Assembly: GCA_035502455.1 (NCBI GenBank)
Contig: DATJUI010000014.1
Coordinates: 6,365-70,364, forward strand
Direction: 5' to 3'
DNA: 64,000 nucleotides
Origin: Thermoplasmata archaeon
GTDB taxonomy: Archaea > Thermoplasmatota > Thermoplasmata > Lutacidiplasmatales > UBA184
Shown: piece after piece, positions 1-64,000 of the stretch
How the letters are laid out: every line of letters starts with the position of its first letter
Position numbering within the stretch: position 1 is the first letter of the stretch
Program-made: the position numbers and the translations under genes
The notes under the pieces: model-generated
The model's input: the letters and a program-made list of their open reading frames with translations, nothing else
Database searches by the model: none
Told to the model about the DNA's origin: nothing

Positions 1-38
1 TTGTGCACGCGCGAACGCGCGGGCGGGAACGTACGAAG

Positions 39-557
39 ATGTCCGTCACGACGGGAGCGTCCCGGTCACGCCTCCAGAGCCCTGCGACGATCATCCCCGA
101 GGCGATGGCTCCCCTCCAGGCGCTGGGGCAGCTCCTGGACCAGCTCAAGGGCGACCCCGCCCGGGCCCTCTCCCTCGCCATGCTTCGGGCGAGCCAGCTC
201 AACGGGTGCGCCCTGTGCCTCGACGGAAGCTGCCGCGTCCTGCGGGCGGCGGGGGAGACCGAGGAGCGTCTGCTCGCGGTGTCGGCGTGGCACGAGTCGA
301 CGCGGTTCACGGCGCCCGAGCGGGCCGCGCTCGCGCTGGCGGAGTCGATGACGCGGCTCAGCGACCGCTCCGACCCCGTGCCCGACGCGGTCTGGGACGA
401 GGCCGCCCGGCAGTTCGCGGAGCGCGAGCTCGCCTTCCTCGTGCTCGGGATCGCCACGATCAACCTCTACAACCGGATCAACGTCACGACCCGACAGGTC
501 GCGGCCGAGTGGGACGACGAGGCGGCGAAGCAGTGGGCCGCCCGGCGGGCGGCCTGA
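39..557 (+). CDS. Carboxymuconolactone decarboxylase / AhpD-like family protein
   Basis: RASQLNGCALCLDG (CxxC) and LALAESMTRL...VPDAVWDEAARQF are typical of CMD/AhpD proteins; ATG at 39. Confidence 0.85.
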   Translation: MSVTTGASRSRLQSPATIIPEAMAPLQALGQLLDQLKGDPARALSLAMLRASQLNGCALCLDGSCRVLRAAGETEERLLAVSAWHESTRFTAPERAALALAESMTRLSDRSDPVPDAVWDEAARQFAERELAFLVLGIATINLYNRINVTTRQVAAEWDDEAAKQWAARRAA

Positions 558-756
558 CCGGCGCGGGGCGGGCCACCGGACCGGCGGTCCCGAGGGAGGT
601 CCCCCTCGCCGACCCCGCCCGTCCGACGCTCCCGCGCGGCTCAGGATATATATACGCCCTCGGCTCGGAGGCGGGGGAATGAGGAACACCTGTCTCTCCG
701 ATCGCGTGACGAGAACAGCGACGAGCTGACCCCCCGCCCGTTCGGTCCGTAGCAGC

Positions 757-1671
757 ATGGTCGAGCGCACCCCGTCCCGTTGGACGCCCGTGATCCTCGT
801 CGTCGTCGTCCTGATCGTCGCCGGCGCCGGCGCGGGCGTCGTCTACTACCTCGCCCACCCGGGGGCGACCGGTCCCCTCGCCTCCGTCGCGGTCGGGAGC
901 AACGTGACCGTGAACTACATCGGCTCGTTCGGCGCGGGACCGCAGCAGGGTCGCGTCTTCGACACGTCGTACGAGAGCGTCGCCCTCAACAACCTCACCT
1001 ATCCGAAGGCGCTCGAGTTCACCCTCCGGTCCCCGCTCTCCGAGTACTCGCCCCTCGGCGTCCACGTCGGCGCCCTCGCGCCGAGCAGCGGCTACACGAT
1101 CGACAACATCACCTTCGGGACCGTCGTCACGGGGTTCTGGCAGGGACTGCTCGGGATGACCGTCGGCTCGACCCGGACGATCACCATCCCGCCGAACCTC
1201 GGCTACGGGCCGCTCGTCCCGAGCTGCCTCGTGTCGATGCCGCTCACGGTCACCGCACCGGTGGTGACGACCGTCCCCGCCGCGAACTTCTCGGCCCTCT
1301 ACCCGAACGTCACGGCGCAACCCGGGACGGTGTTCGCCGCCGCCCCGTACAACTGGACCGCGCTCGTCCTCAACGCGAACGCGACCGGGGTGACGGTCGA
1401 AGCCCTGCCGACCCTGGGAGAGTCGGTGACGGTGCAGGGGATCCCCGCGCGCGTCTCGGGGATCTCGTCGACGACGATCACCGTCTCGCTCGAGCTCACG
1501 GCGGCGGACGCGGGGCTGGTCCTCGGTCAGGCCACGACGAGCGTCTGCGGCACCTCGCAGTTCATCGTCTCGTCGGTCAGCCCGTCGACCGGGAACTTCA
1601 CGGCGAACTTCAACTCCGAGGTCGTCGGGGCGACGCTCCAGTTCACCGTGTCGCTCGTCCAGTTCTACTGA
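757..1671 (+). CDS. Membrane-anchored FKBP-type peptidyl-prolyl isomerase (long type with insert)
   Basis: N-terminal TM helix; FKBP motifs VTVNYIG, VFDTS, VVTGFWQGLLGMTVGSTRTITIPPNLGYG, GATLQFTV. Confidence 0.8.
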   Translation: MVERTPSRWTPVILVVVVLIVAGAGAGVVYYLAHPGATGPLASVAVGSNVTVNYIGSFGAGPQQGRVFDTSYESVALNNLTYPKALEFTLRSPLSEYSPLGVHVGALAPSSGYTIDNITFGTVVTGFWQGLLGMTVGSTRTITIPPNLGYGPLVPSCLVSMPLTVTAPVVTTVPAANFSALYPNVTAQPGTVFAAAPYNWTALVLNANATGVTVEALPTLGESVTVQGIPARVSGISSTTITVSLELTAADAGLVLGQATTSVCGTSQFIVSSVSPSTGNFTANFNSEVVGATLQFTVSLVQFY

Positions 1672-1681
1672 GCGACCGGCG

Positions 1682-2584
1682 CTACCCGCCGAGCGTGATC
1701 TTCCCGCGCTTTAGCAGCTCTTCGAGCTGGGCGTCGGCCGCCTGCGCCAGCACATCCTCGGGCACGCCGCCCTTGCGGGGGGAGTACGCCCGCATCGTCC
1801 GTCGGGTCTCGTCGCGCCGGGCGCGGGCCGCGCCGACGATCTTGCGCCCCTCGGCCTCGAGCTCGCGCATCTGCTGCTCGAGCCCCTCGATCTCCGCGAT
1901 GACCGCCGCCCGCTCCTTGCCCTTCGCGCGCAGGTCCGCGACCACGCCGCCCGCGGCCTCGAGGGTCGAGCGGATCCGGCCCATCTTCTCGTCGCGCTCG
2001 CCCTTCGCCTTCGCGAACTCGTCACCCAGCCGGGCGACCTCGGCCCGCGCCGCGCCGACCTTCGCCTCCGCGTCGCGGCGGAGGCGTTCGTGCTCCGCGA
2101 CGACCGCGACGCGCGACTCCACCTCCTTCAGCTCCTTCGTCCGCGCGCGCAGCTGCGCGATCAGCGCGTTCTCCTCCTCCAGCGTCAGCGCCCGCGTCTG
2201 CTGCCGCAGCTCGAGCGCGGCGATCTCCCGGCGCAGCTGTTCGGGGTGGACCCGATCGCCGGGCGGGAAGGTGAGGCGCAGCTCCCGCAGGGCGATGACC
2301 GCCGCGTCGAGCGCCCGACGCGCCGCCTCGCGCTGCCCGCGGATCTCCGCGAGCCGCTTGCCGAGCGCCCCGTGCTCGTCGTACAGGCGCTCGACCTCCA
2401 CCTGGGGCGCCTGGCGCCGGTCGTAGAGCGCCTTCTGCTCCGCGAACAGCTGCCGGGCGACGGAGATCCGCTCCTCGCGCTTGCGGTCGAGCGCGGCGAG
2501 GCGCCCGTCGATCGCGCGGAGCCGTTCCCGGTCCTCCCGCTCCTTCCGCTCGTCCTCGTCGGACAGCACGGGCCTGGGTGGCAC
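1682..2584 (-). CDS. Archaeal coiled-coil protein (COG1340-like)
   Basis: E/R/K/A-rich heptads; LELRQQTRALTLEEENALI; C-terminal LKRGKITLGG typical of this family. Confidence 0.65.
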   Translation of the reverse strand: MPPRPVLSDEDERKEREDRERLRAIDGRLAALDRKREERISVARQLFAEQKALYDRRQAPQVEVERLYDEHGALGKRLAEIRGQREAARRALDAAVIALRELRLTFPPGDRVHPEQLRREIAALELRQQTRALTLEEENALIAQLRARTKELKEVESRVAVVAEHERLRRDAEAKVGAARAEVARLGDEFAKAKGERDEKMGRIRSTLEAAGGVVADLRAKGKERAAVIAEIEGLEQQMRELEAEGRKIVGAARARRDETRRTMRAYSPRKGGVPEDVLAQAADAQLEELLKRGKITLGG

Positions 2585-2619
2585 GGGCGGTCGAGGCGCC
2601 GAAGGTCACAAAAGCCCTT

Positions 2620-3417
2620 CTAGGGGCGGACCCGAGCAGAGGGGCGCCGCGGGCGGCCCGCGGGCCGGCGCGTCCGGCGGGAGCCACCGCGGACCGCGAA
2701 CCGCTGGGCGGCGAAGAGGGCCGCCGGGACGGCCGCGTCGATGTTCACCACGGCCAGTGGCGCGCACGACTGGAGCATCGCCGAGAGGGCCGCTTCTCCG
2801 CGCCCCCCGCGGCCGTAGCCGATCGACGTCGGGACCCCGATGACCGGCGCGGGGACGAGGCCCGCCACGACCGTCGGCAACGCCCCCTCCCGACCCGCGA
2901 ACACGAGGTAGACCTGGGGGGACGACCGCTCGAGCTGCCGTACGGCCCGCAGCAGCCGATGGAGCCCGGCCACCCCGACGTCGAACGCCCGAACGGTCGC
3001 GATGCCGAGCTCGGCGAGCACGGCCCCCGCCTCCTCGGCGAGCGGGACGTCGCTCGTCCCCGCGGTCACGAGCGCGACGACGCCCGGTCGGTACTCGACC
3101 CCGAGCGGACCGGCGAGCCGGACGAGCCGCCCGCCGGCCCGCTCGTCGAGCCGGATCCCCCGGCGTCGCTCCGTCGCGAACGCGCGGCGCTGGACGGGCG
3201 TCGGGCGGGAGATGAGCGCCCCGTGCCCCCGCGCCGCGAGGGCGCGGACGATCCCCACGAGGTGGGCCACGCTCTTCCCCTCGGCGAGGACCACCTCGGG
3301 GACGCCGACGCGGTCCGGGCGGCTCGCATCGAGCCGCGCGTAGTGCCGGACCCGCAGCTCCGCGCCGCGGGCCACGGGGACCGGCCGCCGTCGGGACGCC
3401 GCCATCAGCTGCGTCAC
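2620..3417 (-). CDS. larB: Nickel-pincer cofactor biosynthesis protein LarB (PurE-like)
   Basis: PEVVLAEGKS, TAGTSDVPLAEEA, DVGVAGLHRL, AGREGALPTVVAGL, PVIGVPTSIGYG, VVNID. Confidence 0.9.
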   Translation of the reverse strand: MTQLMAASRRRPVPVARGAELRVRHYARLDASRPDRVGVPEVVLAEGKSVAHLVGIVRALAARGHGALISRPTPVQRRAFATERRRGIRLDERAGGRLVRLAGPLGVEYRPGVVALVTAGTSDVPLAEEAGAVLAELGIATVRAFDVGVAGLHRLLRAVRQLERSSPQVYLVFAGREGALPTVVAGLVPAPVIGVPTSIGYGRGGRGEAALSAMLQSCAPLAVVNIDAAVPAALFAAQRFAVRGGSRRTRRPAGRPRRPSARVRP

Positions 3418-3467
3418 CCAAGCCGTGATATAGCGGGTGCTTGTGGTGCGCCCGCCTCCGCGTCCCG

Positions 3468-4616
3468 ATGCCGGATTTCTCGTTGACCCCGGAGCAGGAA
3501 AGCCTCCGCGACCTGGCCCGGAAGTTCGCGCGCACCGAGATGGCCCCGCACGCGGCGGAGTGCGATCGCACCGCCCGCTTCCCCGAGGAGATCTACCGCA
3601 AGGCCCACGCGCTCGGCCTCATGAACCTCAACGTTCCGACCGAGTTCGGCGGAAGCGGCCTCGGCGTCCTCGAGCAGTGCCTCATCGTGGAGGAGCTCGC
3701 GTACGCGTGCGGGGGCATGACCACCTCGATCATCGCGAACTGCCTGGCCCTCGAGCCGATCCTCTTGGCCGGCACCCCGGAGCAGCAGGGACGGTTCCTG
3801 AACGACTTCTGCGCCGCGTACCACCTCGCCTCGTTCTGCCTCACCGAGCCGACCGGGGGGAGCGACGCGGCGGCCCTGCGCACGCGAGCGCGCCGCGACG
3901 GCGACCACTACGTGCTCGACGGCGAGAAGTGCTTCATCACGAACGCCCCGCACGCGGCCCTCTACACGGTCTTCGCGACCACCGACCCCGCGTTGCGGGC
4001 GAAGGGGATCGCCGCGTTCGTCGTGCCTCGGGACGCGCCCGGGGTGCTGCCGGGGAAGGACGAGGAGAAGATGGGGCACCGCGCGTCGTCGACCAGCACG
4101 GTGCGGTTCGAGGGCGTCCGCGTACCGGTCGCCGATCGGCTCGGGGCCGAGGGCGAGGGGTTCTCGATCGCCATGCGGACCCTCGACCAGACCCGGACGC
4201 CCATCGGCGCCCTCGCGACGGGGATCGCCCAGGCCGCGCTCGACCACGCGGCGGCGTACTCGCTCAAACGGGTCACGTTCGGCAAGCCGATCGCGGAGCA
4301 CGAGGCGATCCAGATCAAGCTCGCCAACATGGCCCAGGCGGTCCGCGCCTCCCGGCTGCTCACCTGGCACGCGGCGTGGACGATCGACGGAGGCCGGAAG
4401 GGGACGCTCGAGTCGTCGATCGCGAAGTGCTTCGCGTCCGACTCCGCGCTGCGCGTCGCGGACGAGGCGATCCAGACGTTCGGGGGATACGGCTACATGC
4501 GCGAGTACCCCGTGGAGAAGCTGCTGCGCGATGCGAAGCTCACCCAGATCTACGAGGGCGCGAACGAGATCCAGCGCGGCGTGATCGCGCGGGAACTGCT
4601 GCGGGACTACGCCTGA
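3468..4616 (+). CDS. Acyl-CoA dehydrogenase
   Basis: [54 protein letters not shown]. Confidence 0.95.
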
Positions 4617-4629
4617 CCGGGGGTCCCGG

Positions 4630-5409
4630 ATGGAGATCGTCGTCTGCGTGAAACCGGTCCCGGAGGCGGAGACCCGGCTGCGGGTCGCGGGCTCCGGGCG
4701 CACCGTCGACACAGAGGGCGTGAAGTTCGTGCTCGCCGGCTACGACGAATCGGCCGTCGAGCAGGCCCTCTTGCTGAAGGAGTCGGTCCCCGGCGCCCGG
4801 GTGCGGGCGATCTCGTACGGTCCGCCGCCGCGGACCGAGGAGGTGCTGCGGGCGTGCCTCGCGCTCGGGTGCGACGCGGCGACGTGGGTGGAGGGCCCGA
4901 CGGACGGGTCGGGCGACCCGGTCGCGGCCGCCCGGGCGGTGGCCGCGACGATCCGCGGGGCGCCCGCCGATCTCGTGCTGTGCGGAAAGCAGGCGGGCGA
5001 CGACGAAGAGGGGCTGTTCGCGTCCGCGCTCGGCGAGCTCCTCGGCGCGCCGGACTTCGGACTCGTGGTCGACCTGCGCTACGACCCGGCGACCGGACGG
5101 ATCACGTTCCAGCGGCCGACCGAGTCCGGCCAGGAGCGCTGGGAGTCGCCGCTGCCGTGCGTCGTGGGCCTGCAGCAGGCCTGGAACGATCCGCGCACCG
5201 CGAAGCTGCCCAACATCCTCAGGTCGCGGAAGGCCCCGATCGCGAAGGCCGTGGGCCCGCCCGAGGGCGACGCCCCGGTCGGGACCCCGGTCCGATTCGA
5301 GCTGCCCCCGCCCCGCACGGGCGCGAAGATGATCGAGTACCGCACGCCCGCCGAAGCGGCCGAGAAGCTCGTGCAACTGCTCCGCGAGGAGGCGAAGGTC
5401 TTCCCGTGA
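4630..5409 (+). CDS. etfB: Electron transfer flavoprotein beta subunit
   Basis: [37 protein letters not shown]. Confidence 0.92.
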
Positions 5410-6392
5410 GCGGCGGCGTCCTCGTGGTCGCCCTCCCCGCCGAAGCCCCGGGAAGCGCGGCGCTCCGCGAGGCGGTCGGCGTCGCCCGCACCCTCGCGTC
5501 GGGGCGGCCGATCGAGGGGATCGCGCTCGGTTCGGCCGCCCGCGCCCAGGCCGAATCGCTGGCCCGGCTGGGCGTGGGCCGGGTCCACCTCGCCGAGGAG
5601 CCGAGCTGGGACGCCGCACCCGGCGGGGCGTGGGCCGTCGCGATCGCCGCCGCGTGGGACCGATCGGGGGCGGAGACGGTGGTGCTGCCCGGCTCGACGA
5701 CCGGCCGGGAGCTCGCGGGACGCCTCGCGGCGCGCGCCTCCGCCTCGGCCGCGACGGGCGTCACCCAGGTGGGCCGGAGCGCGGACGGGCTCGAGGTCCG
5801 GCGCCCCGTGTTCGGCGGGCGCGCCACCGAGACCCGGCGGCTCGCGGGCCCCCGCCAGGTGGTGGCGTTGCGCGCGCACGCGTTCCCGCCGGCCGAGGAG
5901 GCTCCCGTGCCGCTCGCGGCCGAGGCGATCGGCCCGGTGGAGGTGCCCGCGGCCGTCGCGGCCCCGCGCCGGCTCTCCGTCGTCGCCGCCGCCGCATCCA
6001 CCGGACCGGGCCTCGGCGACGCGGCGATCGTCGTCTCGGGCGGACGCGGCGTGCGCACCCCCGAGAACTTCGCCCTCGTGGAGGAGCTCGCCGCCGCGCT
6101 CGGCGCGGCGGTCGGGGCCTCCCGGGCCGTGACCGATGCCGGCTGGCGGCCGTCGACGTTCCAGGTCGGGCAGACCGGCCGGGCGGTCTCCCCGCAGCTG
6201 TACATCGCGATCGGGATCTCGGGCGCGATCCAGCACATCGTCGGCATGATCAGCTCCCGCGTGATCGTCGCGATCAACTCGGACGCGACGGCCCCGATCT
6301 TCAAGGTCGCCGACTACGGGATCGTGGGGGACCTCTTCCAGATCGTCCCGGCCCTCACCGCCGAGGTCCGTCGCGTGCGGGGACTCGGTTGA
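5406..6392 (+). CDS. etfA: Electron transfer flavoprotein alpha subunit
   Basis: GTGA overlap with etfB; [42 protein letters not shown]. Confidence 0.93.
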
Positions 6393-6407
6393 GCCCGATC
6401 CGCGCCG

Positions 6408-7709
6408 TCAGAGGTCCCGGACGAGGTCGATCCCGTCCCGGATCGCCGTGGTCGTCGAGATGCCGGCGGCGCGCTGCGCCGCCCGGAGCAGCCGGCGGAT
6501 CGGGACCTTCGGGCCGCCCGACTCCGTCATGAGCCCGTGGAACAGCTCGGCGGCGAACTTCGGGTACGCCGTGTAGAACCGCGGGTTCCACTTCACGTCG
6601 TCCATCCGGGCGAAGTCGCGGAAGTCGGGCAGCACGCTCGTCGCCTCGAGCCGGCGGTCGTACTCCGCGAGCCGAGCGGCCGACGCGTCGTGCGACGCCC
6701 GCGCGGCGAGGGCCGTCTCCGCCGCCTCGAGCCCGGTGCGCACCGCGTAGTTCATCCCCTGGATGACGAGCCCGTTCGAGAAGACGAAGCCGGCGGCATC
6801 CCCGGCGATCATCCAGCCGTCGCCGTGGAACGCGGCGGGTCGGCTCGCCCAGCCCGAGCTGATCAGCTTCGCCCCGTACTCGACGAGCTCGGCGCCCTTG
6901 AGCCGCGCGGCGATCGTCGGGTGCATCTTGAACCGCTCGATGAGATCGGGCGCGTAGACGTTGCGCCCGAACAGCGAGCGGAGGTTCACGATCAGCCCGA
7001 TCGAGAGGGAGTCCGCGTTCGTGTAGACGAAGCCGCCGCCCATCACGCCGGGCGGGAAGATCCCCGTCACCCACTCCTCGGCGTGCCCCTCGTGCGGTCC
7101 CACGTTGAACCGGTCCTCGATCGTGCCCGCATCGAGGGCGTAGACCTCCTTCATCCCGAGCTCGGTCGCGTCGGCGCTCAGGCGAGGCTCCGGCCGGATC
7201 GGGGTGCCGAGCGAGAGCCGGGAGTTCGCCCCGTCGGCGACGATCGTCACGGGCGCGGTCATCGTCTCCCCGCCCTGCTCGATGCCGTGGACCCGACGGC
7301 CCTCCCAGTGGAGCCGCTCGACCGGGACCGAGGCGACCACGGTCGCGCCGGCCTCCTCGGCCTTCTTCGCGAGCCAGGCGTCCGTCCGGGCCCGGAGGAC
7401 CGAGTGGGCGACGTACGGGGGCGTCCGCCAGCGGCCGTCCTCGAGGTCGAAGGCGACGGAGCTCTCCGGCGTGAGGAACCCGAAGCGCTTGCGGACGAGG
7501 TGGCGCTCGACCGGCATCTCCTCCCACCAGCGGGGCAGGATCCGGTCGAGGTCGTGCCCCCAGAGGATCCCGCCCGACAGGTTCTTCGCGCCCGGTTCGG
7601 CGCCGCGCTCGAGGAGCAGGACGTTCGCCCCGCCCTGGGCGAGCCGGACGGCGGCCGCGCAGCCGGCCATGCCGGCGCCGACCACGATGACGTCAAAGTC
7701 GTCGGCCAT
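6408..7709 (-). CDS. fixC: FixC-like FAD-dependent ETF:quinone oxidoreductase
   Basis: GAGMAG Rossmann motif, ERGAEPGAKNLSGG, GGGFVYTN, MIAGDAAG. Confidence 0.85.
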   Translation of the reverse strand: MADDFDVIVVGAGMAGCAAAVRLAQGGANVLLLERGAEPGAKNLSGGILWGHDLDRILPRWWEEMPVERHLVRKRFGFLTPESSVAFDLEDGRWRTPPYVAHSVLRARTDAWLAKKAEEAGATVVASVPVERLHWEGRRVHGIEQGGETMTAPVTIVADGANSRLSLGTPIRPEPRLSADATELGMKEVYALDAGTIEDRFNVGPHEGHAEEWVTGIFPPGVMGGGFVYTNADSLSIGLIVNLRSLFGRNVYAPDLIERFKMHPTIAARLKGAELVEYGAKLISSGWASRPAAFHGDGWMIAGDAAGFVFSNGLVIQGMNYAVRTGLEAAETALAARASHDASAARLAEYDRRLEATSVLPDFRDFARMDDVKWNPRFYTAYPKFAAELFHGLMTESGGPKVPIRRLLRAAQRAAGISTTTAIRDGIDLVRDL

Positions 7710-7757
7710 CGGTCCCGTGCGCGAGGCGGGACCGCGGATTTAACGGTGCGCGCGCCG

Positions 7758-8396
7758 CTACCGCGCGCTCATCTGCGACGCGTTCTCGATCAGCTTCTGG
7801 AAGCGGAACGGTTTCGGGATCCCCTTCCAGTCCTCGTTGCCGATCCGGCTGCCGCCCTCGGAGCTCACCCGGACCGTTCCGTAGCCGAGCAGGCGCTGCC
7901 CGAACGACTGGTGGACGTCGATCCCCCGGACCTGCGTCACGGGGATCTCGTCGAAGTCCTTGCCCAGGATCCCCTTCTGGACGATCACCCGGCGGTTCGT
8001 GACCGCGTAGACCGTCGAGATCCAGCGCAGGTACCGCACGAACGTCCGGATGACGCCGAGCAGGAAGAGGACCGCGAAGAACAGCGTCGTCCAGAGCGCC
8101 CACGTCGAACTCCCGACGTGGACCCATCCGGCGAGCGTGCCGAGCGCGTTCGTCCACGCGGCGAGCCCGGGCCAGCCGAAGTACGCGGCCGCGCTGAGGT
8201 ACGTCAGCACCCCCGTGATCAGCAGCCAGACGATCGGACCCGGGAAGTAGAACAGCTTGGTCGCGCGGGTCTCCTCGAGCAGGAACTCCTGGTCGCCGAG
8301 GAACGTCGCTTTCAGCAGTCGGGGCATCGGCCGAGGAGCGGCCGAGACGGTCGTCGCCGCCGGGGCGACGGGCGGGGGGGGCGTGGGGGCCGCCAT
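7758..8396 (-). CDS. Membrane protein with bacterial PH (bPH_2) domain
   Basis: Two TM segments then YAVTNRRVIVQKGIL...QRLLGYGTVRVSS; TATA-like tttatc about 28 nt upstream of ATG 8396. Confidence 0.8.
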   Translation of the reverse strand: MAAPTPPPPVAPAATTVSAAPRPMPRLLKATFLGDQEFLLEETRATKLFYFPGPIVWLLITGVLTYLSAAAYFGWPGLAAWTNALGTLAGWVHVGSSTWALWTTLFFAVLFLLGVIRTFVRYLRWISTVYAVTNRRVIVQKGILGKDFDEIPVTQVRGIDVHQSFGQRLLGYGTVRVSSEGGSRIGNEDWKGIPKPFRFQKLIENASQMSAR

Positions 8397-8488
8397 CGGG
8401 GTTCCCGGACCCCGCCCTGGGGATAAACTCATGTATCGAGCCGCCGCCGCGCCCCCGCCTTATATCGCGCGCTCCGTCTCGGCCGCCC

Positions 8489-9346
8489 GTGGGGATCACC
8501 GACTGCCACGTGCACATCAACCCGCTCGGGACGATGCATCCGGACACGGTCCGCCTCCTCGGATCCGTCGCCCCCGAGACGCGGGCGATGCTCGACGACC
8601 CGGCCCAGTTCCTCGCGTATCTCGACCGGTGCGGCGTCGCGCGGGCGGTCCTCGTGAACTACGTCGCCCCCGAGGTGATCGGATACACCGAGTCGACGAA
8701 CGACTTCGTGAGCCGCTACGCGGCCCACGACCCGGACCGGCTGATCGCCCTCGGCGGGATCCGCCCCGACCACCCGGCGCCCGCCCGCGAGATCCGGCGC
8801 CTGGCGCACGATCTCGGGATCCGGGGCCTGAAGCTGCACCCGCCCCACCAGCTGTTCCGGCCCGACGGCTACCGCGACGGTTCGGCCCCCGCGCTCCGCG
8901 AGGTCTACGCCACGTGCGAGTCGGAGGGCCTCCCGATCGTCTTCCACACCGGGACCTCGGTCTTCCCGCGCGCCCGCAACCGCTTCAGCGACCCGATGTT
9001 CGTGGAGGACGTCGCGATCGACTTTCCCGACCTCACGATCGTGCTCGCGCACGGCGGGCGCCCGATCTGGATGGAGACCGCGGTGTTCCTCGCGCGGCGG
9101 TTCCCGAACGTCTGGCTCGAGGTGTCGGGCGTGCCCCCGGCCCGGACGCTCGAGTACTTTCCGCACCTCGAGCGGGACGCGGCGAAGACCCTCTTCGGGA
9201 CCGACTGGCCGGGGCCGGGGGTGAAGGACATCCGGTCGAACCTCGACGCCTTCCGCTTGCTGCCGATCTCCGCGGAGGCGCGGCACCGGATCCTCGAGGA
9301 GAATCCGCAGCGGGTCTTCCCGCCGCGCACGGCCCCATTGAAATAG
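8489..9346 (+). CDS. Amidohydrolase family protein (Amidohydro_2)
   Basis: DCHVH, GLKLHP, FHTG, LAHGG, LFGTDWP. Confidence 0.9.
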   Translation: MGITDCHVHINPLGTMHPDTVRLLGSVAPETRAMLDDPAQFLAYLDRCGVARAVLVNYVAPEVIGYTESTNDFVSRYAAHDPDRLIALGGIRPDHPAPAREIRRLAHDLGIRGLKLHPPHQLFRPDGYRDGSAPALREVYATCESEGLPIVFHTGTSVFPRARNRFSDPMFVEDVAIDFPDLTIVLAHGGRPIWMETAVFLARRFPNVWLEVSGVPPARTLEYFPHLERDAAKTLFGTDWPGPGVKDIRSNLDAFRLLPISAEARHRILEENPQRVFPPRTAPLK

Positions 9347-9367
9347 TCGGTCCGGCTCCTGCGTCGC

Positions 9368-9799
9368 GTGCCCGCGACCCCGAACCCTCCGCCCGACCCC
9401 GGCGAGCCGGGACCGACCCCCGCGGAGGAGCCCGCGCCGACGGTCGAGGTCGTGGAGGGCGGCGAGGAGGTCGGACGGCTGCCGCTGCCCCGGCGCAATC
9501 GCGGCGAGGTGTTCGGGATCGCGAGCCAACTCCTCGGGGCGGCGCGGATCCGCGTGATGTGCGAGGACAACGTCTCGCGGATGGGCCGGATCACGGGGAA
9601 GATGAAGAAGAAGATGTGGATCCGGGAGGGCGACCTCCTGATCATCCGCCCGTGGGGGTTCCAGGAAGGGAAGGCGGACATCCTGTTCCGCTACAGCCGC
9701 ACCCAGTCGCAGTACCTCTCCCGGCGCAACCTCCTGCCCGCGTCGATGAACCTCTTCGCCACCCCGGACGCCCGCACCGACGCAACCCCCGCGACGTAG
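9368..9799 (+). CDS. eif1a: Translation initiation factor aIF-1A
   Basis: LLGAARIRVMCEDNVSRMGRITGKMKKKMWIREGDLLIIRPW. Confidence 0.95.
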   Translation: MPATPNPPPDPGEPGPTPAEEPAPTVEVVEGGEEVGRLPLPRRNRGEVFGIASQLLGAARIRVMCEDNVSRMGRITGKMKKKMWIREGDLLIIRPWGFQEGKADILFRYSRTQSQYLSRRNLLPASMNLFATPDARTDATPAT

Positions 9800-9806
9800 G
9801 AGCGCC

Positions 9807-11312
9807 ATGGCTCCCGCCTTCTCCCGCCCCCTCTCGGCGATCGAGATGGCGGTGGTCGAGCAGAACGCGGTCGCGCGCGGCGTCACGCTCGACGCGCTGA
9901 TGGAGAACGCGGGCCGGGCCGCGGCGGAGGAGGCGGTCCGGCACCTGCCGCCCGCGCCCGCCCGGGTCGCCGTCGTCGCCTCCACGGGGAACAACGGGGG
10001 CGACGGGACGTGCGCCGCCCACTACCTGCTCCAGTTCGGGTTCCAGCCCGAGGTCTGGCTCGTCCGTCCGCCGAGCGAGATCCGGTCGGGACCGGCGCTG
10101 CGCTGCTTCGAGCGGATCGCCGACCAGCTGCCGGTCCACGTCGGCGTCCCCGCTCCCGACGAGCTCCGGGCGTTCCCGCTCGTGCTCGACGCGCTGCTGG
10201 GCACGGGGCAGTCCGGCCCCCTGCGACCGCCGATCCGCGACGCCGTCGACGCCGTCCGACAGAGCGGGGCGCCGACGCTGGCGATCGACCTTCCGACAGG
10301 GACGGGGGACCCGCACGGGCTGCGGCCCCGGTGGACCGTGACGCTGACGGTCGTGAAGCGCGAGATGGACGCGGCGACCGCGGGCGAGGTCACCGTGCGC
10401 GACATCGGCATCCCGACGGAGGCCTGGGCCGCGACCGGCCCGGGGGAGTTCCTGTTCTTCCGGCCCCCCGATCCCCGTTCGGCACGGGGGCGGGCGGGGC
10501 GACTGATCGTCATCGGGGGCGGCCCGTACGCGGGCGCCCCGGCGCTCGCGGCCCTCTCCGCCCTGCGCTCGGGCGCCGAGCGGGCGACGGTGCTGGCCCC
10601 GGCCGGGGCGGCCGAGCGGATCCAGGGGTTCAGTCCCAACCTCATCGTCGTGCCGTTCGGGGTCGAGCGGTTCCGGCCGACCGACGTCGACGAGCTGCTC
10701 GCGTTCGTTCGGTCCGGCCGACCGAGCGCGATCGCGGTCGGGATGGGGGCGGGCGCCCACCCCGAGACGGTCCAGGCGCTGGGGGCGGTCGAGCGGGCGC
10801 TGGCGGGCGAGCTCCCCCTGGTCGTCGACGCGGACGGGCTCGCCGCCCTCCCGCGGCCCGAGGAGCTCCCCGCGGCGGCGACGCCGACCTCGATCGTGGC
10901 GACGCCGAACGCGGGCGAGTTCGTGCGGTACTTCCACGGGCCCCGGGAGGCGACCGGCGACGCGCGGCGGGAAGCGGCCCGGTCCGCCGCCGCCGCGCGT
11001 CGGCTCACGCTCGTGGTGAAGGGACCGACCGACCTGATCACGGACGGCGCGGACCTGTTCGAGAACCCGCACCACACTGCGGCGATGACCGTCGGCGGGC
11101 TCGGCGACGTGCTGGCCGGCGTGCTCGCGAGCCAGCTCGCCCAGGGGGTCCCGGCCCTCCACGCGGCCCGACTGGCGACCTACTGGGTCGGGGAAGCGGG
11201 GTTGAGAGCCGCGGCGACGCAGGGCTGGGGCCTCGTCGCGACCGACGTGATCGAGCGGCTGCCGACCGCGCTCGCGGAGGGCGCGGGGCACGCCCGACCC
11301 GAGAGCGGGTAG
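9807..11312 (+). CDS. nnr: Bifunctional NAD(P)H-hydrate epimerase/dehydratase (YjeF)
   Basis: LMENAG, GNNGGDG, DALLGTG, IGGGPYAGAP, VVDADG, MTVGGLGDVLAG. Confidence 0.92.
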   Translation: MAPAFSRPLSAIEMAVVEQNAVARGVTLDALMENAGRAAAEEAVRHLPPAPARVAVVASTGNNGGDGTCAAHYLLQFGFQPEVWLVRPPSEIRSGPALRCFERIADQLPVHVGVPAPDELRAFPLVLDALLGTGQSGPLRPPIRDAVDAVRQSGAPTLAIDLPTGTGDPHGLRPRWTVTLTVVKREMDAATAGEVTVRDIGIPTEAWAATGPGEFLFFRPPDPRSARGRAGRLIVIGGGPYAGAPALAALSALRSGAERATVLAPAGAAERIQGFSPNLIVVPFGVERFRPTDVDELLAFVRSGRPSAIAVGMGAGAHPETVQALGAVERALAGELPLVVDADGLAALPRPEELPAAATPTSIVATPNAGEFVRYFHGPREATGDARREAARSAAAARRLTLVVKGPTDLITDGADLFENPHHTAAMTVGGLGDVLAGVLASQLAQGVPALHAARLATYWVGEAGLRAAATQGWGLVATDVIERLPTALAEGAGHARPESG

Positions 11313-11342
11313 GCGCGAGCGTCCCAAACCGCCGTCGAGCGC

Positions 11343-12005
11343 CTACGCGTACCGGACCCGTCCGCGGATCGCCTTCGCGCGGGTGCGGACGTCCTTCTGC
11401 CCCGCCGGATGGCCCTCGGCATACCCTTCGTGGAAGGCGCGGATCAGCGCCTCCGCCTTCGGATGGAGCGCCTTCAGGTCCTCCTCCACGAGGTGGAGGT
11501 CGATCCCGAGCTCCTCCACGCCCGGGCTCCGCGAGCCCATCGACAGATCGACGAGCGCGGGCGCGCCGGACGGGCCGTCGGGATACAGGACGTTCGAGCT
11601 CGTGAGGTCGCCGTGCGAGATGCCCGCGGCGTGGAGCTTCCCGAGCACCGTCCCGAACGCGCGGACCGCCGATCGGAGCTGCTCCGGGGGGAGGGCCGGA
11701 TCCTCGAGGAGCTGCTTGAGCGTGGGCCCGGGGAGCTCCTCCAGGATCAGGCGGTGGCGGGGGAGGTCGACGTCGTACAGGATCGGGGTCCGCACGCCCG
11801 CGCGACGGGCGTCGACGAGCAGACGGACCTCGGTCCGGGTGCGCTCGCGGCGGAGCCGGTCGTCGAGCGCCTTCGGCCGGTAGTTCTTCGCGTCCCGCTC
11901 CTTGAGGAGGGCCGGGAACCCCCACCAGTCCACGCGACGGAGCGACGCTTCCGCCCCCCGCGCGATCGGCGGGCCGGCCTCGTCGCGCTCCGCGGGGTCC
12001 CCCAT
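11343..12005 (-). CDS. bud32: KEOPS complex kinase/ATPase Bud32
   Basis: RGAEA, LKER..KNYRP..LD.RLRRERT..E, HGDLTSSN, VDLSMG; GGAGG upstream of ATG. Confidence 0.92.
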   Translation of the reverse strand: MGDPAERDEAGPPIARGAEASLRRVDWWGFPALLKERDAKNYRPKALDDRLRRERTRTEVRLLVDARRAGVRTPILYDVDLPRHRLILEELPGPTLKQLLEDPALPPEQLRSAVRAFGTVLGKLHAAGISHGDLTSSNVLYPDGPSGAPALVDLSMGSRSPGVEELGIDLHLVEEDLKALHPKAEALIRAFHEGYAEGHPAGQKDVRTRAKAIRGRVRYA

Positions 12006-12152
12006 CCGTCCTCCGCCCGGTCTCCCCGAGGGCGACCGGGTCCGCTCGCGACGGGGGGCCGCGCTATAAGCGGACCGGTCGCGCGCGCCCGCCGGCGGTC
12101 GGCGGCCGACTCCGTTATGAGGGCCTCCGCGCGTCGGCCGGTCGGAGCGACG

Positions 12153-12938
12153 ATGCCCGAGGGGGAGCTGGTCGGCCGGAAGAGCGAAGTCGACGGGGTC
12201 GAGATCCTCGTGCTGAAGCATCCGCCCGTGAACGCGCTCAGCACGGCCCTGCTGGCCGACCTCGACCGGCAGCTCACGTCGATCGAATTGGACCCCAAGG
12301 TCCGGGCCGTGATCGTCTCGGGCGAGGGGCAGTACTTCAGCGCCGGCGCCGACCTCAAGGAGATGGCGACGCTCGACCTCGCGAACGCGCCCCGGGTCGT
12401 CCGCCAGGGCCACGCGCTGTTCGGGCGGATCGCGAGCTGCCGGGCGCCCGTGATCGCGGCGATCAACGGGCTCGCCCTGGGGGGAGGGCTCGAGCTCGCG
12501 CTCGCCTGCGACCTGCGGATCGCGGGGGAGTCGGCGAAGCTCGGCGCCCCCGAGGTCAACTACGGCCTGATGCCCGCGTACGGCGGGACCCAACGGCTCC
12601 CCCGCACGGTCGGGGTGCCGAAGGCGAAGGAGCTCATCTTCACGGGCGCGATGATCTCCGCGGCCGAGGCGCTGCGGATCGGGCTCGTCAACAAGCTGGT
12701 CCCCGCCGGCCAGGAGCTGCGCGCGGCGCGCGACCTCGCCCACGCGATCGCGCAGAAGGCGCCCCGCGCGGTCCAGGCGTCGAAGCGGGCGATCCAGGAC
12801 GGGATCGCGCGCCCGCTGGCGGAGGGGATCGAGGGGGAGACCCGGCTGTTCGAGACCGAGGTGCTGACGAGCACGGACCTCGCGGAGGGGATCGTCGCCT
12901 TCGCCGAGCGCCGCCCGCCGAAGTTCACGGGGGCGTGA
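12153..12938 (+). CDS. Enoyl-CoA hydratase/isomerase
   Basis: PVNAL, FSAGADLKE, ALGGGLELALACD, PEVNYGLMPAYGGTQRL. Confidence 0.93.
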   Translation: MPEGELVGRKSEVDGVEILVLKHPPVNALSTALLADLDRQLTSIELDPKVRAVIVSGEGQYFSAGADLKEMATLDLANAPRVVRQGHALFGRIASCRAPVIAAINGLALGGGLELALACDLRIAGESAKLGAPEVNYGLMPAYGGTQRLPRTVGVPKAKELIFTGAMISAAEALRIGLVNKLVPAGQELRAARDLAHAIAQKAPRAVQASKRAIQDGIARPLAEGIEGETRLFETEVLTSTDLAEGIVAFAERRPPKFTGA

Positions 12939-14134
12939 CCGTGCCGATCGAGTTCGAGTTCACCGCCGACCAGGAGGCGTTCCGGTCCGCGGCGCGCGCC
13001 TTCCTCCAGAAGGAGGTCGCCCCGATCGTCGCGGAGATGGACGAGACCGAGACGTTCCCGGCGGCGACCGTCCGTCGCATGCAGGAGGAGGGATACTTCG
13101 GCATCCCGATCCCCGAGGAGTACGGGGGCCTCGGGCTCGGCAAGGTCGGCTACTGCCTGTTCCTCGAGGAGCTCGGGAGGGTCGACGCGTCGCACGGCAC
13201 GATCGTCGGCGCCCACACGTCGCTCGGCACGACCCCGCTGCTCTACTACGGGACCGAGGAGCAGAAGCAGCGGTGGCTCGTCCCCGCGGCGAAGGGGGAG
13301 AAGCTGCTCGCGTTCAGCCTCACCGAACCGGGGTCGGGGAGCGACTCGGGCGCGGTGCACACGGTCGCGGAGCGGCAGGGCGACCGATGGGTCGTCACCG
13401 GCACCAAGATCTACGTCTCGAACGGCCGCGAGGCCGACACGGTCATCCTGATGGCGGCGAACGACGCGAAGCTCGGCCCGAACGGCGGGGTGACCGCCTT
13501 CGTCGTCGACACGAACCTCCCCGGGTTCAAGGTCGGCCGCTCCGAGAAGAAGATGGGGCTCCACGGCACCTCCACCGCCGAGCTGATCCTCGACCACGTG
13601 GAGCTCGGGCCCGAACGGGTGCTCGGCGAGGTCGGCAAGGGGTTCCACGCCGCGATGACGGCGCTCGACGTGGGCCGCGTCTCGCTCGGGGCCGCGAGCC
13701 TCGGCGGCATGGAAGCGGCGTGCGCCGAGGCGCTCGCCTTCGCCCAGAACCGCACGCAGTTCGGGCTGCCGATCAGCGAGTACGAGGCGATCCAGTTCAA
13801 GCTCGCCGACATGGCGATGCTGATCCACGCGCTCCGCTACATGGTCTACCACGCCGCGGCCCGGCAGGACCGGCTGGGGACCGACCCGAAGCGGTGGACC
13901 CGGCTTCAACGCCAGGAAAAGACCCGCGAGGCGGCGACCGTGAAGTGCCTCGCGTCGGAGTGGGCGAGCGCGGTGATCGACGAGGCGCTCCAGATCCACG
14001 GCGGGCTCGGCTACATCCGGGGGACGCCGATCGAGCGCGCCTACCGCGACGCCCGCATCAGCGAGATCTTCGAGGGGACGAACGAGATCCAGCGGCTCGT
14101 CGTCGCCCGCGACCTCATGGCGCGGGGGCTGTAG
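12935..14134 (+). CDS. Acyl-CoA dehydrogenase
   Basis: FSLTEPGSGSD, GTKIYVSN, QIHGGLGY, RDARISEIFEGTNEIQR. Confidence 0.95.
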   Translation: MTVPIEFEFTADQEAFRSAARAFLQKEVAPIVAEMDETETFPAATVRRMQEEGYFGIPIPEEYGGLGLGKVGYCLFLEELGRVDASHGTIVGAHTSLGTTPLLYYGTEEQKQRWLVPAAKGEKLLAFSLTEPGSGSDSGAVHTVAERQGDRWVVTGTKIYVSNGREADTVILMAANDAKLGPNGGVTAFVVDTNLPGFKVGRSEKKMGLHGTSTAELILDHVELGPERVLGEVGKGFHAAMTALDVGRVSLGAASLGGMEAACAEALAFAQNRTQFGLPISEYEAIQFKLADMAMLIHALRYMVYHAAARQDRLGTDPKRWTRLQRQEKTREAATVKCLASEWASAVIDEALQIHGGLGYIRGTPIERAYRDARISEIFEGTNEIQRLVVARDLMARGL

Positions 14135-15836
14135 CCGGGGGCGGCGCCGTCGTCTCCTCCCGGAGGACGCGGCGCAGCACCTTCTGGACCCCGCTGCGCG
14201 GCAGGCTGTCCCGGAACTCGACCGTGCGCGGGGCCTTGTAGTGCGCGAGGCGCTCGCGGACGAACCCGATCAGCTCGTCGGCGGTGACGGTCCCGCCGGC
14301 CTTGCGGACGACGAACGCCTTCACGACCTCGCCGAGCTCCGGGTCGGGGACGCCGATCACGGCCGCGTCGGCGACCGCGGGGTGCTGGAAGAGGACCTCT
14401 TCGACGTCCCGCGGGTAGACCTTGAGCCCGCCCACGTCGATCATGTCCTTCTTCCGGTCGACGATGTACGCGTAGCCGTCGGCGTCGAGGCGGGCGATGT
14501 CGCCCGTCCGGAACCACCCGTCCGACAGGACCGCCGCCGTCTCCTCGGGCTGGCCGAAGTAGCCGAGCATCACCTGGGGTCCCCGCACCGCCAGCTCGCC
14601 GACCTCGCCGACCGGAAGGACCCGCGTGCCGGTCTCGAGGTCGACCACCCGTTGGTCGGTGTTCGGGAGCGGGAGGCCGATCGAGCCCGCCCGCCGCTCG
14701 CCGACGACGGGGTTGGCGTGCGTGGCCGGCGACGTCTCGCTGAGCCCGTATCCCTCGATGATCTTCCCCCCGGTGAGCTCCTCGAACCGGCGCGCGACCT
14801 CGACGGGCAGCGGCGCCGAGCCGCTGAGGCAGAAGCGGATCGACCGGATCCGGTGCCGGGCGATGTCCGGCTGGTGGATGAACGCATGGTAGAGCGCGGG
14901 CACCCCGGGGAACTGGGTCGGCTGGTACCGGTCGATCAGCTTGAGGAGCTCCCGGATCTCGGGCCGCGTCTGCATCACCACCGCGCCGCCCATCCTCAGC
15001 GGCAGCAGCAGCGCGACCGTGAGCCCGTAGATGTGGAAGAACGGGATGGAGGCGAGCGCGACCTCCCGCCCGGGCGTCTTCACCGTGTCCCAGGCCTCGA
15101 GCTGGACGACGTTCGCGACGAGGTTGCGGTGGGAGAGCATCGCGGCCTTCGCCCGGCCGGTCGTCCCGCCCGTGTACTGGAAGACGGCGACGGTGGTCGC
15201 CGGGTCCCGGTGGAGGGACGGCACCGTGCCGGGGGTCCGGAGGGCGGTCCGGAACGAGCGGACGGACGGATCCGTGGGGACGGTGGTGGGGAGTCCCTGG
15301 CGGCGCAGCACCCCGTTGACGAAAGGCCGCACGTAGAACGGGTACTGGTCCTTCGTGCGCGCGACGAACGCGAGCGGGATCGGGGCCGCGTCCCGCACCT
15401 GAGCGAGGTTCGGGTACAGCAGCTCGAGCGTGACGATCGCCTTCGGGCCGGAGTCCCGGATCAGCCGCGAGAGGTCCTGCCCGATGTAGAGCGGGCTGAT
15501 CTGGACGACGACCGCGCCCAGGCGGAGGATGCCGAACAGGGCGATCGGGTAGACCGGGCAGTTGGGGAGGTAGACGGCGACCCGGTCCCCCTCGCGGATC
15601 CCCTCGCGGGCGAGGGCGGCGGCGAACCGCTCGCTCGCCGTCCAGAACTCGCGGTAGCTGAGGTGCGTTCCGTAGTACAGCAGCGCGGGCCGGTCGGCGT
15701 AGCGATCGACGCTCGCTTGGACCAGCTCCGGGAGCAGCAGCTCCGGCACCTCGACCGTGGGGGGAACGCCCGCCGGGTACTTCTTCCGCCAGACGCGGTC
15801 CGGCTCCGAGGTCGGGGTCGCCATGGGGCCCGTCAC
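14115..15836 (-). CDS. Long-chain fatty acid--CoA ligase
   Basis: QYTGGTTGRAK, EGYGLSE, FRTGD, DRKKDMI. Confidence 0.93.
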   Translation of the reverse strand: MTGPMATPTSEPDRVWRKKYPAGVPPTVEVPELLLPELVQASVDRYADRPALLYYGTHLSYREFWTASERFAAALAREGIREGDRVAVYLPNCPVYPIALFGILRLGAVVVQISPLYIGQDLSRLIRDSGPKAIVTLELLYPNLAQVRDAAPIPLAFVARTKDQYPFYVRPFVNGVLRRQGLPTTVPTDPSVRSFRTALRTPGTVPSLHRDPATTVAVFQYTGGTTGRAKAAMLSHRNLVANVVQLEAWDTVKTPGREVALASIPFFHIYGLTVALLLPLRMGGAVVMQTRPEIRELLKLIDRYQPTQFPGVPALYHAFIHQPDIARHRIRSIRFCLSGSAPLPVEVARRFEELTGGKIIEGYGLSETSPATHANPVVGERRAGSIGLPLPNTDQRVVDLETGTRVLPVGEVGELAVRGPQVMLGYFGQPEETAAVLSDGWFRTGDIARLDADGYAYIVDRKKDMIDVGGLKVYPRDVEEVLFQHPAVADAAVIGVPDPELGEVVKAFVVRKAGGTVTADELIGFVRERLAHYKAPRTVEFRDSLPRSGVQKVLRRVLREETTAPPPATAPAP

Positions 15837-16246
15837 GCCGACGTCCCGGCGTCGGACTCCTTGACGAACTGCACGCCCGGCTTATAGCCCGGGTGGAAGC
15901 GGACCCGGTCCCCGATCGCGAGCTGCGTCGGGTCGCGGACCGTCGGCATCCAGCCGGTCACGCGACCGCCCCCGTCGAGCTCGACGACGACGTAGGCGTA
16001 CGGCGCATCGTTGAGGAAGTCGTCGCCGGGGACGGAGAGGATGGTGTACGCCACCACCGCGCCCGTGGGCGGAAGGTCGCGATCGACGTACTCGGAGCGA
16101 CCGCACCGGGGGCACGCGAGCCCCCAGGTCGCGGTCACGAGGCCGCAGTGGGCGCATCGGAAGCCCCGGAGGCGGCCGTTCTCCTCGTAGCCGCGGAACC
16201 AATCGGCGACGGTGTGCGGCGCGGCCGGGAGCTCGTCGGCGGGCAC
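15833..16246 (-). CDS. DUF35 Zn-ribbon/OB-fold protein (thiolase partner)
   Basis: CAHCG...CPRCG, then OB-fold PYAYVVVELDGG; follows thiolase. Confidence 0.9.
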   Translation of the reverse strand: MPADELPAAPHTVADWFRGYEENGRLRGFRCAHCGLVTATWGLACPRCGRSEYVDRDLPPTGAVVAYTILSVPGDDFLNDAPYAYVVVELDGGGRVTGWMPTVRDPTQLAIGDRVRFHPGYKPGVQFVKESDAGTSA

Positions 16247-16254
16247 GGCGACGC

Positions 16255-17409
16255 CTACCGGCGGGCGAAGATGTGGACCGAGCAGGAGCCGCCCGTCGCC
16301 CCCACGTTGTGCGTCAGCGCCGTGCCGGTCCGCGGCACTTCGCGACCCTTCGCGAGCCCGTTGAACTGTTCGAACACCTCCACGACCTGCGAGGCCCCGG
16401 TGGCGCTGACGGGATGGCCCTTCGCCTTGAGGCCGCCGGACGGGTTGACCGGCAGCTTGCCGTCGCGCGCGGTCGTCCCCTCGAGCTCCTCGGCGCCCGC
16501 CGTCCCGCGGGGGAAGAACCCGAGGTCCTCGAGGGCCATCACCTCGGCGATCGTGAAGCAGTCGTGAACCTCGAGAAAATCGATCTCCTTCGGCCCGAGC
16601 CGCGCCTGGCGGAACGCCTTCTCGGCCGCTGCCCGCGACGCGGGCAGCCCGAGGAGGTCCGGGCGGTCCTGCATCTCGGTGATCGAGCCGGTCCGCACCG
16701 AGGCCCGCACCACGAGAGGCTCGGACGCGGGGGCCGGCATCGCCTCCTTGGCCGCCACGACGACCGCGGCCGCTCCGTCGGAGAACGGGCAGCAGTCGTA
16801 GAGGCGGAGCGGCGAGGCGATCATCGGCGAGGCGAGGTACGTCTCCATCGAGATCTCCTTCTGGAAATGGGCGTGCGGGTTGCGCGCGGCGTTCGCGTGG
16901 TTCTTGATCGCGATCGAACCGAACATCTCGGGTCGCGTCGGGAACTTGTGCTGGTACGCGCTCGCCAACGTCGCGTAGAGGCCCGGGAACGTGGCGCCGT
17001 TCCTCGTCTCGAACGGATAGTCGGCGGCGATCGCGAAGTAGCTCGTGGCCGCGAGGGTGTCGAGATGGGACAGCTTCTCGGCGCCGACCACGAGGACGGC
17101 GTCGGCGAACCCGCCCGCGACGTGGACGAACGCCTCGTGGAGCCCCGCGCTCGACGACGAGCAGGCCGACTCCACGGTCGCGGACGGTACCTCGGGGATC
17201 CCGAGACCGCCGTTGATGAGGGGCCCGATGTGGGCCTGGTGCTCGGAGATCCCGAAGGCGTTCGAGACGAAGGTGTAGTCGATGTCCTTCGGCTCGAGCC
17301 CGGCCGAACGGATCGCCTCCAGCGAGACGCGCGTGGCGGCCTCCCGGGTGCTCTCCTTCATCTTGCCGAAGCGGTTCGACGCCGCCCCGACGACCCAGGT
17401 CTCGCGCAT
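16255..17409 (-). CDS. Archaeal thiolase (acetyl-CoA acetyltransferase, SCP2-thiolase type)
   Basis: VESACSSS, KNHANA, CCPFSDGAAA, EVHDCF, NPSGGLKAKGHPVSATG. Confidence 0.93.
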   Translation of the reverse strand: MRETWVVGAASNRFGKMKESTREAATRVSLEAIRSAGLEPKDIDYTFVSNAFGISEHQAHIGPLINGGLGIPEVPSATVESACSSSSAGLHEAFVHVAGGFADAVLVVGAEKLSHLDTLAATSYFAIAADYPFETRNGATFPGLYATLASAYQHKFPTRPEMFGSIAIKNHANAARNPHAHFQKEISMETYLASPMIASPLRLYDCCPFSDGAAAVVVAAKEAMPAPASEPLVVRASVRTGSITEMQDRPDLLGLPASRAAAEKAFRQARLGPKEIDFLEVHDCFTIAEVMALEDLGFFPRGTAGAEELEGTTARDGKLPVNPSGGLKAKGHPVSATGASQVVEVFEQFNGLAKGREVPRTGTALTHNVGATGGSCSVHIFARR

Positions 17410-17447
17410 CCCCGAACGATCTCCGACGACCTAGTGCGGCCGCGGGC

Positions 17448-17747
17448 TTAACGTGAACGCCGTTCCGAGGTCGCGGGCGCCTCCCACGGCAGCCCGAGCG
17501 TCCCGGCCAGCCGTTCGAACGTCCGCTGCGCGAGCGCCGGGTCCCGGGTCTTCACGAGGATCTTGCCGTTCCGACTGATCGTCGTCTCGGGGTCCGACCC
17601 CACGATCAGCATCACCCGCGCGTCGATGACCGGGACCCCGTCCCGGGCGAGCGTCGCCCGCACCCGGCCGAGATCGAGCGGGCGGGGCGGCTCGGGGATC
17701 GCCTCGTACGCCCCCTGGCTCGAGCAGAGCTTGAGCTGCCGATACAT
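17448..17747 (-). CDS. Small protein resembling the C-terminal domain of MoeB/ThiF proteins
   Basis: KLCSSQGAYEAIP...LDL...TISRNGKILVKT resembles the LCGR.AVQ...LDL...F.DGR.LI.GT pattern; recalled similarity only. Confidence 0.5.
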   Translation of the reverse strand: MYRQLKLCSSQGAYEAIPEPPRPLDLGRVRATLARDGVPVIDARVMLIVGSDPETTISRNGKILVKTRDPALAQRTFERLAGTLGLPWEAPATSERRSR

Positions 17748-17781
17748 GCGCGGGGCCGTCCGGGCCGAGCCGTGCCGGAGC

Positions 17782-18339
17782 TTACGCGGTGAGCGGAGCC
17801 CCGCACTTCGCGCAGAACGTGGCGTTCGGTGCGTTGGGGGACCCGCACGAGGAGCAGAACTTCTGTCCCTGGCCGGGGGCGAGGGGGGCGCCGCCCGCGG
17901 GGGGCGGCGCGGCCGCCGCCGTCGGCTGGCCCCAGGCGGCCCCCGTGCCCGGCTGGCCCCACTGGCCGCCCGTCATCGGGGCCGGGGGCGCCTTCCACAC
18001 CAGCGCGAGGATCCCGCCGATCAGCCCGAGGATCAGGCCGATGAAGAAGCCGCTGCCGCCGACGAAGGAGAGGAGCGACAGGATGAGGATGATCGCCCCC
18101 CACGTCTTCGAGCTCGATGGGTGGGTGCGCAGCTGGACCGCCCCGTAGATGATGATCACGCCGAAGATCAGCGCGACCGCCCCGAGGGCCGCGACGGCGG
18201 CTCCTGCGACGCCGAGGCCGGCGAAGACGCTGCCGACGAGCGCGCCGACGGCGATGTAGACGAGTCCGCTCAGGATGATGAAGATCCCGGCGATCAGGCT
18301 CAGGATGTGCGCCCCGCTCGGATAGCTGGCGTCCGCCAT
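17782..18339 (-). CDS. Membrane protein (DUF6114-like) with C-terminal zinc ribbon
   Basis: Four hydrophobic helices, GGSGFFIGLILGLIGGILAL, Pro/Gly linker, FCSSCGS...FCAKCG. Confidence 0.75.
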   Translation of the reverse strand: MADASYPSGAHILSLIAGIFIILSGLVYIAVGALVGSVFAGLGVAGAAVAALGAVALIFGVIIIYGAVQLRTHPSSSKTWGAIILILSLLSFVGGSGFFIGLILGLIGGILALVWKAPPAPMTGGQWGQPGTGAAWGQPTAAAAPPPAGGAPLAPGQGQKFCSSCGSPNAPNATFCAKCGAPLTA

Positions 18340-18379
18340 GGTCCCGCGGAGAGAGTCGCCGGTATAAGAACGGCAGGTC

Positions 18380-19006
18380 TCACAGGACGAGCGCGCGCCG
18401 GACGCAGTCGTCGACGATCTGGTCGACGTCCAGCACCGTCTCTTCGCGCTCGATCTGCACGAGGTTCGAGCGGGTCGCGGGCCGATCCGGGACCGCCTGG
18501 CAGCACAGGCCCGGTCGCGTCGAGATCTCGTAGGTGCCGATCGACTTCGCGACCGCCTCGATCTCCTGCTTGTCGAACCCGATCAGGGGCCGGACGATCG
18601 GCAGGCCCACCGCGGCGGTCGCGCTCCGCATGTTGGGGAGCGTCTGCGACGCGACCTGGCCGAGCGCCTCGCCCGTGGCGAGGAACGTCGCGCCCTCCCG
18701 TTCGGCGATCCGCTGGGCGGAGCGCCACATGAACCGCCGGCACAGGATGCAGCCGACGTGCCGGTCGGTGTTGCGCATGAGCGTGATCTGCGTCGGGCCG
18801 TGGGGCAGCACGTAGAGCGGGATCGCTTGGTGGTAGCGGGTCCGAAGCAGCTGCAGGTGGTCGACGACCTTCGTCAGCGGAGAGTCGTCGGTGAACGGCC
18901 GGTTGTCCATGTGCACGGCCAGCACCTCGTGCCCCTGGCGCAGCAGGTAGTGGATCGCGACGGGGGAGTCGATCCCGCCGCTCATCAGCATCACGCCCCG
19001 CGCCAT
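18380..19006 (-). CDS. thiI: ThiI-like PP-loop sulfurtransferase, catalytic domain only
   Basis: MSGGIDSPVA PP-loop, CILCRR, TGEALGQVASQTLPN, RPLIGFDKQEI, GLCC; no THUMP domain. Confidence 0.8.
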   Translation of the reverse strand: MARGVMLMSGGIDSPVAIHYLLRQGHEVLAVHMDNRPFTDDSPLTKVVDHLQLLRTRYHQAIPLYVLPHGPTQITLMRNTDRHVGCILCRRFMWRSAQRIAEREGATFLATGEALGQVASQTLPNMRSATAAVGLPIVRPLIGFDKQEIEAVAKSIGTYEISTRPGLCCQAVPDRPATRSNLVQIEREETVLDVDQIVDDCVRRALVL

Positions 19007-19109
19007 GGAAGCTCCGGAGCCCGGTCCGTCTATATAGGGGTGCGCCGCCGCGGGTCGGCGCGACCCGTCGGGTCGGCGGCGTTAAGTCCCGAACCCCGTC
19101 CCCCCGACG

Positions 19110-19922
<813 letters not shown>

Positions 19923-19968
19923 ACGTCGCGCGGGGAGCTTATCTCCTCGAAGACCCATCGTCGGCGAG

Positions 19969-20142
19969 ATGTCGGCGCCGGCCCCTCCCGACCTCGCCCA
20001 GCGAATCGCGCAGCTCGAGCGCGAGATCCGCGACCTTCGGCTGCGCGTCGCCGACCTCGAGCGACGGCTCGCCCCCCGGCAGGAGCACCCCGAGGACCAG
20101 TCGACCATCCGCGAGAAGGTCGTCTACGACTGGCAGGCGTAG
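19969..20142 (+). CDS. Small coiled-coil protein, 57 aa (absent from ORF track)
   Basis: ATG 19969 to TAG 20142: MSAPAPPDLAQRIAQLEREIRDLRLRVADLERRLAPRQEHPEDQSTIREKVVYDWQA; fills the gap and ends 2 nt before the Nudix GTG. Confidence 0.7.
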   Translation: MSAPAPPDLAQRIAQLEREIRDLRLRVADLERRLAPRQEHPEDQSTIREKVVYDWQA

Positions 20143-20144
20143 CC

Positions 20145-20786
20145 GTGGCCGCGCCGCCGGATCCGCTCGGTGCGGCCCCCCGGCCGCTCGGAGCGCTGCT
20201 CGACCGGTATCCCCGCGTGAGCCCGCCGGTCTCCGTGGGCGGGGCGGCCGTGGTCCTGCTGCTGCGCGAGGGGCGATCCGAGGTCGAGACGCTGCTCATC
20301 GAGCGGACCGTGCGGCCGACCGACCCCGCGTCCGGCCAGGTCGCCTTTCCGGGGGGCCACGTCGATGACGGCGACGGCTCGTTGCTCTCGACGGCGCTCC
20401 GCGAGCTCGAGGAGGAGGTCGGGCTCACCCGCTCGGACCTCGCGGACGATCCCCGGTTCGTCGGGCCGTTCGACGCCCCGCGGTTCGGCCTCACCGTGGG
20501 CGTCTTCGCGGCCGCGATCGCCGACTCCGGTCGACCGCCCTCCCCGCGCAGCGCGAACGAGGTCGCGCACGTCTTCTGGCTGCCGCGCTCGGCGCTCGCC
20601 CGCACCCGACGGGTCCACCGCGAGACGGCGGACGGCCTCGGTGAGGTCAACGCGACCGTCTTCGAGGGGCACATCCTGTGGGGGTTCACGCGGCGGGTCC
20701 TCCGCGACTTCTTCGGCTTCCCCGTCGAGGACGTCCTCGCCGGACCGGTCTTCGCCCATCGGGACGACGTGCCCGCGGACCGGTGA
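20145..20786 (+). CDS. Nudix hydrolase, CoA pyrophosphatase type
   Basis: GQVAFPGG UPF0035 motif and Nudix box TALRELEEEVG; LWGFT. Confidence 0.9.
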   Translation: MAAPPDPLGAAPRPLGALLDRYPRVSPPVSVGGAAVVLLLREGRSEVETLLIERTVRPTDPASGQVAFPGGHVDDGDGSLLSTALRELEEEVGLTRSDLADDPRFVGPFDAPRFGLTVGVFAAAIADSGRPPSPRSANEVAHVFWLPRSALARTRRVHRETADGLGEVNATVFEGHILWGFTRRVLRDFFGFPVEDVLAGPVFAHRDDVPADR

Positions 20787-20882
20787 TCCGGCCCCGCGGC
20801 ACCCCCGTCCCGTCGCGCGATCCCGGCCCTCGGGCGGCGACGTCCGGTTCGGCGGTTTCCCCGGCGATACCGGCGAGCAGAC

Positions 20883-20904
20883 CTTTATATACCAGCTTAA
20901 ATAG
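20883..20904 (+). promoter_or_regulatory. Putative TATA/promoter region of tbp
   Basis: ctttatataccagcttaaatag, an AT-rich patch 20-40 nt upstream of the tbp GTG. Confidence 0.55.
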
Positions 20905-20924
20905 TCCTCCGCCCGGGGATCACC

Positions 20925-21473
20925 TTGGTGAAGATTCGTATCGAGAACGTGGTCGCCTCGACCTCCCTCGGCGATGAGCTCGATCTGCAGTCGATCGCGC
21001 TCGGTCTCGACGGGGCGGAGTACGAGCCGGAACAGTTCCCCGGTCTCATCTACCGGCTGAAGCAGCCGAAGACCGCGATCCTCCTCTTCCGCTCGGGCAA
21101 GGTCGTCTGCACCGGTGCGAAGAGCATGCACGAGGTCGAGGAGTCGATCCGCACCGTGGCGGCCCAGATCAAGAAGGGCGGGCAGAAGATCAACATGCAC
21201 CCCCGGATCGAGGTCCAGAACATCGTCGCGAGCTCCGACCTCGAGAGCGAGATCAACCTCAACGCGATCGCCGTGACCCTCGGGCTCGATCGGGTCGAGT
21301 ACGAGCCCGAACAGTTCCCCGGGCTCGTCTGCCGCATCGACGATCCGAAGGTGGTCGTCCTCCTGTTCGGCAGCGGCAAGCTCGTCTGCACCGGCGCCCG
21401 CAAGCCCTCGGACGTCGAGGTCGCGGTCAAGAAGATCACGAAGGAGCTCCAGGGCGCGGGCCTGCTCCGCTAG
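20925..21473 (+). CDS. tbp: TATA-box-binding protein
   Basis: Two repeats of YEPEQFPGL; IENVVAS, LFRSGKVVCTGAK. Confidence 0.98.
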   Translation: MVKIRIENVVASTSLGDELDLQSIALGLDGAEYEPEQFPGLIYRLKQPKTAILLFRSGKVVCTGAKSMHEVEESIRTVAAQIKKGGQKINMHPRIEVQNIVASSDLESEINLNAIAVTLGLDRVEYEPEQFPGLVCRIDDPKVVVLLFGSGKLVCTGARKPSDVEVAVKKITKELQGAGLLR

Positions 21474-21496
21474 GCCCGCGGACGTCCGGGGCGCTC

Positions 21497-22369
21497 GTGA
21501 CGCTCCCCGACGACCTGCCGATCGTCGACCACCACTGCCATCTCTCCCCCACGGGCGAGGGGGTCGCGGCGGCCCGGCGGTTCCGGGAGGCCGGCGGAAC
21601 CCACCTGTTCCTCGCCACCCAGAACTACGCCCCGCGGGTCCCGACGACCGAGGCGGAGTACGTCGCCCAGTTCGAGACGACCGAGCGCCTCGCCCGCCGG
21701 GTCCACGAGGAGACGGGGACCGTCGTCTACCCCGTGATCGCCCCGTACCCGATCGACCTCGTCCACGCCGCCCCCGATTTGGGGGTCGCGGGCGCGCTGC
21801 AACTTCAGCTGCGGGCGCTCGACCGCGCGGGGGCCTGGATCCGCGATCGCCGCGCCGTCGCGCTCGGCGAGGTCGGACGGGCGCACTTCCCGGTGCCGGA
21901 ACCGGTCGCCGCCGCCCTCGCCACGGTGTTCGAGTACGCGCTCGCGATCGCCCGCGACGCCGGCTGTCCGGCGGTGGTCCACTCGGAGGAGTTGGATCGC
22001 GCCGGATACCGTCAGCTCGCGGAGCTCGCCCGGCGGATCGGCCTCGCGCCCGAGCGGGTCGTCAAGCACTACGCCCGAAGCCGCGTGCCGGCCGAGGAAC
22101 GAGACGGGATCGCGCCGTCGTACGTCGCGCGTCGCGAGCTCGTGCGGGAGGTCGCACGCGACCCTGCCCCCTGGTTCCTGGAGACCGACTTCCTCGACGA
22201 CCCGAAGCGCCCGGGCGCGGTGCTCGACCTCACGACCGTCCCGCGACGCGCCCGGGCGGCGGGCGAACGATCGGCGCCGGAGCGGGACGCGCTGCGGGTC
22301 CCGTTCGTGGAGTCGGTGGAGCGGGTCTACGGGCTGCGTCCGATCGTCGAGCGGGGGGTCCCCGCATGA
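21497..22369 (+). CDS. TatD-related metal-dependent hydrolase
   Basis: DHHCH, GEVGRAHF, VHSE, VKHY, LETDFLDDP.RPGAV. Confidence 0.85.
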   Translation: MTLPDDLPIVDHHCHLSPTGEGVAAARRFREAGGTHLFLATQNYAPRVPTTEAEYVAQFETTERLARRVHEETGTVVYPVIAPYPIDLVHAAPDLGVAGALQLQLRALDRAGAWIRDRRAVALGEVGRAHFPVPEPVAAALATVFEYALAIARDAGCPAVVHSEELDRAGYRQLAELARRIGLAPERVVKHYARSRVPAEERDGIAPSYVARRELVREVARDPAPWFLETDFLDDPKRPGAVLDLTTVPRRARAAGERSAPERDALRVPFVESVERVYGLRPIVERGVPA

Positions 22370-22989
22370 CGCGGCGCGGGCTGCTGGTCGCGCTCGAAGG
22401 GATCGACGGGGCCGGGAAGTCGACGCTCACCCGGTCGCTCGCCCGACGCCTGCGGGCCCGGGGCTACTCGGTCGCCCGATGGCGGGAGCCGACCGACCCG
22501 CGGATCGGGCGGCTCGCCCAGTCCGTGGGGGCCGCGGATCCGTGGACGGGGGCGGTCTACTTCACCGTCGATCGGCACCTGGCCCGACCCCGCCTCGAGT
22601 CGCTGCTGCGGCGCCACGACGTCGTCCTCAGCGACCGCTCGTTCTTCTCGACGCTCGCCTACCAGGGGAGCGCCCTCCCGCCCAGGGAGCGACGGCGTCT
22701 CGCGGCGCTCGAGCGCTCGGCCACCGTCGCGCCGGACCGCGTGCTGCTGGTCGACCTCCCCCCGGAGCTGGCGCTGCGGCGTCTCGGCGGGCGGGGCCGG
22801 GGGCGGGGACCGCTCGAGCGGCGGGCGGTGCTCGCGCGGGTCGCGCGGGCCTACCGGGGCCTGGCGCGCGCCCCCGGCTGGACGGTGCTCGACGCGCGAC
22901 GCCCGCGACGGGAGCTGACCCACGCCGCCGTCGCCGCCCTTCGGCTGCCCGACGGGGCCGCCCGCCGACACCCCTCGGGGCGAACCTGA
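22366..22989 (+). CDS. tmk: Thymidylate kinase
   Basis: EGIDGAGKST, REP, SDRSFFSTLAYQ. Confidence 0.93.
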   Translation: MTRRGLLVALEGIDGAGKSTLTRSLARRLRARGYSVARWREPTDPRIGRLAQSVGAADPWTGAVYFTVDRHLARPRLESLLRRHDVVLSDRSFFSTLAYQGSALPPRERRRLAALERSATVAPDRVLLVDLPPELALRRLGGRGRGRGPLERRAVLARVARAYRGLARAPGWTVLDARRPRRELTHAAVAALRLPDGAARRHPSGRT

Positions 22990-23018
22990 TATGGCCCGCG
23001 TTCGTCCCGCCGCCCGCG

Positions 23019-24170
23019 ATGAGCCCCCCCGCCCGCATCCTCGTGCGCGAGGAGACGCTCGACCCGTCGTTCCTCCCCCCCAAGCTCGTCCATCGGGAGC
23101 GGGAGCTCGAGCTGTTGGGCAAGCGCTACCGGGACGCGCTCGGGAAGAACCTCCCGTTCCACCTCCTCCTGACCGGCGGCGTCGGTAGCGGGAAGACCGC
23201 GGTCGCGCGTCGGCTCGGCGAGGACCTCGGGCGCGCGGGTCGGCTGGGCGGCTTTCCGCTCCGCACGATCTACGTCAACTGCTGGCGGCGCGCGAGCGAC
23301 CGTACGGTCATGCTCGACCTGCTGCGGAGCGTTCAGGTCTCGCTGCCGGATCGGGGCTACAGCCTGTCCGAGATGCTCGATGTCTTCGAGCAGGGGATCC
23401 GCCGCAACCCGGGACATCTGCTGATCGAGCTCGACGAGGCGAGCGCGCTCGTGAAGCAGGAGACGAAGCTCGTCTACCTGCTCTCCCGGTCCCGAGAGGT
23501 CGAGCTCGGCTCGATCTCGCTGCTCCTGATCGCGTCGGAGGATCTCTTCCCGTACCTCGACGCGGCCAGCCGCTCGAGCTTCGGCGTCACGCACCGCCTC
23601 GCCCTCGCGCCGTACGACCGCGGCGCGCTCGCCGACATCCTGGAGGCGCGGGCGGCGATCGCGCTCCGGAGCGGCTCGGTCGGGCGCGACGTGCTCGAAC
23701 AGATCGCGCGGATCGCCGCGCCGAACGGGGACGCGCGGTTCGCGCTCGAGATCCTCGGGGGCGCGGCCCACGCCGCGGAGGACGACGGGGCCGACACGAT
23801 CGAGGCGGAGCACGTCCGCCGCGCCAAGGGGTCGCTGCTGCCGACCGTCGGCGAGGAGCAGCTCGAGGCGCTCTCGACGAACCAGCTCGGCGTGCTGCTC
23901 GCGCTCTCGCGGAGTCTCAAGCGGCGGGGCGCGAACGTCGCCAGCCAGAAGCTCCGGACGACCCACGCCGCCCTCCTGGAGGAGCTCGGCGGGACGCCGA
24001 TGAGCCGGACCACCTTCTGGCGGACCCTCAAGGAGCTCGAGCGGGACGGCCTCGTCACGCTCGAGACGGGCGCGAACGGCGAGTCGAGCCAGGTCGGGAT
24101 GGACGAGCTGCCCGCGAGCTACCTCTCGACGCTGCTCGAGGAACGGCTTGGCCGGCCGCGCAAAACCTAA
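23019..24170 (+). CDS. cdc6: Orc1/Cdc6 family replication initiation protein
   Basis: LDPSFLP.KLVHRE, Walker A GGVGSGKT, YVNC, Walker B LDEA, GDARFAL, C-terminal wHTH. Confidence 0.9.
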   Translation: MSPPARILVREETLDPSFLPPKLVHRERELELLGKRYRDALGKNLPFHLLLTGGVGSGKTAVARRLGEDLGRAGRLGGFPLRTIYVNCWRRASDRTVMLDLLRSVQVSLPDRGYSLSEMLDVFEQGIRRNPGHLLIELDEASALVKQETKLVYLLSRSREVELGSISLLLIASEDLFPYLDAASRSSFGVTHRLALAPYDRGALADILEARAAIALRSGSVGRDVLEQIARIAAPNGDARFALEILGGAAHAAEDDGADTIEAEHVRRAKGSLLPTVGEEQLEALSTNQLGVLLALSRSLKRRGANVASQKLRTTHAALLEELGGTPMSRTTFWRTLKELERDGLVTLETGANGESSQVGMDELPASYLSTLLEERLGRPRKT

Positions 24171-24194
24171 GACCCACGCCCCAGTCGGCGCCGC

Positions 24195-25112
24195 GTGGCC
24201 GCGGAGTCCGTACCCTCCCCGACGGTCGGCGCGTCGGCCCGCCTGCCCGCGTGGATCCGGGTCCGTCCGCCCACCGGCGCGCAGTATCCCGAGGTGCGCG
24301 ACCTCCTCGGCGAGCTGCGGCTCGGCACGGTGTGCCGGGAGGCGCACTGCCCGAACCTCCCCGAGTGCTGGTCGATGGGCGCCGCGACGCTCATGCTGCT
24401 CGGGACCGACTGCACGCGCCGGTGCGGCTTCTGCGCCGTCACCACCCACTGGCCGCGGGGCGTCGTCGACCGGACGGAGCCCGCGCGCGTCGCCGAGGCG
24501 GTCCGTCGCTGGGGCCTAACGTACGTGGTGCTCACCCAGGTCTGCCGGGACGACCTCGAGGACGGCGGAGCCTCGGTGATGGCCGAGACGGTCCGGCGGA
24601 TCCGGGCGGAGAGCCCGCGCACGCTCGTGGAGCTGTTGATCGGGGACCTCGGGGGCCGTGTCGAGTCGCTCGAGCTCCTCCTCCGCGACCCCCCGGACGT
24701 CCTCGCCCACAACCTCGAGACGACCCGCGCCCGGACGCCCGCGGTCCGCGACCCGCGGGCCGGCTACGACCGGTCGCTCCGCACCCTGTCCGCGGCGCGC
24801 GACCGGGGCGGCCGCGGGCTGGTGACGAAGAGCTCGATCATGCTCGGCCTCGGCGAGACCGACGACGAGCTCGACCGGGCGTTCGACGACCTGCGTCGCG
24901 CGGGGGTCGACCTCCTCACCCTCGGGCAGTACCTGCGGCCGAGCGCCGACCACCTCCCCGTCCAACGATGGGTCGACCCCGCGGAGTTCGACCGGACGAA
25001 GGCCCGGGCGCTCGCGGCGGGGTTCGCGGGCGTGGAGGCCGGCCCCCTGGTGCGGAGCTCGTACCGGGCCGAGGCGCTGTACGCGCGCGCGATGGCGCGC
25101 CGGGGAGCGTGA
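24195..25112 (+). CDS. lipA: Lipoyl synthase
   Basis: CREAHCPNLPEC (CX4CX5C), CTRRCGFC, HNLET, GQYLRPS, RSSY. Confidence 0.96.
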   Translation: MAAESVPSPTVGASARLPAWIRVRPPTGAQYPEVRDLLGELRLGTVCREAHCPNLPECWSMGAATLMLLGTDCTRRCGFCAVTTHWPRGVVDRTEPARVAEAVRRWGLTYVVLTQVCRDDLEDGGASVMAETVRRIRAESPRTLVELLIGDLGGRVESLELLLRDPPDVLAHNLETTRARTPAVRDPRAGYDRSLRTLSAARDRGGRGLVTKSSIMLGLGETDDELDRAFDDLRRAGVDLLTLGQYLRPSADHLPVQRWVDPAEFDRTKARALAAGFAGVEAGPLVRSSYRAEALYARAMARRGA

Positions 25113-25115
25113 GCG

Positions 25116-25472
25116 ATGGCGAAGAAGGTCAAGCGGAAGCTCGAGGAGGCGCAGGAGCCCGCCTTCGAGTTCCCGATCTTCGACGACGGAGCGTTCGTCA
25201 AGAAGGAGTTCGAACTGACCTGGGGGCTCACCCTCGCCGGGATCATCGCGGTCGTCTTCGGGTTCCTCGACTGGGCGCTCGCCACTGCCCACGTGCCCTG
25301 GTGGGGCGAGTTCGGCCTCGCGATCCTGGGGGCCGCCCTCACCCCGTTCCTGATCGGGCGCGTGAGGTCCGGGTCGTCGGCCTACACGAAGGGCGACTGG
25401 TTCGGGCTGATCTTCCTCGTCTTCTTCGGGACGATCGCGCTCTGGTTGCTGCTGATCAATCTCGCACCGTAG
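25116..25472 (+). CDS. Hypothetical membrane protein (3 TM)
   Basis: Charged N-terminus FEFPIFDDGAFVKKEF followed by hydrophobic helices; 3 nt after lipA stop. Confidence 0.7.
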   Translation: MAKKVKRKLEEAQEPAFEFPIFDDGAFVKKEFELTWGLTLAGIIAVVFGFLDWALATAHVPWWGEFGLAILGAALTPFLIGRVRSGSSAYTKGDWFGLIFLVFFGTIALWLLLINLAP

Positions 25473-26874
25473 CGGCCGCGTCGAGCCACGGCAGCCGCTT
25501 CCCCAGGAGGCCCGTGAGCGCCTCCTCGAGCGACGGGGTCTCCGTCGCCTCCCCGAGCGGGGCGACCCCGATCGCCGACGGGTCGGCCGGCGTGAGGTCG
25601 CGTCCGAGCGACAGCCGGGGCAACAACGCCCGCACGACCGTCTCCGCGTCCCGGTCGCCCCGCCGGGACTCGACGGCCAGGTGGCCGTCCGGGCCGACGT
25701 ACGGGCCCTGGAGGACCGGGGCGTCCGCCGCGCCCCACTTCGCGAGGAAGTGGCCGACCCGGTCGAGCCCGGCCGGCGGGCCGCCCTGGATCCGCACGGC
25801 GGGTCGCTCCCGATGCGCCAGCTCGACCACCACCGTGACCCGCTCCGGGTCCGCGGCGCTCGCGGAGGCGAGGAGCGCGTAGTCGGACCGGCCGAGCTCC
25901 TCCGCGATCGCATGCTCGGCCTTGCGGATCTGCGGGTAGAGCGTGTCGTCGACCCGGTCGGGCCGGGGCAGCGTGAGCACCGTCACGTGGGTCCCCCGGG
26001 CGTGGACCGCCCGGAGGGCGTCGTCCCGGGAGAGCCGGGGGCGGGGCCGTACCTCGAACCACGCCTCGGTCGGGCCGTCGAGGTACGCGCCCGCCGCGAG
26101 CACGAACGTGGCGAGGTTCCGGCGCGAGAGCGCGCTCGCCACGTTGCGGTTCGGATCGACCGGGTCCGCGAGCACCAGGGCGACGTCGGCCGGGAGCCGG
26201 GGGGGCTCGTGGCCGGGCGCGGCCAGACGGACCGGGAGTCGCCAGCCCCGGGCCGCGCGCAGCCACCCGCGCAGTCCGCCGAACTCGAGGACGAGCAGCT
26301 CCACGAGGTACCCCGAGAACCCCTCCGTGCGGGCCTCGGACCCGTAGACGCCGAGCGCGCGGAGGTACTGCTTCGCGAGTCGCACCTCGGCGACGAGGGC
26401 CGGGGTCTCCCGGGCGATCAGGTACTCCTGGTGGAACGGGGTCCGGTCGACCGGCGACAGCGGATGCGACGGGTCGGAGATGGCGAAACCGGGGACGGCG
26501 TCGACGTTGAACCCCGCGAACCGGCCGCGGAGGTACGGGTGCTCCGCGTAGCGGGTCTCGGGCGACTCGAGGACCGCGCGCCCGAGGGCGAGCCCCTCCT
26601 CGCGCAGCCGGTCCCGGCCGAGGTCGGGGGGGAACAGGAGGAACAGGTCGATGTCGAGCCGGTCGCTGAGGAACGTCCCCCGGGCGGCGCTGCCGGCCAC
26701 CAGGGCGCGGACGAGCGGGCTCGACCGCGCCTTCGCCGCGGCGCCGACGCGCTCCACGAGCTCCGTCCGCACGCGGGCGACCCGCTCCAGGAACTCCGCC
26801 GTCGGCGCGAGCCGGCGCGCGACCGTCGCCTCGACACGCGCGGCCTGCGCGTCGCGCTCCGCCCCCTCCGGCAT
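25456..26874 (-). CDS. cca: Archaeal class I CCA-adding enzyme
   Basis: GSAARGTFL..DIDLF, YAEHPY, VDRTPFH, GFSGYLVELL, DPVDPNRNVASAL. Confidence 0.95.
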   Translation of the reverse strand: MPEGAERDAQAARVEATVARRLAPTAEFLERVARVRTELVERVGAAAKARSSPLVRALVAGSAARGTFLSDRLDIDLFLLFPPDLGRDRLREEGLALGRAVLESPETRYAEHPYLRGRFAGFNVDAVPGFAISDPSHPLSPVDRTPFHQEYLIARETPALVAEVRLAKQYLRALGVYGSEARTEGFSGYLVELLVLEFGGLRGWLRAARGWRLPVRLAAPGHEPPRLPADVALVLADPVDPNRNVASALSRRNLATFVLAAGAYLDGPTEAWFEVRPRPRLSRDDALRAVHARGTHVTVLTLPRPDRVDDTLYPQIRKAEHAIAEELGRSDYALLASASAADPERVTVVVELAHRERPAVRIQGGPPAGLDRVGHFLAKWGAADAPVLQGPYVGPDGHLAVESRRGDRDAETVVRALLPRLSLGRDLTPADPSAIGVAPLGEATETPSLEEALTGLLGKRLPWLDAAATVRD

Positions 26875-26969
26875 CGGTCCTCCGGACGCGCCTCGGAAGA
26901 AGAAGCTTCGTCTCGAGCGCCGCCGCGACGGTTATCGGCGGCGGCGGCGTACTGCGAGCGGTCGACCGC

Positions 26970-28034
26970 ATGTCGGCGCTCGTGGGACACCCGGCGTCGC
27001 TGTTCGAACCCCTCGACGGGGGCAAGGTGCGCTGTACGGCGTGCGCGCGGTACTGCACGATCCCGGACGGCTCGCACGGCTTCTGCTTCGTCCGCAAGAA
27101 CGTCGGCGGCCGGCTCGTGCTCCTGAGCTACGGGCGCGCGAGCGCGGTGCAGGTCGACCCGGTCGAGAAGAAGCCCCTCTCGCACTTCCACCCCGGCAGC
27201 CGGGTCTTCTCCATCGGGACGGTCGGGTGCAACTGGCGGTGCCAGTACTGCCAGAACGCGGAGATCTCGCAGGAGCGCGAGATCCAGGGGCGCCCGCTCT
27301 CGCCGCCCGCGGCGGTCGACCAAGCCCGCCGCTACGGGTGCGACGGGATCACCTTCACCTACAACGAGCCGACGATCTTCGCCGAGTACGCGCTCGACGT
27401 GATCGACGAGGCCCACCGGGCCGGCCTGTTCGCGAACTTCGTCACGAACGGCTACCTCACCCCCGAGGCGGTCGACGCGCTCGCGCCGAAGCTGGACGCC
27501 GTGAGCGTTGACTTCAAGGGGAGCGGCGAGCCCGGCTTCCTGCGCAAGTACATCACGGCGAAGGGCCCGGAGCCGATCCGGGAGTCGATGGTGACCCTGT
27601 ACGAGCGCGGCGTGCACGTCGAGGTGACGGACCTCATCGTCCCCGAGGTCGGAGACTCCGTGGAGGCGACCCGATCGCTGGCCCGGTACGTGCGCGACCG
27701 GATGGGGCCCGACGTGCCGTTCCACCTCCTCCGGTTCCACCCCGACTACAAGATGCTCGACCTGCCCGAGACCCCGGTCGCGACCCTCGAGAAGCTCCAC
27801 GCGGTCGCGAAGGGCGAGGGCCTGCGGTACGTCTACCTCGGCAACGTCTGGGGCCACCCGCTCGAGCACACGTACTGCGCCGGCTGCGGGGCGATCGCGG
27901 TCCGGCGCTACGGGTTCACGATCCAGGCCTGGAACCTCGACCGGTCGAACCGCTGCCGCGTCTGCGGCGAGCGACTGCCGACCGTAGGGACGCTCGCCCC
28001 GGGGTACGTGCCGACGTTCGCGACCCCCGTGTAG
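26970..28034 (+). CDS. amrS: AmmeMemoRadiSam system radical SAM enzyme
   Basis: CTACARYC, DPVEKKPLSHFHPG, GCNWRCQYCQN, FTYNEP, CAGCG. Confidence 0.9.
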   Translation: MSALVGHPASLFEPLDGGKVRCTACARYCTIPDGSHGFCFVRKNVGGRLVLLSYGRASAVQVDPVEKKPLSHFHPGSRVFSIGTVGCNWRCQYCQNAEISQEREIQGRPLSPPAAVDQARRYGCDGITFTYNEPTIFAEYALDVIDEAHRAGLFANFVTNGYLTPEAVDALAPKLDAVSVDFKGSGEPGFLRKYITAKGPEPIRESMVTLYERGVHVEVTDLIVPEVGDSVEATRSLARYVRDRMGPDVPFHLLRFHPDYKMLDLPETPVATLEKLHAVAKGEGLRYVYLGNVWGHPLEHTYCAGCGAIAVRRYGFTIQAWNLDRSNRCRVCGERLPTVGTLAPGYVPTFATPV

Positions 28035-28806
28035 CGATCGCGGGGGGCCGGGGCACCGCCTCGACGACCAGGTGCAACGGCACCTCCATGAGGAAGCGGC
28101 CCTGCGGGCTCTTGGCGACCGCCTCGGGGAGCGGCCACGGCTCCTCGAGCCGGGTCACCGCGAGGCCGGCCGACCGTAGGGCCGCGAAGTAGCTCGGGAG
28201 CGGCCGGTGGTAGCCGGTCGTGTACGCGTACGAACCGTCGTCGAGCTTCCACGGGACCCGCACGGCCCGCGCCTCGCGGTATCCCGCGACCTTCCGGGCG
28301 ACCGTCTCCTCGTACCAGACCCGCTCCACGACCCACGCCGAGCGGCCGTCGACGTCGAAGCACGGGTGGTTGATCGCGAAGACGAATCGGCCGGTCGGTG
28401 CCAGCACGCGGGCGGCCTCGAGCACCGCTCCTTCGAGGTCGGAGATGTCCATCAGCGACATGTTCGCGACGACCGCGTCGAAGCTCCCGTCCTCGAGCCC
28501 GACCAGGGCGGCGGCGTCGCGCCGCAAGAACTGCGCGCCCGTCGGCCGCGCGTGCTCGCGCCGGCGCGCGTAGCGCAACGACGCGGCCGACCCGTCGACG
28601 CCCACGGACCGCGCGGCTCCCTCGCGCGCCCACCGCCGCGTGAGGTAGCCGTTCCCGCAGCCGAGGTCGAGCACCCGGAGGCCGCGGACCGGGCCGACGA
28701 CCTCGCGCACGGTCGGATCGATGATCGCGCGGTGCCACAGATCGCCCGCGTCCCCCATCCGTCGATCGCGCCAGGCCGCGATCCGGTCCCACGCGGAGCC
28801 GTCCAT
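27916..28806 (-). CDS. Class I SAM-dependent methyltransferase
   Basis: VLDLGCGNG, GVDGS, FDAVVANMSLMD; 3' tail overlaps the amrS end. Confidence 0.88.
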   Translation of the reverse strand: MDGSAWDRIAAWRDRRMGDAGDLWHRAIIDPTVREVVGPVRGLRVLDLGCGNGYLTRRWAREGAARSVGVDGSAASLRYARRREHARPTGAQFLRRDAAALVGLEDGSFDAVVANMSLMDISDLEGAVLEAARVLAPTGRFVFAINHPCFDVDGRSAWVVERVWYEETVARKVAGYREARAVRVPWKLDDGSYAYTTGYHRPLPSYFAALRSAGLAVTRLEEPWPLPEAVAKSPQGRFLMEVPLHLVVEAVPRPPAIATRGSRTSARTPGRASLRSAVARRRRGSGSTGRGSRPGS

Positions 28807-28859
28807 GGAGCCGCGGGCAGGCGTCGGCCGATAAAGAACCGTCGGACCGAGGGGTCCGC

Positions 28860-29090
28860 TCAGTCGTTCCCGGGCGCCCACCAGCCCCAGACGAAGAAGG
28901 CGACGAGCGCGCCGACGATCCCGATCGTCGTGCCGAGCACCTGGGGCGCGAGGGCCGGCAGTCCGACCCAGTACGAGATCTCGAAGACCGCACCCGCCGC
29001 GGCGAGGAGGGCGACCGCGAAGAACGCCACGAACGGCCCGACCCGGGTGCCGACGCGGGCGGACGGGGCGGCGGGCTCGCTCGGGCTCAT
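28860..29090 (-). CDS. Small two-helix membrane protein (76 aa), probable oxidase accessory subunit
   Basis: ATGA overlap with oxidase stop; MSPSEP...FVAFFAVALLAAAGAVFEISYWVG...TTIGIVGALVAFFVWGWWAPGND. Confidence 0.7.
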   Translation of the reverse strand: MSPSEPAAPSARVGTRVGPFVAFFAVALLAAAGAVFEISYWVGLPALAPQVLGTTIGIVGALVAFFVWGWWAPGND

Positions 29091-31810
29091 GCGGCGCTCA
29101 CCCACAGGACCCCCCACAGGCCCATCACGAGACCCGTCTGGACGCCCGAGCCGCTCCCGGACTCCCCGCTCGGATCGTACGAGTACGCGACCGGGTTCGT
29201 GAGCCCGTAGAGGTAGACGCCCGGCGCGAGCGTCGCGCTCACGGTCTCGGTCGCGTCGATCCGCAGGGGACCGCTCGAGACCCCGACGAGCCCGGTCGCG
29301 GGGTCGATCCGTTCGAGCTCGAACGGGTACGGCAGCGTGTAGTTGTGTTCGATCACGTACTGCTGCTGCGCGTTGGCCGCGGTCGAGGAGACGTTGACGA
29401 GGTAGTTGGTGATCCCGATCGAGGAGAGGGGAACCTCCCAGGTGAACGCGACGGGGCCGCCCGCGCCCGGCACGGTCGCGGCGAGCGTGGGGCCGGGGAC
29501 GGAGAAGTTGAACACGCCCTCCGGGTTCGCCACGAGGGACGCCGTCGCGGCCGTCACGACCGGGGGATCGTAGATGTCGCCCGCCCCCCCGTTCGCGGTG
29601 AAGTCGGCGAGGCTCTGCCCGGTCGCGCCCGGGACCGGAAGGACGATCAGCGCGGCCACGTCGACCCCGAACCACGGCCCGTCGTACTCTCCGTCGGGCG
29701 CCCCGTAGACGCCCGGTTGGGTCGGGGCCGCGAAGCTCGCGTACGACGTCGAGCCCGGCACGACCTGCGTATTGACGGGCGCCTGCTCGCGGAACGGGAG
29801 GTAGACGGACTGGGTCGCCCCCGAGGCGGTCATGTTGAGCTGCACCCATTGGCCCGCGTAGGCCACGATCGCGTTGTCGAACGTGCCGTTGATCGCCCCG
29901 CTCTCCGTCGCCGTCCAGTAGTACTGCTGCCCGTAGAGCGCGACGAACTCGGTGTCGGCCGGGTCGCCGCCGCTCCCCGAGATCCCGTTCGAGACCGAGA
30001 ACGCCCCGGGCGTGGAGGCCGTGACCGCGAAGGCGAGGAAGATCGCGACCGACGCGATCCAGGCCGCTTCGGCCCGCTCCCGCCGAGGCCGCGGGGCGCG
30101 CCGGGCGAACGGGAGATCGTGCACGGGCACGCGGGCGGCCGGGGGGGTGGTCGACTGCGCGGCGAGCCGGACCGCCTCGTCGAAGGAGAGTCCCGACGCG
30201 CTGAAGAGCGCGCCTCGCAAGACGGTCAGGAACCCGTTCGCGACGAGGAACAACTGGCCGACGAGCATCACGACGATGCCGGCGAACAGCAGCAGCTGGT
30301 ACTCGGTGATCGCGGGGACGATGGGGAGGATCACTTCGCGACGCAGGACGCCCAGGTTCCCGAGCTGGTCCATCGCGAGGACGATCGTCGTGCCGCCCAC
30401 CAGCGTGAACAGAAAGTGCACCTGGGCGAGCCGGGCCGAGAACCACCGGCGGCCGGTGAGGACCGGGAAGAACGCGTACAGGAGAGCGAAGCCGCCCGCG
30501 ACGATCGCCAGGATCGTGATCGCGTGAAAGTGCGCCAGCACGAACATGCTGTTGTGCACGTCGACGTCGGCCGGGATCGTCGCGTTGATCGGGCCGGTGA
30601 GGCCGCCGAAGATCGACCCCCCGAACGCGAGCGCCGAGAACAGAGCGACCGCGTTCCACTCCCACTGCGAACCGGGGACGCCCTTGAGCGTCATCCAGAC
30701 GGAGAAGAACGTGATCGCCGACGGGATGACGATCGCGAACGACAGGAACATCGTGATCCAGCTCGACCAGGCGGGGAGCGGCGTGAGGTACAGGTGGTGG
30801 ATCCCGAGCAGCGGCGTGAGGACCACGAACATGATCGCGGAGGCGACCGCGAACCGGTAGCTGTAGATCGGGCGGCGGGCGAGGATCGGGATCAGGACGT
30901 AGAGCCCGACGATCGGCAGGAGGAACAGCACGTAGACGATCGCATGCCCGAACATCCAGAAGACGACCTGGTTCGTGAGCGGGCTCAGCGCGACGCCGGC
31001 GTACGCCGCGAGCATGTCCCACCCCGCCGCGACGATCAGTGGCCCGTAGGTGAGCGGCATCAGCACGAGCGTGCCCATCAGGAACCAGAGGAAGACCGGG
31101 TAGCGCCGCCCGGCGGCCGCCGCTGCGTGCTGGCGGTACCAGTCGAGGACGTGGGCGGCCATCCACCACGTCCAGAGGAGCGCCGCCCCCGCGAGCGCGA
31201 TCCACCCGAGGAAGAAGATCGGGCTCACGACGTACGCGCTCGACCCGTTCACGCCGAGCGGCGAGAGGAAGTACCACCCGATCGCCGGGAAGTAGTTGTC
31301 GTTGAACGGGGCGAGGTAGATCGGCCCCTGCAGCAGGAGCATCGAGGCGTTGAGGAGGCCGACCGAGAGGTAGAGGGTCCACTTGCGCCGGGGCGTGATC
31401 CCGAGCGCGTTGATGAGCAGCAGGCCGAAGACGGCCATCTCGACCTGCTGGGCGAACCCGAACAGTTCGCGGATGCCGTGCAGCGTGATCGACGAGTAGA
31501 TCTCCTGCGTCGAGAGGTGGAGGTTGCTCTGCGTCGCGTACGCGACGACCTGGGTCTGGAACCCGAACGCGTCGAAGCCGCCGACCGCGCCCCAGACGAG
31601 CCCTGCGATCAGCATCAGCATCGTGATGCGGGTCATCCAGTCGCGCTGGAGCAGGAAGACCCGCTCGAACAGGCGCATCTTCGCGAGCCGCCGCCGGATC
31701 GCCTCTTCGGTGTCGTCGAGGAACTGGATCAGCGCGGGCGGTCGCTCGAAAACGGCGACGCCTTCGCCCTCGGCGCCGGTCTGTGATGGCCGAAGATCGG
31801 TCGCGGTCAC
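29087..31810 (-). CDS. B-family heme-copper oxygen reductase: subunit I fused to CuA-less subunit II and a further cupredoxin-like domain
   Basis: All six His ligands: TLHG, FGHAIVY (cross-link Tyr), GIHH, HNSMFVLAHFH; RR in LGVLRR; PSAIT; C-terminal TM helix plus two beta-rich domains. Confidence 0.9.
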   Translation of the reverse strand: MTATDLRPSQTGAEGEGVAVFERPPALIQFLDDTEEAIRRRLAKMRLFERVFLLQRDWMTRITMLMLIAGLVWGAVGGFDAFGFQTQVVAYATQSNLHLSTQEIYSSITLHGIRELFGFAQQVEMAVFGLLLINALGITPRRKWTLYLSVGLLNASMLLLQGPIYLAPFNDNYFPAIGWYFLSPLGVNGSSAYVVSPIFFLGWIALAGAALLWTWWMAAHVLDWYRQHAAAAAGRRYPVFLWFLMGTLVLMPLTYGPLIVAAGWDMLAAYAGVALSPLTNQVVFWMFGHAIVYVLFLLPIVGLYVLIPILARRPIYSYRFAVASAIMFVVLTPLLGIHHLYLTPLPAWSSWITMFLSFAIVIPSAITFFSVWMTLKGVPGSQWEWNAVALFSALAFGGSIFGGLTGPINATIPADVDVHNSMFVLAHFHAITILAIVAGGFALLYAFFPVLTGRRWFSARLAQVHFLFTLVGGTTIVLAMDQLGNLGVLRREVILPIVPAITEYQLLLFAGIVVMLVGQLFLVANGFLTVLRGALFSASGLSFDEAVRLAAQSTTPPAARVPVHDLPFARRAPRPRRERAEAAWIASVAIFLAFAVTASTPGAFSVSNGISGSGGDPADTEFVALYGQQYYWTATESGAINGTFDNAIVAYAGQWVQLNMTASGATQSVYLPFREQAPVNTQVVPGSTSYASFAAPTQPGVYGAPDGEYDGPWFGVDVAALIVLPVPGATGQSLADFTANGGAGDIYDPPVVTAATASLVANPEGVFNFSVPGPTLAATVPGAGGPVAFTWEVPLSSIGITNYLVNVSSTAANAQQQYVIEHNYTLPYPFELERIDPATGLVGVSSGPLRIDATETVSATLAPGVYLYGLTNPVAYSYDPSGESGSGSGVQTGLVMGLWGVLWVSAA

Positions 31811-31932
31811 CGGTTCGGGGGCCGTTTTCCCCGTCCGGATGGGGCGGTGGGTTTATCCGAGCCCGGCTCGCGCAGTACGAACTCGACCGGCCCCCGCGAT
31901 TGGCCGCACCCCGGTCCCAGCAGGTCCGACCG

Positions 31933-32382
31933 GTGCTGCGAGCAGGGTCCGCCAACGACCCGGAAGGGAGTCAGCTCGACGCGCCGATCGACGTGGTCGG
32001 GAAGTACCTCGGGGACCCGGACGCCCACGGGAACGCCCACGCGAACGCCCGCGCCCGCTCGATGCCGCCGATCTCCGAGACGTCGTTCGTCGTCTCGTGG
32101 AGGCAGAACGTCAACGGCCACTGGGTCAAGATCGCGCACCGGGTGACCGTCTTCCCCCCGCTCGGTAGGGCGGCCGAGGCGCTCGAGGGGCCGCGGGCCG
32201 GCTCGAAGATGTTCACGGTCTACACGCCGAAAGGGGCGATGACCGAGGTCGCCGTGTACAGGGAGATGCGGTCGGAGTCGGTCCCCGCGGCGCAGCGTGA
32301 GTCGATGATCCGATCGGCCTGGGAGAACGCCTACACGGAGGATGCGGCCGGCCTCCGCGAGTTCGCAAAGTCCCGCGCGTGA
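31933..32382 (+). CDS. START/SRPBCC-like protein, paralog 1 (start uncertain)
   Basis: EGSQLDAPIDVV...AH..AH...FPP....LEGPRAGSK..VYTPKG aligns with the ORFs at 56496 and 57341. Confidence 0.6.
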   Translation: MLRAGSANDPEGSQLDAPIDVVGKYLGDPDAHGNAHANARARSMPPISETSFVVSWRQNVNGHWVKIAHRVTVFPPLGRAAEALEGPRAGSKMFTVYTPKGAMTEVAVYREMRSESVPAAQRESMIRSAWENAYTEDAAGLREFAKSRA

Positions 32383-32589
32383 CCGGGCCGAGGTGGCTCC
32401 CGGGGCCGCGTTCCCGCGACCGGAGGACGTGCGTCGTCCGCCGAGCCGATCGGGGCGGAGGGGCGCTCCGCGGGCCCCGTCCCGCGACCGCCGGGCTCCG
32501 TCGCCGGGGGGCCGCCTCTACGCGCCGACTTACGGTCGTGCCGCGGGCGGTCCGCCGGTCGGGGAGTCCGCTTTCGACCGGCCCGCTCG

Positions 32590-32754
32590 TCACCACTTTC
32601 GGAGCGCTTGGGCGACCTGCTTGCGGGCGGCCCGCGTCTGGTGGCCCGGTCCCGTCCGCGTGTACGACGCGCACGCGCACGCCCGGCAGCCGCCGTCCGG
32701 CGTATGCAGCCTCAGCTGATGCAGGCAGCCCGGGGTCTCGCATTCGGTCGTCAT
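32590..32754 (-). CDS. Small Cys/His-rich metal-binding protein, 54 aa (absent from ORF track)
   Basis: MTTECETPGCLHQLRLHTPDGGCRACACASYTRTGPGHQTRAARKQVAQALRKW; purine-rich gaaggaagagg and AT-rich tttaga upstream. Confidence 0.65.
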   Translation of the reverse strand: MTTECETPGCLHQLRLHTPDGGCRACACASYTRTGPGHQTRAARKQVAQALRKW

Positions 32755-32914
32755 GCCGTCGTTCCTCTTCCTTCGTCCACGACCGCTCTAGTCCTCTCGA
32801 GCTCTAAATGAAGCCCTATCGAGCCGTCCGCGGTCGCGGACCACCGGCCGCGCTCGGAGCCGGTCGCCGGGCGCTCGCACGGCCCACCCAAGGGGACCCG
32901 CGGGGATCGGTGAC

Positions 32915-34402
32915 CTATCCCGAGTCCACGAGCGGAGGCGCGGTCGTCCCGCGGGCCAGCGCCCGCCGATAGCCGATGTACGAGACCCCGTACCCCACGA
33001 GGGGGACGACCATGAGCACGGCCCCCGCACGGAGCGCCCCGTCGTTGTATCGGATCCCCATCCGCCAGCTCCCGACCGCCTGGCCGACGAAGCCGACCAG
33101 GGAGAAGCTCGCCCCGAGGAACACCAGCGGGGCGCCGAACAGCTCGGCGACAGGGGCGAGCCCGTACGCCGACGTCGCGAGCGTGACCCCCGTCAGGTAG
33201 AGAACGAGCCCCCCGACGGCGAAGGCGAGCCCCAGGAGGCCCACGAGGGTGAAGTAGGCCGGCGTCGTGAACGCCCGGGACGACGTCGACATCTTGCGGA
33301 ACCCGGAGAAGTAGACGAGGGACGACGCCGCCCCGAGCGCGGCGGCCGCGGCGAGCGCGAGGATCGCCCCGAGCGCATGGCGGTAGAGGAGCGTGACGTT
33401 CCCGGTCGCCGCCGGGTAGGCGAGCAGCGCGGCGACGAGCAGGGCCGCGCCCCCCACGAACAGGACCTGGGAGGCCGTCGCGGCGAGCGAGGCGTTGCGG
33501 AGCGAACGGACCCCGTCGCGCTCCGGGGCCTCGACCCCCTGGAGCAGGGCGGTCTCCCGCAGCGCCCCGATCCCGCGCACGAGGATGTACTCCACGAAGA
33601 TGATCCCGACGATGAAGAAGCTCGCCGGGTAGTTCGTCCACAGCGCCACGAACAGTCCGGCCCAGACGGCGCTCACGGCCACGAGCACGGAGACGAGCGC
33701 GGCCGTCAGCGAGCGCGACGTCAGCCGGACGGCGATCGCCGCGGGCGTGACCATGAGCGCGAAGATCAAGAGGACGCCGATGATCTGGACGGCGAAGGAG
33801 ATCACCACGGCCAGGAGGATCATGAAGACCAGGTTGAGGAGCGCGAGGGGCAGACCCTTCGCCTCGGCCACATCCTCGTCCAGCGACGTGAACAGCAGCG
33901 GGCGATAGATGAGCGCCAGGACGGCCAGGACCGCGAGGCTGGTCCAGAACGTCAGCACGACCTCCGAGGCGCTGATGCCGAGCACCTCCCCGAACAGGAT
34001 CGAGTACGCCTCCTGCGCGTAGCCGTTGTAGAGGCTGATGAACAGCAGGCCGAGCGCCAGCGAGAAGGCGAGCAGCGTGCCGATCGTGACGTCCCGGCTC
34101 GACGCCCGGTTCCCGAGGACGGCCATGCCGCTCCCGGTCACGCTCGTGAAGATCAGCAGACCGTAGACCGGATTGGCGCCGACGAGGACCGCGGCGGCGG
34201 CGCCGGAGAACCCGGAGTGGCCGAGGGCGTGCGCGGCGAACGCCGAGCGGCGGAGCACGACGAAGTACCCGACGAGTCCGGCGAGGATCCCGATGATCGT
34301 CCCGGCCTCCATCGCATTGCGCATGAACTCGAACGACCAGAGGAGCCGAAGGTCGGTCACGAGATTCCAGCTCCACGGGATCCCGCTCCACCCGCCGCTC
34401 AT
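32915..34402 (-). CDS. Zn/Mn ABC permease (ZnuB-like) with C-terminal membrane extension (DUF973-like)
   Basis: FAAHALGHSGFSG, ILFGEVLGIS, FTSLDEDVAEAKG, GVLLIFALMVTPAA; about 200 extra aa ending WRMGIRYNDGALRAGAVL; ATGA overlap. Confidence 0.85.
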   Translation of the reverse strand: MSGGWSGIPWSWNLVTDLRLLWSFEFMRNAMEAGTIIGILAGLVGYFVVLRRSAFAAHALGHSGFSGAAAAVLVGANPVYGLLIFTSVTGSGMAVLGNRASSRDVTIGTLLAFSLALGLLFISLYNGYAQEAYSILFGEVLGISASEVVLTFWTSLAVLAVLALIYRPLLFTSLDEDVAEAKGLPLALLNLVFMILLAVVISFAVQIIGVLLIFALMVTPAAIAVRLTSRSLTAALVSVLVAVSAVWAGLFVALWTNYPASFFIVGIIFVEYILVRGIGALRETALLQGVEAPERDGVRSLRNASLAATASQVLFVGGAALLVAALLAYPAATGNVTLLYRHALGAILALAAAAALGAASSLVYFSGFRKMSTSSRAFTTPAYFTLVGLLGLAFAVGGLVLYLTGVTLATSAYGLAPVAELFGAPLVFLGASFSLVGFVGQAVGSWRMGIRYNDGALRAGAVLMVVPLVGYGVSYIGYRRALARGTTAPPLVDSG

Positions 34403-35292
34403 CCGCCCTCCTCGCCGCGATCGTCCTCGCCCCCGACGATCACGATGTTGCCCCGGGAGTCGTGCAGGACCTCGACGTGGAATCCGTAGAGCTCGGAGAG
34501 CCGCTCCGAGGTGAGGACGTCGGCCGGAGATCCGACCGCGACGCGTCCGTTCGCGATGTAGATCACCTTGTTGAGGCACTGGATCATCGGATTGATGTCG
34601 TGCGCCACCAGCAGGGTCGTCACGCCCCGCGACCGGACCAGGCCGTGGATCGTCTCGACCAGCTCCCGGCTCCGGCGGAGGTCGAGGTTCGAGAGCGGCT
34701 CGTCGAGCAGCAGCATGTCGGGGTTCCCCACGAGCGCCTCGGCGAGGAAGATCCGCTGCAGCTCCCCGCCGGACAGCGCGCCCAGGGACCGGTCGCTCAG
34801 CTCCGACGCGCCGACCGCCTCCAGGGCCTGTTCCGCGGCCTCCCGCTCCGCTCGCCAGTCGAGGCGGGGGCCCCACTGCAACGGTCGCCACCGCTTCCCG
34901 GGACCCCAGCGGGCCCCCGGGTACGCGAGGCGCACGAGCTTGTCGCACGCGATGTGGGTCTCCTGGTCGAGGGTGTGCCGCTGCGGGACGTAGCCGATCC
35001 GATAGTTGCCCCGGTGGGGCGGGGCCCCGAGCACGGAGAGCCCCCCGCTCGACGGCCAGTGGAGCCCGAGGAGCATCCGGAACAGGGTCGTCTTGCCCGC
35101 GCCGTTCGGCCCGATCACCGCGACGAACTCACCGGGCTGGATGTCGAACGTCGCGTCCTTCCAGACGAGCCGGTTCCGGTAGCGCACCTCGAGCCGGTCC
35201 GCCCGGATCGCGGGCGGACCCGGCCGCGCGGCCGCGGCGTCCGGCGACTCGGAGACCGGCGGGTGGGCCGGGAGCAGGATTTCGGCGCCCAC
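34399..35292 (-). CDS. Zn/Mn ABC transporter ATP-binding protein
   Basis: GPNGAGKTT, IGYVPQ, LSGGELQR, LLDEP, VAHD. Confidence 0.93.
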   Translation of the reverse strand: MGAEILLPAHPPVSESPDAAAARPGPPAIRADRLEVRYRNRLVWKDATFDIQPGEFVAVIGPNGAGKTTLFRMLLGLHWPSSGGLSVLGAPPHRGNYRIGYVPQRHTLDQETHIACDKLVRLAYPGARWGPGKRWRPLQWGPRLDWRAEREAAEQALEAVGASELSDRSLGALSGGELQRIFLAEALVGNPDMLLLDEPLSNLDLRRSRELVETIHGLVRSRGVTTLLVAHDINPMIQCLNKVIYIANGRVAVGSPADVLTSERLSELYGFHVEVLHDSRGNIVIVGGEDDRGEEGG

Positions 35293-35414
35293 GCGAAGTC
35301 AGCGCCCCCGCGGTCCGACCGGGCGCGGTCGCGCGAGGCGGGGGTCCCCGCTGACGCCTCCGTTCGAGACGCTCGGGCCCGGGGCGGGCGGGCCGCCCCG
35401 GGAGTGGCGGGGGG

Positions 35415-36638
35415 TCACGGCGCCGTGCCCCCGAGCGCGCCCGCATTGAGGGCATTGGCGAGACTGTCGTACTGCCCGAACATCCAGACCTGGAAGCTGG
35501 TGTCCGGGGGCTGGATGGTCTCGCTGACGTAGGTGACCGTCACGTTGTTCTCGCCGGCCAACCCCTCGAGCGTCGAGGTGATCGGGGTCACGGTCTGGAT
35601 GTTGTAGACGAGGACCTTAACGTATCCGCCCTCGAGCTGGCACTCGAACTGCGCCACGCTCGAGGCGGGCGGGTCGTTCCCTTCCGCGATCGCTTCCATG
35701 AACGCGGGGGGCGAGATCAGGTCGAGTCCGGTGTAGTTCGCGAGATAGACGAAGATGCTCTCCGTCGAGACCACGACCGTGCCGGCGAAGTCGGCCTTGA
35801 TCTGGTTGGCGCGAGAGTAGAGCTGGTCGATCGACACGCCCTCCGCGGCCCCGCCCGAGGAGGAGTTGAGGTTCGCGAAGTTCTGCTGGAAGATCGACGT
35901 GGAGGCCGGTTGCAACGCCACGAGGTCGGAGTACATCGCGAGCAGCGTGTGGTTCACGTAGAGCGGGTTGTACCACATATGGGGATTCCCGGTGACGATC
36001 CCTCCGGTCACGGAGACGCCGTTCAGGACTCCCACGTTGAGGACCTCCTGGCCGGGCGTGTCCGAAGCTCCGATCAACTGGGTCCCCCAGTCGTCGTAGC
36101 CCACCCCGTTCAAGATCACGAAGTTCGCGTCCGCGATGGCCGCCGCGTCCGAGGCGTTCGCTTCGTAGTCGTGCGGGTCGGCGTTCGGATTGCTCACGAT
36201 GCTGAGCACGTGGGTCAGATTGCCGCCCAGCTGGCTCACGAGGCTGCCCCAGAAGTTCTCACCGGCGACGACCTGGATGGTCGTGCCGACCGGCACCGTG
36301 GCCAGCGGCCCGTTGGTCAGGGTGGTGGCGTTCGCGTAGTTCGGCGTGGTGTCGCCTTCCACCTGGCCCGGGGTGGCATTCGCTCCGAGCTGCTGCGGCG
36401 TGAACACCGCGCAGGGGTTGCCGGGCGACTTGCTCGTCACGAGTTCGTAGGCGGTCGCGCTCCCGATGAGGACGATCACCACCGCCGCGATGCCGATGAC
36501 CTGGAGCGCCGAGAGGGACTTCCGCCTCGCGCGGCGGGCGGTGCCGTCCCGGGGTGACCCCGCACCCGCCGGGGTCGCGGGGGGCCCGTTCGGGGCGGAG
36601 GAGTCGGTGAGCGCCCCGGAGGGGTTCGTTCCCGCCAT
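35415..36638 (-). CDS. Zn/Mn ABC substrate-binding protein (cluster A-I), membrane anchored
   Basis: TM anchor; VVAGENFWGS, DPHDYE, NGVGYD, NPHMWY, YVSETI. Confidence 0.9.
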   Translation of the reverse strand: MAGTNPSGALTDSSAPNGPPATPAGAGSPRDGTARRARRKSLSALQVIGIAAVVIVLIGSATAYELVTSKSPGNPCAVFTPQQLGANATPGQVEGDTTPNYANATTLTNGPLATVPVGTTIQVVAGENFWGSLVSQLGGNLTHVLSIVSNPNADPHDYEANASDAAAIADANFVILNGVGYDDWGTQLIGASDTPGQEVLNVGVLNGVSVTGGIVTGNPHMWYNPLYVNHTLLAMYSDLVALQPASTSIFQQNFANLNSSSGGAAEGVSIDQLYSRANQIKADFAGTVVVSTESIFVYLANYTGLDLISPPAFMEAIAEGNDPPASSVAQFECQLEGGYVKVLVYNIQTVTPITSTLEGLAGENNVTVTYVSETIQPPDTSFQVWMFGQYDSLANALNAGALGGTAP

Positions 36639-36640
36639 GT

Positions 36641-37072
36641 TCAGCGACCTCCGCGTTCGCTCGCGCACGCCGGGATCGGCTCGCCGTGGGGGCACGTCGT
36701 CGGGTGGGCCTGGGCGCGGCAGACCTCTTCCACCGTGCGGTGGGAGATCGCCAGATCGACCTCTCGCGCCGCGGCGCAGGTCTCGGAGGGCGTGAGCCCG
36801 GCCCGGCTGAACAGGCTCTCGACGACCCGGTGATGCCGCTGGTACTCGAGCAGCGTCCCGCGCCCCCGGGCCGTGAGTCGGCTCTTGCCGCGGTACCGTT
36901 CGACCAGACCTAGGTCCTCGAGCGGGGTGAGGTGACCCAGGGCCGAAGGCGCGGTAACCTGCAGCGTGGCGGCGATCCCATTGAGCGGGGCGCCCCGTTC
37001 GGACGTCTCGAGGGCTGCGACGGCCCGGAGCACTTCGACCTGTCGACGGCTCAGCTTCTGGAGGGTCTCCAT
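36641..37072 (-). CDS. DtxR/MntR-family metal-dependent regulator
   Basis: wHTH, LTARG...QRHHRVVE, HPTTCPHGEPIP. Confidence 0.9.
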   Translation of the reverse strand: METLQKLSRRQVEVLRAVAALETSERGAPLNGIAATLQVTAPSALGHLTPLEDLGLVERYRGKSRLTARGRGTLLEYQRHHRVVESLFSRAGLTPSETCAAAREVDLAISHRTVEEVCRAQAHPTTCPHGEPIPACASERGGR

Positions 37073-37094
37073 GCCCCCTCCCACGAAGCGGCCC

Positions 37095-37125
37095 AATATA
37101 TAGTCAACCCTAATTATTAGGTGAC
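37095..37125 (-). promoter_or_regulatory. TATA box and palindromic putative DtxR-family operator
   Basis: tatatat 24-30 nt upstream of ATG 37072; inverted repeat CCTAAT-T-ATTAGG (37109-37121) flanked by gtca/tgac. Confidence 0.65.
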
Positions 37126-37479
37126 AGCTCACATTGCCCGCGCCCCCCGCTCCGGGGCGCGCGACGCACCGGGGTGGCGATCGGCCGACGTTCCCCTCGA
37201 TCGGCCGCAGGTCTCGACCGCGGGATCGGGCGCTCCCAAACAGGGCCCACAGGTGACCGCCGGACGCCGCGCGACGGGGCCGGTCGGTTCCGGTGACCGA
37301 GCCGACGCGGTTCCGAACACCGCCCCGAGACGCGCCCCCGGGTCCGGGCGGGACGGTCACGCCGCGGGACCTGTCGGGCCGAGCCGGGCTCCGAAACCGG
37401 TCCGGAACGTCCGCCGCCGCTGCGGGCGGACCACCCGGGCGGGCTTAAGCCGAGGAGCGCTACGGGGGTGGGGAACTCC

Positions 37480-37674
37480 ATGCCCTACTACGAGTGCCCG
37501 GTGTGCGGCGGTGGGTACGTCATCGACCCGGCTCCTCAGCATCCGAAATGCGATCGCGACGGGGCCGCGCTCAAGCGAGCCAGCGAGGCGTCGTACGAGT
37601 TGGCGGCCCGTCGCGACGACTACGAGGCCCCGAAGGCCAAGCCGAAGCGCAGCGGCAAGGCGAAGGGCCGCTGA
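37480..37674 (+). CDS. Small CPxCG zinc-finger protein with basic tail
   Basis: MPYYECPVCGG...PKCDRDG...KAKPKRSGKAKGR; cttaag about 30 nt upstream. Confidence 0.7.
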   Translation: MPYYECPVCGGGYVIDPAPQHPKCDRDGAALKRASEASYELAARRDDYEAPKAKPKRSGKAKGR

Positions 37675-37820
37675 TCGGCCCCGACGGGCCGGCGGCCCCA
37701 AGGTAACGTCGCACCGGACCCCCGGTCTCCCAGGCCGGGCGGCAGCCCCCGAGCCGACCCGTACGAGTCCGAGGAGGCCGGCGCGCCTTCGACCGCGGCC
37801 GACGGTCGGAAGCTCCTCCC

Positions 37821-38357
37821 TCAGACCCGGTAGTCAAGCACGAGGAAGCCGTTCGGAGAGATGACGCTTCGAGCGAGCGTCAACCTTCGGGGCGTTCCCT
37901 GACCGAACAGCCTCCGACCTTGAAATTTGAGGGCCGGTGCGATCACCAACTGCAGCTCGTCGACGAGACCTGCCTGCAAGAGGGACTGCGTCAGCTGAAG
38001 GCTCCCGTGGACCCCGATGTCACCGCCCGGCTTCGCCTTCAGCGACCGCACGAACTCGGGGAGCGGGCCCCGGACCGCGGAACTGTTCGCCCAGGTCTGC
38101 CCGAGCGGGGACGAAGTGACGATGAATTTCTCGACGCGGTTGATGAAACTCGCGAACGGTTCGATGTCGCTGGTGGGCCAGTATCCCGCCCCCTGGTCGA
38201 AGGTGCGCCGACCGAGCAGGACGGTGTCCTCCGCCGCGATGCGCCGCCGGGCGTTCTCCTCGATGACCTCGTCCTCGACCCCCACGAATAGATCCTCCAA
38301 CCCCTCGGCCACACCGTCGAGAGAGAGGAGTTCGGAGGCGACGAGTTTGCGAGTCAT
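37821..38357 (-). CDS. Dihydrofolate reductase-like (RibD C-terminal) protein
   Basis: LSLDGV, LLGRRTF, GDIGVHGS, LVDELQLVIAP. Confidence 0.88.
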   Translation of the reverse strand: MTRKLVASELLSLDGVAEGLEDLFVGVEDEVIEENARRRIAAEDTVLLGRRTFDQGAGYWPTSDIEPFASFINRVEKFIVTSSPLGQTWANSSAVRGPLPEFVRSLKAKPGGDIGVHGSLQLTQSLLQAGLVDELQLVIAPALKFQGRRLFGQGTPRRLTLARSVISPNGFLVLDYRV

Positions 38358-38739
38358 GGGACCGGCCCGCCCGACGCGTCCTACGTCTCGCTCTACATTA
38401 AGGCGGGGCCGGGTCCCGAGGGTTCCGGACCGAGAGTGGCCTCGGGAGGACGTCGCTTGGACGAGCGACCGATCCGATCTCGATTCGTGGAGTTCGAGCG
38501 CGGCCACCGGTCCCGTGACCCAGGGTCGGTACGGGCCGGCGATCGAGGACCGGTGTCGGCGCCGAGCGGCGGTGTTGCGCAGACCCGGTTGCCCCGGAGG
38601 GACGTCCCCCGGCTCGATTCGGCCCGGGCCCGCCACGGAACGAGTTCGGAGGGCGCCCGGGAGTCTCGCATCGGAGCGCGGGGCCGCGCGCAGAGGGCGG
38701 GTGGTTGGGCGACGGTGAGAAGCGCGAAGCGGCCGACGC

Positions 38740-39711
38740 CTACTCCACGCGTGATAGCACGGTCAGCGCGCGCAGGGTGATCATCTTGCTCGGCGTTCTC
38801 TCCGCCTCGAACGCCAGGGGCACCGGGCAGTTCCCGGGGTGGGTTTTGAACCAGTCGACGAACTCCTGGTAGGGATCCGGCTGGACCGCGTCGAGGTCCC
38901 ACTTTCCGTCGGGCCTCCGCTTCCTGCGCAGGAGGTCGACCGCGTAGCCCAGTCGCCGGTCCTTTCCGTAGCCGAGCGCCGTCAGGCAGTCCAGGCCCAC
39001 CAGCAGGTCGTAGTAGTAGTGCACGGGCCAGTGGAAGCGGTACCACGGCTCGTACCGCTCGCCCTGATGGTGGAGCTCGTGCTCGAGGTAGTACTCGGCG
39101 GTCCGCTCCACGACGGTCTTCATCGCCGGACTCCACTTGGAACGAGGGTAGGCGGCGAACGCGGCCAAACCCTCCCACGCGTCCAGCGAACGGCTCGTGG
39201 CCGGCCCGTTCTTGGCGTAACGGCACGACCAGCCGCCGTTCGGGTGGGCGGTCCGGACCAGCCACTCGAGGGTCTTGCGGACCCGGGGGTCGTCCGTGTA
39301 TCCCAAGCGAAGGAGGCCGCGCGCCATGTTGGCCGTGTAGCAGTGGTGGCCCTTCCCCTTCCCGAACCCTCCGACGCCCCCTCCCTCGAGGGGCGACTTC
39401 GCCATCCAGTACTCCGCCGATGCTGCGATCTCCGGGATCTCGCGCGTTGCCCCGAGATCGGCCAAGGCGAGCAGGGTCCAGTGGGTCGCCGTGAACCGCG
39501 GCTCCATCCAGCCCTTGTCCCGCTCCCACCATCCGGCGGCGTTGCGGCGGGCAAGTGTATCCGCCACCCATCCCAAGGCGGGAATGCTTGCCTTGGCTTC
39601 GCGAACCTCCGGATCGTTCTCCCGCTTCGAGAGGAGTCGGGTCAGGGTCAGGTAGCGGACCGACGGCTGCTCGGGTTCGAGCAGCCAATCCAGCACCGTG
39701 TCGTCCGACAC
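38740..39711 (-). CDS. Prenyltransferase/squalene-oxidase-repeat (alpha-alpha barrel) protein
   Basis: WLLE..QPSVRY, PRFTATHWTL, CYTANM, HPNGGWSC, YYYDLL.GL, RRPDGKW, PSKMITL.AL. Confidence 0.75.
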   Translation of the reverse strand: MSDDTVLDWLLEPEQPSVRYLTLTRLLSKRENDPEVREAKASIPALGWVADTLARRNAAGWWERDKGWMEPRFTATHWTLLALADLGATREIPEIAASAEYWMAKSPLEGGGVGGFGKGKGHHCYTANMARGLLRLGYTDDPRVRKTLEWLVRTAHPNGGWSCRYAKNGPATSRSLDAWEGLAAFAAYPRSKWSPAMKTVVERTAEYYLEHELHHQGERYEPWYRFHWPVHYYYDLLVGLDCLTALGYGKDRRLGYAVDLLRRKRRPDGKWDLDAVQPDPYQEFVDWFKTHPGNCPVPLAFEAERTPSKMITLRALTVLSRVE

Positions 39712-39958
39712 CGGTGCGAGGACGGGCGGTCGCGTACAAGACCCTGACGAGGCGAGATCCCCGGCCCTGCCCAGATTCCAGGAAACGCACCCCGACGTCC
39801 GACCGCCATCCCCACTCCATCCTCCGGCGCGCGGCACGGAGGCGAGGTTCTCGTGCCGCGTCCAAGCACGGAACGAGTCTTCGGACTCTAGCCCTCAGGT
39901 CAGAATCGCATGGCGTGGTCGAAGGCGGAGCCCGCTCAGCGCGAGCGCGCCGACCGGC

Positions 39959-40483
39959 TCAACGGCGGTCCAGCCGGTACTCGGACTTCACCAAGCCCTT
40001 CGGATAGGAGCGAGTCCTCACGTGCTTGAGCCGGAGGTCGTGCGGCAACACCCCGAACAGGGGGATACCGTCCCCGATGAGAACCGGGTACCGATTGATG
40101 ATGATTCGGTCGACCAGGTTCGCCCGTAGGAAATTCTGGATCGTCTGTCCGCCGTCGACGTAGATGTGTTTCACCCCGCGCCGGGCGAGCCGGGACACCA
40201 CCTGCTTCGGGGTGGCCGTCATCACCGTGCAGTCGGCACCGGCCGGCACTATCACCCGGGCCGGAGATCGGCTGAGAACGATCACCGGCTTTCGATAGGG
40301 CCATTTCGCGAGGCCCGCCGCCCAGTCGAAGGTCCTACGCCCGATGACGTGGGCATCCACGGTCGCGACGAACGCACCGAAGCCGTTGTGGTCGTATTCC
40401 CCTTCGGGGAGGATGTCAAAGCTCAGGTCTTTCCGCGCGATGAACCCGTCGAGACTTACTCCGACGAAGGCGGAGACCTGCAT
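39959..40483 (-). CDS. Dihydrofolate reductase-like (RibD C-terminal) protein
   Basis: SLDGFIAR, IGRRTF, IYVDGG, PVLIGDGIPLF. Confidence 0.9.
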   Translation of the reverse strand: MQVSAFVGVSLDGFIARKDLSFDILPEGEYDHNGFGAFVATVDAHVIGRRTFDWAAGLAKWPYRKPVIVLSRSPARVIVPAGADCTVMTATPKQVVSRLARRGVKHIYVDGGQTIQNFLRANLVDRIIINRYPVLIGDGIPLFGVLPHDLRLKHVRTRSYPKGLVKSEYRLDRR

Positions 40484-40835
40484 CGTGACGCTTCACTTCC
40501 CCAGACCTCATCTAGTCTTTCCGTGGGCCGATGAGTGGGCGGAACGGGCGAGCCGCTCGAGCGAGATCCGAGCGCACCTCCCCTTCCCGGCGCGGTAGCG
40601 AGCGGGCGACGCGCGAACCCCGGCCGACTGGACGGAGGACGCGCGCGTCGGGGGACCGCCCGCCGATCACGGAGAGCGGGGGTCAGAGCGAGGGGCGCGG
40701 CGGGCTCCTTCGAGTCCCACGTCGGCCCCCACTCTCCAGAAACTGAGGGAACTCGCAGTTTCGGATTCGAAGGTTCCGATGCCGGGCCGGGATCAGCCCG
40801 TAGAGGGCCGAATCCCGGACGTGGTCAGTGGGAGG

Positions 40836-41462
40836 TCAACGGGACCCGAGAGGGGGCTTCCGGGCGATCACCACGTCCATCGCCTTCCGATGGGGAACGC
40901 CGCTCGCGGTGGAAATGAACTCCGCCTGCCTCGACTCCAGGATCTGCCAATCCCAATAATAGCCCAGCAGCTCGCCCGAACGGAACGGAGTCGCAAATGG
41001 ATTCGACGTCTGGGGAGGGATGTAGGGCTTCGGTACGTCGGCATTCATGGCATGGATCCCCCCGGGCGCCGTATGGGCTTTGAAGTGGTCCAATCGGGCG
41101 GCCCGAATACGACGGGGAAGGTTATTGAGCGCACCCGAGCAAAACACCCCGTCCACCCGGTGGCTCAGTCGGTAGGTCCGCAGGTCCCCGACGACGAATC
41201 GGGCGTTGACCCCGAGCCGAGACGCCCGGTGCTCCGCCTTTCGGACTCCCACACTCGAGATATCCACGCCCACGACGCGGTAGCCTCGCCGGGCAAAGTA
41301 GATCGAGTCCCGGCCTTCGCCACAACCCAGGTCGACCAACGTACGGAGCGGGCGCGGAAGTGAGCGGGCGAGGCGAATGACGTCACGGGCCAGATGGGTC
41401 GGCTTGCTTCCCCAGTACAGGCCGGGCCGAGCGTAACGTTCATCGTAGATCGGCTCACTCAC
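40836..41462 (-). CDS. Class I SAM methyltransferase (TehB-like)
   Basis: VDLGCGEGRDSIYFARRG, VGVDIS, FRSGELLGYY. Confidence 0.88.
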   Translation of the reverse strand: MSEPIYDERYARPGLYWGSKPTHLARDVIRLARSLPRPLRTLVDLGCGEGRDSIYFARRGYRVVGVDISSVGVRKAEHRASRLGVNARFVVGDLRTYRLSHRVDGVFCSGALNNLPRRIRAARLDHFKAHTAPGGIHAMNADVPKPYIPPQTSNPFATPFRSGELLGYYWDWQILESRQAEFISTASGVPHRKAMDVVIARKPPLGSR

Positions 41463-41772
41463 CGCTCGCGCTCCTCCCTACCGGCGTCGGTCTCGCCCCG
41501 AGCTGCCGAGAGAGCCGGTCGCCGCATAAGAACTCGACGGGATCGACCGCGGGTTGGCAATTCCGGTCCAACGACTGGCATGCCGAACCCGCCGACCCTG
41601 CCCTTGTCGACCTACGACGTCGGTTGCCATGCGGAGAGAACGGGTGGGTGGCTCCGGACAACGGCGTCCTCAGCTTCTAAGGGGCCGGAGCCCGACAGAG
41701 GACGTACCTTCGGACGCCGTGCCCTGCCCCGAGAGAAGACGCTCGGCCGATGACGTCACCGCGCTCTGCACG

Positions 41773-42384
41773 TCAAGGGCGCTCGATCTCGAGAGGCGGG
41801 CGGCGAGTCGCCTTCCGCCGGGAGCGGACCCTCTTTCTCACTACCCGCTTGCTCGTGCCGAGGGGAACGAGCGGACGGAATCCGAGCCGAGCGAACATGG
41901 AGTCGGTTCCACTCCACAGGAAGGAACCCGAGGCCGGCTTCCCTCGAGTATCGATCGGATATCCGTCGACCGTTCCTCCCCCGTCGGCGGCGATCAGGCG
42001 GAGGGCGCCTTCTAGCGCGGCTTTCGCGATTCCCTCCTTCCGGCGATCACGGTCGACGAAGAAGCACGTGATCCGCCGGTCGGGCGGCGCGACCCCCAAC
42101 TTGGCGTAGGCCGTCATTCGGCCCGGAAGCTCGGTGGGCGGTCCGAACTGGCACCACCCGACGAGCGTCGACGCGTCGTAGACGAGGGCAGCGTGGGAGC
42201 GATGCGTTCGGACAAGAGTCTCCTTTCGCCTCCGCCGCCGAGCCACTGACGGAACCCGCTCCCCGGGACCCAGATGGAACTGGAGGCACCAGCAACCGTT
42301 CCAAACGCCGTTGTGCTTTTCCATGATCCGGACAAAGTCCGGCCAGGTCGTGGACCCTAGCGTCCGAATCGAGTATCGCGTCAT
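41773..42384 (-). CDS. GNAT family N-acetyltransferase
   Basis: TWPDF...GCWC, VGWCQFGP, ITCFFV...RKEGIA..AL, VDGYP, FLWSG. Confidence 0.85.
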   Translation of the reverse strand: MTRYSIRTLGSTTWPDFVRIMEKHNGVWNGCWCLQFHLGPGERVPSVARRRRRKETLVRTHRSHAALVYDASTLVGWCQFGPPTELPGRMTAYAKLGVAPPDRRITCFFVDRDRRKEGIAKAALEGALRLIAADGGGTVDGYPIDTRGKPASGSFLWSGTDSMFARLGFRPLVPLGTSKRVVRKRVRSRRKATRRPPLEIERP

Positions 42385-42535
42385 CGGCCCTCGTGTTGCG
42401 GGTTCGGATGTACTCTCCCACGGTCCGATTGACAGGGAGCGGATAGGCCCATCTGTCCCGGGCCGTCCGGTCCGCGGCGGAGCGCGTAGCGGGACTCTGC
42501 AATGCTTAATCAAGCGGCTCAGTCCGTCGAACATC

Positions 42536-43819
42536 GTGAACGCCATTCGCCTCGAGACCGCGCAAAGGTTCGTCCTGGGTCGTCAGGGACTGTGGCCCGG
42601 CCGACGCTGGGAGGGGCGGAAGGGGGTCGATCTTGCCGTTCGTTACGCCGGTTCGGTGCAATTCGACCCGTTGGATGTGGTCGGCCGTAGCCACGACCTC
42701 GCGCTGTGGGGAAGAATTGTCCGCTACAGGAAAGAGCACCTGGAGGAAGCGCTCTACAAGACGCGGACGCTGTTCGAGACGGGCGGGAACGTCCAAATCC
42801 GCCCGATCGAGGAGTTACCGTATCTGCGCATCGTCATGGAGCGCAAGATCGCCGAAGATCGATGGCGCAGGTTCGCTCGAGCGAAGGCCGCTCTCCTCGC
42901 GAGAGTGACTCGCGAACTCGAGAGCCGAGGACCGCTCGGTCCGGGGGACTTCGAGGGACCGGGCGAGAAGCGGATCCACAACTACCGAGCCGGGAAGGAA
43001 TCGGGCCTCGCCCTCTACTTTCTATGGCTCAAGGGCGACGTCATGATCGCGTACCGGCGGCGAGGCGAGAAAGTGTTTGATCTCACGGATCGCCTCCTCT
43101 CCCGCTCCATCCCCGAGATCCCGGTGACGGAGGCCGAGGAACATCTCCTCCTCGGGACGCTTCGTCAACTGGGACTGGCGAGCACTTCCGAGTGGCTCCG
43201 TCACGCGTGGCCCCGAGTCGGTCGACCAAGTCTCCGTAGCGAGTGGCGGGATCGGACGCGTCGTTGGATGGAACAGGGGGTCATCCAGGAGATCGAGGTG
43301 GACGGTTGGAAGGGTAGGCCGGTCATGCTGGTGGAGGCCGCCGCCCAACTCGAGACCTTGCGTTCGTCCGAGGTGCCGCCGGAGTGGCGACCTCGGTCGA
43401 CCACGACGGACGAGGAAGTCGTGTTCCTGGCTCCCCTCGAGGTGGTGGCGGGACGGGACCGGGCGGCCCAACTCTTCGACTTTGAGTACGTGTGGGAAGT
43501 GTACAAGCCGGCGTCGAAGAGACGATGGGGGTACTACACGCTCCCCGTGCTGTGGGGAAATCGACTGTGCGCGCGTATCGAGTTGCGGACTGATCGAACG
43601 ACCCAGTCCCTCGTCGTCCTAGGGTTCTGGCCGGAGGACCCGCAGACTCGGCGTGACCCGGAATTCGCGGACGCGCTGGGCCGCGCCCTCGTTCGACTAT
43701 CGGACTTCCACGACGTGGCAAGGATCGACACCCCCGGGCTCGGCACCCCCGCGATGCGGCGACGGGTGGCCGCCGCGGTACGTCGGGTTCGCAGGCAAGC
43801 TGGTGCGGCCGAGGCGTGA
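42536..43819 (+). CDS. AlkZ/YcaQ-family (HTH_42) crosslink-repair DNA glycosylase
   Basis: QFDPLDVVGRSHDL (QxD), FLAPLE, FDFEYVWEVYKPA.KRRWGYYTLPVL; start uncertain. Confidence 0.85.
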   Translation: MNAIRLETAQRFVLGRQGLWPGRRWEGRKGVDLAVRYAGSVQFDPLDVVGRSHDLALWGRIVRYRKEHLEEALYKTRTLFETGGNVQIRPIEELPYLRIVMERKIAEDRWRRFARAKAALLARVTRELESRGPLGPGDFEGPGEKRIHNYRAGKESGLALYFLWLKGDVMIAYRRRGEKVFDLTDRLLSRSIPEIPVTEAEEHLLLGTLRQLGLASTSEWLRHAWPRVGRPSLRSEWRDRTRRWMEQGVIQEIEVDGWKGRPVMLVEAAAQLETLRSSEVPPEWRPRSTTTDEEVVFLAPLEVVAGRDRAAQLFDFEYVWEVYKPASKRRWGYYTLPVLWGNRLCARIELRTDRTTQSLVVLGFWPEDPQTRRDPEFADALGRALVRLSDFHDVARIDTPGLGTPAMRRRVAAAVRRVRRQAGAAEA

Positions 43820-43829
43820 GAGGCCCTTA

Positions 43830-43912
43830 TGCCGGGGCCAGGATTCGAACCTGGGAACTCCTGCGAGAGCAGATCTTGAGTCTGCCGCCTTTGGCCGCTC
43901 GGCCACCCCGGC
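43830..43912 (-). tRNA. tRNA-Leu(CAA), no intron, CCA not encoded
   Basis: GCCGGGG/CCCCGGC acceptor, GCAGA-CTCAAGA-TCTGC anticodon arm, long variable arm, CCAGG-TTCGAAT-CCTGG. Confidence 0.97.
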
Positions 43913-43937
43913 TTACCCCGAGAGGAGGGGCCCCGGT

Positions 43938-44390
43938 TTATTCGACTTCCGACCCATCGTCGGGCCCCGCTCCGCCCGCCTCGTCCTCTGCGTCCACGGG
44001 AACGGGCGGGGCCGAGCCCAATTCGCCCGGCTGGGTCGCCCCGGGGGTTCGACTCGCCCGGGATCGGGCCCGGCCGACCGGCACGCGACGGACGGAGCCG
44101 CATCGGAGGCAACGGCGAAGGCGATGCCCCGACCGCAGTCGGGTCCGCACGGTCCTCCCTTCGATCCAGTACGCCGAGCAGCGGCGGCAGAACAGCTCGC
44201 GATACTCGGCGAGGAGTCGGACGTTGTATCGCATCCCGATCCGGCGGGCCAGCCGTACGTACCGATCCGACAGCTCGGGGTTCGGGCCGGTCGCCTCCTC
44301 TTCGGCGAGGGCGAACAGGTCCGACACCCGCTCGCGGGCGATCCGGACCATCGTGCCGGTCCGACGGCCCCGGCGGCCCCCCGACCTCAC
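43938..44390 (-). CDS. rnp4: RNase P protein component 4 (Rpp21)
   Basis: IARERVSDLF, RYVRLARRIGMRY, FCRRC, CLRCGSVRR; GTGA overlap with upstream gene. Confidence 0.92.
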   Translation of the reverse strand: MRSGGRRGRRTGTMVRIARERVSDLFALAEEEATGPNPELSDRYVRLARRIGMRYNVRLLAEYRELFCRRCSAYWIEGRTVRTRLRSGHRLRRCLRCGSVRRVPVGRARSRASRTPGATQPGELGSAPPVPVDAEDEAGGAGPDDGSEVE

Positions 44391-44731
44391 GGGGGTTGCG
44401 GCTGCTGGCATACGGGGCAGTAGACCGCGGACCTCGCTATGAGGGTTCGGCAGCGCACGCAGAACTTCCCGTTCGGCGGGGGGGCCATCGGCCCGGTCGC
44501 CCCGGGGACCGGAGGCGGAGCGGGCGCGGCGTACGACCCCGGCGCCGCCACCGGCACGTACAGCGGGGGCGGCGCGGGGGACCCGGGTCGCGCGCCTGCG
44601 ACCCCGGGGGGGCCGGGCGGGGGAGGTACGACGGCGGGGGATGCCTCCCCCTGCGGCAGCGTGTAGCCACACTTCGTGCAGAACAGCGCCCCGTCGGGCG
44701 CGAGCTCGCCGCAGTGGAGGCAGACCGGCAC
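44387..44731 (-). CDS. Double zinc-ribbon protein with Pro-rich linker
   Basis: CLHCG...FCTKCG and FCVRC...YCPVCQ. Confidence 0.8.
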   Translation of the reverse strand: MPVCLHCGELAPDGALFCTKCGYTLPQGEASPAVVPPPPGPPGVAGARPGSPAPPPLYVPVAAPGSYAAPAPPPVPGATGPMAPPPNGKFCVRCRTLIARSAVYCPVCQQPQPP

Positions 44732-44775
44732 ATGGACGGCAAGGTTAATGGGGATTTATCGCCGTCCGCTCCCCG

Positions 44776-45576
44776 GTGAGATCCCGATCGGTCGGCCTCG
44801 TCACCCGGGACCCGGCTCTCTACGGAGAGCTCGCGGGATTCCTGCGGGAACGCGGCCTGCCGACGGTGAGCCTTCTTCCCGGCCAGCGGATCCCCGACCG
44901 CGTCGCGGTCGTGCTCACGTCCCCTGCGGAGGCCCCGCTCATCGCCCACTCGAACGTCCTGACGGTCGCCGAGGACGGCGACCGCCGGGCACTGGGGGCG
45001 GCGGTCGAGCACGCGCTCGAGGTGGGCGACCCGGCGCAGGAGATCGTCGTCGGGATCGATCCGGGTCCTCGGCCCGGCTACTCGATCGTCGTGGGGGAGA
45101 CCTGCATCGGGGAGGGGAACCTCGAGTCCCCCGAGTCGACGGCGGCGTTCGCCGGCCAGCTGCACCATCGCTTCCCCTCGCGCCCGGTCGTCTACCGGGT
45201 CGGATCCGGCGATCCGCCGGCCCGCAACCGGATCGTCAACGCGCTCCTTACCCTGCGTCGGCCGGTCGAGATCGTCAACGAGCAGGGGACCACGCCGCGG
45301 GGCCGTCGGCGGCCCCGGGACGCGCTGGCCGCCCGCTCCATCGCCGGCTCGCGCGGCGATCGCGTCCGCGAGCCGCTCGCCTCGCGGATCACGGCGGGGG
45401 AGATCGCGAACCTGCAGCGACTGAGCCGGGAAGGGAGCGGCGGCCGGATCACGATCTCGCGCTCCTCGGCCGAGCGCGTCCTCTCCGGGCGCGTCTCCTT
45501 GGCCGAGGCGGTCGCGGAGTCGATCGGGCGACCCGGCCCCGCGCGCGACGGCCGGTCCCGGGTCGAATCCCTTTAA
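44776..45576 (+). CDS. Hypothetical protein with RNase H-like (YqgF/RuvX-like) domain
   Basis: VGIDPG..PG, VNEQGTT, RDALAARSI. Confidence 0.6.
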   Translation: MRSRSVGLVTRDPALYGELAGFLRERGLPTVSLLPGQRIPDRVAVVLTSPAEAPLIAHSNVLTVAEDGDRRALGAAVEHALEVGDPAQEIVVGIDPGPRPGYSIVVGETCIGEGNLESPESTAAFAGQLHHRFPSRPVVYRVGSGDPPARNRIVNALLTLRRPVEIVNEQGTTPRGRRRPRDALAARSIAGSRGDRVREPLASRITAGEIANLQRLSREGSGGRITISRSSAERVLSGRVSLAEAVAESIGRPGPARDGRSRVESL

Positions 45577-45599
45577 TCCCGCGACCCGTCCCACCGCCG

Positions 45600-47327
45600 A
45601 TGGCGCTGCCGCCGGAGGTAACCCGTCGGGCGCGTCGGCTCGCGCTCGCCAACGCGGTCGCCCACGGAGGGGCGCCGCGCGCCGGTCCGATCGTGGCCCG
45701 CCTGCTCGCGACCGACGCGACCCTCCGGCCCCGGGCCGACGCGGTCCGGGCCCTGGTGGCCGAGGTCGTGGCCGACATCGCGCAGCGTCCTACGGCCGCG
45801 ATCGCCGAGGAGCTCGCGGCGCTCGGCGGCGCGGAGCCGGAGCGCGCGGCGCCCTCGACGGCGACGACGGGCGAGTTCCCGGACCTCCCCGATGCCGTGT
45901 CGGGCCACGTGGTCCTCCGGCTCGCCCCGTTCCCGAGCGGAGCGCTCCACATCGGGCACGCCCGCATGATGTTCGTCAACCAACTGTACCGAGATCGCTA
46001 CCAGGGCAAGATGCTCCTCGTCTTCGACGACACGGTCGGATCGGAGGAGAAGCGCGTCGAGGGCGAGTTCTACGGGCTGATCGAGGAGGACCTCGCCCTT
46101 GCGGGGATCCGCCCCGACGCGACCCACTACCGGTCGGACCGCATCGCGCTGTACTACCCCTGGGCGCGTCGCGTGATCGAAAAGGGGGGCGCGTACGTCT
46201 GCACCTGCGCGGCGGATCTGCTCCGCGCCAACCGCGCGGCCGGCGTCGCCTGTCCCGAGCGCGCCCAGAGCGTCGGCGAGACGCTGGACAGGTTCGCGCG
46301 GATGCTCGACGGAGGCTACCGGCCGGGCGAGGCGGTGCTCCGCCTGCGCACCGACCTCCACGACCCCGATCCCGCCTTCCGGGACCGGGTCCTGTTCCGG
46401 CTCAGCGACGTCGAGCACCCCCGGGTGGGGCGTCGGTTCCGGGTCTGGCCGCTCCTCGAGTTCTCGTGGGCCGTCGACGACGTCGAGCTCGGCATCACCC
46501 ACGTCCTGCGCGGAAAGGACCTGGTCATCGAGGACCGGATGCAGCAGTTCGTCTGGGACCTCCTCGGTCTCACCGGTCCCAAGTTCCTCCACTGGGGCAT
46601 CCTGCGGGTCCGAGAGGCGAAGGTCTCGAAGAGCAAGTCGTACCGCGAGGTGAAGAACGGGACCTACGACGGATGGGCGGACCCGAGGACCTGGTCGCTG
46701 CGCTCGCTCGATCGGCGCGGCATCTCGATGGAGGCCCTGCGCGCCTTCACGCTGTCGTTCGGAATGTCCCTCTCGGACATCGAGGTGCCGGCGGAGACCC
46801 TGTACGCCGAGAACCGAAAGCGCATCGACGCGACGACGCCACGTCGTTCGTTCGTCCCCGACCCGGTTGAGGTGACGGTCGCCGACTTCCCGGCGGAGCT
46901 CGCGCAGGTGACGCTCGCCAACCACCCCGACGTTCCGGCGCTCGGGATGCGGCAGGTCGCGGGAGGACCGGCCTTCTACCTGCCCCGCAAGGACGTCGCG
47001 GCGCACCTGGGGGAGGAGGTCCGCCTCAAGGACCTCGTCAACGTGCGCCTGCCCGATCGGCTCCCGCCGGACGAGGTCGCCGTCGCGGCGTTCACCACCC
47101 GGGAGAACCGGCGCCTTCCGCGGATCCAGTGGGTCGGGACGCCGGGGGCCGTCGCGGTCGACGTCCTCGGGATGGAGGGGGAGCATACGGCCGGCTGGGG
47201 CGAGCGGACGCTCGCGGCGGCCCCGCCCCGCGCGATCTACCAGTTCGAGCGGTTCGGCTTCGTTCGCGTCGACGACGGCCCGGGCCCCGGGCCGGGCCCG
47301 CTGCGGGTCGTCTTCGGGCATCCGTGA
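45600..47327 (+). CDS. gltX: Glutamate--tRNA ligase (archaeal)
   Basis: RLAPFPSGALHIGH, FDDT, WPLLEFSWAVDD, THVLRGKD, VSKSK, QFERFGF. Confidence 0.97.
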   Translation: MALPPEVTRRARRLALANAVAHGGAPRAGPIVARLLATDATLRPRADAVRALVAEVVADIAQRPTAAIAEELAALGGAEPERAAPSTATTGEFPDLPDAVSGHVVLRLAPFPSGALHIGHARMMFVNQLYRDRYQGKMLLVFDDTVGSEEKRVEGEFYGLIEEDLALAGIRPDATHYRSDRIALYYPWARRVIEKGGAYVCTCAADLLRANRAAGVACPERAQSVGETLDRFARMLDGGYRPGEAVLRLRTDLHDPDPAFRDRVLFRLSDVEHPRVGRRFRVWPLLEFSWAVDDVELGITHVLRGKDLVIEDRMQQFVWDLLGLTGPKFLHWGILRVREAKVSKSKSYREVKNGTYDGWADPRTWSLRSLDRRGISMEALRAFTLSFGMSLSDIEVPAETLYAENRKRIDATTPRRSFVPDPVEVTVADFPAELAQVTLANHPDVPALGMRQVAGGPAFYLPRKDVAAHLGEEVRLKDLVNVRLPDRLPPDEVAVAAFTTRENRRLPRIQWVGTPGAVAVDVLGMEGEHTAGWGERTLAAAPPRAIYQFERFGFVRVDDGPGPGPGPLRVVFGHP

Positions 47328-47373
47328 GCCGGCCCAGCCTTTTGTAGCGGGACCGCCATCGAAGGGACGGTCG

Positions 47374-47763
47374 ATGAGGTTCCTGCACACGTCGATCACC
47401 GTCCGACGGATGGACGAGAGCCTCGCGTTCTACACGGAGGTGCTCGGCCTCGAGTTCGAGCGCCGCCGATCGATCCCCGAGAACCACGCGGAGATCGCGT
47501 TCGTGAAGGACCCCGAGTCCGGCGCGCGGATCGAGCTCACGCACTGGGACGGCCGGGAGACGTTCGAGGCCGGCGAGCAGCTCGACCACCTCGCGTTCGA
47601 GGTGGCGGACCTCGACCGCTTCCTCCTCAAGGTCCGCACGCAGGGGGTCCGCGTCGCAAAAGAGCCGTACCGCCTGTCGGGCGGGTCGTCGCGGATCGCG
47701 TTCATCCTCGATCCGAACGACGTCTGGATCGAGCTCATCGAGCGCGCCCCGACGGCGGGCTGA
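47374..47763 (+). CDS. VOC family protein (lactoylglutathione lyase-like)
   Basis: FLHTSITV, IELTHW, HLAFEV, DPNDVWIELIE. Confidence 0.88.
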   Translation: MRFLHTSITVRRMDESLAFYTEVLGLEFERRRSIPENHAEIAFVKDPESGARIELTHWDGRETFEAGEQLDHLAFEVADLDRFLLKVRTQGVRVAKEPYRLSGGSSRIAFILDPNDVWIELIERAPTAG

Positions 47764-47772
47764 CGCGGCCCC

Positions 47773-49017
47773 GTGGCGGAGGCGCCGGCGGCCCCGGCCG
47801 AGGCGACGCGGCGGCGGGCGCTCGAGGCGGTCTTCGGCGCGACGTTCTTCGTCCGCTTCGCGTTCGGCATCACGCTCGCGGTCTTCGCCGAATACCTGAC
47901 CGGGCATCCCGGGCTGAGCGGCGGGACGGTCGCGGCGATCGGGCTCGTGAGCGGGGCCGCGCCGGTCGGCGAGTTCTCGACGGTCCTCCTGTCCGGGGTC
48001 GGCGCCGACCTGTGGGGGCGGTTCCGGGTGCTGTTCCTCGGGATGGGCGGGGCGGCCGCCCTGTTCGCGCTCGTCTTCCTGACCCGGGACCCGCTCGCGC
48101 TGGCCGCGATCAACTTCGCGTTCGGCGTCGCGAGCGGCGCGATCCTCGCCGCCAGCCTCGCGGTCGTCGCGGAGCGGGCGGCGAGCGACGAGCGCGGCTT
48201 CGAGATGGGACGGTTCGACGCGGTCAACCTCTCGGGGTGGATCGCCGGCTACGCCTTCGGGCTCGTCCTCCTCGACCTCGTGCCGGACCCGAAGCTCGGG
48301 ATCTCGTTCCTGTTCGGGTCGCTGATCCTCGGCCTCGGCTTCTTCGTCGCCCTGCACCTCGCGCGGGGCATACCGCCGCGCCACCCCGCGGCCGGCCATC
48401 GGATCCGCGAGATCCTGGGCACCGCGTTCCGGGGACCGGTGCTCCTCGTCACGTTGCCGTGGCTCGTGATCTACATGCTGATCGGCTTCGCGCTCGTCTT
48501 CTTCGGGAGCGCGGCGAAGACGACCTCCGTCCCGCTGCTCTACCTGGCGGCGGGCATCGCCGCGGGCGGCGCGCTCCTCGTCGTGACCCAGCCCCGGTTC
48601 GGTCGGCTCGCGGACCGATTCGGCCGGGACCGGATGATGGCGGTCGGGGTCGCGGGGTTCGTGGCGGTGATGGGATGCGCGTCGTTGCTGGTCGCCTACG
48701 GGACACCGATCCCGCTGCTCGTCGCGACCGGGGCGAGCGTCCTCGCCGCGCTCGCCTACGGACCGGCGGCCCTCGCCGCGCTCGCGGATCTCGCCCAGCG
48801 CACGAGCCGGGCGACGACGATGGCGATCTACTCGCTGACGATCTCCCTCGGCATGTGGGTGGGTCTGATCGCCGGCACGCAGCTCTACGACCGCCTCGGG
48901 AACGAGGGGCTGTACGTGTTCTTCGGATCGATCGCGGTCGGCCTGGTCGCGCTCACCCTGGCCCGGTTCGCGACGGAGCGCCGGGCCGGTGCGAGCCCTA
49001 CGACTCCGGTTCGATGA
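47773..49017 (+). CDS. MFS transporter
   Basis: About 12 TM; GVGADLWGR and GRLADRFGRDR motif A copies. Confidence 0.88.
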   Translation: MAEAPAAPAEATRRRALEAVFGATFFVRFAFGITLAVFAEYLTGHPGLSGGTVAAIGLVSGAAPVGEFSTVLLSGVGADLWGRFRVLFLGMGGAAALFALVFLTRDPLALAAINFAFGVASGAILAASLAVVAERAASDERGFEMGRFDAVNLSGWIAGYAFGLVLLDLVPDPKLGISFLFGSLILGLGFFVALHLARGIPPRHPAAGHRIREILGTAFRGPVLLVTLPWLVIYMLIGFALVFFGSAAKTTSVPLLYLAAGIAAGGALLVVTQPRFGRLADRFGRDRMMAVGVAGFVAVMGCASLLVAYGTPIPLLVATGASVLAALAYGPAALAALADLAQRTSRATTMAIYSLTISLGMWVGLIAGTQLYDRLGNEGLYVFFGSIAVGLVALTLARFATERRAGASPTTPVR

Positions 49018-49882
49018 CGATGTGGCGCAGGCCCGGGAAGGCGTTGCGCAGCGCGGCCGAGACGTGGTCGACGGCCGCCTCGATCTGATCGGTCGTGAGC
49101 TCGTTCTGGAAGTTGACCCGGAGCACGACCAGCGCGTCGTCGGGTCCCAGCAGCATCGACTGGAACCCGCGCACCTTCGCGACCGACGGGTCCTGCTCGA
49201 CGAGCGCGAGGATCTTGCGGACCTCGCCGGGCGACAGCGCGCGCCCGATCAGGTACTCCCGGCTCTCCGCCGTGAGCACGAACCCCGTCGCGATCAGGAG
49301 GAACCCCTGCACGGCCGCGGTCCAGCCGTCGATGGCGAAGAGGCCGGTCCGGTCGACGACGAGCAGCCCGGCGAACGCCGCGACGCTGCCGACGATCGCG
49401 ACCAGGTCCTGGTAGAAGATCCCCTTCAGCCCCTGGTTCGCGCTCTCGAGGAGCGACTGGAGGGTCTGGCGCCCCAGCCTCAGCTCGCGCAGCGTCACGC
49501 CGACGCCCACGAGGCTCGTCAGCAACGTGGCGCCGACGACCAGCAGGCCCTCGGGGATGTGGGAGATCGGCTGGGGGTCCAAGATCTGGTCGATCCCCGT
49601 GATCAGCGCGATCACCCCCGCGACGGAGAACGTCACCACGATCGAGACGAACGCCCAGAAGAACCGCTCCTTCCCCCGGCCGAACGGGTACTGGTAGTCC
49701 GCCGGACGGCGCGACAGATAGAGGCCCCAGAGCAGGAGGCCGCTGCCGATGAGGTCCGTGACCGTGTAGATCGCCTGGACCAGCACCGCGCGGCTCCCCG
49801 AGAGGCGGGCGACGTCGAGGTTCACGACGAACAGTCCGGCGTTCAGGAACAGCGTCGCGACGACAATGACCTGGGGTCGCAT
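48998..49882 (-). CDS. Cation diffusion facilitator family transporter
   Basis: [24 protein letters not shown]-terminal SMLLGP..ALV...IVIEP. Confidence 0.88.
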
Positions 49883-50016
49883 CGATCGCCCGGGGTCGCC
49901 CCCGGGAACCGACGCCACGGTCCCGGCGGGAAAAAAGGTTGGGTCGGGAGGGCGCGGGCCCTCTCGGGGACCAAGGGTTAAATCACGCGGCGCGGTCCAC
50001 GGCCCGGAGGCTCTGG

Positions 50017-50988
50017 GTGAGCGAACCGGCGGCGCACGCGACGCACGGCACGGTCCCCGGGACGAGCCCCGCGGCTGCGCCCCGCTACCCCCGGCCGGCC
50101 CTCGGCCGGCTCGGGCTCTCCGCCGGCAAGAAGACGCGGCTCAAGCGGCTGCTCTACGACCACGGCCCCGGCGGGGGGACCCTCCTCGTCCTGCCGATCG
50201 ACCAGGGACTCGAGCACGGGCCGGTCGACTTCTTCGACAACCCGGGGGCGCTCGACCCGCAGTACCAGTACGAGCTCGCACGGGACGGGCGGTTCAGCGC
50301 GATCGCGCTCCACATCGGCCTCGCGGAGAAGTACTACGCCGAGTTCGCGGGCGACGTCCCCCTCGTGCTGAAGCTCAACGGGAAGACCTCGATCCCGGGG
50401 GACGCCCAGGCGTTCAGCCCTCTCACGGGAACCGTCGAGGACGCGGTCCGCCTGGGCGCCGATGCGGTCGGCTACACGCTCTACGTCGGCTCGCCGGCGC
50501 AGGACCGGGACTTCCTCCAGTTCCTCACCGTCCGGCGCGAGGCCGAGCGGCTCGGCATGCCCGTGATCGTGTGGGCGTACCCCCGGGGCGAGGCGGTCGG
50601 GAAGAAGGGCGGGAAGGAGAGCCTGTACGCGATCGACTACGCCGCGCGGGTGGCGCTCGAGCTCGGCGCCGACGTGGTGAAGGTCAACTACCCGGTCGCC
50701 TCGGAGAAGGACCGGGAGAGCCCGGCCCCGTACCCGACCCTCGGGCTCGACCCCGACCGCGCGTTCCGCAAGGTCGTGGAGAGCGCGGGGCGCGCGCTCG
50801 TCCTCGTCTCGGGCGGCGAGAAGGTCGGCGACGCCGAGCTGCTGCGCAAGGTGCGCTCCTCGATGGACGCGGGGGCGACGGGCATCATCTTCGGCCGGAA
50901 CCTCTGGCAGCGCCCCCGGGACGAGGCCCTGCGGCTGACCCGCGAGCTCCATGCCGTCTTCCGGGAGTACGCGCAACCGCCCGCCTGA
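50017..50988 (+). CDS. Class I fructose-bisphosphate aldolase (DhnA family)
   Basis: [52 protein letters not shown]. Confidence 0.92.
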
Positions 50989-51523
50989 GCGGCCGATCCC
51001 TCTCTTCGTGCGGGTCGTCGGCGACGACCATCCGAAGGCCTGCACGGGGCGACGTCTCCTGCATCGGGGGCTCGCCCGCGCGGCGGGCGAACCGCGACCG
51101 GGCGCGGGCCCCGTCGTCCTCGATCCCTACGCCGCGGAGCCGCTCTCGCCGGCCGACCGCGGCCGGGTCGTCCGGACCGGTCTGCTCGTCATCGACTGCT
51201 CGTGGAACCGGCTCTCGGGCCGGGGTCGGTTCCCCGACGGGGCGGCCCGCGCCGCGGGCGTCCACCGGCGGCTCCCGATCCTCGTCGCCGCCAACCCGCA
51301 GCACTTCGGTCGGGTCGCGGAGCTGAACACGGTCGAGGCGCTCGCGGCCGCGCTCTCGGTCCTCGGTCGCGACGGGGAGGCCGGCCGTCTCCTCGAGGGG
51401 TTCGCGGGCGGGGCGAACTTCCTCGCGATCAATCGGGAGCGGCTCGTGCGGTACGCGGCGACGCGCGACGGCGAACAGATCCGGGCGGCGGAGCGGGCGC
51501 TGTTCGCGGCGGGGCCCGATTAG
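50951..51523 (+). CDS. tsr3: rRNA aminocarboxypropyltransferase Tsr3 (DUF367); start uncertain
   Basis: [28 protein letters not shown]...[11 protein letters not shown]. Confidence 0.9.
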
Positions 51524-52407
51524 CCGGTCGGGAAGGTCCGACCGTCCGTCGCGAGGTGCTCGACGGTCAGGTCGAGCACCGAGCGGACCGGCCGGTCGAG
51601 CGGCAGTCGCGCGACGATCACGCCACCGTACCGCTCGAAGACCCGGGTGGTGTGGAGGGTGAGGCAGCGATCGCGGTACAGCGGACGGCCGGTGAGGTCC
51701 GGATCGTGACCGCGCAGCACGATCGCGAGCCCGGTGTCGGCGAGGAACCGGTCGAGCTCCGCCTCCGTCCACGGCGGCACCACGTCGCGGTGCGCGCGCG
51801 ACTCGGTGCACTCGGCCCAGACGAGGTCGGCGAGCTCGGCCTCCGAACGGGCGACGTATCGGGTCGACCAGTCGGGCGGCTGGGGGCCGCGCGGGAACCC
51901 GCCGTGCGCGAGGTAGGCGCCCGAGTCGGTCGCGACGGCGAGCGGCCCCCGCTCCAGCAGGCCGAGGAGCCGGTCGTACCGCTCCCGGGATCCCCACCGC
52001 TCGAGCACCTCGCGTCGCAGGCTCTCGGGCTCGACCGGCATCCGCCGGGTCGTCTCGTGATTCCCCTGGACGAGGAAGACTCGGTCGGGTCGGTCCGCGG
52101 CGAGCGACAGCAGGAACACCGCGTTCACGAGCGACCCCGCGGGGCAGTCGCGCGGCGTGCGGTCGACGTAGTCGCCGAGCCCGATCAGGTAGCGGTCGGC
52201 GCCCTCCCACTTCGCCACGACGGCGGCCACCGAGGGCCAGTCCCCGTGCGAGTCGCCGAAGACGATCGCCTCGCGCCCGGCGGGGATCCGCTCGATCGGG
52301 GCGCGCCGCGGGACCCGCGCCTCGAGGACGTCCAGCAGGGGGTCGACGCGGTCGAACGGGATCTCGAGGACCTGCGGCGGCGACCGCGGCAGCGCCCCGT
52401 CCTCCAT
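51520..52407 (-). CDS. Calcineurin-like metallophosphoesterase (PPP-type)
   Basis: GDSHG, GDYVDR, GNHE, HGG, RGH. Confidence 0.9.
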   Translation of the reverse strand: MEDGALPRSPPQVLEIPFDRVDPLLDVLEARVPRRAPIERIPAGREAIVFGDSHGDWPSVAAVVAKWEGADRYLIGLGDYVDRTPRDCPAGSLVNAVFLLSLAADRPDRVFLVQGNHETTRRMPVEPESLRREVLERWGSRERYDRLLGLLERGPLAVATDSGAYLAHGGFPRGPQPPDWSTRYVARSEAELADLVWAECTESRAHRDVVPPWTEAELDRFLADTGLAIVLRGHDPDLTGRPLYRDRCLTLHTTRVFERYGGVIVARLPLDRPVRSVLDLTVEHLATDGRTFPTG

Positions 52408-52440
52408 CGCCGTGCGGAACGCTCAGGGGGCGGGGCGAAG

Positions 52441-52588
52441 TGCGGGGGGCCGGAGTTCCCGGCGGCCGGCCGCGCGGGCCGGCACGCCCTTTGAACCGGC
52501 GCATGCCCTGGGCAACAGGGTCCTAAGCCCTGCCTCGGTGGCCCCGTCGACGGCGTCGGACGGTTTGGCCGAGCTGGAGCACCCCCGC
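52441..52588 (-). tRNA. tRNA-Leu(UAG) with two non-canonical introns (21/22: 52538-52564; 59/60: 52455-52489)
   Basis: Removing both introns gives an 86-nt cloverleaf: GCGGGGG/CCCCCGC acceptor, CAGGG-CTTAGGA-CCCTG, TGCC-CAG-GGCA variable arm, GCCGG-TTCAAAT-CCGGC, discriminator A; BHB at both introns. Confidence 0.92.
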
Positions 52589-52615
52589 ACGGTGAGATCG
52601 GCTCGGGAGGATAAG

Positions 52616-52722
52616 TAGCCCCGGCAGGAGTTCCGGCCGGCGGGGAGCCGCTCCCCCGCGGCGTTCGAACCTGCGTCGCGAGATCCAGAGTCTCGCATGA
52701 TTGGCCACTACACCACGGGGCT
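52616..52722 (-). tRNA. tRNA-Gln(CUG) with a non-canonical T-loop intron (59/60: 52630-52663)
   Basis: Removing the 34-nt intron gives a 73-nt cloverleaf: AGCCCCG/CGGGGCT (A1-U72), CGAGA-CTCTGGA-TCTCG, GCAGG-TTCGAAT-CCTGC; strict BHB. Confidence 0.94.
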
Positions 52723-52747
52723 ACGGAGAGCGCCACCGACGCGGGGC

Positions 52748-52754
52748 GGATAAA
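52748..52754 (-). promoter_or_regulatory. Putative TATA box for the tRNA-Gln/tRNA-Leu operon
   Basis: TTTATCC on the minus strand, 26-32 nt upstream of tRNA-Gln position 1. Confidence 0.55.
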
Positions 52755-52889
52755 CGTTGCCCGACGACGGCGAGCGCCGCACCGAACGTGGGGGTCCCGA
52801 CGCGTTCCGCGCGCGCTCGCGCCGCGCGGCGACCACACGGCACAAATAGCCGAGGACCGTCCCCCGCCGGTCCATGGCTGGAGGGGGGC

Positions 52890-54704
52890 ATGGCGGACGG
52901 AGTACCGAGCGGGTCGGTCGACCGACGGAGCGAGCCCCCGGCCGACCCCGGAACCCCCCGGATCGGGGCGCGCGCGCCCGCCTCGCCCGCCGCTAGCACC
53001 GCCCGACGCTCCGCCCTGCGCGCCGCCGCGATCTACGCGGCGATCCCGCTCGTCGCGGGCGGGATGACGCTCGCGACGGTCGGGCTGTCGGGTTCGGGCA
53101 TCGCCTCGTACTTCCCGCTCGCCGGCGTCGACGTCTTCTACTCGTTCCTGCGGATGCTGGCGGCCTACGCGGCGTCGCTCGGCTTCGCGCTCGCGTACGG
53201 CTACTACGCCGCGACGCACCGGACCGGCGAGCGCGTGATGATCCCCGTCCTCGACATCCTGCAGTCGGTCCCGATCCTGGGCTTCTTCCCGATCGCGATC
53301 GTCTTCTTCGTCGACCTCACGCCCGGCAGCTGGATCGGCGCGAACCTCGCGTCGGTCTTCCTGATCTTCACCTCGATGGCGTGGAACATGGTCTTCGGCG
53401 TCTACGAGTCGCTGAAGACGCTCCCGTCCGACATGAAGGAGGCCGCGGAGACGTTCCACGTCCGCGGGATCCTGCTGTTCCGCCGGGTCCTCTATCCGGC
53501 CACGATCAACCGGCTCGTCTACAACTCGGTGCTCTCGTGGACCGGCGGCTGGTTCTTCCTCGTCGAGGCGGAGATCTTCACCACGAACGGGTCGAACGCC
53601 CTCGCCGGGATTGGTAGCTATCTCTCGTTCGCCGCGAGCGCCCAGAACGGCGACAAGTTCCTGGCCGGGATCCTCGTGCTCGTGATCGTCATCGCCCTGC
53701 TCGACTTTGCGGTGTGGCGGCCCCTCGGCCACTACGCGGAGCGGTTCCGGTTCGACCAGAGCCCCTCGGGCGAAGCGGAGTCGGTGGCGGCGCCGGACCC
53801 GCGCAGCCGGTTCCGGCGGGCGACCTCGTACGTGACCCAGGGCGTACGGGCGGGCGTGACGCGGATCACGACCCCGCTGGTGCAGTTCGCGGCGATCACG
53901 ATCCGCCCGGCCCGCAAGCCGAGCCCGACCCGGCGCACGATCCTGTACTACCTCGCGCTCGGCGTGATCCTGGTCGCCGTCTGGCTGATGGTGATCGCGA
54001 TCGCGGTCGCGGTCTTCCACGTCTACACCCAGCCGATCGTCGGCTCGGTCCGCCGGCAGATCCTGCAGCTGCCGCTCGCGATGGGCGCCTCCACGCTGCG
54101 GGTCGTCGCGGCGTACGCGGTCTGCCTCGGGATCTCGTTGCCGCTCGCCTACTGGATCGCGCGGCGGCCGCGTGCGGGGCGGGTAGGCCTCCCGATCGTG
54201 GAGGTGATCGCCTCGTTCCCCGCGACCGCGCTGTTCCCGGTGATCATCTTCGAACTGATCCCGGTCCTGACCCCGGAGGGGGCGGCGATCCTGATGCTGA
54301 TGACGGGGATGATCTGGTATCTCTTCTTCAACCTCCTCTCGGGGATGCGGGCGCTCCCGCCGGATCTGGAGGAGGCGTCGCGGTCGTTCGGACTCAAGGG
54401 TCGGAGGTTCTTCTGGCGGGTCGTCCTCCCGGGGATCTTTCCCGCGCTCATCACCGGGTCGATCACGGCGTTCGGGGGCGGCTGGAACACGCTGATCGTC
54501 GCGGAGTACCTCAACTCCGGCACGGGCCACTCGCTGAGCCTGCTCGGGATCGGCCAGGCGATCGACATCGGCTACGTCGAGCCGAACGGGATCCCGTTGA
54601 TGGTCGCGGCGCTGTTCACGCTGATCGCGACCGTCATCGCCATCAACGAACTCATATGGAAGCCGCTCTACCGACGGGCGGTCGAGCTGTACCGGTACGA
54701 CTGA
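52890..54704 (+). CDS. NitT/TauT-type ABC permease with two membrane domains
   Basis: PVLDILQSVPILGF, AWNMVFGVYES, PALITGSITAFGGGWN..IVAE. Confidence 0.9.
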   Translation: MADGVPSGSVDRRSEPPADPGTPRIGARAPASPAASTARRSALRAAAIYAAIPLVAGGMTLATVGLSGSGIASYFPLAGVDVFYSFLRMLAAYAASLGFALAYGYYAATHRTGERVMIPVLDILQSVPILGFFPIAIVFFVDLTPGSWIGANLASVFLIFTSMAWNMVFGVYESLKTLPSDMKEAAETFHVRGILLFRRVLYPATINRLVYNSVLSWTGGWFFLVEAEIFTTNGSNALAGIGSYLSFAASAQNGDKFLAGILVLVIVIALLDFAVWRPLGHYAERFRFDQSPSGEAESVAAPDPRSRFRRATSYVTQGVRAGVTRITTPLVQFAAITIRPARKPSPTRRTILYYLALGVILVAVWLMVIAIAVAVFHVYTQPIVGSVRRQILQLPLAMGASTLRVVAAYAVCLGISLPLAYWIARRPRAGRVGLPIVEVIASFPATALFPVIIFELIPVLTPEGAAILMLMTGMIWYLFFNLLSGMRALPPDLEEASRSFGLKGRRFFWRVVLPGIFPALITGSITAFGGGWNTLIVAEYLNSGTGHSLSLLGIGQAIDIGYVEPNGIPLMVAALFTLIATVIAINELIWKPLYRRAVELYRYD

Positions 54705-54734
54705 GCCCCTCCGGCGGCCCGACGGCGGCGGACG

Positions 54735-55553
54735 ATGGCGCTGATCCGGGTCGACCACGTCGAGAAGGGGTTCGCGACCCGGCACGGATCGATCACCATC
54801 ATGCAGGACATCTCGTTCGATGTCCGGGACTCCGACTTCGTCGCGATCGTCGGCCCGTCCGGCTGCGGGAAGTCGACGCTCCTGCGGCTCATCCAGGGGC
54901 TCGATCGACCGTCGGCGGGGGAGATCTACTTCAAGGACCAGCCGGTCCGCGGCACCTGCGGCCAGATGGCGATGGTCTTCCAGAGCTTCGCCCTCTTCCC
55001 GTGGCTCACGGTCTCCCAGAACGTCGCCTTCGGGCTGGAAGCGCTCGGGTGGGAGCCCGAACGGATCCACGCCCAGGTGGAGCGGTTCGTCTCGGTGACC
55101 GGGCTCGACGGGTTCCAGGAGGCGTACCCCCGCGAGCTGTCCGGCGGGATGCGCCAGCGGGTCGGCCTCGCCCGGGCGCTCGCGGTCGAGCCGGCGGTCC
55201 TGCTCATGGACGAACCACTCAGCGCGCTCGATCCGCTCACCGCGGAGAGCCTGCGCGAGGAGATCCTCCAGCTGTGGCAGGACCCGAACCTGCCGCCGGA
55301 CGCCGTGGTCCTGGTCTCCCACAACATCGAGGAGGCGATCCAGCTCGCCGACCGGGTGCTCGTGCTCTCCCGGCGCCCGGCCCACCTCCTCGCCGACGTC
55401 GCGGTCGACCTCCCGCGGCCCCGCGACCGCAAGTCCCAGGCCTTCTACGACCTCACGGACAAGGTCTACTCGCTGATCACCGAGGGGGCCCCGGCCCCGT
55501 CGGCAACGACCCCCGTCCCGCCGAACGGGACGCCGGGTACTACCACGGGATAA
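54735..55553 (+). CDS. NitT/TauT-type ABC ATP-binding protein
   Basis: GPSGCGKST, VFQSFALFPW, YPRELSGGMRQR, MDEP. Confidence 0.93.
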   Translation: MALIRVDHVEKGFATRHGSITIMQDISFDVRDSDFVAIVGPSGCGKSTLLRLIQGLDRPSAGEIYFKDQPVRGTCGQMAMVFQSFALFPWLTVSQNVAFGLEALGWEPERIHAQVERFVSVTGLDGFQEAYPRELSGGMRQRVGLARALAVEPAVLLMDEPLSALDPLTAESLREEILQLWQDPNLPPDAVVLVSHNIEEAIQLADRVLVLSRRPAHLLADVAVDLPRPRDRKSQAFYDLTDKVYSLITEGAPAPSATTPVPPNGTPGTTTG

Positions 55554-55607
55554 AGCCTTTCCAACAACCGTTATAGGAAGCATCCCGGTCGGTAGGGCGA
55601 GCGGCCC

Positions 55608-56213
55608 GTGCCGACCAGCTATCCGAAGTCGAGCCCCACCGAGATGCTGGGTCTCCTCGTGCTGTTGAACGGCCACAAGGGGTCGGAGGACGTCGCGCTC
55701 CTGGCCGACGATCTCGACCTCGAGATCGACGAGATCCTGCCGTCGCTCGACAACGCGGAGCTGCTCGGCCTCGTGAAGGTCCAGGACGGCCGCGCGACGT
55801 TCACGGAGCTCGGCAAGCGCTTCATCTCCGCCTCGATCCGCGACCGCAAGGAGATCCTGCGCGAGCAACTGAAGCGCACGACGCTGTTCAAGACCCTCCT
55901 GCGCGCGCTCGACAGCGCGCCGGACCACTACCTCAACGACGAGCAGCTCGCCTCGATCGTCGCGTTCATCCCGGGTCCGACCGACGAGGCCGTCACGACG
56001 ATCATCAACTGGGGGCGGTACGCGGAGCTGTTCCGCTACGACCCCGAGGAGCACCGGCTCGTGGCGGTGCGACGCGCCGCGGGCTCGCGCGGATCGGGCG
56101 GCGGCGCCGCCCGTCCCCCGCCCCCGGGGGCGCCGTCCCAGCCCGCGAAGGCGGCCGCGAGCCGGACCGCGCCGGCGCCTCCGACCGACCCGCCCGCCAC
56201 CGCGTCGGCGTGA
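55608..56213 (+). CDS. Stand-alone AAA-associated domain protein
   Basis: LADDLDLEIDEILP...AELLG, TIINWGRYAELFRYD, normally the C-terminal domain of NitT/TauT ATPases. Confidence 0.8.
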   Translation: MPTSYPKSSPTEMLGLLVLLNGHKGSEDVALLADDLDLEIDEILPSLDNAELLGLVKVQDGRATFTELGKRFISASIRDRKEILREQLKRTTLFKTLLRALDSAPDHYLNDEQLASIVAFIPGPTDEAVTTIINWGRYAELFRYDPEEHRLVAVRRAAGSRGSGGGAARPPPPGAPSQPAKAAASRTAPAPPTDPPATASA

Positions 56214-56269
56214 TCCGGCGCCGAGATTCCAAAGCCCTTAAGGCGGCGGTCCGCTCCCCCGAACTTCGT

Positions 56270-56341
56270 GGGCACGTAGATCAGCGGAAGATCGCTGCTT
56301 TCGCAAAGCAGAGGTCGGGGGTTCAAATCCCCCCGTGTCCA
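56270..56341 (+). tRNA. tRNA-Ala(CGC), no intron
   Basis: GGGCACG/CGTGTCC with G3:U70, CTGCT-TTCGCAA-AGCAG, GGGGG-TTCAAAT-CCCCC; cttaag about 30 nt upstream. Confidence 0.97.
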
Positions 56342-56495
56342 TTTCGCCCCCGCTCGGTCTCGCTTCCGATCGGGAGTGCGGAACCGGGCGTGGGGAAGGT
56401 CCGCGAGCTCTCCTTCGCCACGGCGCGGTTCGGGGTGCGGGCGTCGGATCGGACGACCCCGCGCTTTAACGTTACCCCCAGCCTTGCGGCCGAAC

Positions 56496-57038
56496 ATGCC
56501 GGCCCGCAGCCCGAACCCCCGCGTCGCGAGGAGACCCTCGGCGAGGAGTCGCCAGCGGCGTTCTCCGCCGTCGTGGGTCTACGTTGTGGATCGAGGGACG
56601 GTGCTCGACGCGCCGCTCGAGGTCGTGTGGGATTTTATGAAGAACGACGAGGAGTTCCACCCCCAGGCTCACGCCGCCACCCTGCGGAATCTCGAGGTCG
56701 AGCGCCTATCGGAGCTGACCCATCTCATCCGTTGCGAGATGCGCGTCGCGGGCCGGTGGAGAACGATCGTCTCTCGGCTCACCGAGATCCGCCCGGCCGT
56801 GAGGATCGACGAAGAGATCGAAGGACCGTTCGCCGGTTCGAAGAAGGTCTTCCTCTACTCCCCTCGGGGGGACAAGACCTCCCTCGAGGTGCACTGCTAC
56901 ATGCGGTCGTCCGAGCATTCGCCGGGGGAGATCCGGCGGAGCGTCCTGCGAGAGCTCGCGACGAACCACGCGGAGGACGTACCCTACTTGCGCCTCTTCG
57001 CTCGGAAACGGCGCGCGGACCGAGACGCGCCGACGTGA
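56496..57038 (+). CDS. START/SRPBCC-like protein, paralog 2
   Basis: DRGTVLDAPLEVVWDF...AH...IEGPFAGSK..LYSPRG. Confidence 0.7.
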   Translation: MPARSPNPRVARRPSARSRQRRSPPSWVYVVDRGTVLDAPLEVVWDFMKNDEEFHPQAHAATLRNLEVERLSELTHLIRCEMRVAGRWRTIVSRLTEIRPAVRIDEEIEGPFAGSKKVFLYSPRGDKTSLEVHCYMRSSEHSPGEIRRSVLRELATNHAEDVPYLRLFARKRRADRDAPT

Positions 57039-57340
57039 TCGGCGGCCGCTGCAGGTCCCACCCCGCACGGCCCCCGGCCGAGAGCCGTCGGGATACGCGC
57101 CGGCCGCGAGCCCCCTCCGCCCGAGCGTTCGAACCCGGTCTCGGGGTCGCGGCCCCGGGGGGTGCGTGCGCGTGAGGGCATCGAGGAGGTCATCGGACGA
57201 CCTCGCGAGACGCGATGGATCGACCGGTCCGCCCGGGTACGCCGCGGTCCGACCGGTTCAGCGGAGCCCCGTACCGGGCGCCTGGGCGTACCCTTCGGTG
57301 CCCCGAGCAGCGGACCGGCGAGGGAAGGGGCGGTCCCGGA

Positions 57341-57790
57341 TCATCGGGTCGCGCCCTTGACCTTCAGGAACTCGGCGCGGATCACCGGCGCGTCGTCGCG
57401 GAACTCGGAGTCCAGGAACTCGCGCGCGGCCGCCTCCACCTCTTCGGGGGGCAGCGTCTTCGAGGTGAACTCCCCGTACACATCGATCCGGGTCCGCTCC
57501 CCCTGCGGGGCGTAGACGTAGACGAGCTTCGAGCCGGCGAGCACGCCTTCCAGCCACTCGGTGACCACCGAGACCGGCGGGAACATGGAGATCCGCATCC
57601 GGTCGGGGGCCCACTTCCCCCGCAGCAGTCGCTCGGAGCCGTAGAGGATCGTGATGTCGGAGACCTTCTCGAACTTCGGGTTCCGGGTCGTCTTGTGCGC
57701 GGCGTCGTGCGCCTTGCCCCCGAAGATGTACTTCCAGACGAAATCGATCGGCGCCTCGAAGACACTTCCCTCATCCTTTACGTAGACCAT
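57341..57790 (-). CDS. START/SRPBCC-like protein, paralog 3
   Basis: DEGSVFEAPIDFVWKY...AHDAAH...FPP....LEGVLAGSK..VYAPQG. Confidence 0.75.
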   Translation of the reverse strand: MVYVKDEGSVFEAPIDFVWKYIFGGKAHDAAHKTTRNPKFEKVSDITILYGSERLLRGKWAPDRMRISMFPPVSVVTEWLEGVLAGSKLVYVYAPQGERTRIDVYGEFTSKTLPPEEVEAAAREFLDSEFRDDAPVIRAEFLKVKGATR

Positions 57791-57832
57791 CGGCCGTCCC
57801 CGCCCGTCGGATCGGTATCGGGTTCACCCTAT

Positions 57833-58312
57833 ATGGGACCGCAGGCGAAGCAAAGTATACCTGGCCGCCGCGCCCGGTCGCGGCGCGCCGAGCGGCTTCG
57901 GGTCCGGCTCAACTTCTCCGCCTATCCGGTCCAGGCGAGCCTCGGCGTGCTGGGGCGCAAGTGGGCCCTCCTCGTCCTGATGAACATCGCGCTCGGCCGA
58001 GCGCGGAGGTTCAACGAACTGCTGCGGTCGACCCCCGGGATGAGCAAGCGGGTGCTGGTCATGCGTCTCAACGAGCTCGAGCGGAACGGGTTCATCGCCC
58101 GCTCGGCCCAGCGGCCGGGGTACGCGGTCTGGCAGCTCACCCCGAAGGGAACCGACGTCCTCCCCGTGCTGCTGACCCTGATCCACTTCGGCTCGAAGTG
58201 GAACCCGAGCGGCGGCCCCCCGGGGAAAGCTCCCCCACTGCTCGGCCGGGAGTTCGAGGTCGTCTACCGGGAGACGGCCGGTTCCGGGGCCGGCGGTGAA
58301 CGGACCGGTTGA
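57833..58312 (+). CDS. HxlR-family winged-helix regulator (start uncertain)
   Basis: PVQASLGVLGRKWALLVL, RRFNEL...PGMSKRVLVMRLNELE, LTPKG..VLPVL. Confidence 0.88.
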   Translation: MGPQAKQSIPGRRARSRRAERLRVRLNFSAYPVQASLGVLGRKWALLVLMNIALGRARRFNELLRSTPGMSKRVLVMRLNELERNGFIARSAQRPGYAVWQLTPKGTDVLPVLLTLIHFGSKWNPSGGPPGKAPPLLGREFEVVYRETAGSGAGGERTG

Positions 58313-58513
58313 GCCGTCGTTCGGACCCGAGGGGGCGAGGGCCGGCCACCAGCGGCTCGGGAGAGCCCCGGAGCGCCCGGAGGGAGGGCGTCGGCCGGCC
58401 GTCCGCACGCGCCCTCCCGGGCCCCCACGATCGCTCCCACCCCCCGCGGCGCGTCGGGGGGTGGTTCGACTCGCCGCTATCAGGGCCGGGGCCTGTCGGG
58501 AGCCGCCCGATCG

Positions 58514-58903
58514 ATGTCGAACCCCCCCTTCCTCGTTCGGTCCCCTCGTCCGCCGCGCGTGCTCGATCGCCTCGGCTCGGTCATCGCTCGGGTGCCCCGC
58601 GGGAAGGTCATCACGTACGGCGAGGTCGCGCGGGCCGCCGGGTTCCCCCGCGCCCCCCGGCTCACGGTCCGGGCCTTGCGGACCGGCCCCGGTCTCCCGT
58701 GGCACCGGGTGGTCGCCGCCGGCGGCCGGATCGCGCTGCCCGGAGCGGCCGGCGCGGAGCAGCGACTTCGCCTCGAGCTCGAGGGGGTCACGTTCCGCCG
58801 CGGGCGCGTGGCGATGGCGCTCCATGCGTGGGCGCCCCGTCCGGCGCGTCGGGACCCCGCGCGCCGGGGAGTCCGTTCGACCGGCGGACGGATCCGCCGG
58901 TGA
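58514..58903 (+). CDS. Alkyltransferase-like protein (ATL, MGMT family)
   Basis: VPRGKVITYGEVA, PWHRVV (Trp replaces the catalytic Cys), QRLRLELEGV. Confidence 0.88.
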   Translation: MSNPPFLVRSPRPPRVLDRLGSVIARVPRGKVITYGEVARAAGFPRAPRLTVRALRTGPGLPWHRVVAAGGRIALPGAAGAEQRLRLELEGVTFRRGRVAMALHAWAPRPARRDPARRGVRSTGGRIRR

Positions 58904-58904
58904 T

Positions 58905-60332
58905 CTAGGGGGTCCAGGTCGGGCCGCCGTACCCGGGCGGGGGCGTCTCGGGGTGCGGCCCGCCGAACGGGTCGGGTCGCTCCTCGGCGGGGCGCGCGTG
59001 CTTCTGGGCCAGGTACGCGTCGATCGCCGCCGCCGCCCGCTCGCCCGCTCCCATGGCGTGCACGACCGACCGGCCGCCCGTGGCGAAGACGCCCGGCACG
59101 TCGGTCATCCAGCCCTCGCGCTTTCCCTCGGGCCAGCCCATCGAGGCGAACTTGAAGTCGAGGTCGGGATCGAACCCGGTCACGTCGGCCTTCTCGCCGA
59201 CCGCGACGATGATCATGTCGCAGTCGATCGTCTCCTCGGAGTTGGGGACGGTCACGAGCGTGCGCCGGCCCTTCTCGTCCGGCGGCCCGTGCTCGGTCCG
59301 CTGGACGACGAGGCCCGTCACGTGGTCGCTCCCGAGGATCGCCATCGGGGACCGGTAGAACACGTACTCGACGCCCTCGATCTCCCCGCCGGTCCGCTCC
59401 TCTTCGGTCGCCTTCATGTCCTCGGGTCCCCGCCGGTAGACGAGCTTCACGTCGCCGCCGCCCGACAGGCGACGCGCCGAACGGGCCGCATCGAGCGCGA
59501 CGTCCCCGGCCCCGATGACGATGATCTTCCGCTCGTGGCGTCCGAAGAGGCCCCCCGGCCCCATGTTGACCGCGAGGAGGAACGGGAGCGCGTGGTAGAC
59601 CCCCGGCAGGTGCTCGCCCGGGATGCCGAGCTCGCGGGCGGAAGAGGCGCCGACGGAGACGAGCACCGCCTCGTACCCCTCCGCGAGCAGGCTCTTCGGC
59701 GTGTAGTCGACGCCGGCCTTGCGCCCGCCGAGGAACGTGATGTCGAGGTTCTTCCACCGGGCGAGGTCGGTGTCGAGGTCGTCCGCGTCGAGGTGGTAGC
59801 GCGGGATCGTGTTGATCTGCCCGCCGAGGAACGGTTCGGTCTCGAAGACCGTCACCGAGTAGCCGCGCACCCCGAGGTCCCAGGCGGCCATGAGACCGGT
59901 CGGACCGGCGCCGACGACCGCGATCCGCTCGTGCTTCGGCTTCGACGGCACGTAGAGGAGGTCGGACTTCCCGTACTGGAGCGCCGCCCGCTTGAGGTGC
60001 CGGATCGCGATCGGCACCCCGCGGCCGCTCATGATGCAGTCGTCCTCGCAGAAGTGATAGCACGTCTTGCAGAGGACGGTCGCGAGCGGGTTCTCGCGGA
60101 GCGTGAGACGGGCCGCGCCGTCGAAGTCCCGACGGGCGATCAGATCGTTGTAGCCCTTGCAGTCCTGGGTGATCGGGCAGCCCTGCACGCAGTACGGCAT
60201 CGCGCACTGGAGGCATCGCTGTCCCTCGAGGACCGCTTCCTCGAGCGTGTACGGCTGGTCGATGAGCGCGAACTTCTCGACGCGCTCCTCGGGCGTCTCC
60301 TCCTCGATCGGCACTCGCACGTAGCGGTCCAT
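58905..60332 (-). CDS. GltD/SudA-like NAD(P)-dependent FAD/Fe-S oxidoreductase
   Basis: RCLQCAMPYCVQGCP, LCKTC..FCEDDC, VGAGPTG, IGAGDVALD, YRR. Confidence 0.85.
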   Translation of the reverse strand: MDRYVRVPIEEETPEERVEKFALIDQPYTLEEAVLEGQRCLQCAMPYCVQGCPITQDCKGYNDLIARRDFDGAARLTLRENPLATVLCKTCYHFCEDDCIMSGRGVPIAIRHLKRAALQYGKSDLLYVPSKPKHERIAVVGAGPTGLMAAWDLGVRGYSVTVFETEPFLGGQINTIPRYHLDADDLDTDLARWKNLDITFLGGRKAGVDYTPKSLLAEGYEAVLVSVGASSARELGIPGEHLPGVYHALPFLLAVNMGPGGLFGRHERKIIVIGAGDVALDAARSARRLSGGGDVKLVYRRGPEDMKATEEERTGGEIEGVEYVFYRSPMAILGSDHVTGLVVQRTEHGPPDEKGRRTLVTVPNSEETIDCDMIIVAVGEKADVTGFDPDLDFKFASMGWPEGKREGWMTDVPGVFATGGRSVVHAMGAGERAAAAIDAYLAQKHARPAEERPDPFGGPHPETPPPGYGGPTWTP

Positions 60333-60481
60333 GAACGGTCCGTACCCCGGTGGACTAGGGAACCTGCCCCGTTTCCACAGACGGATGCGCTATATCGTTC
60401 ACGGGTCCGGAGTGCGAACCCGGCGCACGCCCCGTCGCTTAAGGGTCCGCGCGGGCTCCGGCGGAGCGGCGGGCGTCGCGC

Positions 60482-60868
60482 ATGACCGAGTACCGAAAGC
60501 TCTCGCGAGCCGAAGAGGCGGTGATCGTCCACAAGGGGACCGAGCGGCCGTTCTCGGGCGAGTACGAGCGGTTCGACGGCGTCGGCACCTACGCGTGCAA
60601 GCGGTGCGGGGCGCCCCTCTACCGATCGGACGACAAGTTCGATGCGGGCTGTGGATGGCCGAGCTTCGACTCCGAGGTGCCGGGCGCGGTCCGGCGCGTG
60701 CCGGATGCCGACGGCGAGCGGACGGAGATCGAGTGCGCCCGATGCGGAGGGCACCTCGGGCACGTCTTCGAAGGCGAGCGGTTCACTCCCAAGAACACCC
60801 GGCACTGCGTCAACTCGATCTCGCTCGTCTTTCTTCCCTCGGCCGCGGCCGACCGGCTCCCGAAGTAG
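60482..60868 (+). CDS. msrB: Methionine-R-sulfoxide reductase
   Basis: [37 protein letters not shown]. Confidence 0.96.
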
Positions 60869-60941
60869 CAGGGCGACCCGGTCAAGCGGCGTTCACCCGA
60901 CGTTCAAGTCCTCGGCCGCGATCGGAGCTTGGGAGCATCCC

Positions 60942-61502
60942 ATGGCGGCGAACGGATCGGCGGTCGTCCTGCGGACGGGCGAGACCGTTCGGATCCGGCG
61001 CTTGACCGGGAACGACCGCGCCCCGCTCCGTCGCTTCCTCGAGGGGTTCGGCCGCGAGTCGCTCGCCACGCGGTTCTTCGGTGCGGTCACGGTCGAGGCG
61101 ATCCTCGAACCGATGCTCGACCTCTCCGACGCGGCGTCCCGCCGGGCCCTCGTCCTCACGAGCGCCGACGGAGCGACCATCCTCGCGCAGGCCGAGTACC
61201 TGCGCGATCGTCCGGGCTCCGACCGGGCCGAGGTCGCCTTCCTGGTCTCCGAGGCGCTCCAGGGACGCGGGTGCGCGACGCTCCTGCTGAAGGCGCTCGC
61301 GGCCGAGGCGGTCGCCGAGGGAATCCGCGAGTTCCACGCGGAGGTCCTCGCGGACAACGACCGGATGCTCGAGGTGTTCCGGGACGCGGGCTTCCCGTAC
61401 CATCCCCACTTCGTCGCCGGGGCGATCGAGGTGCGACTCGACCTGGCGGGGCCGAAGGGCGTCCGCGGGAGCTCCGCTCCGCCCTCCGCGGTGGTCGCGT
61501 AG
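60942..61502 (+). CDS. GNAT acetyltransferase (stand-alone Pat-type domain)
   Basis: VRIRRL...RFFG, AEVAFLVS..LQGRG.AT.LL, EVLADNDRML.VF. Confidence 0.85.
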   Translation: MAANGSAVVLRTGETVRIRRLTGNDRAPLRRFLEGFGRESLATRFFGAVTVEAILEPMLDLSDAASRRALVLTSADGATILAQAEYLRDRPGSDRAEVAFLVSEALQGRGCATLLLKALAAEAVAEGIREFHAEVLADNDRMLEVFRDAGFPYHPHFVAGAIEVRLDLAGPKGVRGSSAPPSAVVA

Positions 61503-61566
61503 CGGGCGTAGGTTGCTTACCGCGCCGTGCGTGGCGGTTTATCTGGCCGAACGTCCATCCCCGGTC

Positions 61567-61743
61567 ATGCCGAAGGTCGAGATCAAATCGATCGAGAACG
61601 GCCCGAACCTGGTGCTGATCGACGGGAAAGCGGACGTCGCGCTGTGCCGATGCGGTCAGTCGTCGCGCAAACCCCTGTGCGACGGGACCCACCGCCAGGT
61701 GAACTTCCGCGCCGCCGGGGCCTCGACGACCGTCCTCCAGTAG
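61567..61743 (+). CDS. CDGSH iron-sulfur domain protein
   Basis: NGPNL...LCRCGQS.RKPLCDGTH. Confidence 0.92.
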   Translation: MPKVEIKSIENGPNLVLIDGKADVALCRCGQSSRKPLCDGTHRQVNFRAAGASTTVLQ

Positions 61744-61770
61744 GAGCCCCGCACGTCGGGTCGTCGCCGC

Positions 61771-62718
61771 TCAGCGGACGGCGAGCACGGTCTTCCCCAC
61801 GGCGGTGCGGGCGCGGCTCTCGGCGATCGCGCGGGGCCCGTCCGCGAGCGGGAGCACCCGGGTGACCGGCACCGTCAGCGAGCCCGCGACGACCGCGGAG
61901 AACAGGCGCTCGAGCGTCTCCGCCCGAGGCTGAAAGTCGAGGTTCACGCGGCGTACCCCGTCGATCCGGCCCGCCGCCTCGTCGGCGACGAACATCGTGG
62001 TCACCGCGACCCCGCCGCGGCGGACGAGGGCGGCGAGCCGGGCGAACGTCGGCCGGTCGCTCCCCGCATCGAGCAGGCCCGAGAGCCCGTCGCCGTGGGC
62101 GCGCCGCACCCGATCGGCGAGGTCGCCTTCGGCCGGGTCGAGCACCTCGGCCGCGCCGAGCCCCTGGAGGAGGCCGCGGGACGCCGGACGGGCGGTGGCG
62201 ATCACGTGCACCCCCGACGCCGCCGCGAGCGCGGTCGCGATCGAGCCGACCCCGCCGGAGGCGCCGACGACGAGCAGCGTCGCGCCGCGTCCGAGCGCGA
62301 GCTCGTCGAGCGCCCCGAGCGCGGTCATCCCCGACGTCGGGAGCGCGGCGGCCGAGCGAGCCGAAAGGCCATCCGGGATTCGCGCGAGCGCGAGCCGTTC
62401 GGGGGCTGCGGTCCACTCGGCGTACGTCCCCGTACCGACCGGGTCGTGAAGGACCTGGCCCGCCACCCGCTCGCCCACGTGGAAGCGCCGGACCGCGCCG
62501 CCGACCGCCGCGACGGTGCCCGCACCGTCCAGCCCGACGACGAGTGGGAACACGTGGGGCCGTCGCCCCTCGAAGAGGCCGTCGATCAGCTTCCAGTCGA
62601 ACGGGTTCACCCCCGCCGCCTCGAGACGGATCAGGATCTCGTCGTCCTTCGGCTCGGGCGTCGGCAGCTCCATCAGCTCGGGGACGGTTCGGAACGCCCG
62701 GACCGCGACCGCCCGCAC
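61771..62718 (-). CDS. NADP-dependent oxidoreductase (MDR/quinone reductase family)
   Basis: GVNPFDWK, GLDGAG, GTYAEW, VGASGGVG, GKTVL. Confidence 0.9.
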   Translation of the reverse strand: MRAVAVRAFRTVPELMELPTPEPKDDEILIRLEAAGVNPFDWKLIDGLFEGRRPHVFPLVVGLDGAGTVAAVGGAVRRFHVGERVAGQVLHDPVGTGTYAEWTAAPERLALARIPDGLSARSAAALPTSGMTALGALDELALGRGATLLVVGASGGVGSIATALAAASGVHVIATARPASRGLLQGLGAAEVLDPAEGDLADRVRRAHGDGLSGLLDAGSDRPTFARLAALVRRGGVAVTTMFVADEAAGRIDGVRRVNLDFQPRAETLERLFSAVVAGSLTVPVTRVLPLADGPRAIAESRARTAVGKTVLAVR

Positions 62719-62810
62719 GGGCGCGGGAGTCCCCGGCGGTATGAAAGCCGCCCGGGGGCCGTCGGACCGGCACGTGGCTTCATATCCCGGGAGCGCCGCA
62801 CCCGGGCGCG

Positions 62811-63260
62811 ATGACGGCCGGCGGACCGATCCCGTACGCCCCGGGCAGAGCCGCCGGCACGGACCCGTTCCGTCGGGCTCGCTCCCGGCTCCGCTGGATC
62901 GTCCTCGCCGTCGCCTCGGCGCTGATCGTCGGGGCGTTGCTCGTGCTGCTCCTGTTCCTGTATCCGACCTGGTTCGGTCTCCCCGCCACCCCCGCGGGCC
63001 GGTTCGGCCTGTTCGGCGGGGTCTTCGTGCTGTTCTTCGTCCTGATCCTGGTCTTCTTCGTGGTCCGGGTCGCGTTCTGGGGGAGCCGGCTGGGACGGCC
63101 CGGCTACGGCCCCCGCCGAGGCGGTCCGTACGCGGGCGGGCCCTACGGACCCAATCGCCCCGTGATGATCGCCCGCATGCGCTACGCGCGCGGAGAGATC
63201 ACGAAGGATCAGTACGACCAGCTCCTCGCGGACCTCGAGCGCGGACCGCGAGCGCCTTAG
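62811..63260 (+). CDS. Membrane protein with C-terminal SHOCT domain
   Basis: Two TM helices; ARMRYARGEITKDQYDQLLADL. Confidence 0.85.
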   Translation: MTAGGPIPYAPGRAAGTDPFRRARSRLRWIVLAVASALIVGALLVLLLFLYPTWFGLPATPAGRFGLFGGVFVLFFVLILVFFVVRVAFWGSRLGRPGYGPRRGGPYAGGPYGPNRPVMIARMRYARGEITKDQYDQLLADLERGPRAP

Positions 63261-63284
63261 CCTTCCGGGGGGTCGTCGCGCCGC

Positions 63285-63752
63285 ATGATGGCCAACGTCC
63301 CGCCCCCGTCGTCGCGGGAGGTCAGGGCGACCGTGGTCGCCCTTGGGGTCGCCGTGGTCGTCGGCGTGATCCTCTTCTCGGGCGTGTTCCCCGGCCTGCA
63401 CCCGGACTATTCCCCACTCACGACGGTCTCGTACGGGGGGCACGCGTACTACTGGACCCTCTACGGCTTTTCCCGGCCGATCCCCCCGGCCAGCTCGACG
63501 CCCCCGGTCTCGGTCACCTTCCACAACGTCACGTTCTCGCTCTGGGTGACGAGCTGGTGGACGATCCCGATCGGCACGCTCCACGTGAACGCGACCGAGC
63601 CGAACGGGACGACCGTTAGCTGGGCGCTCGGAGGACCGCTCAACACGGCGAACCGGACGACGCTCGCGTTCTCGCCGGACGGGACGGTCGGCGCCTACTG
63701 GAACGGGGCGTGGCAGGCGGAGCTGCTGGTCCTCGCTCCGACGGGTGCCTGA
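63285..63752 (+). CDS. Hypothetical membrane-anchored protein
   Basis: N-terminal TM helix, beta-rich ectodomain with N-x-S/T sequons (NVT, NAT, NGT, NRT). Confidence 0.65.
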   Translation: MMANVPPPSSREVRATVVALGVAVVVGVILFSGVFPGLHPDYSPLTTVSYGGHAYYWTLYGFSRPIPPASSTPPVSVTFHNVTFSLWVTSWWTIPIGTLHVNATEPNGTTVSWALGGPLNTANRTTLAFSPDGTVGAYWNGAWQAELLVLAPTGA

Positions 63753-64000
63753 CTGCTCCCGCGTCCGCGCCGGCTTCACCCCCGGCGGCGGCTCCGCGCC
63801 CCGCGAACGAGCCCGCGCTCGGGCCGCCCCGCCGCCTGCGTTCGGATCGGTGGGGCGGAACCGGATGTTTCGCGGGTTCCTCGCGACCCGGATCGAGGCG
63901 ACCGTCGGCGATTCGGTCTACGCGAGCCCGGACGTCCGGCTCGCCGACACCGTCTCGCGCTCGTTCCGGGTCGTCGGGGCGGCGCGGTGCCTCGAGATCG

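Follow-up and report, generated by a model that had tools for sequence, protein, structure and literature searches.

An acidic pocket at the former CuA site of a fused DoxB-DoxC-like terminal oxidase in a soil Thermoplasmata archaeon

The window analysed here, a stretch of 64,000 nucleotides from the genome of a Thermoplasmata archaeon (GCA_035502455.1, contig DATJUI010000014.1, positions 6,365 to 70,364), carries on its minus strand a fused doxB-doxC gene (29087..31810) with a GTG start, whose translation gives a protein of 907 amino acids ordered as heme-copper oxidase subunit I, transmembrane helix and two cupredoxin-like domains. The DoxB-like subunit I domain (30131..31810, minus strand, approximately residues 1-560) has 12 transmembrane helices and is followed by a cytoplasmic linker and a thirteenth helix (29978..30130, minus strand, approximately residues 561-611; AF2 helix 574-611), which anchors the subunit II part in the membrane and bears the motif RRERAE..W, with W584 invariant and E581 conserved in 90% or more of the sequences. 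The first cupredoxin domain (29633..29977, minus strand, approximately residues 612-726) is a homologue of the CuA domain that lacks the CuA ligands, and the second, cupredoxin-like beta-sandwich domain (29090..29632, minus strand, approximately residues 727-907), delimited from the AF2 strands, is likewise without Cys or His ligands and has the sequence VMGLWGVLWV at its end. The full-length AF2 model has a pLDDT of 86.3 and a pTM of 0.87, and the two domains modelled together bear a weak resemblance to two-cupredoxin proteins. Overlapping the stop codon of the oxidase gene, a second open reading frame on the same strand (28860..29090, minus strand) encodes a two-helix membrane protein of 76 amino acids, likely a DoxE homologue, to which no Pfam family could be assigned.

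By its sequence, the subunit I part is of a B-family-like, DoxB type. It matches the Pfam COX1 family (3.5e-67) and has the full complement of heme and CuB His ligands with the cross-link Tyr (H111, H289, Y293, H338, H339, H427 and H429), all of which are invariant in 64 sequences. As is characteristic of the B family, there are three CuB His, a cross-link Tyr on helix VI in the arrangement H-x3-Y and two heme His, and a Ser/Thr/Tyr analogue of the K channel is present with no D channel: the D-channel loop is deleted, the motif GHAIVY contains no Glu, and T367 occupies a position that is Lys in CyoB and in the A1 enzyme of the same genome. Together with S364, S370 and Y304, T367 belongs to a set that we take to be ba3-like single-channel residues. 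Also invariant are D80 and E103, whose counterparts in E. coli CyoB are the quinone-site residues D75 and H98, in an alignment that spans very distant subunit I sequences and could be one turn off; the canonical subunit I of the same genome has Tyr and Val at these positions. H419-N420 forms part of an HNS motif as in CyoB, and the corresponding residues of the genome's own CuA enzyme are H-G. A nitric oxide reductase was ruled out by a published criterion (PMC11214002), since the cross-link Tyr and the three CuB His are invariant.

Structural comparison of an AlphaFold model covering residues 613-907 (pLDDT 89.6) returned subunit II cupredoxin domains as the best matches, with VIA Z scores of 12.3 for CyoA (1cyx), 11.4 for the bo3 chain 7xmc_B and 11.0 for the ba3 chain 1ehk_B (rmsd 2.1, 96 residues), and Foldseek superposed it on 2yev_B with an rmsd of 2.6 over 113 columns. 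The ligand loop is modelled with a pLDDT of approximately 79-83, against 94-97 in the neighbouring strands. An hhalign comparison, VIA and the modelled anchor helix all indicate a subunit II cupredoxin fold behind an N-terminal transmembrane anchor. A single-sequence search of the PDB with the C-terminal 337 amino acids gave no match at E<=10, where a profile search alone succeeded; Pfam COX2 (PF00116) matched neither the protein at E<=1, nor the 32 domain sequences at E<=10, nor the locus in a genome scan; and Pfam as a whole gave only chance matches to the 32 domain sequences.

An earlier note on this DNA had claimed, from an ungapped alignment with ba3, that every side-chain ligand of CuA is replaced in the loop PGVYGAPDGEYDGPWFGVD and the upstream ATQSVY. 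Both strings are present in the minus-strand frame, as residues 699-717 (29660..29716, minus strand) and 665-670 (29801-29818, minus strand), respectively. A HMMER profile built from 32 homologous domains matches subunit II of the T. thermophilus caa3 oxidase (2yev_B) at E=0.0027 and runs ungapped across the ligand loop, aligning D706 with Cys, E708 with Glu, D710 with Cys, F714 with His and D717 with Met, and placing Q667 (29810..29812, minus strand) at the first His position, the His of DVIHSF. Identical equivalences emerged when hhalign compared the domain with 13 Thermoplasmata subunit II sequences that bear CuA, one of them the CTEFCGEFHGTM protein of the same genome (probability 97-98%, E=1.5e-10 to 4.5e-12). 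The replacement of all five side-chain ligands (H to Q667, C to D706, C to D710, H to F714 and M to D717) and the gap-free register are therefore confirmed; ba3 was compared by structure, and the residue register rests on caa3 and the Thermoplasmata CuA sequences. Of the CuA ligand set H...C-x-E-x-C-x3-H-x2-M only the Glu, E708, is retained. It lies at the backbone-carbonyl ligand position, which is Gln in ba3 and Glu in the CxExC of A-type enzymes, and because this position is an invariant Glu here, the three Asp described in the earlier note stand but the pocket contains four acidic residues rather than three.

Homologues of approximately 900 amino acids form at least 155 clusters in Thermoplasmata MAGs. 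DoxB and DoxC do not occur as separate polypeptides here, a single fused frame being present in this genome and in at least 117 clusters; a search for split forms of the clade returned stand-alone matches that proved to be fragments at the ends of short contigs. Within the class the fused family is restricted to a single taxonomic family, in which it occurs in 13 of 37 genomes, and it is absent from all 264 genomes elsewhere. That soil family includes Ca. Lutacidiplasma silvani, its order being, by inference, Lutacidiplasmatales. Overall identity is 50-55% and column identity averages 65%; conservation at the former CuA site was counted over 117 homologue clusters. E708 is invariant (117/117), as are G711, P712 and W713, while F714 is found in 114 clusters and position 717 is Asp in 115 and Asn in two. 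Position 667 is Gln in 96 clusters, Glu in 11, Gly in five and Asp in two; position 706 is Asp in 97, Asn in 19 and Glu in one; and position 710 is Asp in 90 and Asn in 27. Read as a motif, QDGEDFQD occurs in 72 clusters, ENAEN or ENSEN in 11 and QNAEN in four. Q667 is often Glu where D706 and D710 are Asn, and the motif states therefore imply that a carboxylate shifts between position 667 and positions 706/710. R674 is invariant in the fused family only. A mutual-information analysis for contact partners of D706 and D710 gave a clade-wide, phylogenetic signal only.

Asp conservation among homologues, by which the earlier note proposed to judge its reading, holds in one respect and fails in another. 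Within the fused family an oxygen donor is always present at these sites, with exchange between Asp and Asn, but in stand-alone DoxC relatives the three Asp positions are variable, being N/G/S, N/D/S/T and Q/E/H/S, and only the core GE[YF]xGP is universal. A fused form from Thermoprotei has Met at the third Asp position. Acidic residues do occupy the old copper site, yet the enzyme is a variant of a known one, because these residues swap with Asn in the family and differ in relatives, where they are mostly Asn, Gln, Ser or Thr.

The known enzyme in question is DoxBCE, the aa3-type terminal quinol oxidase of Sulfolobales, to which the protein is related, judged by homology, as a DoxB-DoxC fusion. 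The closest comparison is a metagenomic operon (L072) whose gene order and sizes (589, 354, 63 and 64 amino acids) fit doxBCE(F). Its subunit I is 38% identical to the subunit I part over 526 amino acids (E=2e-112); structure-based alignments with A-type, ba3 and bo3 chains give approximately 20-24%. Residues 576-905 are 30% identical to the second gene product over its whole length of 354 amino acids, in colinear fashion (E=5e-35), so that the thirteenth transmembrane helix aligns with the N-terminal helix of stand-alone DoxC-like proteins and the second beta-sandwich domain with their C-terminal half. The 76-amino-acid protein is 30% identical to the 63-amino-acid third gene product (E=3e-4), a weak match in sequence but a good one in position, and its reading frame immediately follows the oxidase gene in 28 related loci. 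The naming of the metagenomic operon as doxBCE derives from gene order, database names and gene sizes, reportedly those given by Purschke et al. in 1997, and the link to A. ambivalens is made through Sulfolobaceae and Saccharolobus homologues: a profile search matches a Sulfolobaceae 'oxidase' cluster at E=9e-23, and members of the second-gene family are named 'oxidase [Saccharolobus sp./Sulfolobaceae]' or 'terminal oxidase subunit' in the source databases. DoxBCE was purified from A. ambivalens as a terminal quinol oxidase, in which the function of DoxC was described as unclear (PMC5461723).

The fused enzyme shares with DoxBCE the order of components, from subunit I through a protein of approximately 350 amino acids to a small hydrophobic protein. 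In subunit I both have a P-side loop insertion with a DNYF core (F[DN]DNYF) and the motifs GHAIVY and HN[ST]; in DoxC both have an N-terminal transmembrane helix with two beta domains ending in VMGLWG..LV and a loop, GE[YF]xGP[WLF][FY], without Cys or His. The two differ in that DoxB and DoxC are one polypeptide here, in the two extra C-terminal helices of subunit I of the metagenomic operon, which are absent here, and in their hosts, a high-GC soil Thermoplasmata archaeon as opposed to the thermoacidophiles of the Sulfolobales. The former CuA positions also differ, with three Asp and Gln at the first His position in the protein described here, whereas the Sulfolobaceae type has N, N or D, and Q, with T or A.

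Comparison with other oxidases places these features in a wider frame. CyoA, subunit II of E. coli bo3, likewise has a quinol-oxidase cupredoxin domain without CuA and is the best structural match, and in both proteins the second His is replaced by Phe with GP before it (YSGPGFSGM in CyoA, YDGPWFGQD here). In sequence the two are very weakly related (hhalign E=0.11), and CyoA differs in having Asn, Ser, Ser and Ser at the first His, Cys, Glu and Cys positions, in keeping the Met and in lacking any acidic residue; the bo3 enzyme, moreover, is of the A family with D and K channels and consists of separate subunits without a second beta domain. Subunit II of the T. thermophilus ba3 and caa3 enzymes shares the fold and the ungapped loop length, and the fused protein further resembles ba3 in the single-channel residues of its subunit I part and in the E-x-x-W of its subunit II helix, but both enzymes carry CuA and use cytochrome c as substrate, and in the fused protein every one of the five side-chain ligands is replaced. 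SoxA of the Sulfolobus SoxABCD complex is another archaeal subunit II without CuA. Its model is the sole NCBIfam match of the domain (NF041074, residues 645-711, E=4.3e-5; 23 bits against a cut-off of 110), but SoxA has a single domain of approximately 150 amino acids, and no SoxC-type cytochrome gene was found near the fused gene.

The earlier note had envisaged a quinol oxidase that lost CuA as in CyoA, QoxA and SoxA. A quinol oxidase is well supported by homology, because the DoxB-DoxC fusion and the DoxE-like gene resemble the Sulfolobaceae-type operon; the kinship is to DoxBCE and not to CyoA, QoxA or SoxA. Quinol use is further favoured because D80 and E103 are invariant at the positions of CyoB D75 and H98, and by the respiratory context: a canonical oxidase whose CuA motif is intact is encoded separately in this genome, in a cluster that also contains cytochrome b, Rieske and blue-copper genes, cytochrome bd was not found in the genome (93.8% complete), and among related loci no redox-partner gene is a conserved neighbour of the fused gene. 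The accessible part of the published description of the order covers only the A1 locus.

Our favoured reading of the pocket, which we regard as probable, is that it belongs to the first cupredoxin domain of a DoxC-type pseudo-subunit II in a fused quinol:O2 oxidoreductase, where the former CuA pocket would be redox-inert and polar, possibly with a bound cation. Membrane quinol would reduce the low-spin heme of the subunit I part directly, so that a CuA relay would be unneeded and the cupredoxin domain redox-inert. In canonical enzymes the metal pocket lies on subunit I, above the hemes; here it would be filled by a selected network of oxygen donors that keeps the ligand loop in shape, with E708 and D717 fixed, Asp or Asn at 706 and 710, and Gln or Glu at 667. 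R674, which is invariant, and bound water may belong to this network, or else a non-redox cation. The triple-Asp pocket would then be a lineage-specific form, the pocket of Sulfolobales DoxC being lined by amides or hydroxyls.

That the pocket (Q667, D706, E708, D710 and D717) is a genuine site for a redox-inert cation such as Ca2+, Mg2+, Mn2+ or Na+/K+, with the cation taking the place of CuA at the core of the loop where it meets subunit I, or contributing to a proton or water exit route, we consider a tentative alternative and, on balance, doubtful. Oxygen donors occupy all five positions that converge on CuA in nearly every family member, the exchanges between Asp and Asn and between Gln and Glu preserve donor atoms in a manner typical of Ca and Mg sites, and the lower pLDDT of the loop fits an absent ligand. 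Up to four nearby, buried carboxylates call for counter-charge, and a cation therefore fits at least as well as a hydrogen-bond network. E708 aligns, moreover, with the Glu of A-type oxidases that we take to be a Mg ligand. Mg in the A-type enzymes is also bound by a His-Asp pair, in place of which subunit I has H419-N420; a preserved A-type Mg site made of these residues and E708 was considered and is weakened by the presence of the same HNS in CyoB and of H-G in the genome's CuA enzyme. The formal charge of the pocket, in addition, ranges from approximately -2 to -4 across clades, and the variability of the Asp positions in DoxC relatives means that such a site is not general to DoxC. A DtxR-regulated ZnuABC/Mn-type ABC transporter lies approximately 5 kb from the oxidase gene, but a connection with a Mn site was rejected, as this neighbourhood occurs in one of 53 related loci.

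The Asp residues might instead have no specific role, having arisen by drift to hydrophilic residues after the loss of CuA and appearing conserved in a shallow family, and the confinement of the family to one taxonomic family and the different residues in distant DoxC relatives are compatible with this; we nevertheless hold it to be improbable, given that E708, G711, P712 and W713 are invariant and D717 nearly so despite the modest overall identity, and that the limitation of positions 706 and 710 to Asp, Asn and Glu is a constraint exceeding that of the surrounding loop residues. Multicopper ferroxidases bind Fe2+ by clusters of carboxylates, and by this parallel the pocket could be a substrate site through which Fe2+ or Mn2+ from outside the cell feeds the low-spin heme of a metal-oxidising oxidase. 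The circumstantial points in its favour are that the carboxylates sit where CuA feeds heme a in canonical enzymes and that soil, peat and acidic environments seem to be where the hosts live (MAG names; PMC9287336). We judge such a function highly improbable: the homologous DoxBCE is a quinol oxidase, Phe stands in for the His through which CuA is wired to heme a, Asn takes the place of D706 and D710 in one-fifth of family members, and iron-oxidation genes are not among the conserved neighbours.

As it stands, the finding refines annotation and reveals no new mechanism. It places DoxC as a two-cupredoxin pseudo-subunit II, the first domain of which aligns gap-free with the CuA loop, and provides GE[YF]xGP[WLF][FY] as a family signature. 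Binding of a metal by the acidic pocket, if true, would represent an unusual conversion of one metal site into another inside a respiratory enzyme. For the organisms themselves, the data suggest a second respiratory branch in one family of soil Thermoplasmata, which leads from the quinol pool and exists beside the canonical A1 oxidase fed by blue copper.

Window positions 29640-30080 lie within a single oxidase ORF of 907 aa on the minus strand (29087-31810). Pfam COX1 spans residues 61-511 of its product (3.5e-67), while NCBIfam returned only sub-threshold subunit I models together with a weak SoxA match at residues 645-711 (E=4.3e-5). All heme and CuB ligands and the cross-link tyrosine (H111, H289, Y293, H338, H339, H427 and H429) are invariant in a 64-sequence alignment. 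AlphaFold models the full-length protein confidently (pLDDT 86.3, pTM 0.87) and places twelve helices before a cytoplasmic linker, a 13th helix (residues 574-611) and two beta-rich domains. Because the 13th helix puts the C-terminal domains outside the cell, the fusion is topologically natural. Alignment with E. coli CyoB and the A1-type subunit I of the same genome shows that the D-channel loop and the HPEVY Glu are absent from the fused enzyme and that Thr367 replaces the K-channel Lys of both proteins, a B-family-like pattern. The helix III-IV loop of subunit I carries an outward insertion (residues 143-177, window 31280-31384) associated with an invariant PFNDNYFP..GW motif (P168-P175, G178, W179), which is modelled with a pLDDT below 50 despite this conservation. 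Its DNYF core recurs in a Sulfolobaceae-type DoxB-like protein (GFDNYF), and the insertion might interact with the cupredoxin domain or with a ligand.

Among 1.84 billion representatives searched with a profile were stand-alone proteins of 314-359 aa that span the entire profile, one cluster of which bears the source names "oxidase [Saccharolobus sp./Sulfolobaceae archaeon]" or "terminal oxidase subunit". A relative of this Sulfolobaceae protein (81% identical) is encoded at the metagenomic locus L072, where ORFs of 589, 354, 63 and 64 aa correspond to subunit I, a DoxC-like protein and a pair of small hydrophobic ORFs; a 4-nt gap separates the first from the second, the third follows within 10 nt and the fourth after ~90 nt. 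Over 526 residues the 907-aa protein and the L072 subunit I share 38% identity (E=2e-112); the entire 354-aa protein matches residues 576-905 of the former (30% identity, E=5e-35), and a 76-aa ORF that overlaps the stop codon of the fused gene matches the 63-aa ORF (E=3e-4). Small ORFs of this 76-aa type lie downstream of the oxidase in 28 related loci. The L072 operon fits the order and sizes of the doxBCE operon of Acidianus ambivalens (587, 344 and 64 aa); the probable link to that enzyme runs through Sulfolobaceae-type homologues and operon structure. DoxBCE is a purified terminal quinol oxidase in which the DoxC "function is not clear" (PMC5461723). We infer from these comparisons that DoxB and DoxC are joined in the window's protein, whose former CuA pocket is acidified.

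The ligand loop (residues 699-717, window 29660-29716) and the upstream ATQSVY (residues 665-670) were located in the translated ORF, on the minus strand. A domain profile of 32 homologues matched Thermus caa3 subunit II (2yev_B, E=0.0027) with a gap-free ligand loop. Another contig of the same genome encodes a canonical subunit II carrying CTEFCGEFHGTM; hhalign of the fused-family domain against this protein and twelve further CuA-bearing subunits II from the class gave probabilities of 97-98% and E-values down to 4.5e-12. Both comparisons yield the same register: His to Q667, Cys to D706, Glu conserved as E708, Cys to D710, His to F714 and Met to D717. Residues 613-907, modelled separately (pLDDT 89.6), found their best fold matches among subunit II cupredoxins (CyoA, Z 12.3; bo3, 11.4; ba3, 11.0; QoxA, 9.8), and Foldseek superposed the model on caa3 subunit II with an rmsd of 2.6 Å. 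The proposal of the earlier note that every CuA side-chain ligand is replaced, three by Asp, is therefore borne out by sequence register and fold.

Protein searches identified 155 or more clusters of ~900 aa, which come exclusively from Thermoplasmata MAGs, and 53 loci were found on genome contigs, including Candidatus Lutacidiplasma silvani. Across 117 full-length clusters, E708 (117/117), G711, P712 and W713 are invariant and F714 is retained in 114. Position 667 is Gln in 96, Glu in 11, Gly in five and Asp in two; position 706 is Asp in 97, Asn in 19 and Glu in one; position 710 is Asp (90) or Asn (27), and position 717 is Asp (115) or Asn (2). The motif states are QDGEDFQD (72 clusters), QDGEDFVD (eight, the window's type), ENAEN/ENSEN (11), QNAEN (four), GDSEN (four) and DDGEN (two). 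Oxygen-donor residues nearly always occupy these positions, with two to four carboxylates, and a carboxylate at 667 occurs mostly where 706 and 710 are amides.

Selection on these positions is evident within the fused family, and up to four clustered carboxylates require counter-charge, which a cation, shared protons or Arg could provide; R674 is invariant in the fused family only. The ligand loop is modelled by AlphaFold with lower confidence than its surroundings. Several observations weaken the cation-site proposal. Across DoxC proteins more broadly, the sole constant motif is GE[YF]xGP[WLF][FY], with N/G/S, N/D/S/T and Q/E/H/S at the three Asp positions; the last is M in the fused Thermoprotei protein. 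In CyoA, the classic subunit II lacking CuA, the equivalents of Asp706, Glu708, Asp710, Phe714 and Asp717 are Ser, Ser, Ser, Phe and Met. CyoB also has the HNS motif of subunit I, which therefore does not argue for retention of an A-type Mg site, and the adjacent Mn/Zn-type ABC transporter is not a conserved neighbour. We consider a redox-inert polar pocket under selection most likely, and a true cation site rather improbable. Within the window, an ABC-3 (ZnuB/MntB-type) permease gene (32915-34948, minus strand) encodes a C-terminal DUF973 domain (Pfam 5.6e-8); its operon also holds genes of ZnuC-like and ZnuA-like type and one for a DtxR-family repressor.

Within the window's own family, 13 of 37 sampled genomes carry the C-terminal part (12/36 without the unpublished genome G212), against none of 264 genomes across 32 other families of the class. 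The Lutacidiplasmatales description, in the part cited here, reports an A1-type complex IV locus only (PMC9287336). The profile search also found a fused protein of 865 aa from a Thermoprotei MAG (P0138), placing a DoxB-DoxC fusion in Thermoproteota too; its loop positions are N, E, N, Y and M, with the Met ligand position retained. The fusion either has more than one origin or was transferred between phyla. Two related loci from MFD bins, L051 and L056 (both ~9700-10700), contain several frameshifts or stops within the oxidase gene, and that of genome G224 has one in-frame TAA; either these copies are decaying or assembly introduced indel errors into high-GC sequence. Another protein from the search, P0141 (326 aa), fuses subunit II to a cytochrome c domain (CASCH); both CuA Cys are Asn and the second His is Tyr (NVEYNGPSY), with the first His and Met retained. 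The protein resembles a caa3-type subunit II that lacks a binuclear CuA site.

The CuA-bearing oxidase of the window's genome lies on contig 6 (canonical A1-type loci L001 and L002, about 271-282 kb), with HPEVY in subunit I and CTEFCGEFHGTM in subunit II, beside cytochrome b, Rieske and blue-copper genes; two membrane-anchored blue-copper proteins in this cluster have the ligand loops CMEPEHFQSGM and CEIPGHFQAGM. Among related loci no redox-partner gene is conserved beside the fused gene, and a search of this genome (93.8% complete) revealed no cytochrome bd. D80 and E103 are invariant in the fused enzyme and align with the quinone-site residues D75 and H98 of CyoB; both are retained in the L072 subunit I, and Tyr and Val stand at these positions in the genome's canonical enzyme. 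Of the earlier suggestion of a quinol oxidase whose acidic cluster might bind Mg, Ca or Mn, the quinol oxidase part is upheld by the DoxB-DoxC homology; the metal site stays a tentative proposal. A direct quinol oxidase branch would fit all of the electron-donor evidence.

Follow-up and report, generated by a model that had tools for sequence, protein, structure and literature searches.

Two interrupted tRNA genes in the window

The window (the whole stretch of DNA that was analysed, 64,000 nucleotides) contains four tRNA genes. Two of them, tRNA-Gln(CUG) and tRNA-Leu(UAG), are neighbours on the minus strand and carry three predicted introns between them. The features of this locus are listed below in their order on the minus strand; intron positions follow standard class II tRNA numbering for tRNA-Leu (3-bp D-stem, 11-nt D-loop).

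52749..52758, minus strand: AACGTTTATC, TATA-box-like motif, approximately 30 nt upstream of tRNA-Gln
52664..52722, minus strand: tRNA-Gln exon 1, positions 1-59, 3' end GCAGGTTCGAA, T-loop UUCGAA; variable at just 4 columns among 104 distinct orthologues
52630..52663 (read 52663..52630), minus strand: tRNA-Gln predicted intron, 34 nt, at 59/60
52616..52629, minus strand: tRNA-Gln exon 2, positions 60-73, TCCTGCCGGGGCTA; CCA not encoded; invariant in 104 sequences
52565..52588, minus strand: tRNA-Leu exon 1, 24 nt, positions 1-21 (acceptor 5' strand, D-stem 5' strand, D-loop)
52538..52564 (read 52564..52538), minus strand: tRNA-Leu predicted intron 1, 27 nt, ACCGTCCGACGCCGTCGACGGGGCCAC, in the D-loop at 21/22
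52490..52537, minus strand: tRNA-Leu exon 2, 48 nt, positions 22-59 (D-stem 3' strand, UAG anticodon arm, long variable arm, T-stem 5' strand, T-loop UUCAAA)
52455..52489 (read 52489..52455), minus strand: tRNA-Leu predicted intron 2, 35 nt, GGGCGTGCCGGCCCGCGCGGCCGGCCGCCGGGAAC, in the T-loop at 59/60
52441..52454, minus strand: tRNA-Leu exon 3, 14 nt, positions 60-73; CCA not encoded

The tRNA-Leu(UAG) precursor (52588..52441) reads, 5' to 3' on the minus strand, GCGGGGGTGCTCCAGCTCGGCCAA / ACCGTCCGACGCCGTCGACGGGGCCAC / CGAGG…GGTTCAAA / GGGCGTGCCGGCCCGCGCGGCCGGCCGCCGGGAAC / TCCGGCCCCCCGCA, with one intron of 27 nt at 21/22 and one of 35 nt at 59/60. An earlier note on this DNA had proposed a tRNA-Leu(UAG) gene with two introns; the identity of the gene, the positions and lengths of both introns and the bulge-helix-bulge (BHB) elements that it named match the minus strand exactly. 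Removal of both introns in silico indeed gave the 86-nt class II cloverleaf that had been described, and ARAGORN called tRNA-Leu(tag) only in this form, with zero calls for the unspliced precursor and for each of the single-spliced forms. The Rfam tRNA model did not report the gene in the raw window even at E ≤ 10; both ARAGORN and Rfam miss it, in line with the expectation of the earlier note about standard annotation. The spliced product could be aligned across both junctions with the intron-less tRNA-Leu(CAA) gene of the window (GGCCAA joined to CGAG versus GGCCAAAGGC, and GGTTCAAATCC versus GGTTCGAATCC). The codon CUA makes up 2 of the 1061 Leu codons in the genes of the window.

The third intron, which the earlier note had overlooked, lies at 59/60 of tRNA-Gln(CUG) (52722..52616), 27 nt upstream of the Leu gene. 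Once this intron was taken out, a clean tRNA-Gln(CUG) was obtained and accepted by ARAGORN as Gln(ctg) (74 nt in its call); on the raw window the same program mis-called Gln(ctg) at 52649-52724, and the Rfam score of the raw gene (22.4 bits) was below the gathering score of 29. The three predicted ligation junctions in the two genes are CTCGGCCAA joined to CGAGGCAGG, GGTTCAAA joined to TCCGGCCCC (TCCGGCC…) and GGTTCGAA joined to TCCTGCCGG (TCCTGCC…). Since CAG accounts for 232 of the 246 Gln codons (94%) in the genes of the window, tRNA-Gln(CUG) would be the major Gln decoder and needed by the cell.

The TATA-box-like motif AACGTTTATC was found at the same spacing in the window and in the related loci L001 and L003-L009, and no comparable motif is present in the 27-nt spacer between the Gln and Leu genes. 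The motif is therefore likely the promoter of a dicistronic transcript, and both tRNAs would probably be made from this single transcript.

None of the three introns lacks a bulge or a flanking helix, and they do not match the relaxed BHB forms (HBh', hBH and BHL), which have one such element missing or disrupted and need a loop-bearing EndA, the tRNA splicing endonuclease. In Leu intron 1, the central helix H is GGCC/GGCC, the bulges are AA^A and AC^C, and the intron stem h' is CCGUC/GACGG; the outer helix h is formed by C16-U17-C17a with G23-A24-G25, as an alternative to the D-stem. In Leu intron 2, the T-stem (5 bp) serves as h, the bulges are AA^G and AC^U, and h' is GGCG/CGCC, with an additional inner hairpin. 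Here the bulges and the GGCG/CGCC stem named in the earlier note were borne out; the central helix, UUCA/GGGA, with three pairs and an A57xG mismatch, had gone unmentioned. The Gln BHB likewise uses the T-stem (5 bp) as h, with UUCG/CGGA (4 bp) as H, bulges AA^C and AC^U and GCCG/CGGC as h', and this complete motif is drawn in the minimum free energy (MFE) fold of the precursor. All three motifs are thus near-canonical hBHBh', and the conserved A57xG of Leu intron 2 is a departure from the strict BHB motif.

In an unbiased scan of the window, every pair of BHB-like sites on either strand was spliced out in silico, alone or together with a second pair, and the products were submitted to ARAGORN. 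The scan recovered exactly the three introns of the Gln and Leu genes; it also returned four spurious double-intron 'tRNAs', whose 'introns' of 50-110 nt lie inside coding regions. Thermodynamic folding was non-significant in this window of 72% GC (z-scores of -1.4 and -1.8): the double-BHB structure of the Leu precursor had an energy of -73.0 versus -83.7 kcal/mol for the MFE fold, from which the Leu central helices were missing. Shuffles of such GC-rich sequence fold nearly as well, and folding energy was dropped as uninformative. In view of the spurious calls and the non-significant folding, what the window offers by itself goes no further than suggesting introns, and we regard the comparison of 119 non-redundant orthologous loci as the decisive evidence for these predictions.

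Conservation and covariation in Lutacidiplasmatales

Related loci were collected with a 24-nt word from the Leu middle exon (GGCAGGGCTTAGGACCCTGTTGCC), one genome per species, and at least 119 contigs matched. Among the matches listed, 118 of 119 contigs were Thermoplasmata metagenome-assembled genomes (MAGs) from peat, forest and other soils; the sole contig from elsewhere, Woesearchaeota L098, holds an apparently ordinary tRNA-Leu that ends at the contig edge. Because the matching MAGs include Candidatus Lutacidiplasma silvani AcS3-62 and UBA184, the order is identified as Lutacidiplasmatales (PMC9287336). The Gln-Leu pair was present in at least approximately 115 species-level MAGs of Lutacidiplasmatales (UBA184), in a conserved neighborhood of ABC transporter, tRNA-Gln, tRNA-Leu and metallophosphoesterase. 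Hundreds of relatives, 54-62% identical, were found for the metallophosphoesterase beside the tRNAs, and the named ones are 'Thermoplasmata archaeon'; together with the 118 Thermoplasmata MAGs among the matches listed, these relatives agree with the Thermoplasmata affiliation that had been suggested from the window. The window also encodes an aerobic gene set, including COX1.

The 119 non-redundant loci that were compared consist of the window, 2 metagenome contigs and 116 MAG contigs. Leu intron 2 was present in all 119 loci (32-38 nt, 116 distinct sequences) and Leu intron 1 in 117 of them (24-35 nt, 114 distinct sequences), and no intron-less copy of Leu(UAG) was found among the 119 parsed loci sharing the middle exon, all of which carry the 59/60 intron. 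The Leu exons, in the same parsed loci, occurred in 4 variants (exon 1) and 6 variants with two variable columns (exon 2), and exon 3 was invariant. The Gln intron was found in 118 loci and was never missing, with a length of 34 nt in 117 and 33 nt in one. What had been noted as the peculiarity of a single gene is thus an order-wide trait that extends to the neighboring tRNA.

In two loci, L028 and L044, intron 1 is absent and GGCCAA is joined directly to CGAGG, which is the exact predicted junction. Since the other introns of L028 and L044 resemble those of different relatives, these loci suggest two independent, precise losses of intron 1.

The BHB elements themselves were conserved. The dinucleotide AA opens the 5' bulge in every one of the 119 loci, and the central helix of Leu intron 1 had 4 of 4 pairs in 115 of 117 loci, with its outer helix h paired in 97.9% of alignment cells. 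For Gln, the central helix had 4 of 4 pairs in 43 of 44 strictly parsed loci (99.8% of cells paired), and the T-stem that forms h of both 59/60 introns (5 bp) was 100% paired. The central helix of Leu intron 2 consisted across the 119 loci of U-A, U-G/A and C-G, with A57 facing G in 113, U in 4 and A in 2. Variation in the central helices was confined to the intron side (G-C to G-U, U-A to U-G), as expected with the exon side being fixed.

Covariation was assessed in 65 distinct Leu precursors, aligned without gaps, and in 104 distinct Gln precursors. In Leu, 94% of cells were paired and 14 pairs had changes on both sides, comprising 4 of the 5 pairs of h' of intron 1 and 10 of the 11 pairs of the stems of intron 2; none of 500 shuffles matched the observed values, and slid registers were 34-57% paired. 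In Gln, 93.6% of cells were paired, and all intron-stem pairs (9/9) changed on both sides. Stems h' with compensatory changes were therefore found in all three introns. In Thermoproteales-style transposition, introns at one position in different tRNAs would share sequence to a greater extent than the BHB demands. The 59/60 introns of Gln and Leu are similar in length (34 versus 32-35 nt) and have similar 3' ends (CCGGRAAC) and different interiors; the shared ends follow from the pairing with UUCR and the bulge, which dictate them.

When the BHB scan was run on approximately 0.95 Mb of related loci, Gln and Leu were the only intron-bearing tRNAs to recur. Candidate 'introns' of tRNA-Ala(CGC) in related loci were rejected as trimming artefacts around an intact gene.

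A candidate splicing endonuclease of the lineage

Local tblastn detected no tRNA splicing endonuclease (EndA) in the window or in approximately 1 Mb of related loci, and a protein search seeded with a 144-aa fragment of Archaeoglobus fulgidus EndA gave just short proteins (approximately 100-190 aa) and no alpha'2 enzyme of Thermoplasmata. Two candidates were discarded: P0254, picked by amino-acid composition as the EndA of the lineage, on account of a locus with just 64% GC, and P0283 (75% GC) as an orphan, its nearest relatives being Methanomassiliicoccales-like and no more than 50% identical. The cluster P0285/P0438 was reached by a profile search of cluster representatives and a subsequent cluster look-up; its proteins of 354 aa occur on dozens of soil contigs with the annotation 'tRNA-intron lyase [Thermoplasmata archaeon]'. 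The P0438 gene lies on JBKQUP010000026.1 and the two-intron Leu locus L025 on JBKQUP010000029.1 of the same MAG, both contigs having 67-70% GC; MAG binning thus places this EndA and a two-intron tRNA-Leu in one genome.

P0438 contains the domains tRNA_int_endo_N (PF02778) and tRNA_int_endo (PF01974), twice. Its residues 77-336 align colinearly with residues 61-292 of A. fulgidus alpha'2, and residues 187-354 align with residues 4-171 of Methanocaldococcus jannaschii alpha (168 versus 168 aa, without an indel of ≥3 aa). In the C-terminal repeat, HFRAY, SHARYLV and GVRKEF are aligned with the catalytic motifs. Judged by these alignments, P0438 is an ordinary alpha'2-type EndA, homodimeric by type.

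The EndA loops L1/CSL, L2/ASL and L3 have been tied to non-canonical introns (PMC5829648). At the CSL site (A. fulgidus 174-178), P0438 reads YGSRIGDRLELSL and the A. fulgidus enzyme YGSEKGDLVTLSL, without an insertion; the two are colinear at YGS-EKGDL-VTLSL, where P0438 is 6-10 residues shorter than the chimera of A. fulgidus EndA with the CSL. As predicted from its alignments, P0438 is without any of the specificity loops L1/CSL, L2/ASL and L3.

Splicing model, alternatives and known systems

We consider it highly probable that the locus encodes two functional tRNA genes, Gln(CUG) and Leu(UAG), which are probably co-transcribed and carry three BHB introns spliced by protein enzymes. This reading draws on the sequence anatomy, the in-silico products, the order-wide conservation and covariation, the natural intron-less junctions and the alpha'2 EndA gene in a carrier MAG. 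Each exon-intron boundary of the precursor would lie in an arrangement of two 3-nt bulges around a 4-bp helix, with helices on both flanks. At 59/60, the T-stem would stand in for the anticodon stem of a 37/38 intron, with the 3' end of the intron base-paired to nucleotides 54-57 of the T-loop. For the 21/22 intron, the partners of its 3' end would be nucleotides 18-20a of the D-loop, and nucleotides 16-17a would replace 10-12 as the partners of 23-25. Because the helix 16-17a/23-25 competes with the D-stem (10-12/23-25), the precursor would have neither a D-stem nor a D/T elbow before splicing. Within each bulge, the alpha'2 endonuclease of the lineage would cleave between the second and third nucleotides; the exons would then be sealed by an RtcB-type ligase, with CCA addition as the last step. 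From the conservation of exons and motifs we infer that excision and ligation take place in the cell; the cleavage chemistry, the ligation, the co-transcription and the role of this EndA as the responsible enzyme are modelled on established archaeal tRNA splicing.

According to reviews, alpha4 and alpha'2 enzymes act on BHBs at the canonical position only (PMC4090602; PMC5829648), and Euryarchaeota with either enzyme have a single intron per gene, at 37/38 (PMC4090602). Introns at other positions, or several in one gene, are said in the same literature to have evolved together with enzymes of the (alpha-beta)2 or epsilon2 type or with the insertion of specificity loops (PMC4090602, PMC5829648, PMC3241643). 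The introns described here, alongside a loop-less alpha'2-type enzyme, would constitute an order-wide, selectively maintained exception to this rule of EndA and tRNA co-evolution. That a whole order of Thermoplasmatota has fixed D- and T-loop introns (a two-intron tRNA and an intron in the major tRNA-Gln) with a loop-less alpha'2 EndA as its sole endonuclease is a tentative proposal, with the chances lying slightly against it. If it is true, position, intron multiplicity and even a central helix containing an A-G mismatch would be within reach of the EndA class held to be of 'narrow specificity', and an exception would have to be made to the accepted rule that tRNA gene disruption is governed by the architecture of EndA or by its specificity loops. 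One possible explanation would be a refolding of the precursor through the alternative helix 16-17a/23-25, which would keep the tRNA core open.

One alternative, which we consider unlikely, holds that the introns are removed and that the loop-less alpha'2 EndA is insufficient alone, at least for the D-loop intron, so that help would be needed from a second EndA paralogue, from an accessory factor or from a fixed order of events (the T-loop intron first, for example, or cleavage before the tRNA core folds). It gains from in-vitro work in which a canonical BHB in the D-loop was hardly cleaved by wild-type A. fulgidus alpha'2 EndA, whereas insertion of the crenarchaeal CSL at 174-178 rescued cleavage (PMC3241643), and from the lack of an insertion at the CSL site of P0438, which is one EndA gene of one MAG. 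It is established, however, that archaeal EndAs recognise the BHB irrespective of the tRNA body (PMC4090602), and the D-arm of the Leu precursor appears refolded, with 16-17a paired to 23-25 in 97.9% of alignment cells. An intron likewise fills the T-loop, so that the D/T elbow blamed for steric hindrance could not form in this precursor, and no second EndA-like gene was seen in approximately 1 Mb of related sequence, which is a weak test.

It is very improbable that the insertions are kept, either in pseudogenes or in mature tRNAs with D- and T-loop expansions of approximately 30 nt. The Leu gene does escape the standard tRNA finders (ARAGORN and Rfam), and splicing itself is deduced; the exons, however, are near-invariant over more than 110 species while nearly all inserts differ, the reverse of pseudogene decay. 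The inserts moreover keep the 3-4-3 bulge-helix-bulge spacing that the splicing endonuclease alone requires, insert 1 has been lost at the exact predicted junction in two lineages, and 94% of Gln codons are decoded by tRNA-Gln(CUG). A 35-nt insert in the T-loop would also abolish the conserved interaction of D- and T-loops in established tRNA structure. A further possibility, that the resemblance arose by chance or misassembly in a GC-rich window, might draw on the four spurious double-intron calls and the folding of shuffles; it is refuted by more than 120 independent assemblies, stemming from numerous projects and sequencing technologies, which show the same structure in the same gene neighborhood, and its probability is negligible.

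Splicing by protein enzymes at BHB motifs, the preferred reading, has several known counterparts. Crenarchaeota are well known to carry BHB introns in the D-loop and at 59/60, and Thermoproteales have multi-intron tRNAs with positions such as 20/21, 22/23 and 59/60 (PMC4090602). Their introns resemble those described here in lying outside the anticodon loop, at the same 59/60 and D-loop sites, with up to several per gene, and in being defined by the BHB and not by sequence. Unlike them, the introns of Lutacidiplasmatales have hBHBh' motifs with one conserved A-G mismatch at most, next to a loop-less alpha'2 EndA, whereas in Crenarchaeota and Thermoproteales many of the motifs are relaxed (HBh', BHL) and the (alpha-beta)2 EndA carries the crenarchaea-specific loop. 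A canonical BHB in the D-loop is shared with pre-tRNA-Thr2(UGU) of Aeropyrum pernix, which is transcribed and matured in vivo and for whose cleavage in vitro EndA suffices (PMC3241643). The EndA of A. pernix possesses the CSL; the A. fulgidus alpha'2 enzyme, which lacks it, hardly cuts this substrate, and that of Lutacidiplasmatales resembles the A. fulgidus enzyme at the CSL site.

The known exceptions on the euryarchaeal side are Candidatus Micrarchaeum acidiphilum (ARMAN-2) and Methanopyrus kandleri, each with an enzyme other than alpha'2. ARMAN-2, once placed within or near Euryarchaeota, has tRNA introns at various non-canonical positions, with 56% of its tRNA genes disrupted and many relaxed motifs, and its EndA is a three-unit epsilon2 enzyme with ASL (PMC3239211), in contrast to the two-unit, loop-less alpha'2 enzyme found here. 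M. kandleri has HBh' introns in the D-arm and a loop-less (alpha-beta)2 EndA, by which the relaxed motif is cut inefficiently (PMC5829648). It is alike in being euryarchaeal, in its D-arm intron and in an EndA without specificity loops, and differs in combining a heterotetramer with a relaxed motif, where Lutacidiplasmatales have a predicted enzyme of homodimer type and near-canonical motifs. With canonical euryarchaeal 37/38 introns, those at 59/60 share the hBHBh' motif, the enzyme class and the setting of a 5-bp stem and a 7-nt loop with the intron between the sixth and seventh loop nucleotides. They differ in position in the tRNA and in the presence of two introns in one gene, which is said not to occur with alpha4 or alpha'2 enzymes (PMC4090602).

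The earlier note had inferred unexpected tRNA splicing biology in a Thermoplasmata-like archaeon. The lineage and the intron positions are indeed unusual, but the motifs are near-canonical hBHBh' and the EndA is of the ordinary alpha'2 type, and for these reasons no new splicing machinery is indicated: the predicted introns are of a known kind and do not represent a new mechanism. Introns are not mentioned in the description of Lutacidiplasmatales (PMC9287336), and our literature search on Thermoplasmata and Thermoplasmatota found no report of non-canonical tRNA introns. If the proposed pairing of loop-less enzyme and non-canonical introns holds, this widespread and abundant soil order would offer a natural substrate-enzyme pair for asking whether position-independence is intrinsic to alpha'2 enzymes with a strict motif or whether refolding is needed. 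Since ARAGORN mis-calls the Gln gene and misses the Leu gene, and Rfam scores neither above its gathering threshold, such MAGs may be credited with fewer tRNAs than they have, and their completeness statistics may come out too low.

Introns of tRNA-Leu(UAG) across the Gln-Leu loci

In the central helix of the second (59/60) intron of tRNA-Leu(UAG), the exon-intron pairing between both bulges, A57 was mismatched with a G in 113 of the 119 non-redundant loci carrying the Gln-Leu pair. The two positions compared in these loci correspond in the window to:

52493, A57 of tRNA-Leu(UAG)
52460, opposing G in intron 2

A Watson-Crick U, which could pair with A57, was found at the opposing position in only four loci (4/119). 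Judged from this sequence comparison, the G seems to be under selection, for no obvious reason.

The D-loop intron of tRNA-Leu(UAG) was absent exactly at the predicted junction in two related MAGs (L028, JAJZDF010000069.1, and L044, JBAUZT010000011.1), and in both the 59/60 intron was kept. Because the remaining introns of L028 and L044 were each similar to those of different relatives, these sequences suggest two independent, precise losses of the D-loop intron. A tRNA-Leu with an identical 24-nt anticodon-arm word and without a D-loop intron was found in an unrelated DPANN MAG (L098, Woesearchaeota UBA10207, DUGD01000003.1), in which the contig ends in the T-arm before the 59/60 site is visible.

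Gene calls and scan background

The ARAGORN call for tRNA-Gln(ctg) (52649-52724, minus strand) was rejected, as both of its ends were wrong: the start was 2 nt too early, and the end fell within the intron. The actual tRNA-Gln(CUG) gene spans 52722..52616 (minus strand) with a 34-nt intron at 59/60, and the locus had an Rfam score of 22.4 bits, below the gathering score.

The BHB-plus-ARAGORN scan also returned four "double-intron tRNA" calls within coding regions of the window:

48078-48327, plus strand
54099-54254, plus strand
12826-12987, plus strand
62279-62459, minus strand

With "introns" of 50 to 110 nt and products of 89 to 97 nt, these calls inside coding regions were judged to be false positives, and they give the background rate of such a scan in 72% GC DNA.

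Neighbourhood and source of the loci

COX1 (haem-copper oxidase subunit I) directly followed the metallophosphoesterase gene in the related loci L001 and L003-L005 and did not in L006-L009 or in the window, where it lies at 29087-31810, approximately 20 kb from that gene; members of the order thus differ here by a local rearrangement.

A stretch of approximately 4 kb in the window (~40000-43900) had a GC content of 0.63 to 0.68 (versus 0.72) and carried accessory-type genes (AlkZ-like DNA glycosylase, GNAT, SAM methyltransferase, and RibD_C). No integrase was seen, and the stretch, which may be an acquired island, directly abuts an intron-less tRNA-Leu:

42311-43819, AlkZ-like DNA glycosylase gene
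43830-43912, minus strand, tRNA-Leu(CAA)

The splicing endonuclease P0283, encoded on a contig with a GC content of 75% (L130, logan SRR22388289_2054223), is an alpha'2 EndA, and no relatives above ~50% identity were found in a collection of 5.8 billion proteins. Its source is a high-GC Thermoplasmata-like lineage that has apparently not been sampled. In each of four MAGs the Gln-Leu locus was present on two contigs (L036/L094, L081/L100, L105/L114, and L079/L119) with different intron sequences, which points to bins of mixed strains or species.

Follow-up and report, generated by a model that had tools for sequence, protein, structure and literature searches.

Organization of the split tRNA-Gln gene

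The window, i.e., the whole 64-kb stretch of DNA that was analysed, carries a split gene for tRNA-Gln(CUG) at 52616..52722 on the minus strand, which is 107 nt long including an insert and whose spliced form is a perfect cloverleaf. The original prediction did not give the strand. Read from 52722 to 52616, the gene consists of a 59-nt 5' exon AGCCCCGTGGTGTAGTGGCCAATCATGCGAGACTCTGGATCTCGCGACGCAGGTTCGAA (52664..52722), which covers tRNA positions 1-59, contains the anticodon CTG at 52686-52688 and ends in ...GGTTCGAA, a 34-nt insert CGCCGCGGGGGAGCGGCTCCCCGCCGGCCGGAAC (52630..52663, read from 52663 to 52630), and a 14-nt 3' exon TCCTGCCGGGGCTA (52616..52629), which covers positions 60-73 and has no encoded CCA. 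The insert splits the T-loop between nucleotides 59 and 60. After its excision in silico, ARAGORN recognizes the remaining 73-mer as tRNA-Gln(ctg) with 7/7 acceptor, 5/5 anticodon-stem and 5/5 T-stem pairs, and the T-loop reads UUCGAAU, which bears out the original prediction of a tRNA-Gln(CUG) with a 34-nt intron at 59/60. The tRNA is of class I with a short variable region and presents CUG in a 7-nt anticodon loop with U33. The predicted exon-exon junction is GGUUCGAA^UCCUGCCGGGGCUA(CCA), with GGUUCGAA^UCCUGC as its core.

The first acceptor pair of the window gene is A1-U72, as had been proposed, and the discriminator base is A73; both features are invariant in a set of 23 distinct spliced sequences that spans several phyla. 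They are reported identity elements for GatDE and GluRS and fit an archaeal tRNA-Gln, which would be mischarged with Glu by a non-discriminating GluRS and then amidated by GatDE.

With the intron kept in, ARAGORN forces a 76-nt model at 52649-52724, in which the T and acceptor stems are mismatched and the 3' half is wrong, and its intron mode (-i), which handles anticodon-loop introns only, does not rescue the gene. The unspliced sequence obtains 22.4 bits with the Rfam tRNA model, under the gathering score of 29 bits, and at gathering thresholds Rfam matches only the two intron-less tRNAs of the window; the miRNA and sRNA matches returned in permissive mode were dismissed as noise. The earlier warning that the gene looks like a 3'-degenerate pseudo-tRNA when the intron is missed thus describes correctly what both programs make of it. 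A second tRNA-Gln was found in the 64-kb window neither by ARAGORN nor by a generic scan for tRNAs with a split T-loop. The generic scan returned four real tRNAs and two matches, at 18512-18656 and 8069-8190, which lie inside coding genes and were taken as chance occurrences.

The BHB motif at the exon-intron borders

The unconstrained MFE fold of the 107-nt precursor gives exactly an hBHBh' structure, all elements of which lie on the minus strand. The exon helix h is the T-stem (positions 49-53, GCAGG/CCTGC), formed by 52670-52674 and 52624-52628 in agreement with the sequence and the MFE fold. The central 4-bp helix H, present in both the MFE fold and the RNAalifold prediction, stacks directly on the T-stem and pairs exon bases U54 U55 C56 G57 (TTCG, 52666-52669) with CGGA of the intron (52632-52635). 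Two 3-nt bulges lie on opposite strands exactly 4 bp apart in the MFE fold and in the RNAalifold consensus, namely the 5' bulge A58 A59^C at 52663-52665, in which C is the first intron base and the 5' splice site follows A59, and the 3' bulge AC^U60 at 52629-52631, in which the 3' splice site precedes U60. In the MFE fold, the intron helix h' GCCG/CGGC (52659-52662 with 52636-52639) closes an inner G+C hairpin, the whole of which occupies 52636..52662. All the predicted parts, i.e., the central helix, the bulges, the intron stem and the T-stem as exon helix, were therefore recovered from both the sequence and the fold.

The z-score of the precursor MFE against shuffles is modest (-1.84), a value to be expected of any sequence so rich in G+C. 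RNAalifold applied to 76 sequences, as described below, predicted the T-stem, the 4-bp central helix and the 3-nt bulge without any hint. The assignment of the insert to the strict hBHBh' archaeal tRNA introns, with a predicted position at 59/60, is supported by these folds.

In the canonical archaeal precursor, H extends over loop positions 32 to 35, taking in the first two anticodon bases, and cleavage occurs behind position 37, the sixth base of the loop (PMC4090602). In the tRNA-Gln precursor, H is formed by T-loop positions 54-57 and the cut site lies after position 59, the sixth base of that loop. The 59/60 intron is an exact geometric counterpart of an intron at 37/38, since positions 54-60 of the T-arm replace positions 32-38 of the anticodon arm.

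Adjacent tRNA-Leu gene and putative promoter

Comparison of the downstream flanks revealed a conserved GCGGGGGTGCTCC, which starts 27 nt past tRNA-Gln and led to a previously uncalled gene for tRNA-Leu(UAG) on the minus strand (52441..52588, read from 52588 to 52441). This gene is 148 nt long and contains two introns, one of 27 nt in the D-loop between A21 and C22 (52538..52564, minus strand) and one of 35 nt in the T-loop at 59/60 (52455..52489, minus strand). ARAGORN calls the gene only once both introns are removed, and recognizes the resulting 86-mer as a perfect class II tRNA-Leu(tag); neither the unspliced sequence nor a form with one intron removed is called. The predicted exon-exon junctions are GGCCAA^CGAGG and GGUUCAAA^UCCGGC. 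The gene is present in all 77 loci of the clade with enough downstream DNA, and its mature sequence is nearly invariant.

The D-loop intron adopts a strict BHB through an alternative pairing, in which GAG from the 3' strand of the D-stem pairs with a second CUC in the D-loop and is stacked on GGCC/GGCC. Exactly this segment is naturally missing in loci L030 and L061, which confirms its borders to the base. In relatives, the H strand is GGCC, GGCT or GGTC only, so that it is limited to changes between G-C and G-U pairs, and the bulge bases vary freely. The T-loop intron has the central helix UUCA/GGGA with an A57·G juxtaposition that is conserved in 75 of the 77 loci, and its motif is hence near-strict rather than strict. 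We also observed that, over one and the same set of genomes, both tRNA-Leu introns shift in length repeatedly, usually by threes, whereas the tRNA-Gln intron is almost constant in length.

Upstream of tRNA-Gln, a BRE-like GCAACG and a TATA-like TTTAT together occupy 52750..52760 on the minus strand, which is -38 to -28 relative to the 5' end of the mature tRNA. TTTAT itself, at -32 to -28, is the sole A+T-rich island upstream of tRNA-Gln in the window, and a BRE/TATA-like element with the consensus GGCAACGTTTATCAACGG stands at a fixed distance in 79 loci of the clade. We consider this element a putative tRNA promoter. The 27-nt spacer between the two genes (52589..52615, minus strand) contains no TATA-like motif, which suggests that tRNA-Gln and tRNA-Leu form one transcription unit and are probably co-transcribed.

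Gene neighbourhood and host lineage

A gene for an archaeal-type GluRS that passes both NCBIfam equivalog cut-offs lies at 45615-47327 on the plus strand, approximately 5.3 kb from tRNA-Gln. The proximity of gltX, stated in the original prediction as 5 kb, is thus real, but it carries no functional weight, because the gene is on the opposite strand and the intervening genes (MFS transporter, cation-efflux protein, DeoC-family aldolase, TSR3-like protein, phosphoesterase) are unrelated; a functional link over these 5.3 kb was accordingly rejected. The window also encodes eIF-1A and a protein of the cytochrome oxidase subunit I family (COX1), as well as a CCA-adding enzyme of the archaeal type (TIGR03671, 366 bits), which is consistent with a tRNA-Gln gene that lacks its own CCA. 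Neither endA nor rtcB was found among the approximately 45 window ORFs scanned, and gatD and gatE were not seen in the scanned part of the window.

Over 10 kb around the gene, the window shares 72-81% identity and the same gene order with loci from Thermoplasmata MAGs, including Ca. Lutacidiplasma silvani and UBA184. The best flank identity among the 239 loci compared is approximately 81%, and the G+C content of the window is 72%. The identity of the flanks together with the gene order indicates that the window comes from the Lutacidiplasma/UBA184 lineage, which corresponds to the Terrestrial Miscellaneous Euryarchaeota Group or Lutacidiplasmatales (PMC9287336). A haloarchaeal origin, which the high G+C content and the known intron in Haloferax tRNA-Gln could bring to mind, was discarded, because the Haloferax intron interrupts the UUG isoacceptor at the canonical 37/38 site and the flanking DNA of the window aligns with Thermoplasmata MAGs.

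Conservation of the exons and drift of the intron

Genomes, one per archaeal or bacterial species, were scanned with a split-gene pattern specific to Gln(CUG), which consisted of the anticodon, GTTCRAA, a gap of 16-46, TC, four free bases and CGGGRCTA. The pattern matched none of 100 shuffled versions of the window and returned at least 120 loci from the genomes. Among the 120 loci listed, 119 contain a homologous split gene, in that the four free T-stem positions on either side of the insert are fully complementary (expected by chance in approximately 2%), and the central helix is paired at 4/4 positions in 115. ARAGORN called a full-length Gln(ctg) in 104 of these 120 loci after removal of the insert and called none correctly before.

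Among the genome matches listed, 83 of the 119 real ones are labelled Thermoplasmata or Thermoplasmatota. Inserts of 16-46 nt at 59/60 of tRNA-Gln(CUG) occur in other MAGs among these matches as well, with labels of Hadarchaeota (10), Woesearchaeota (9), Micrarchaeota including Anstonellales (4), Aenigmatarchaeota (3), Methanosarcinales (3), Hodarchaeaceae (2), and Thorarchaeota, Thermoproteota, Nanoarchaeia and 'uncultured archaeon' (1 each). At least 78 loci share the exons of the window almost exactly; 77 of them are labelled Thermoplasmata or Thermoplasmatota and one, L096, was deposited as Methanobacteriota. Ca. Lutacidiplasma silvani and UBA184 are among these 78 loci, whose G+C content is 62-74%.

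An alignment of the clade was made from 76 distinct sequences, i.e., the window and 75 loci from species-representative genomes, and contains no gaps. Variation is confined to 7 of the 73 exon columns, all of them within the 59-nt 5' exon, and the 3' exon is invariant. The sole exon column that varies in more than 10% of the 76 sequences is position 9 (A/G), and two sequences show a compensated change of A30-U42 to G-C. The interior of the intron is 40-60% variable and its ends retain their pairing. This is the pattern of exons held by purifying selection and of an intron constrained by little more than its pairing. All four positions of H are paired in 76/76 sequences, with changes on the intron side that are almost exclusively A/G exchanges facing U54 and U55, and a single C to U change opposite G57. 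In h', relatives show compensatory double changes, for example from GCC/GGC to GUC/GAC, GG/CC or GAG/CUC; a contiguous h' of at least 4 bp is present in 55 of 121 sequences and one of 0-1 bp in 27 of 121, and several of the shortest resume past a 1-nt bulge. A58, A59 and U60 are invariant in the clade and the first (C/T/A/G) and last intron bases vary, so that the exon-intron borders fall at the positions expected from the BHB rule.

Being constant within the clade, the exon helices alone carry no structural information there, and the evidence for the structure lies on the intron side and in other phyla, across which the split T-stem was tested for this reason. Over the 23 distinct spliced sequences used, which represent several phyla, the T-stem is 100% paired and 4/5 pairs show compensatory changes. 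Its covariation score is 0.458 versus 0.115 for shuffles, a value that none of the 500 shuffles reach and that no slid register comes close to.

Metagenomes were searched with the 5'-exon pattern only, ending exactly at the splice site, so that the search could not favour intron-bearing genes. It returned at least 119 contigs, 116 of which were long enough to be informative. All 116 informative contigs listed continue with a 34-nt insert followed by TCCTGCCGGGGCTA, and every one of their 93 distinct introns contains a pairable 4-nt H strand. An intron-less tRNA-Gln(CUG) was found in none of these 116 contigs sharing the 5' exon. The original prediction had named an intron-less Gln(CUG) gene that supplies the function as a finding that would overturn it; no such gene was seen in the window or among the 116 listed contigs. 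Exons frozen across such divergence also argue against a gene made redundant by an intron-less copy. The intron is 34 nt long in 77 of the 78 exon-sharing genome loci listed, 33 nt in the remaining one, and 34 nt in 116/116 contigs. Judged from these genomes and contigs, the 34-nt tRNA-Gln intron is fixed throughout this high-GC soil and peat Thermoplasmata lineage.

Weighing of alternative explanations

We consider it very probable, from the sequence comparisons above, that the locus is a functional tRNA-Gln(CUG) gene interrupted by a 34-nt intron of the archaeal endonuclease type, which would be removed by splicing. To annotation programs, the same locus appears as a decaying pseudo-tRNA with its 5' two-thirds intact and its 3' part degenerate, as the ARAGORN model at 52649-52724 with its mismatched T and acceptor stems and the Rfam score of 22.4 bits, under 29 bits, would suggest. 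However, a perfect 3' exon follows exactly 34 nt further on, both exons are near-frozen across 76 sequences though the flanks are only 72-81% identical, and no intron-less copy occurs among the 116 metagenome contigs listed. A pseudogene would not hold its exons frozen while the insert alone drifts under a pairing constraint, which makes decay an extremely unlikely explanation.

An insert that is retained in the mature molecule would turn the product into an unusual tRNA or tRNA-like RNA with a 34-nt hairpin protruding from the T-loop. Excision is a prediction from the sequence, and the length of the insert is strikingly constant, i.e., 34 nt in the window, in 77/78 listed genome loci and in 116/116 listed contigs. 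The conserved part is nevertheless exactly the recognition geometry of EndA and no internal sequence is conserved, the pairing of U54-G57 would block the universal elbow between the T-loop and the D-loop, and the inserts of relatives from other phyla measure 16-46 nt at this site, a range that speaks against a specific structural appendage. We therefore regard retention as very unlikely. The 3' halves of tRNA genes are frequent integration sites (PMC3218864), and the insert could be pictured as the scar or fragment of a mobile element, a target duplication left by an integrase or an assembly artefact that folds by chance. The probability of such an origin is practically negligible, given that the same architecture occurs, among the matches listed, in approximately 78 independent assemblies with these exons and in 116 contigs, that no direct repeat of exon sequence is present, and that the insert measures only 34 nt with ends constrained to pair with the T-loop.

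Proposed processing of the precursor

For the spliced tRNA-Gln gene, transcription would probably start from the conserved BRE/TATA element and include tRNA-Leu(UAG). In the precursor, the T-stem would be extended by the pairing of U54-G57 with CGGA of the intron, and a hairpin would close the far side of the motif. By analogy with the established archaeal pathway, EndA would cut past the second base of each bulge, and an RtcB-type ligase would then join the exons, restoring the T-loop UUCGAAU, and probably circularize the intron. As U54-G57 are paired for as long as the intron is present, the elbow between the D-loop and the T-loop cannot form, and splicing probably precedes the elbow-dependent steps and the modification of the T-loop. 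CCA would be added afterwards. Cluster II Euryarchaeota, to which this lineage belongs and which include Thermoplasmatales, are reported to have only the alpha'2 type of EndA, which needs a strict BHB (PMC5829648; PMC7714728). We assume by analogy that the host EndA is also of the alpha'2 type; the strictness reported for this enzyme in relatives fits the strict motifs of the tRNA-Gln intron and of the D-loop intron of tRNA-Leu.

Relation to known tRNA introns and significance

The position 59/60 is among the known intron positions in archaeal tRNAs (PMC4090602), and BHB junctions at this position also occur in permuted tRNAs, namely those of Thermofilum pendens and Cyanidioschyzon merolae (PMC3218864). 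With known 59/60 BHB introns, the tRNA-Gln intron shares the two 3-nt bulges, the 4-bp helix, the flanking helices, the T-loop site, the presumed processing by EndA and RtcB and the lack of a coding or guide function. It differs from most described cases, which come from Crenarchaeota/Thermoproteales and Thaumarchaeota with (alpha-beta)2 endonucleases accepting relaxed motifs, in that it resides in Thermoplasmata and has a strict motif. Unlike permuted and split tRNAs, the tRNA-Gln of the window is a normal co-linear gene. A comparable gene is tRNA-Gln(UUG) of Haloferax volcanii (PMC2584109, PMC7714728), a euryarchaeal gene with a short intron of 31 nt, a near-perfect hBHBh' and a strict alpha2 enzyme; its intron, however, is located at 37/38 of the UUG isoacceptor and not at 59/60 of the CUG isoacceptor.

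One review places euryarchaeal tRNA introns only at the canonical position (PMC4090602). The tRNAscan-SE 2.0 survey counted 25 non-canonical introns of 545 in Euryarchaeota (PMC8450103 Table S7), which makes the former statement an overstatement. The non-canonical introns in this survey include 6 in 3 genomes of Methanomassiliicoccales, 1 in 5 of Thermoplasmatales and 0 in 30 of Halobacteriales (PMC8450103 Table S7). Those of Methanomassiliicoccales and Thermoplasmatales resemble the intron described here in their phylum-level neighbourhood, in their feature class and in being detectable by BHB covariance models, although the table gives counts only and not the tRNAs or positions (PMC8450103). 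The genome paper on Lutacidiplasmatales does not mention tRNA introns (PMC9287336), and our literature search returned no paper on this intron in Thermoplasmata, Lutacidiplasmatales or Methanomassiliicoccales; an earlier description is possible.

Non-canonical BHB introns, including those at 59/60, are established and are handled by tRNAscan-SE 2. The tRNA-Gln intron is a further example of this known class and involves no new mechanism, and the understanding of tRNA splicing remains unchanged. What deserves attention is that the intron is fixed throughout the lineage, that the neighbouring tRNA-Leu is doubly interrupted, that natural alleles with an intron loss exist and that annotation can go astray. 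Pipelines based on ARAGORN, such as Prokka, set a wrong end for tRNA-Gln and miss tRNA-Leu(UAG) altogether, so that MAGs of an abundant soil and peat lineage may appear to be without decoders of CAG and CUA and may score worse on quality criteria based on tRNA counts. The locus also provides a lineage-wide example for the co-evolution of endonucleases and introns, in which at least three non-canonical introns in two adjacent genes are tolerated as long as the motif is strict or nearly so, although relatives of this group are reported to have the strict alpha'2 enzyme. Approximately 170 distinct introns on one frozen exon background, together with the natural alleles that have lost the D-loop intron, offer material for studies of intron turnover, indel constraint and loss.

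A more far-reaching idea is that the tRNA-Gln(CUG) intron at 59/60 is ancient and selectively maintained, i.e., passed on by descent, or favoured more than once, in Thermoplasmatota, Hadarchaeota, DPANN and Asgard archaea, and that its 34 nt are held in the Lutacidiplasma-related lineage because the excised, circular intron, or obligatory splicing before folding, has a function. We consider this idea unlikely. If it were true, the function might be to gate the maturation of tRNA-Gln or to shield the conserved 3' half of the tRNA-Gln and tRNA-Leu pair from integrating elements.

Another disrupted tRNA-Gln that is processed via a BHB is the split tRNA-Gln(UUG) of Nanoarchaeum equitans (PMC3218864). 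Its halves are separate genes joined in trans at 32/33, whereas the gene in the window is one continuous unit that is uninterrupted at 32/33. Among the listed matches from other lineages, the loci of Hadarchaeota and Hodarchaeaceae seem to bear a second insert near 32/33, and that of Hadarchaeota recalls the 32/33 join of Nanoarchaeum equitans.

A tRNA-Leu(UAG) gene with two introns beside tRNA-Gln

A previously uncalled tRNA-Leu(UAG) gene (52441-52588, minus strand) lies 27 nt downstream of tRNA-Gln and is interrupted by two non-canonical introns, i.e., one of 27 nt in the D-loop between A21 and C22 (52538-52564, minus strand) and one of 35 nt in the T-loop at position 59/60 (52455-52489, minus strand). 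The gene was overlooked by both ARAGORN and Rfam when the window was searched, and it is recognized only as the doubly spliced 86-mer. Among the loci listed, it is kept in all 77 clade loci with sufficient downstream DNA.

On comparison of the sequences, the D-loop intron is a clean presence/absence polymorphism among relatives. In two homologous loci, L030 and L061, tRNA-Leu measures 121 nt versus 148 nt in the window, with exactly the D-loop intron absent and the T-loop intron retained, and the borders of the D-loop intron are fixed because these loci naturally lack exactly that segment. Within the 4-bp central helix at the T-loop intron, A57 faces a G in 75 of the 77 sequences from the listed loci, and since this A·G juxtaposition is conserved, the predicted motif falls short of being perfectly strict.

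The tRNA-Gln intron (52630-52663, minus strand) is exactly 34 nt long in 77 of the 78 listed genome loci with the same exons and in 116/116 listed metagenome contigs, although its interior has diverged in sequence across these loci (L001-L239). The two tRNA-Leu introns in the same genomes, unlike this neighbouring one, change in length, mostly by steps of 3 (24, 27, 30, 33, 35 or 0 nt in the D-loop; 32, 33, 34, 35 or 38 nt in the T-loop).

Probable transcription unit and gene neighbourhood

A BRE/TATA-like element (GCAACG and TTTAT; 52750-52760, minus strand; clade consensus GGCAACGTTTATCAACGG) occupies positions -38 to -28 relative to the 5' end of mature tRNA-Gln and is conserved with this spacing in at least 79 loci. 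No such element was found within the tRNA-Gln/tRNA-Leu spacer of the window, which suggests that the two tRNAs are made from a dicistronic precursor. The immediate downstream neighbours of the pair are a calcineurin-like phosphoesterase (51520-52407, minus strand), whose start codon is just 34 nt beyond the tRNA-Leu end on the same strand, and a TSR3/DUF367-like protein (50951-51523, plus strand), possibly a 16S rRNA aminocarboxypropyltransferase, with matches below the equivalog cut-offs. A 1289-aa ORF (52185-56054, minus strand) crosses both tRNA genes and opposite-strand ABC-transporter genes; it is a spurious long ORF of the kind typical for a genome with 72% G+C and should be left out of the annotation.

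Neither tRNA encodes its 3' CCA, which fits the presence of a gene for an archaeal class I CCA-adding enzyme (25456-26874, minus strand; TIGR03671, 366 bits). The archaeal-type glutamate--tRNA ligase gene (45615-47327, plus strand; TIGR00463, 447 bits; NF003169, 519.5 bits) has no operon-like link to the tRNA genes; the mechanical ORF list places its start upstream at 44676, and this extended ORF is almost certainly too long.

A putative second insert in Hadarchaeota and Hodarchaeaceae

In the tRNA-Gln(CUG) of Hadarchaeota/Hodarchaeaceae (12 loci: L006, L010, L022, L039, L043, L063, L065, L076, L090, L100, L102 and L120), the distance from the usual D-arm sequence GGTCAATCCTG down to the anticodon exceeds expectation by about 15 nt, and for four of these loci ARAGORN modelled an intron in the anticodon loop. 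This upstream displacement of the D-arm sequence, together with the ARAGORN models, suggests a second insert near 32/33 besides that at 59/60. The split tRNA-Gln of Nanoarchaeum is joined at position 32/33.
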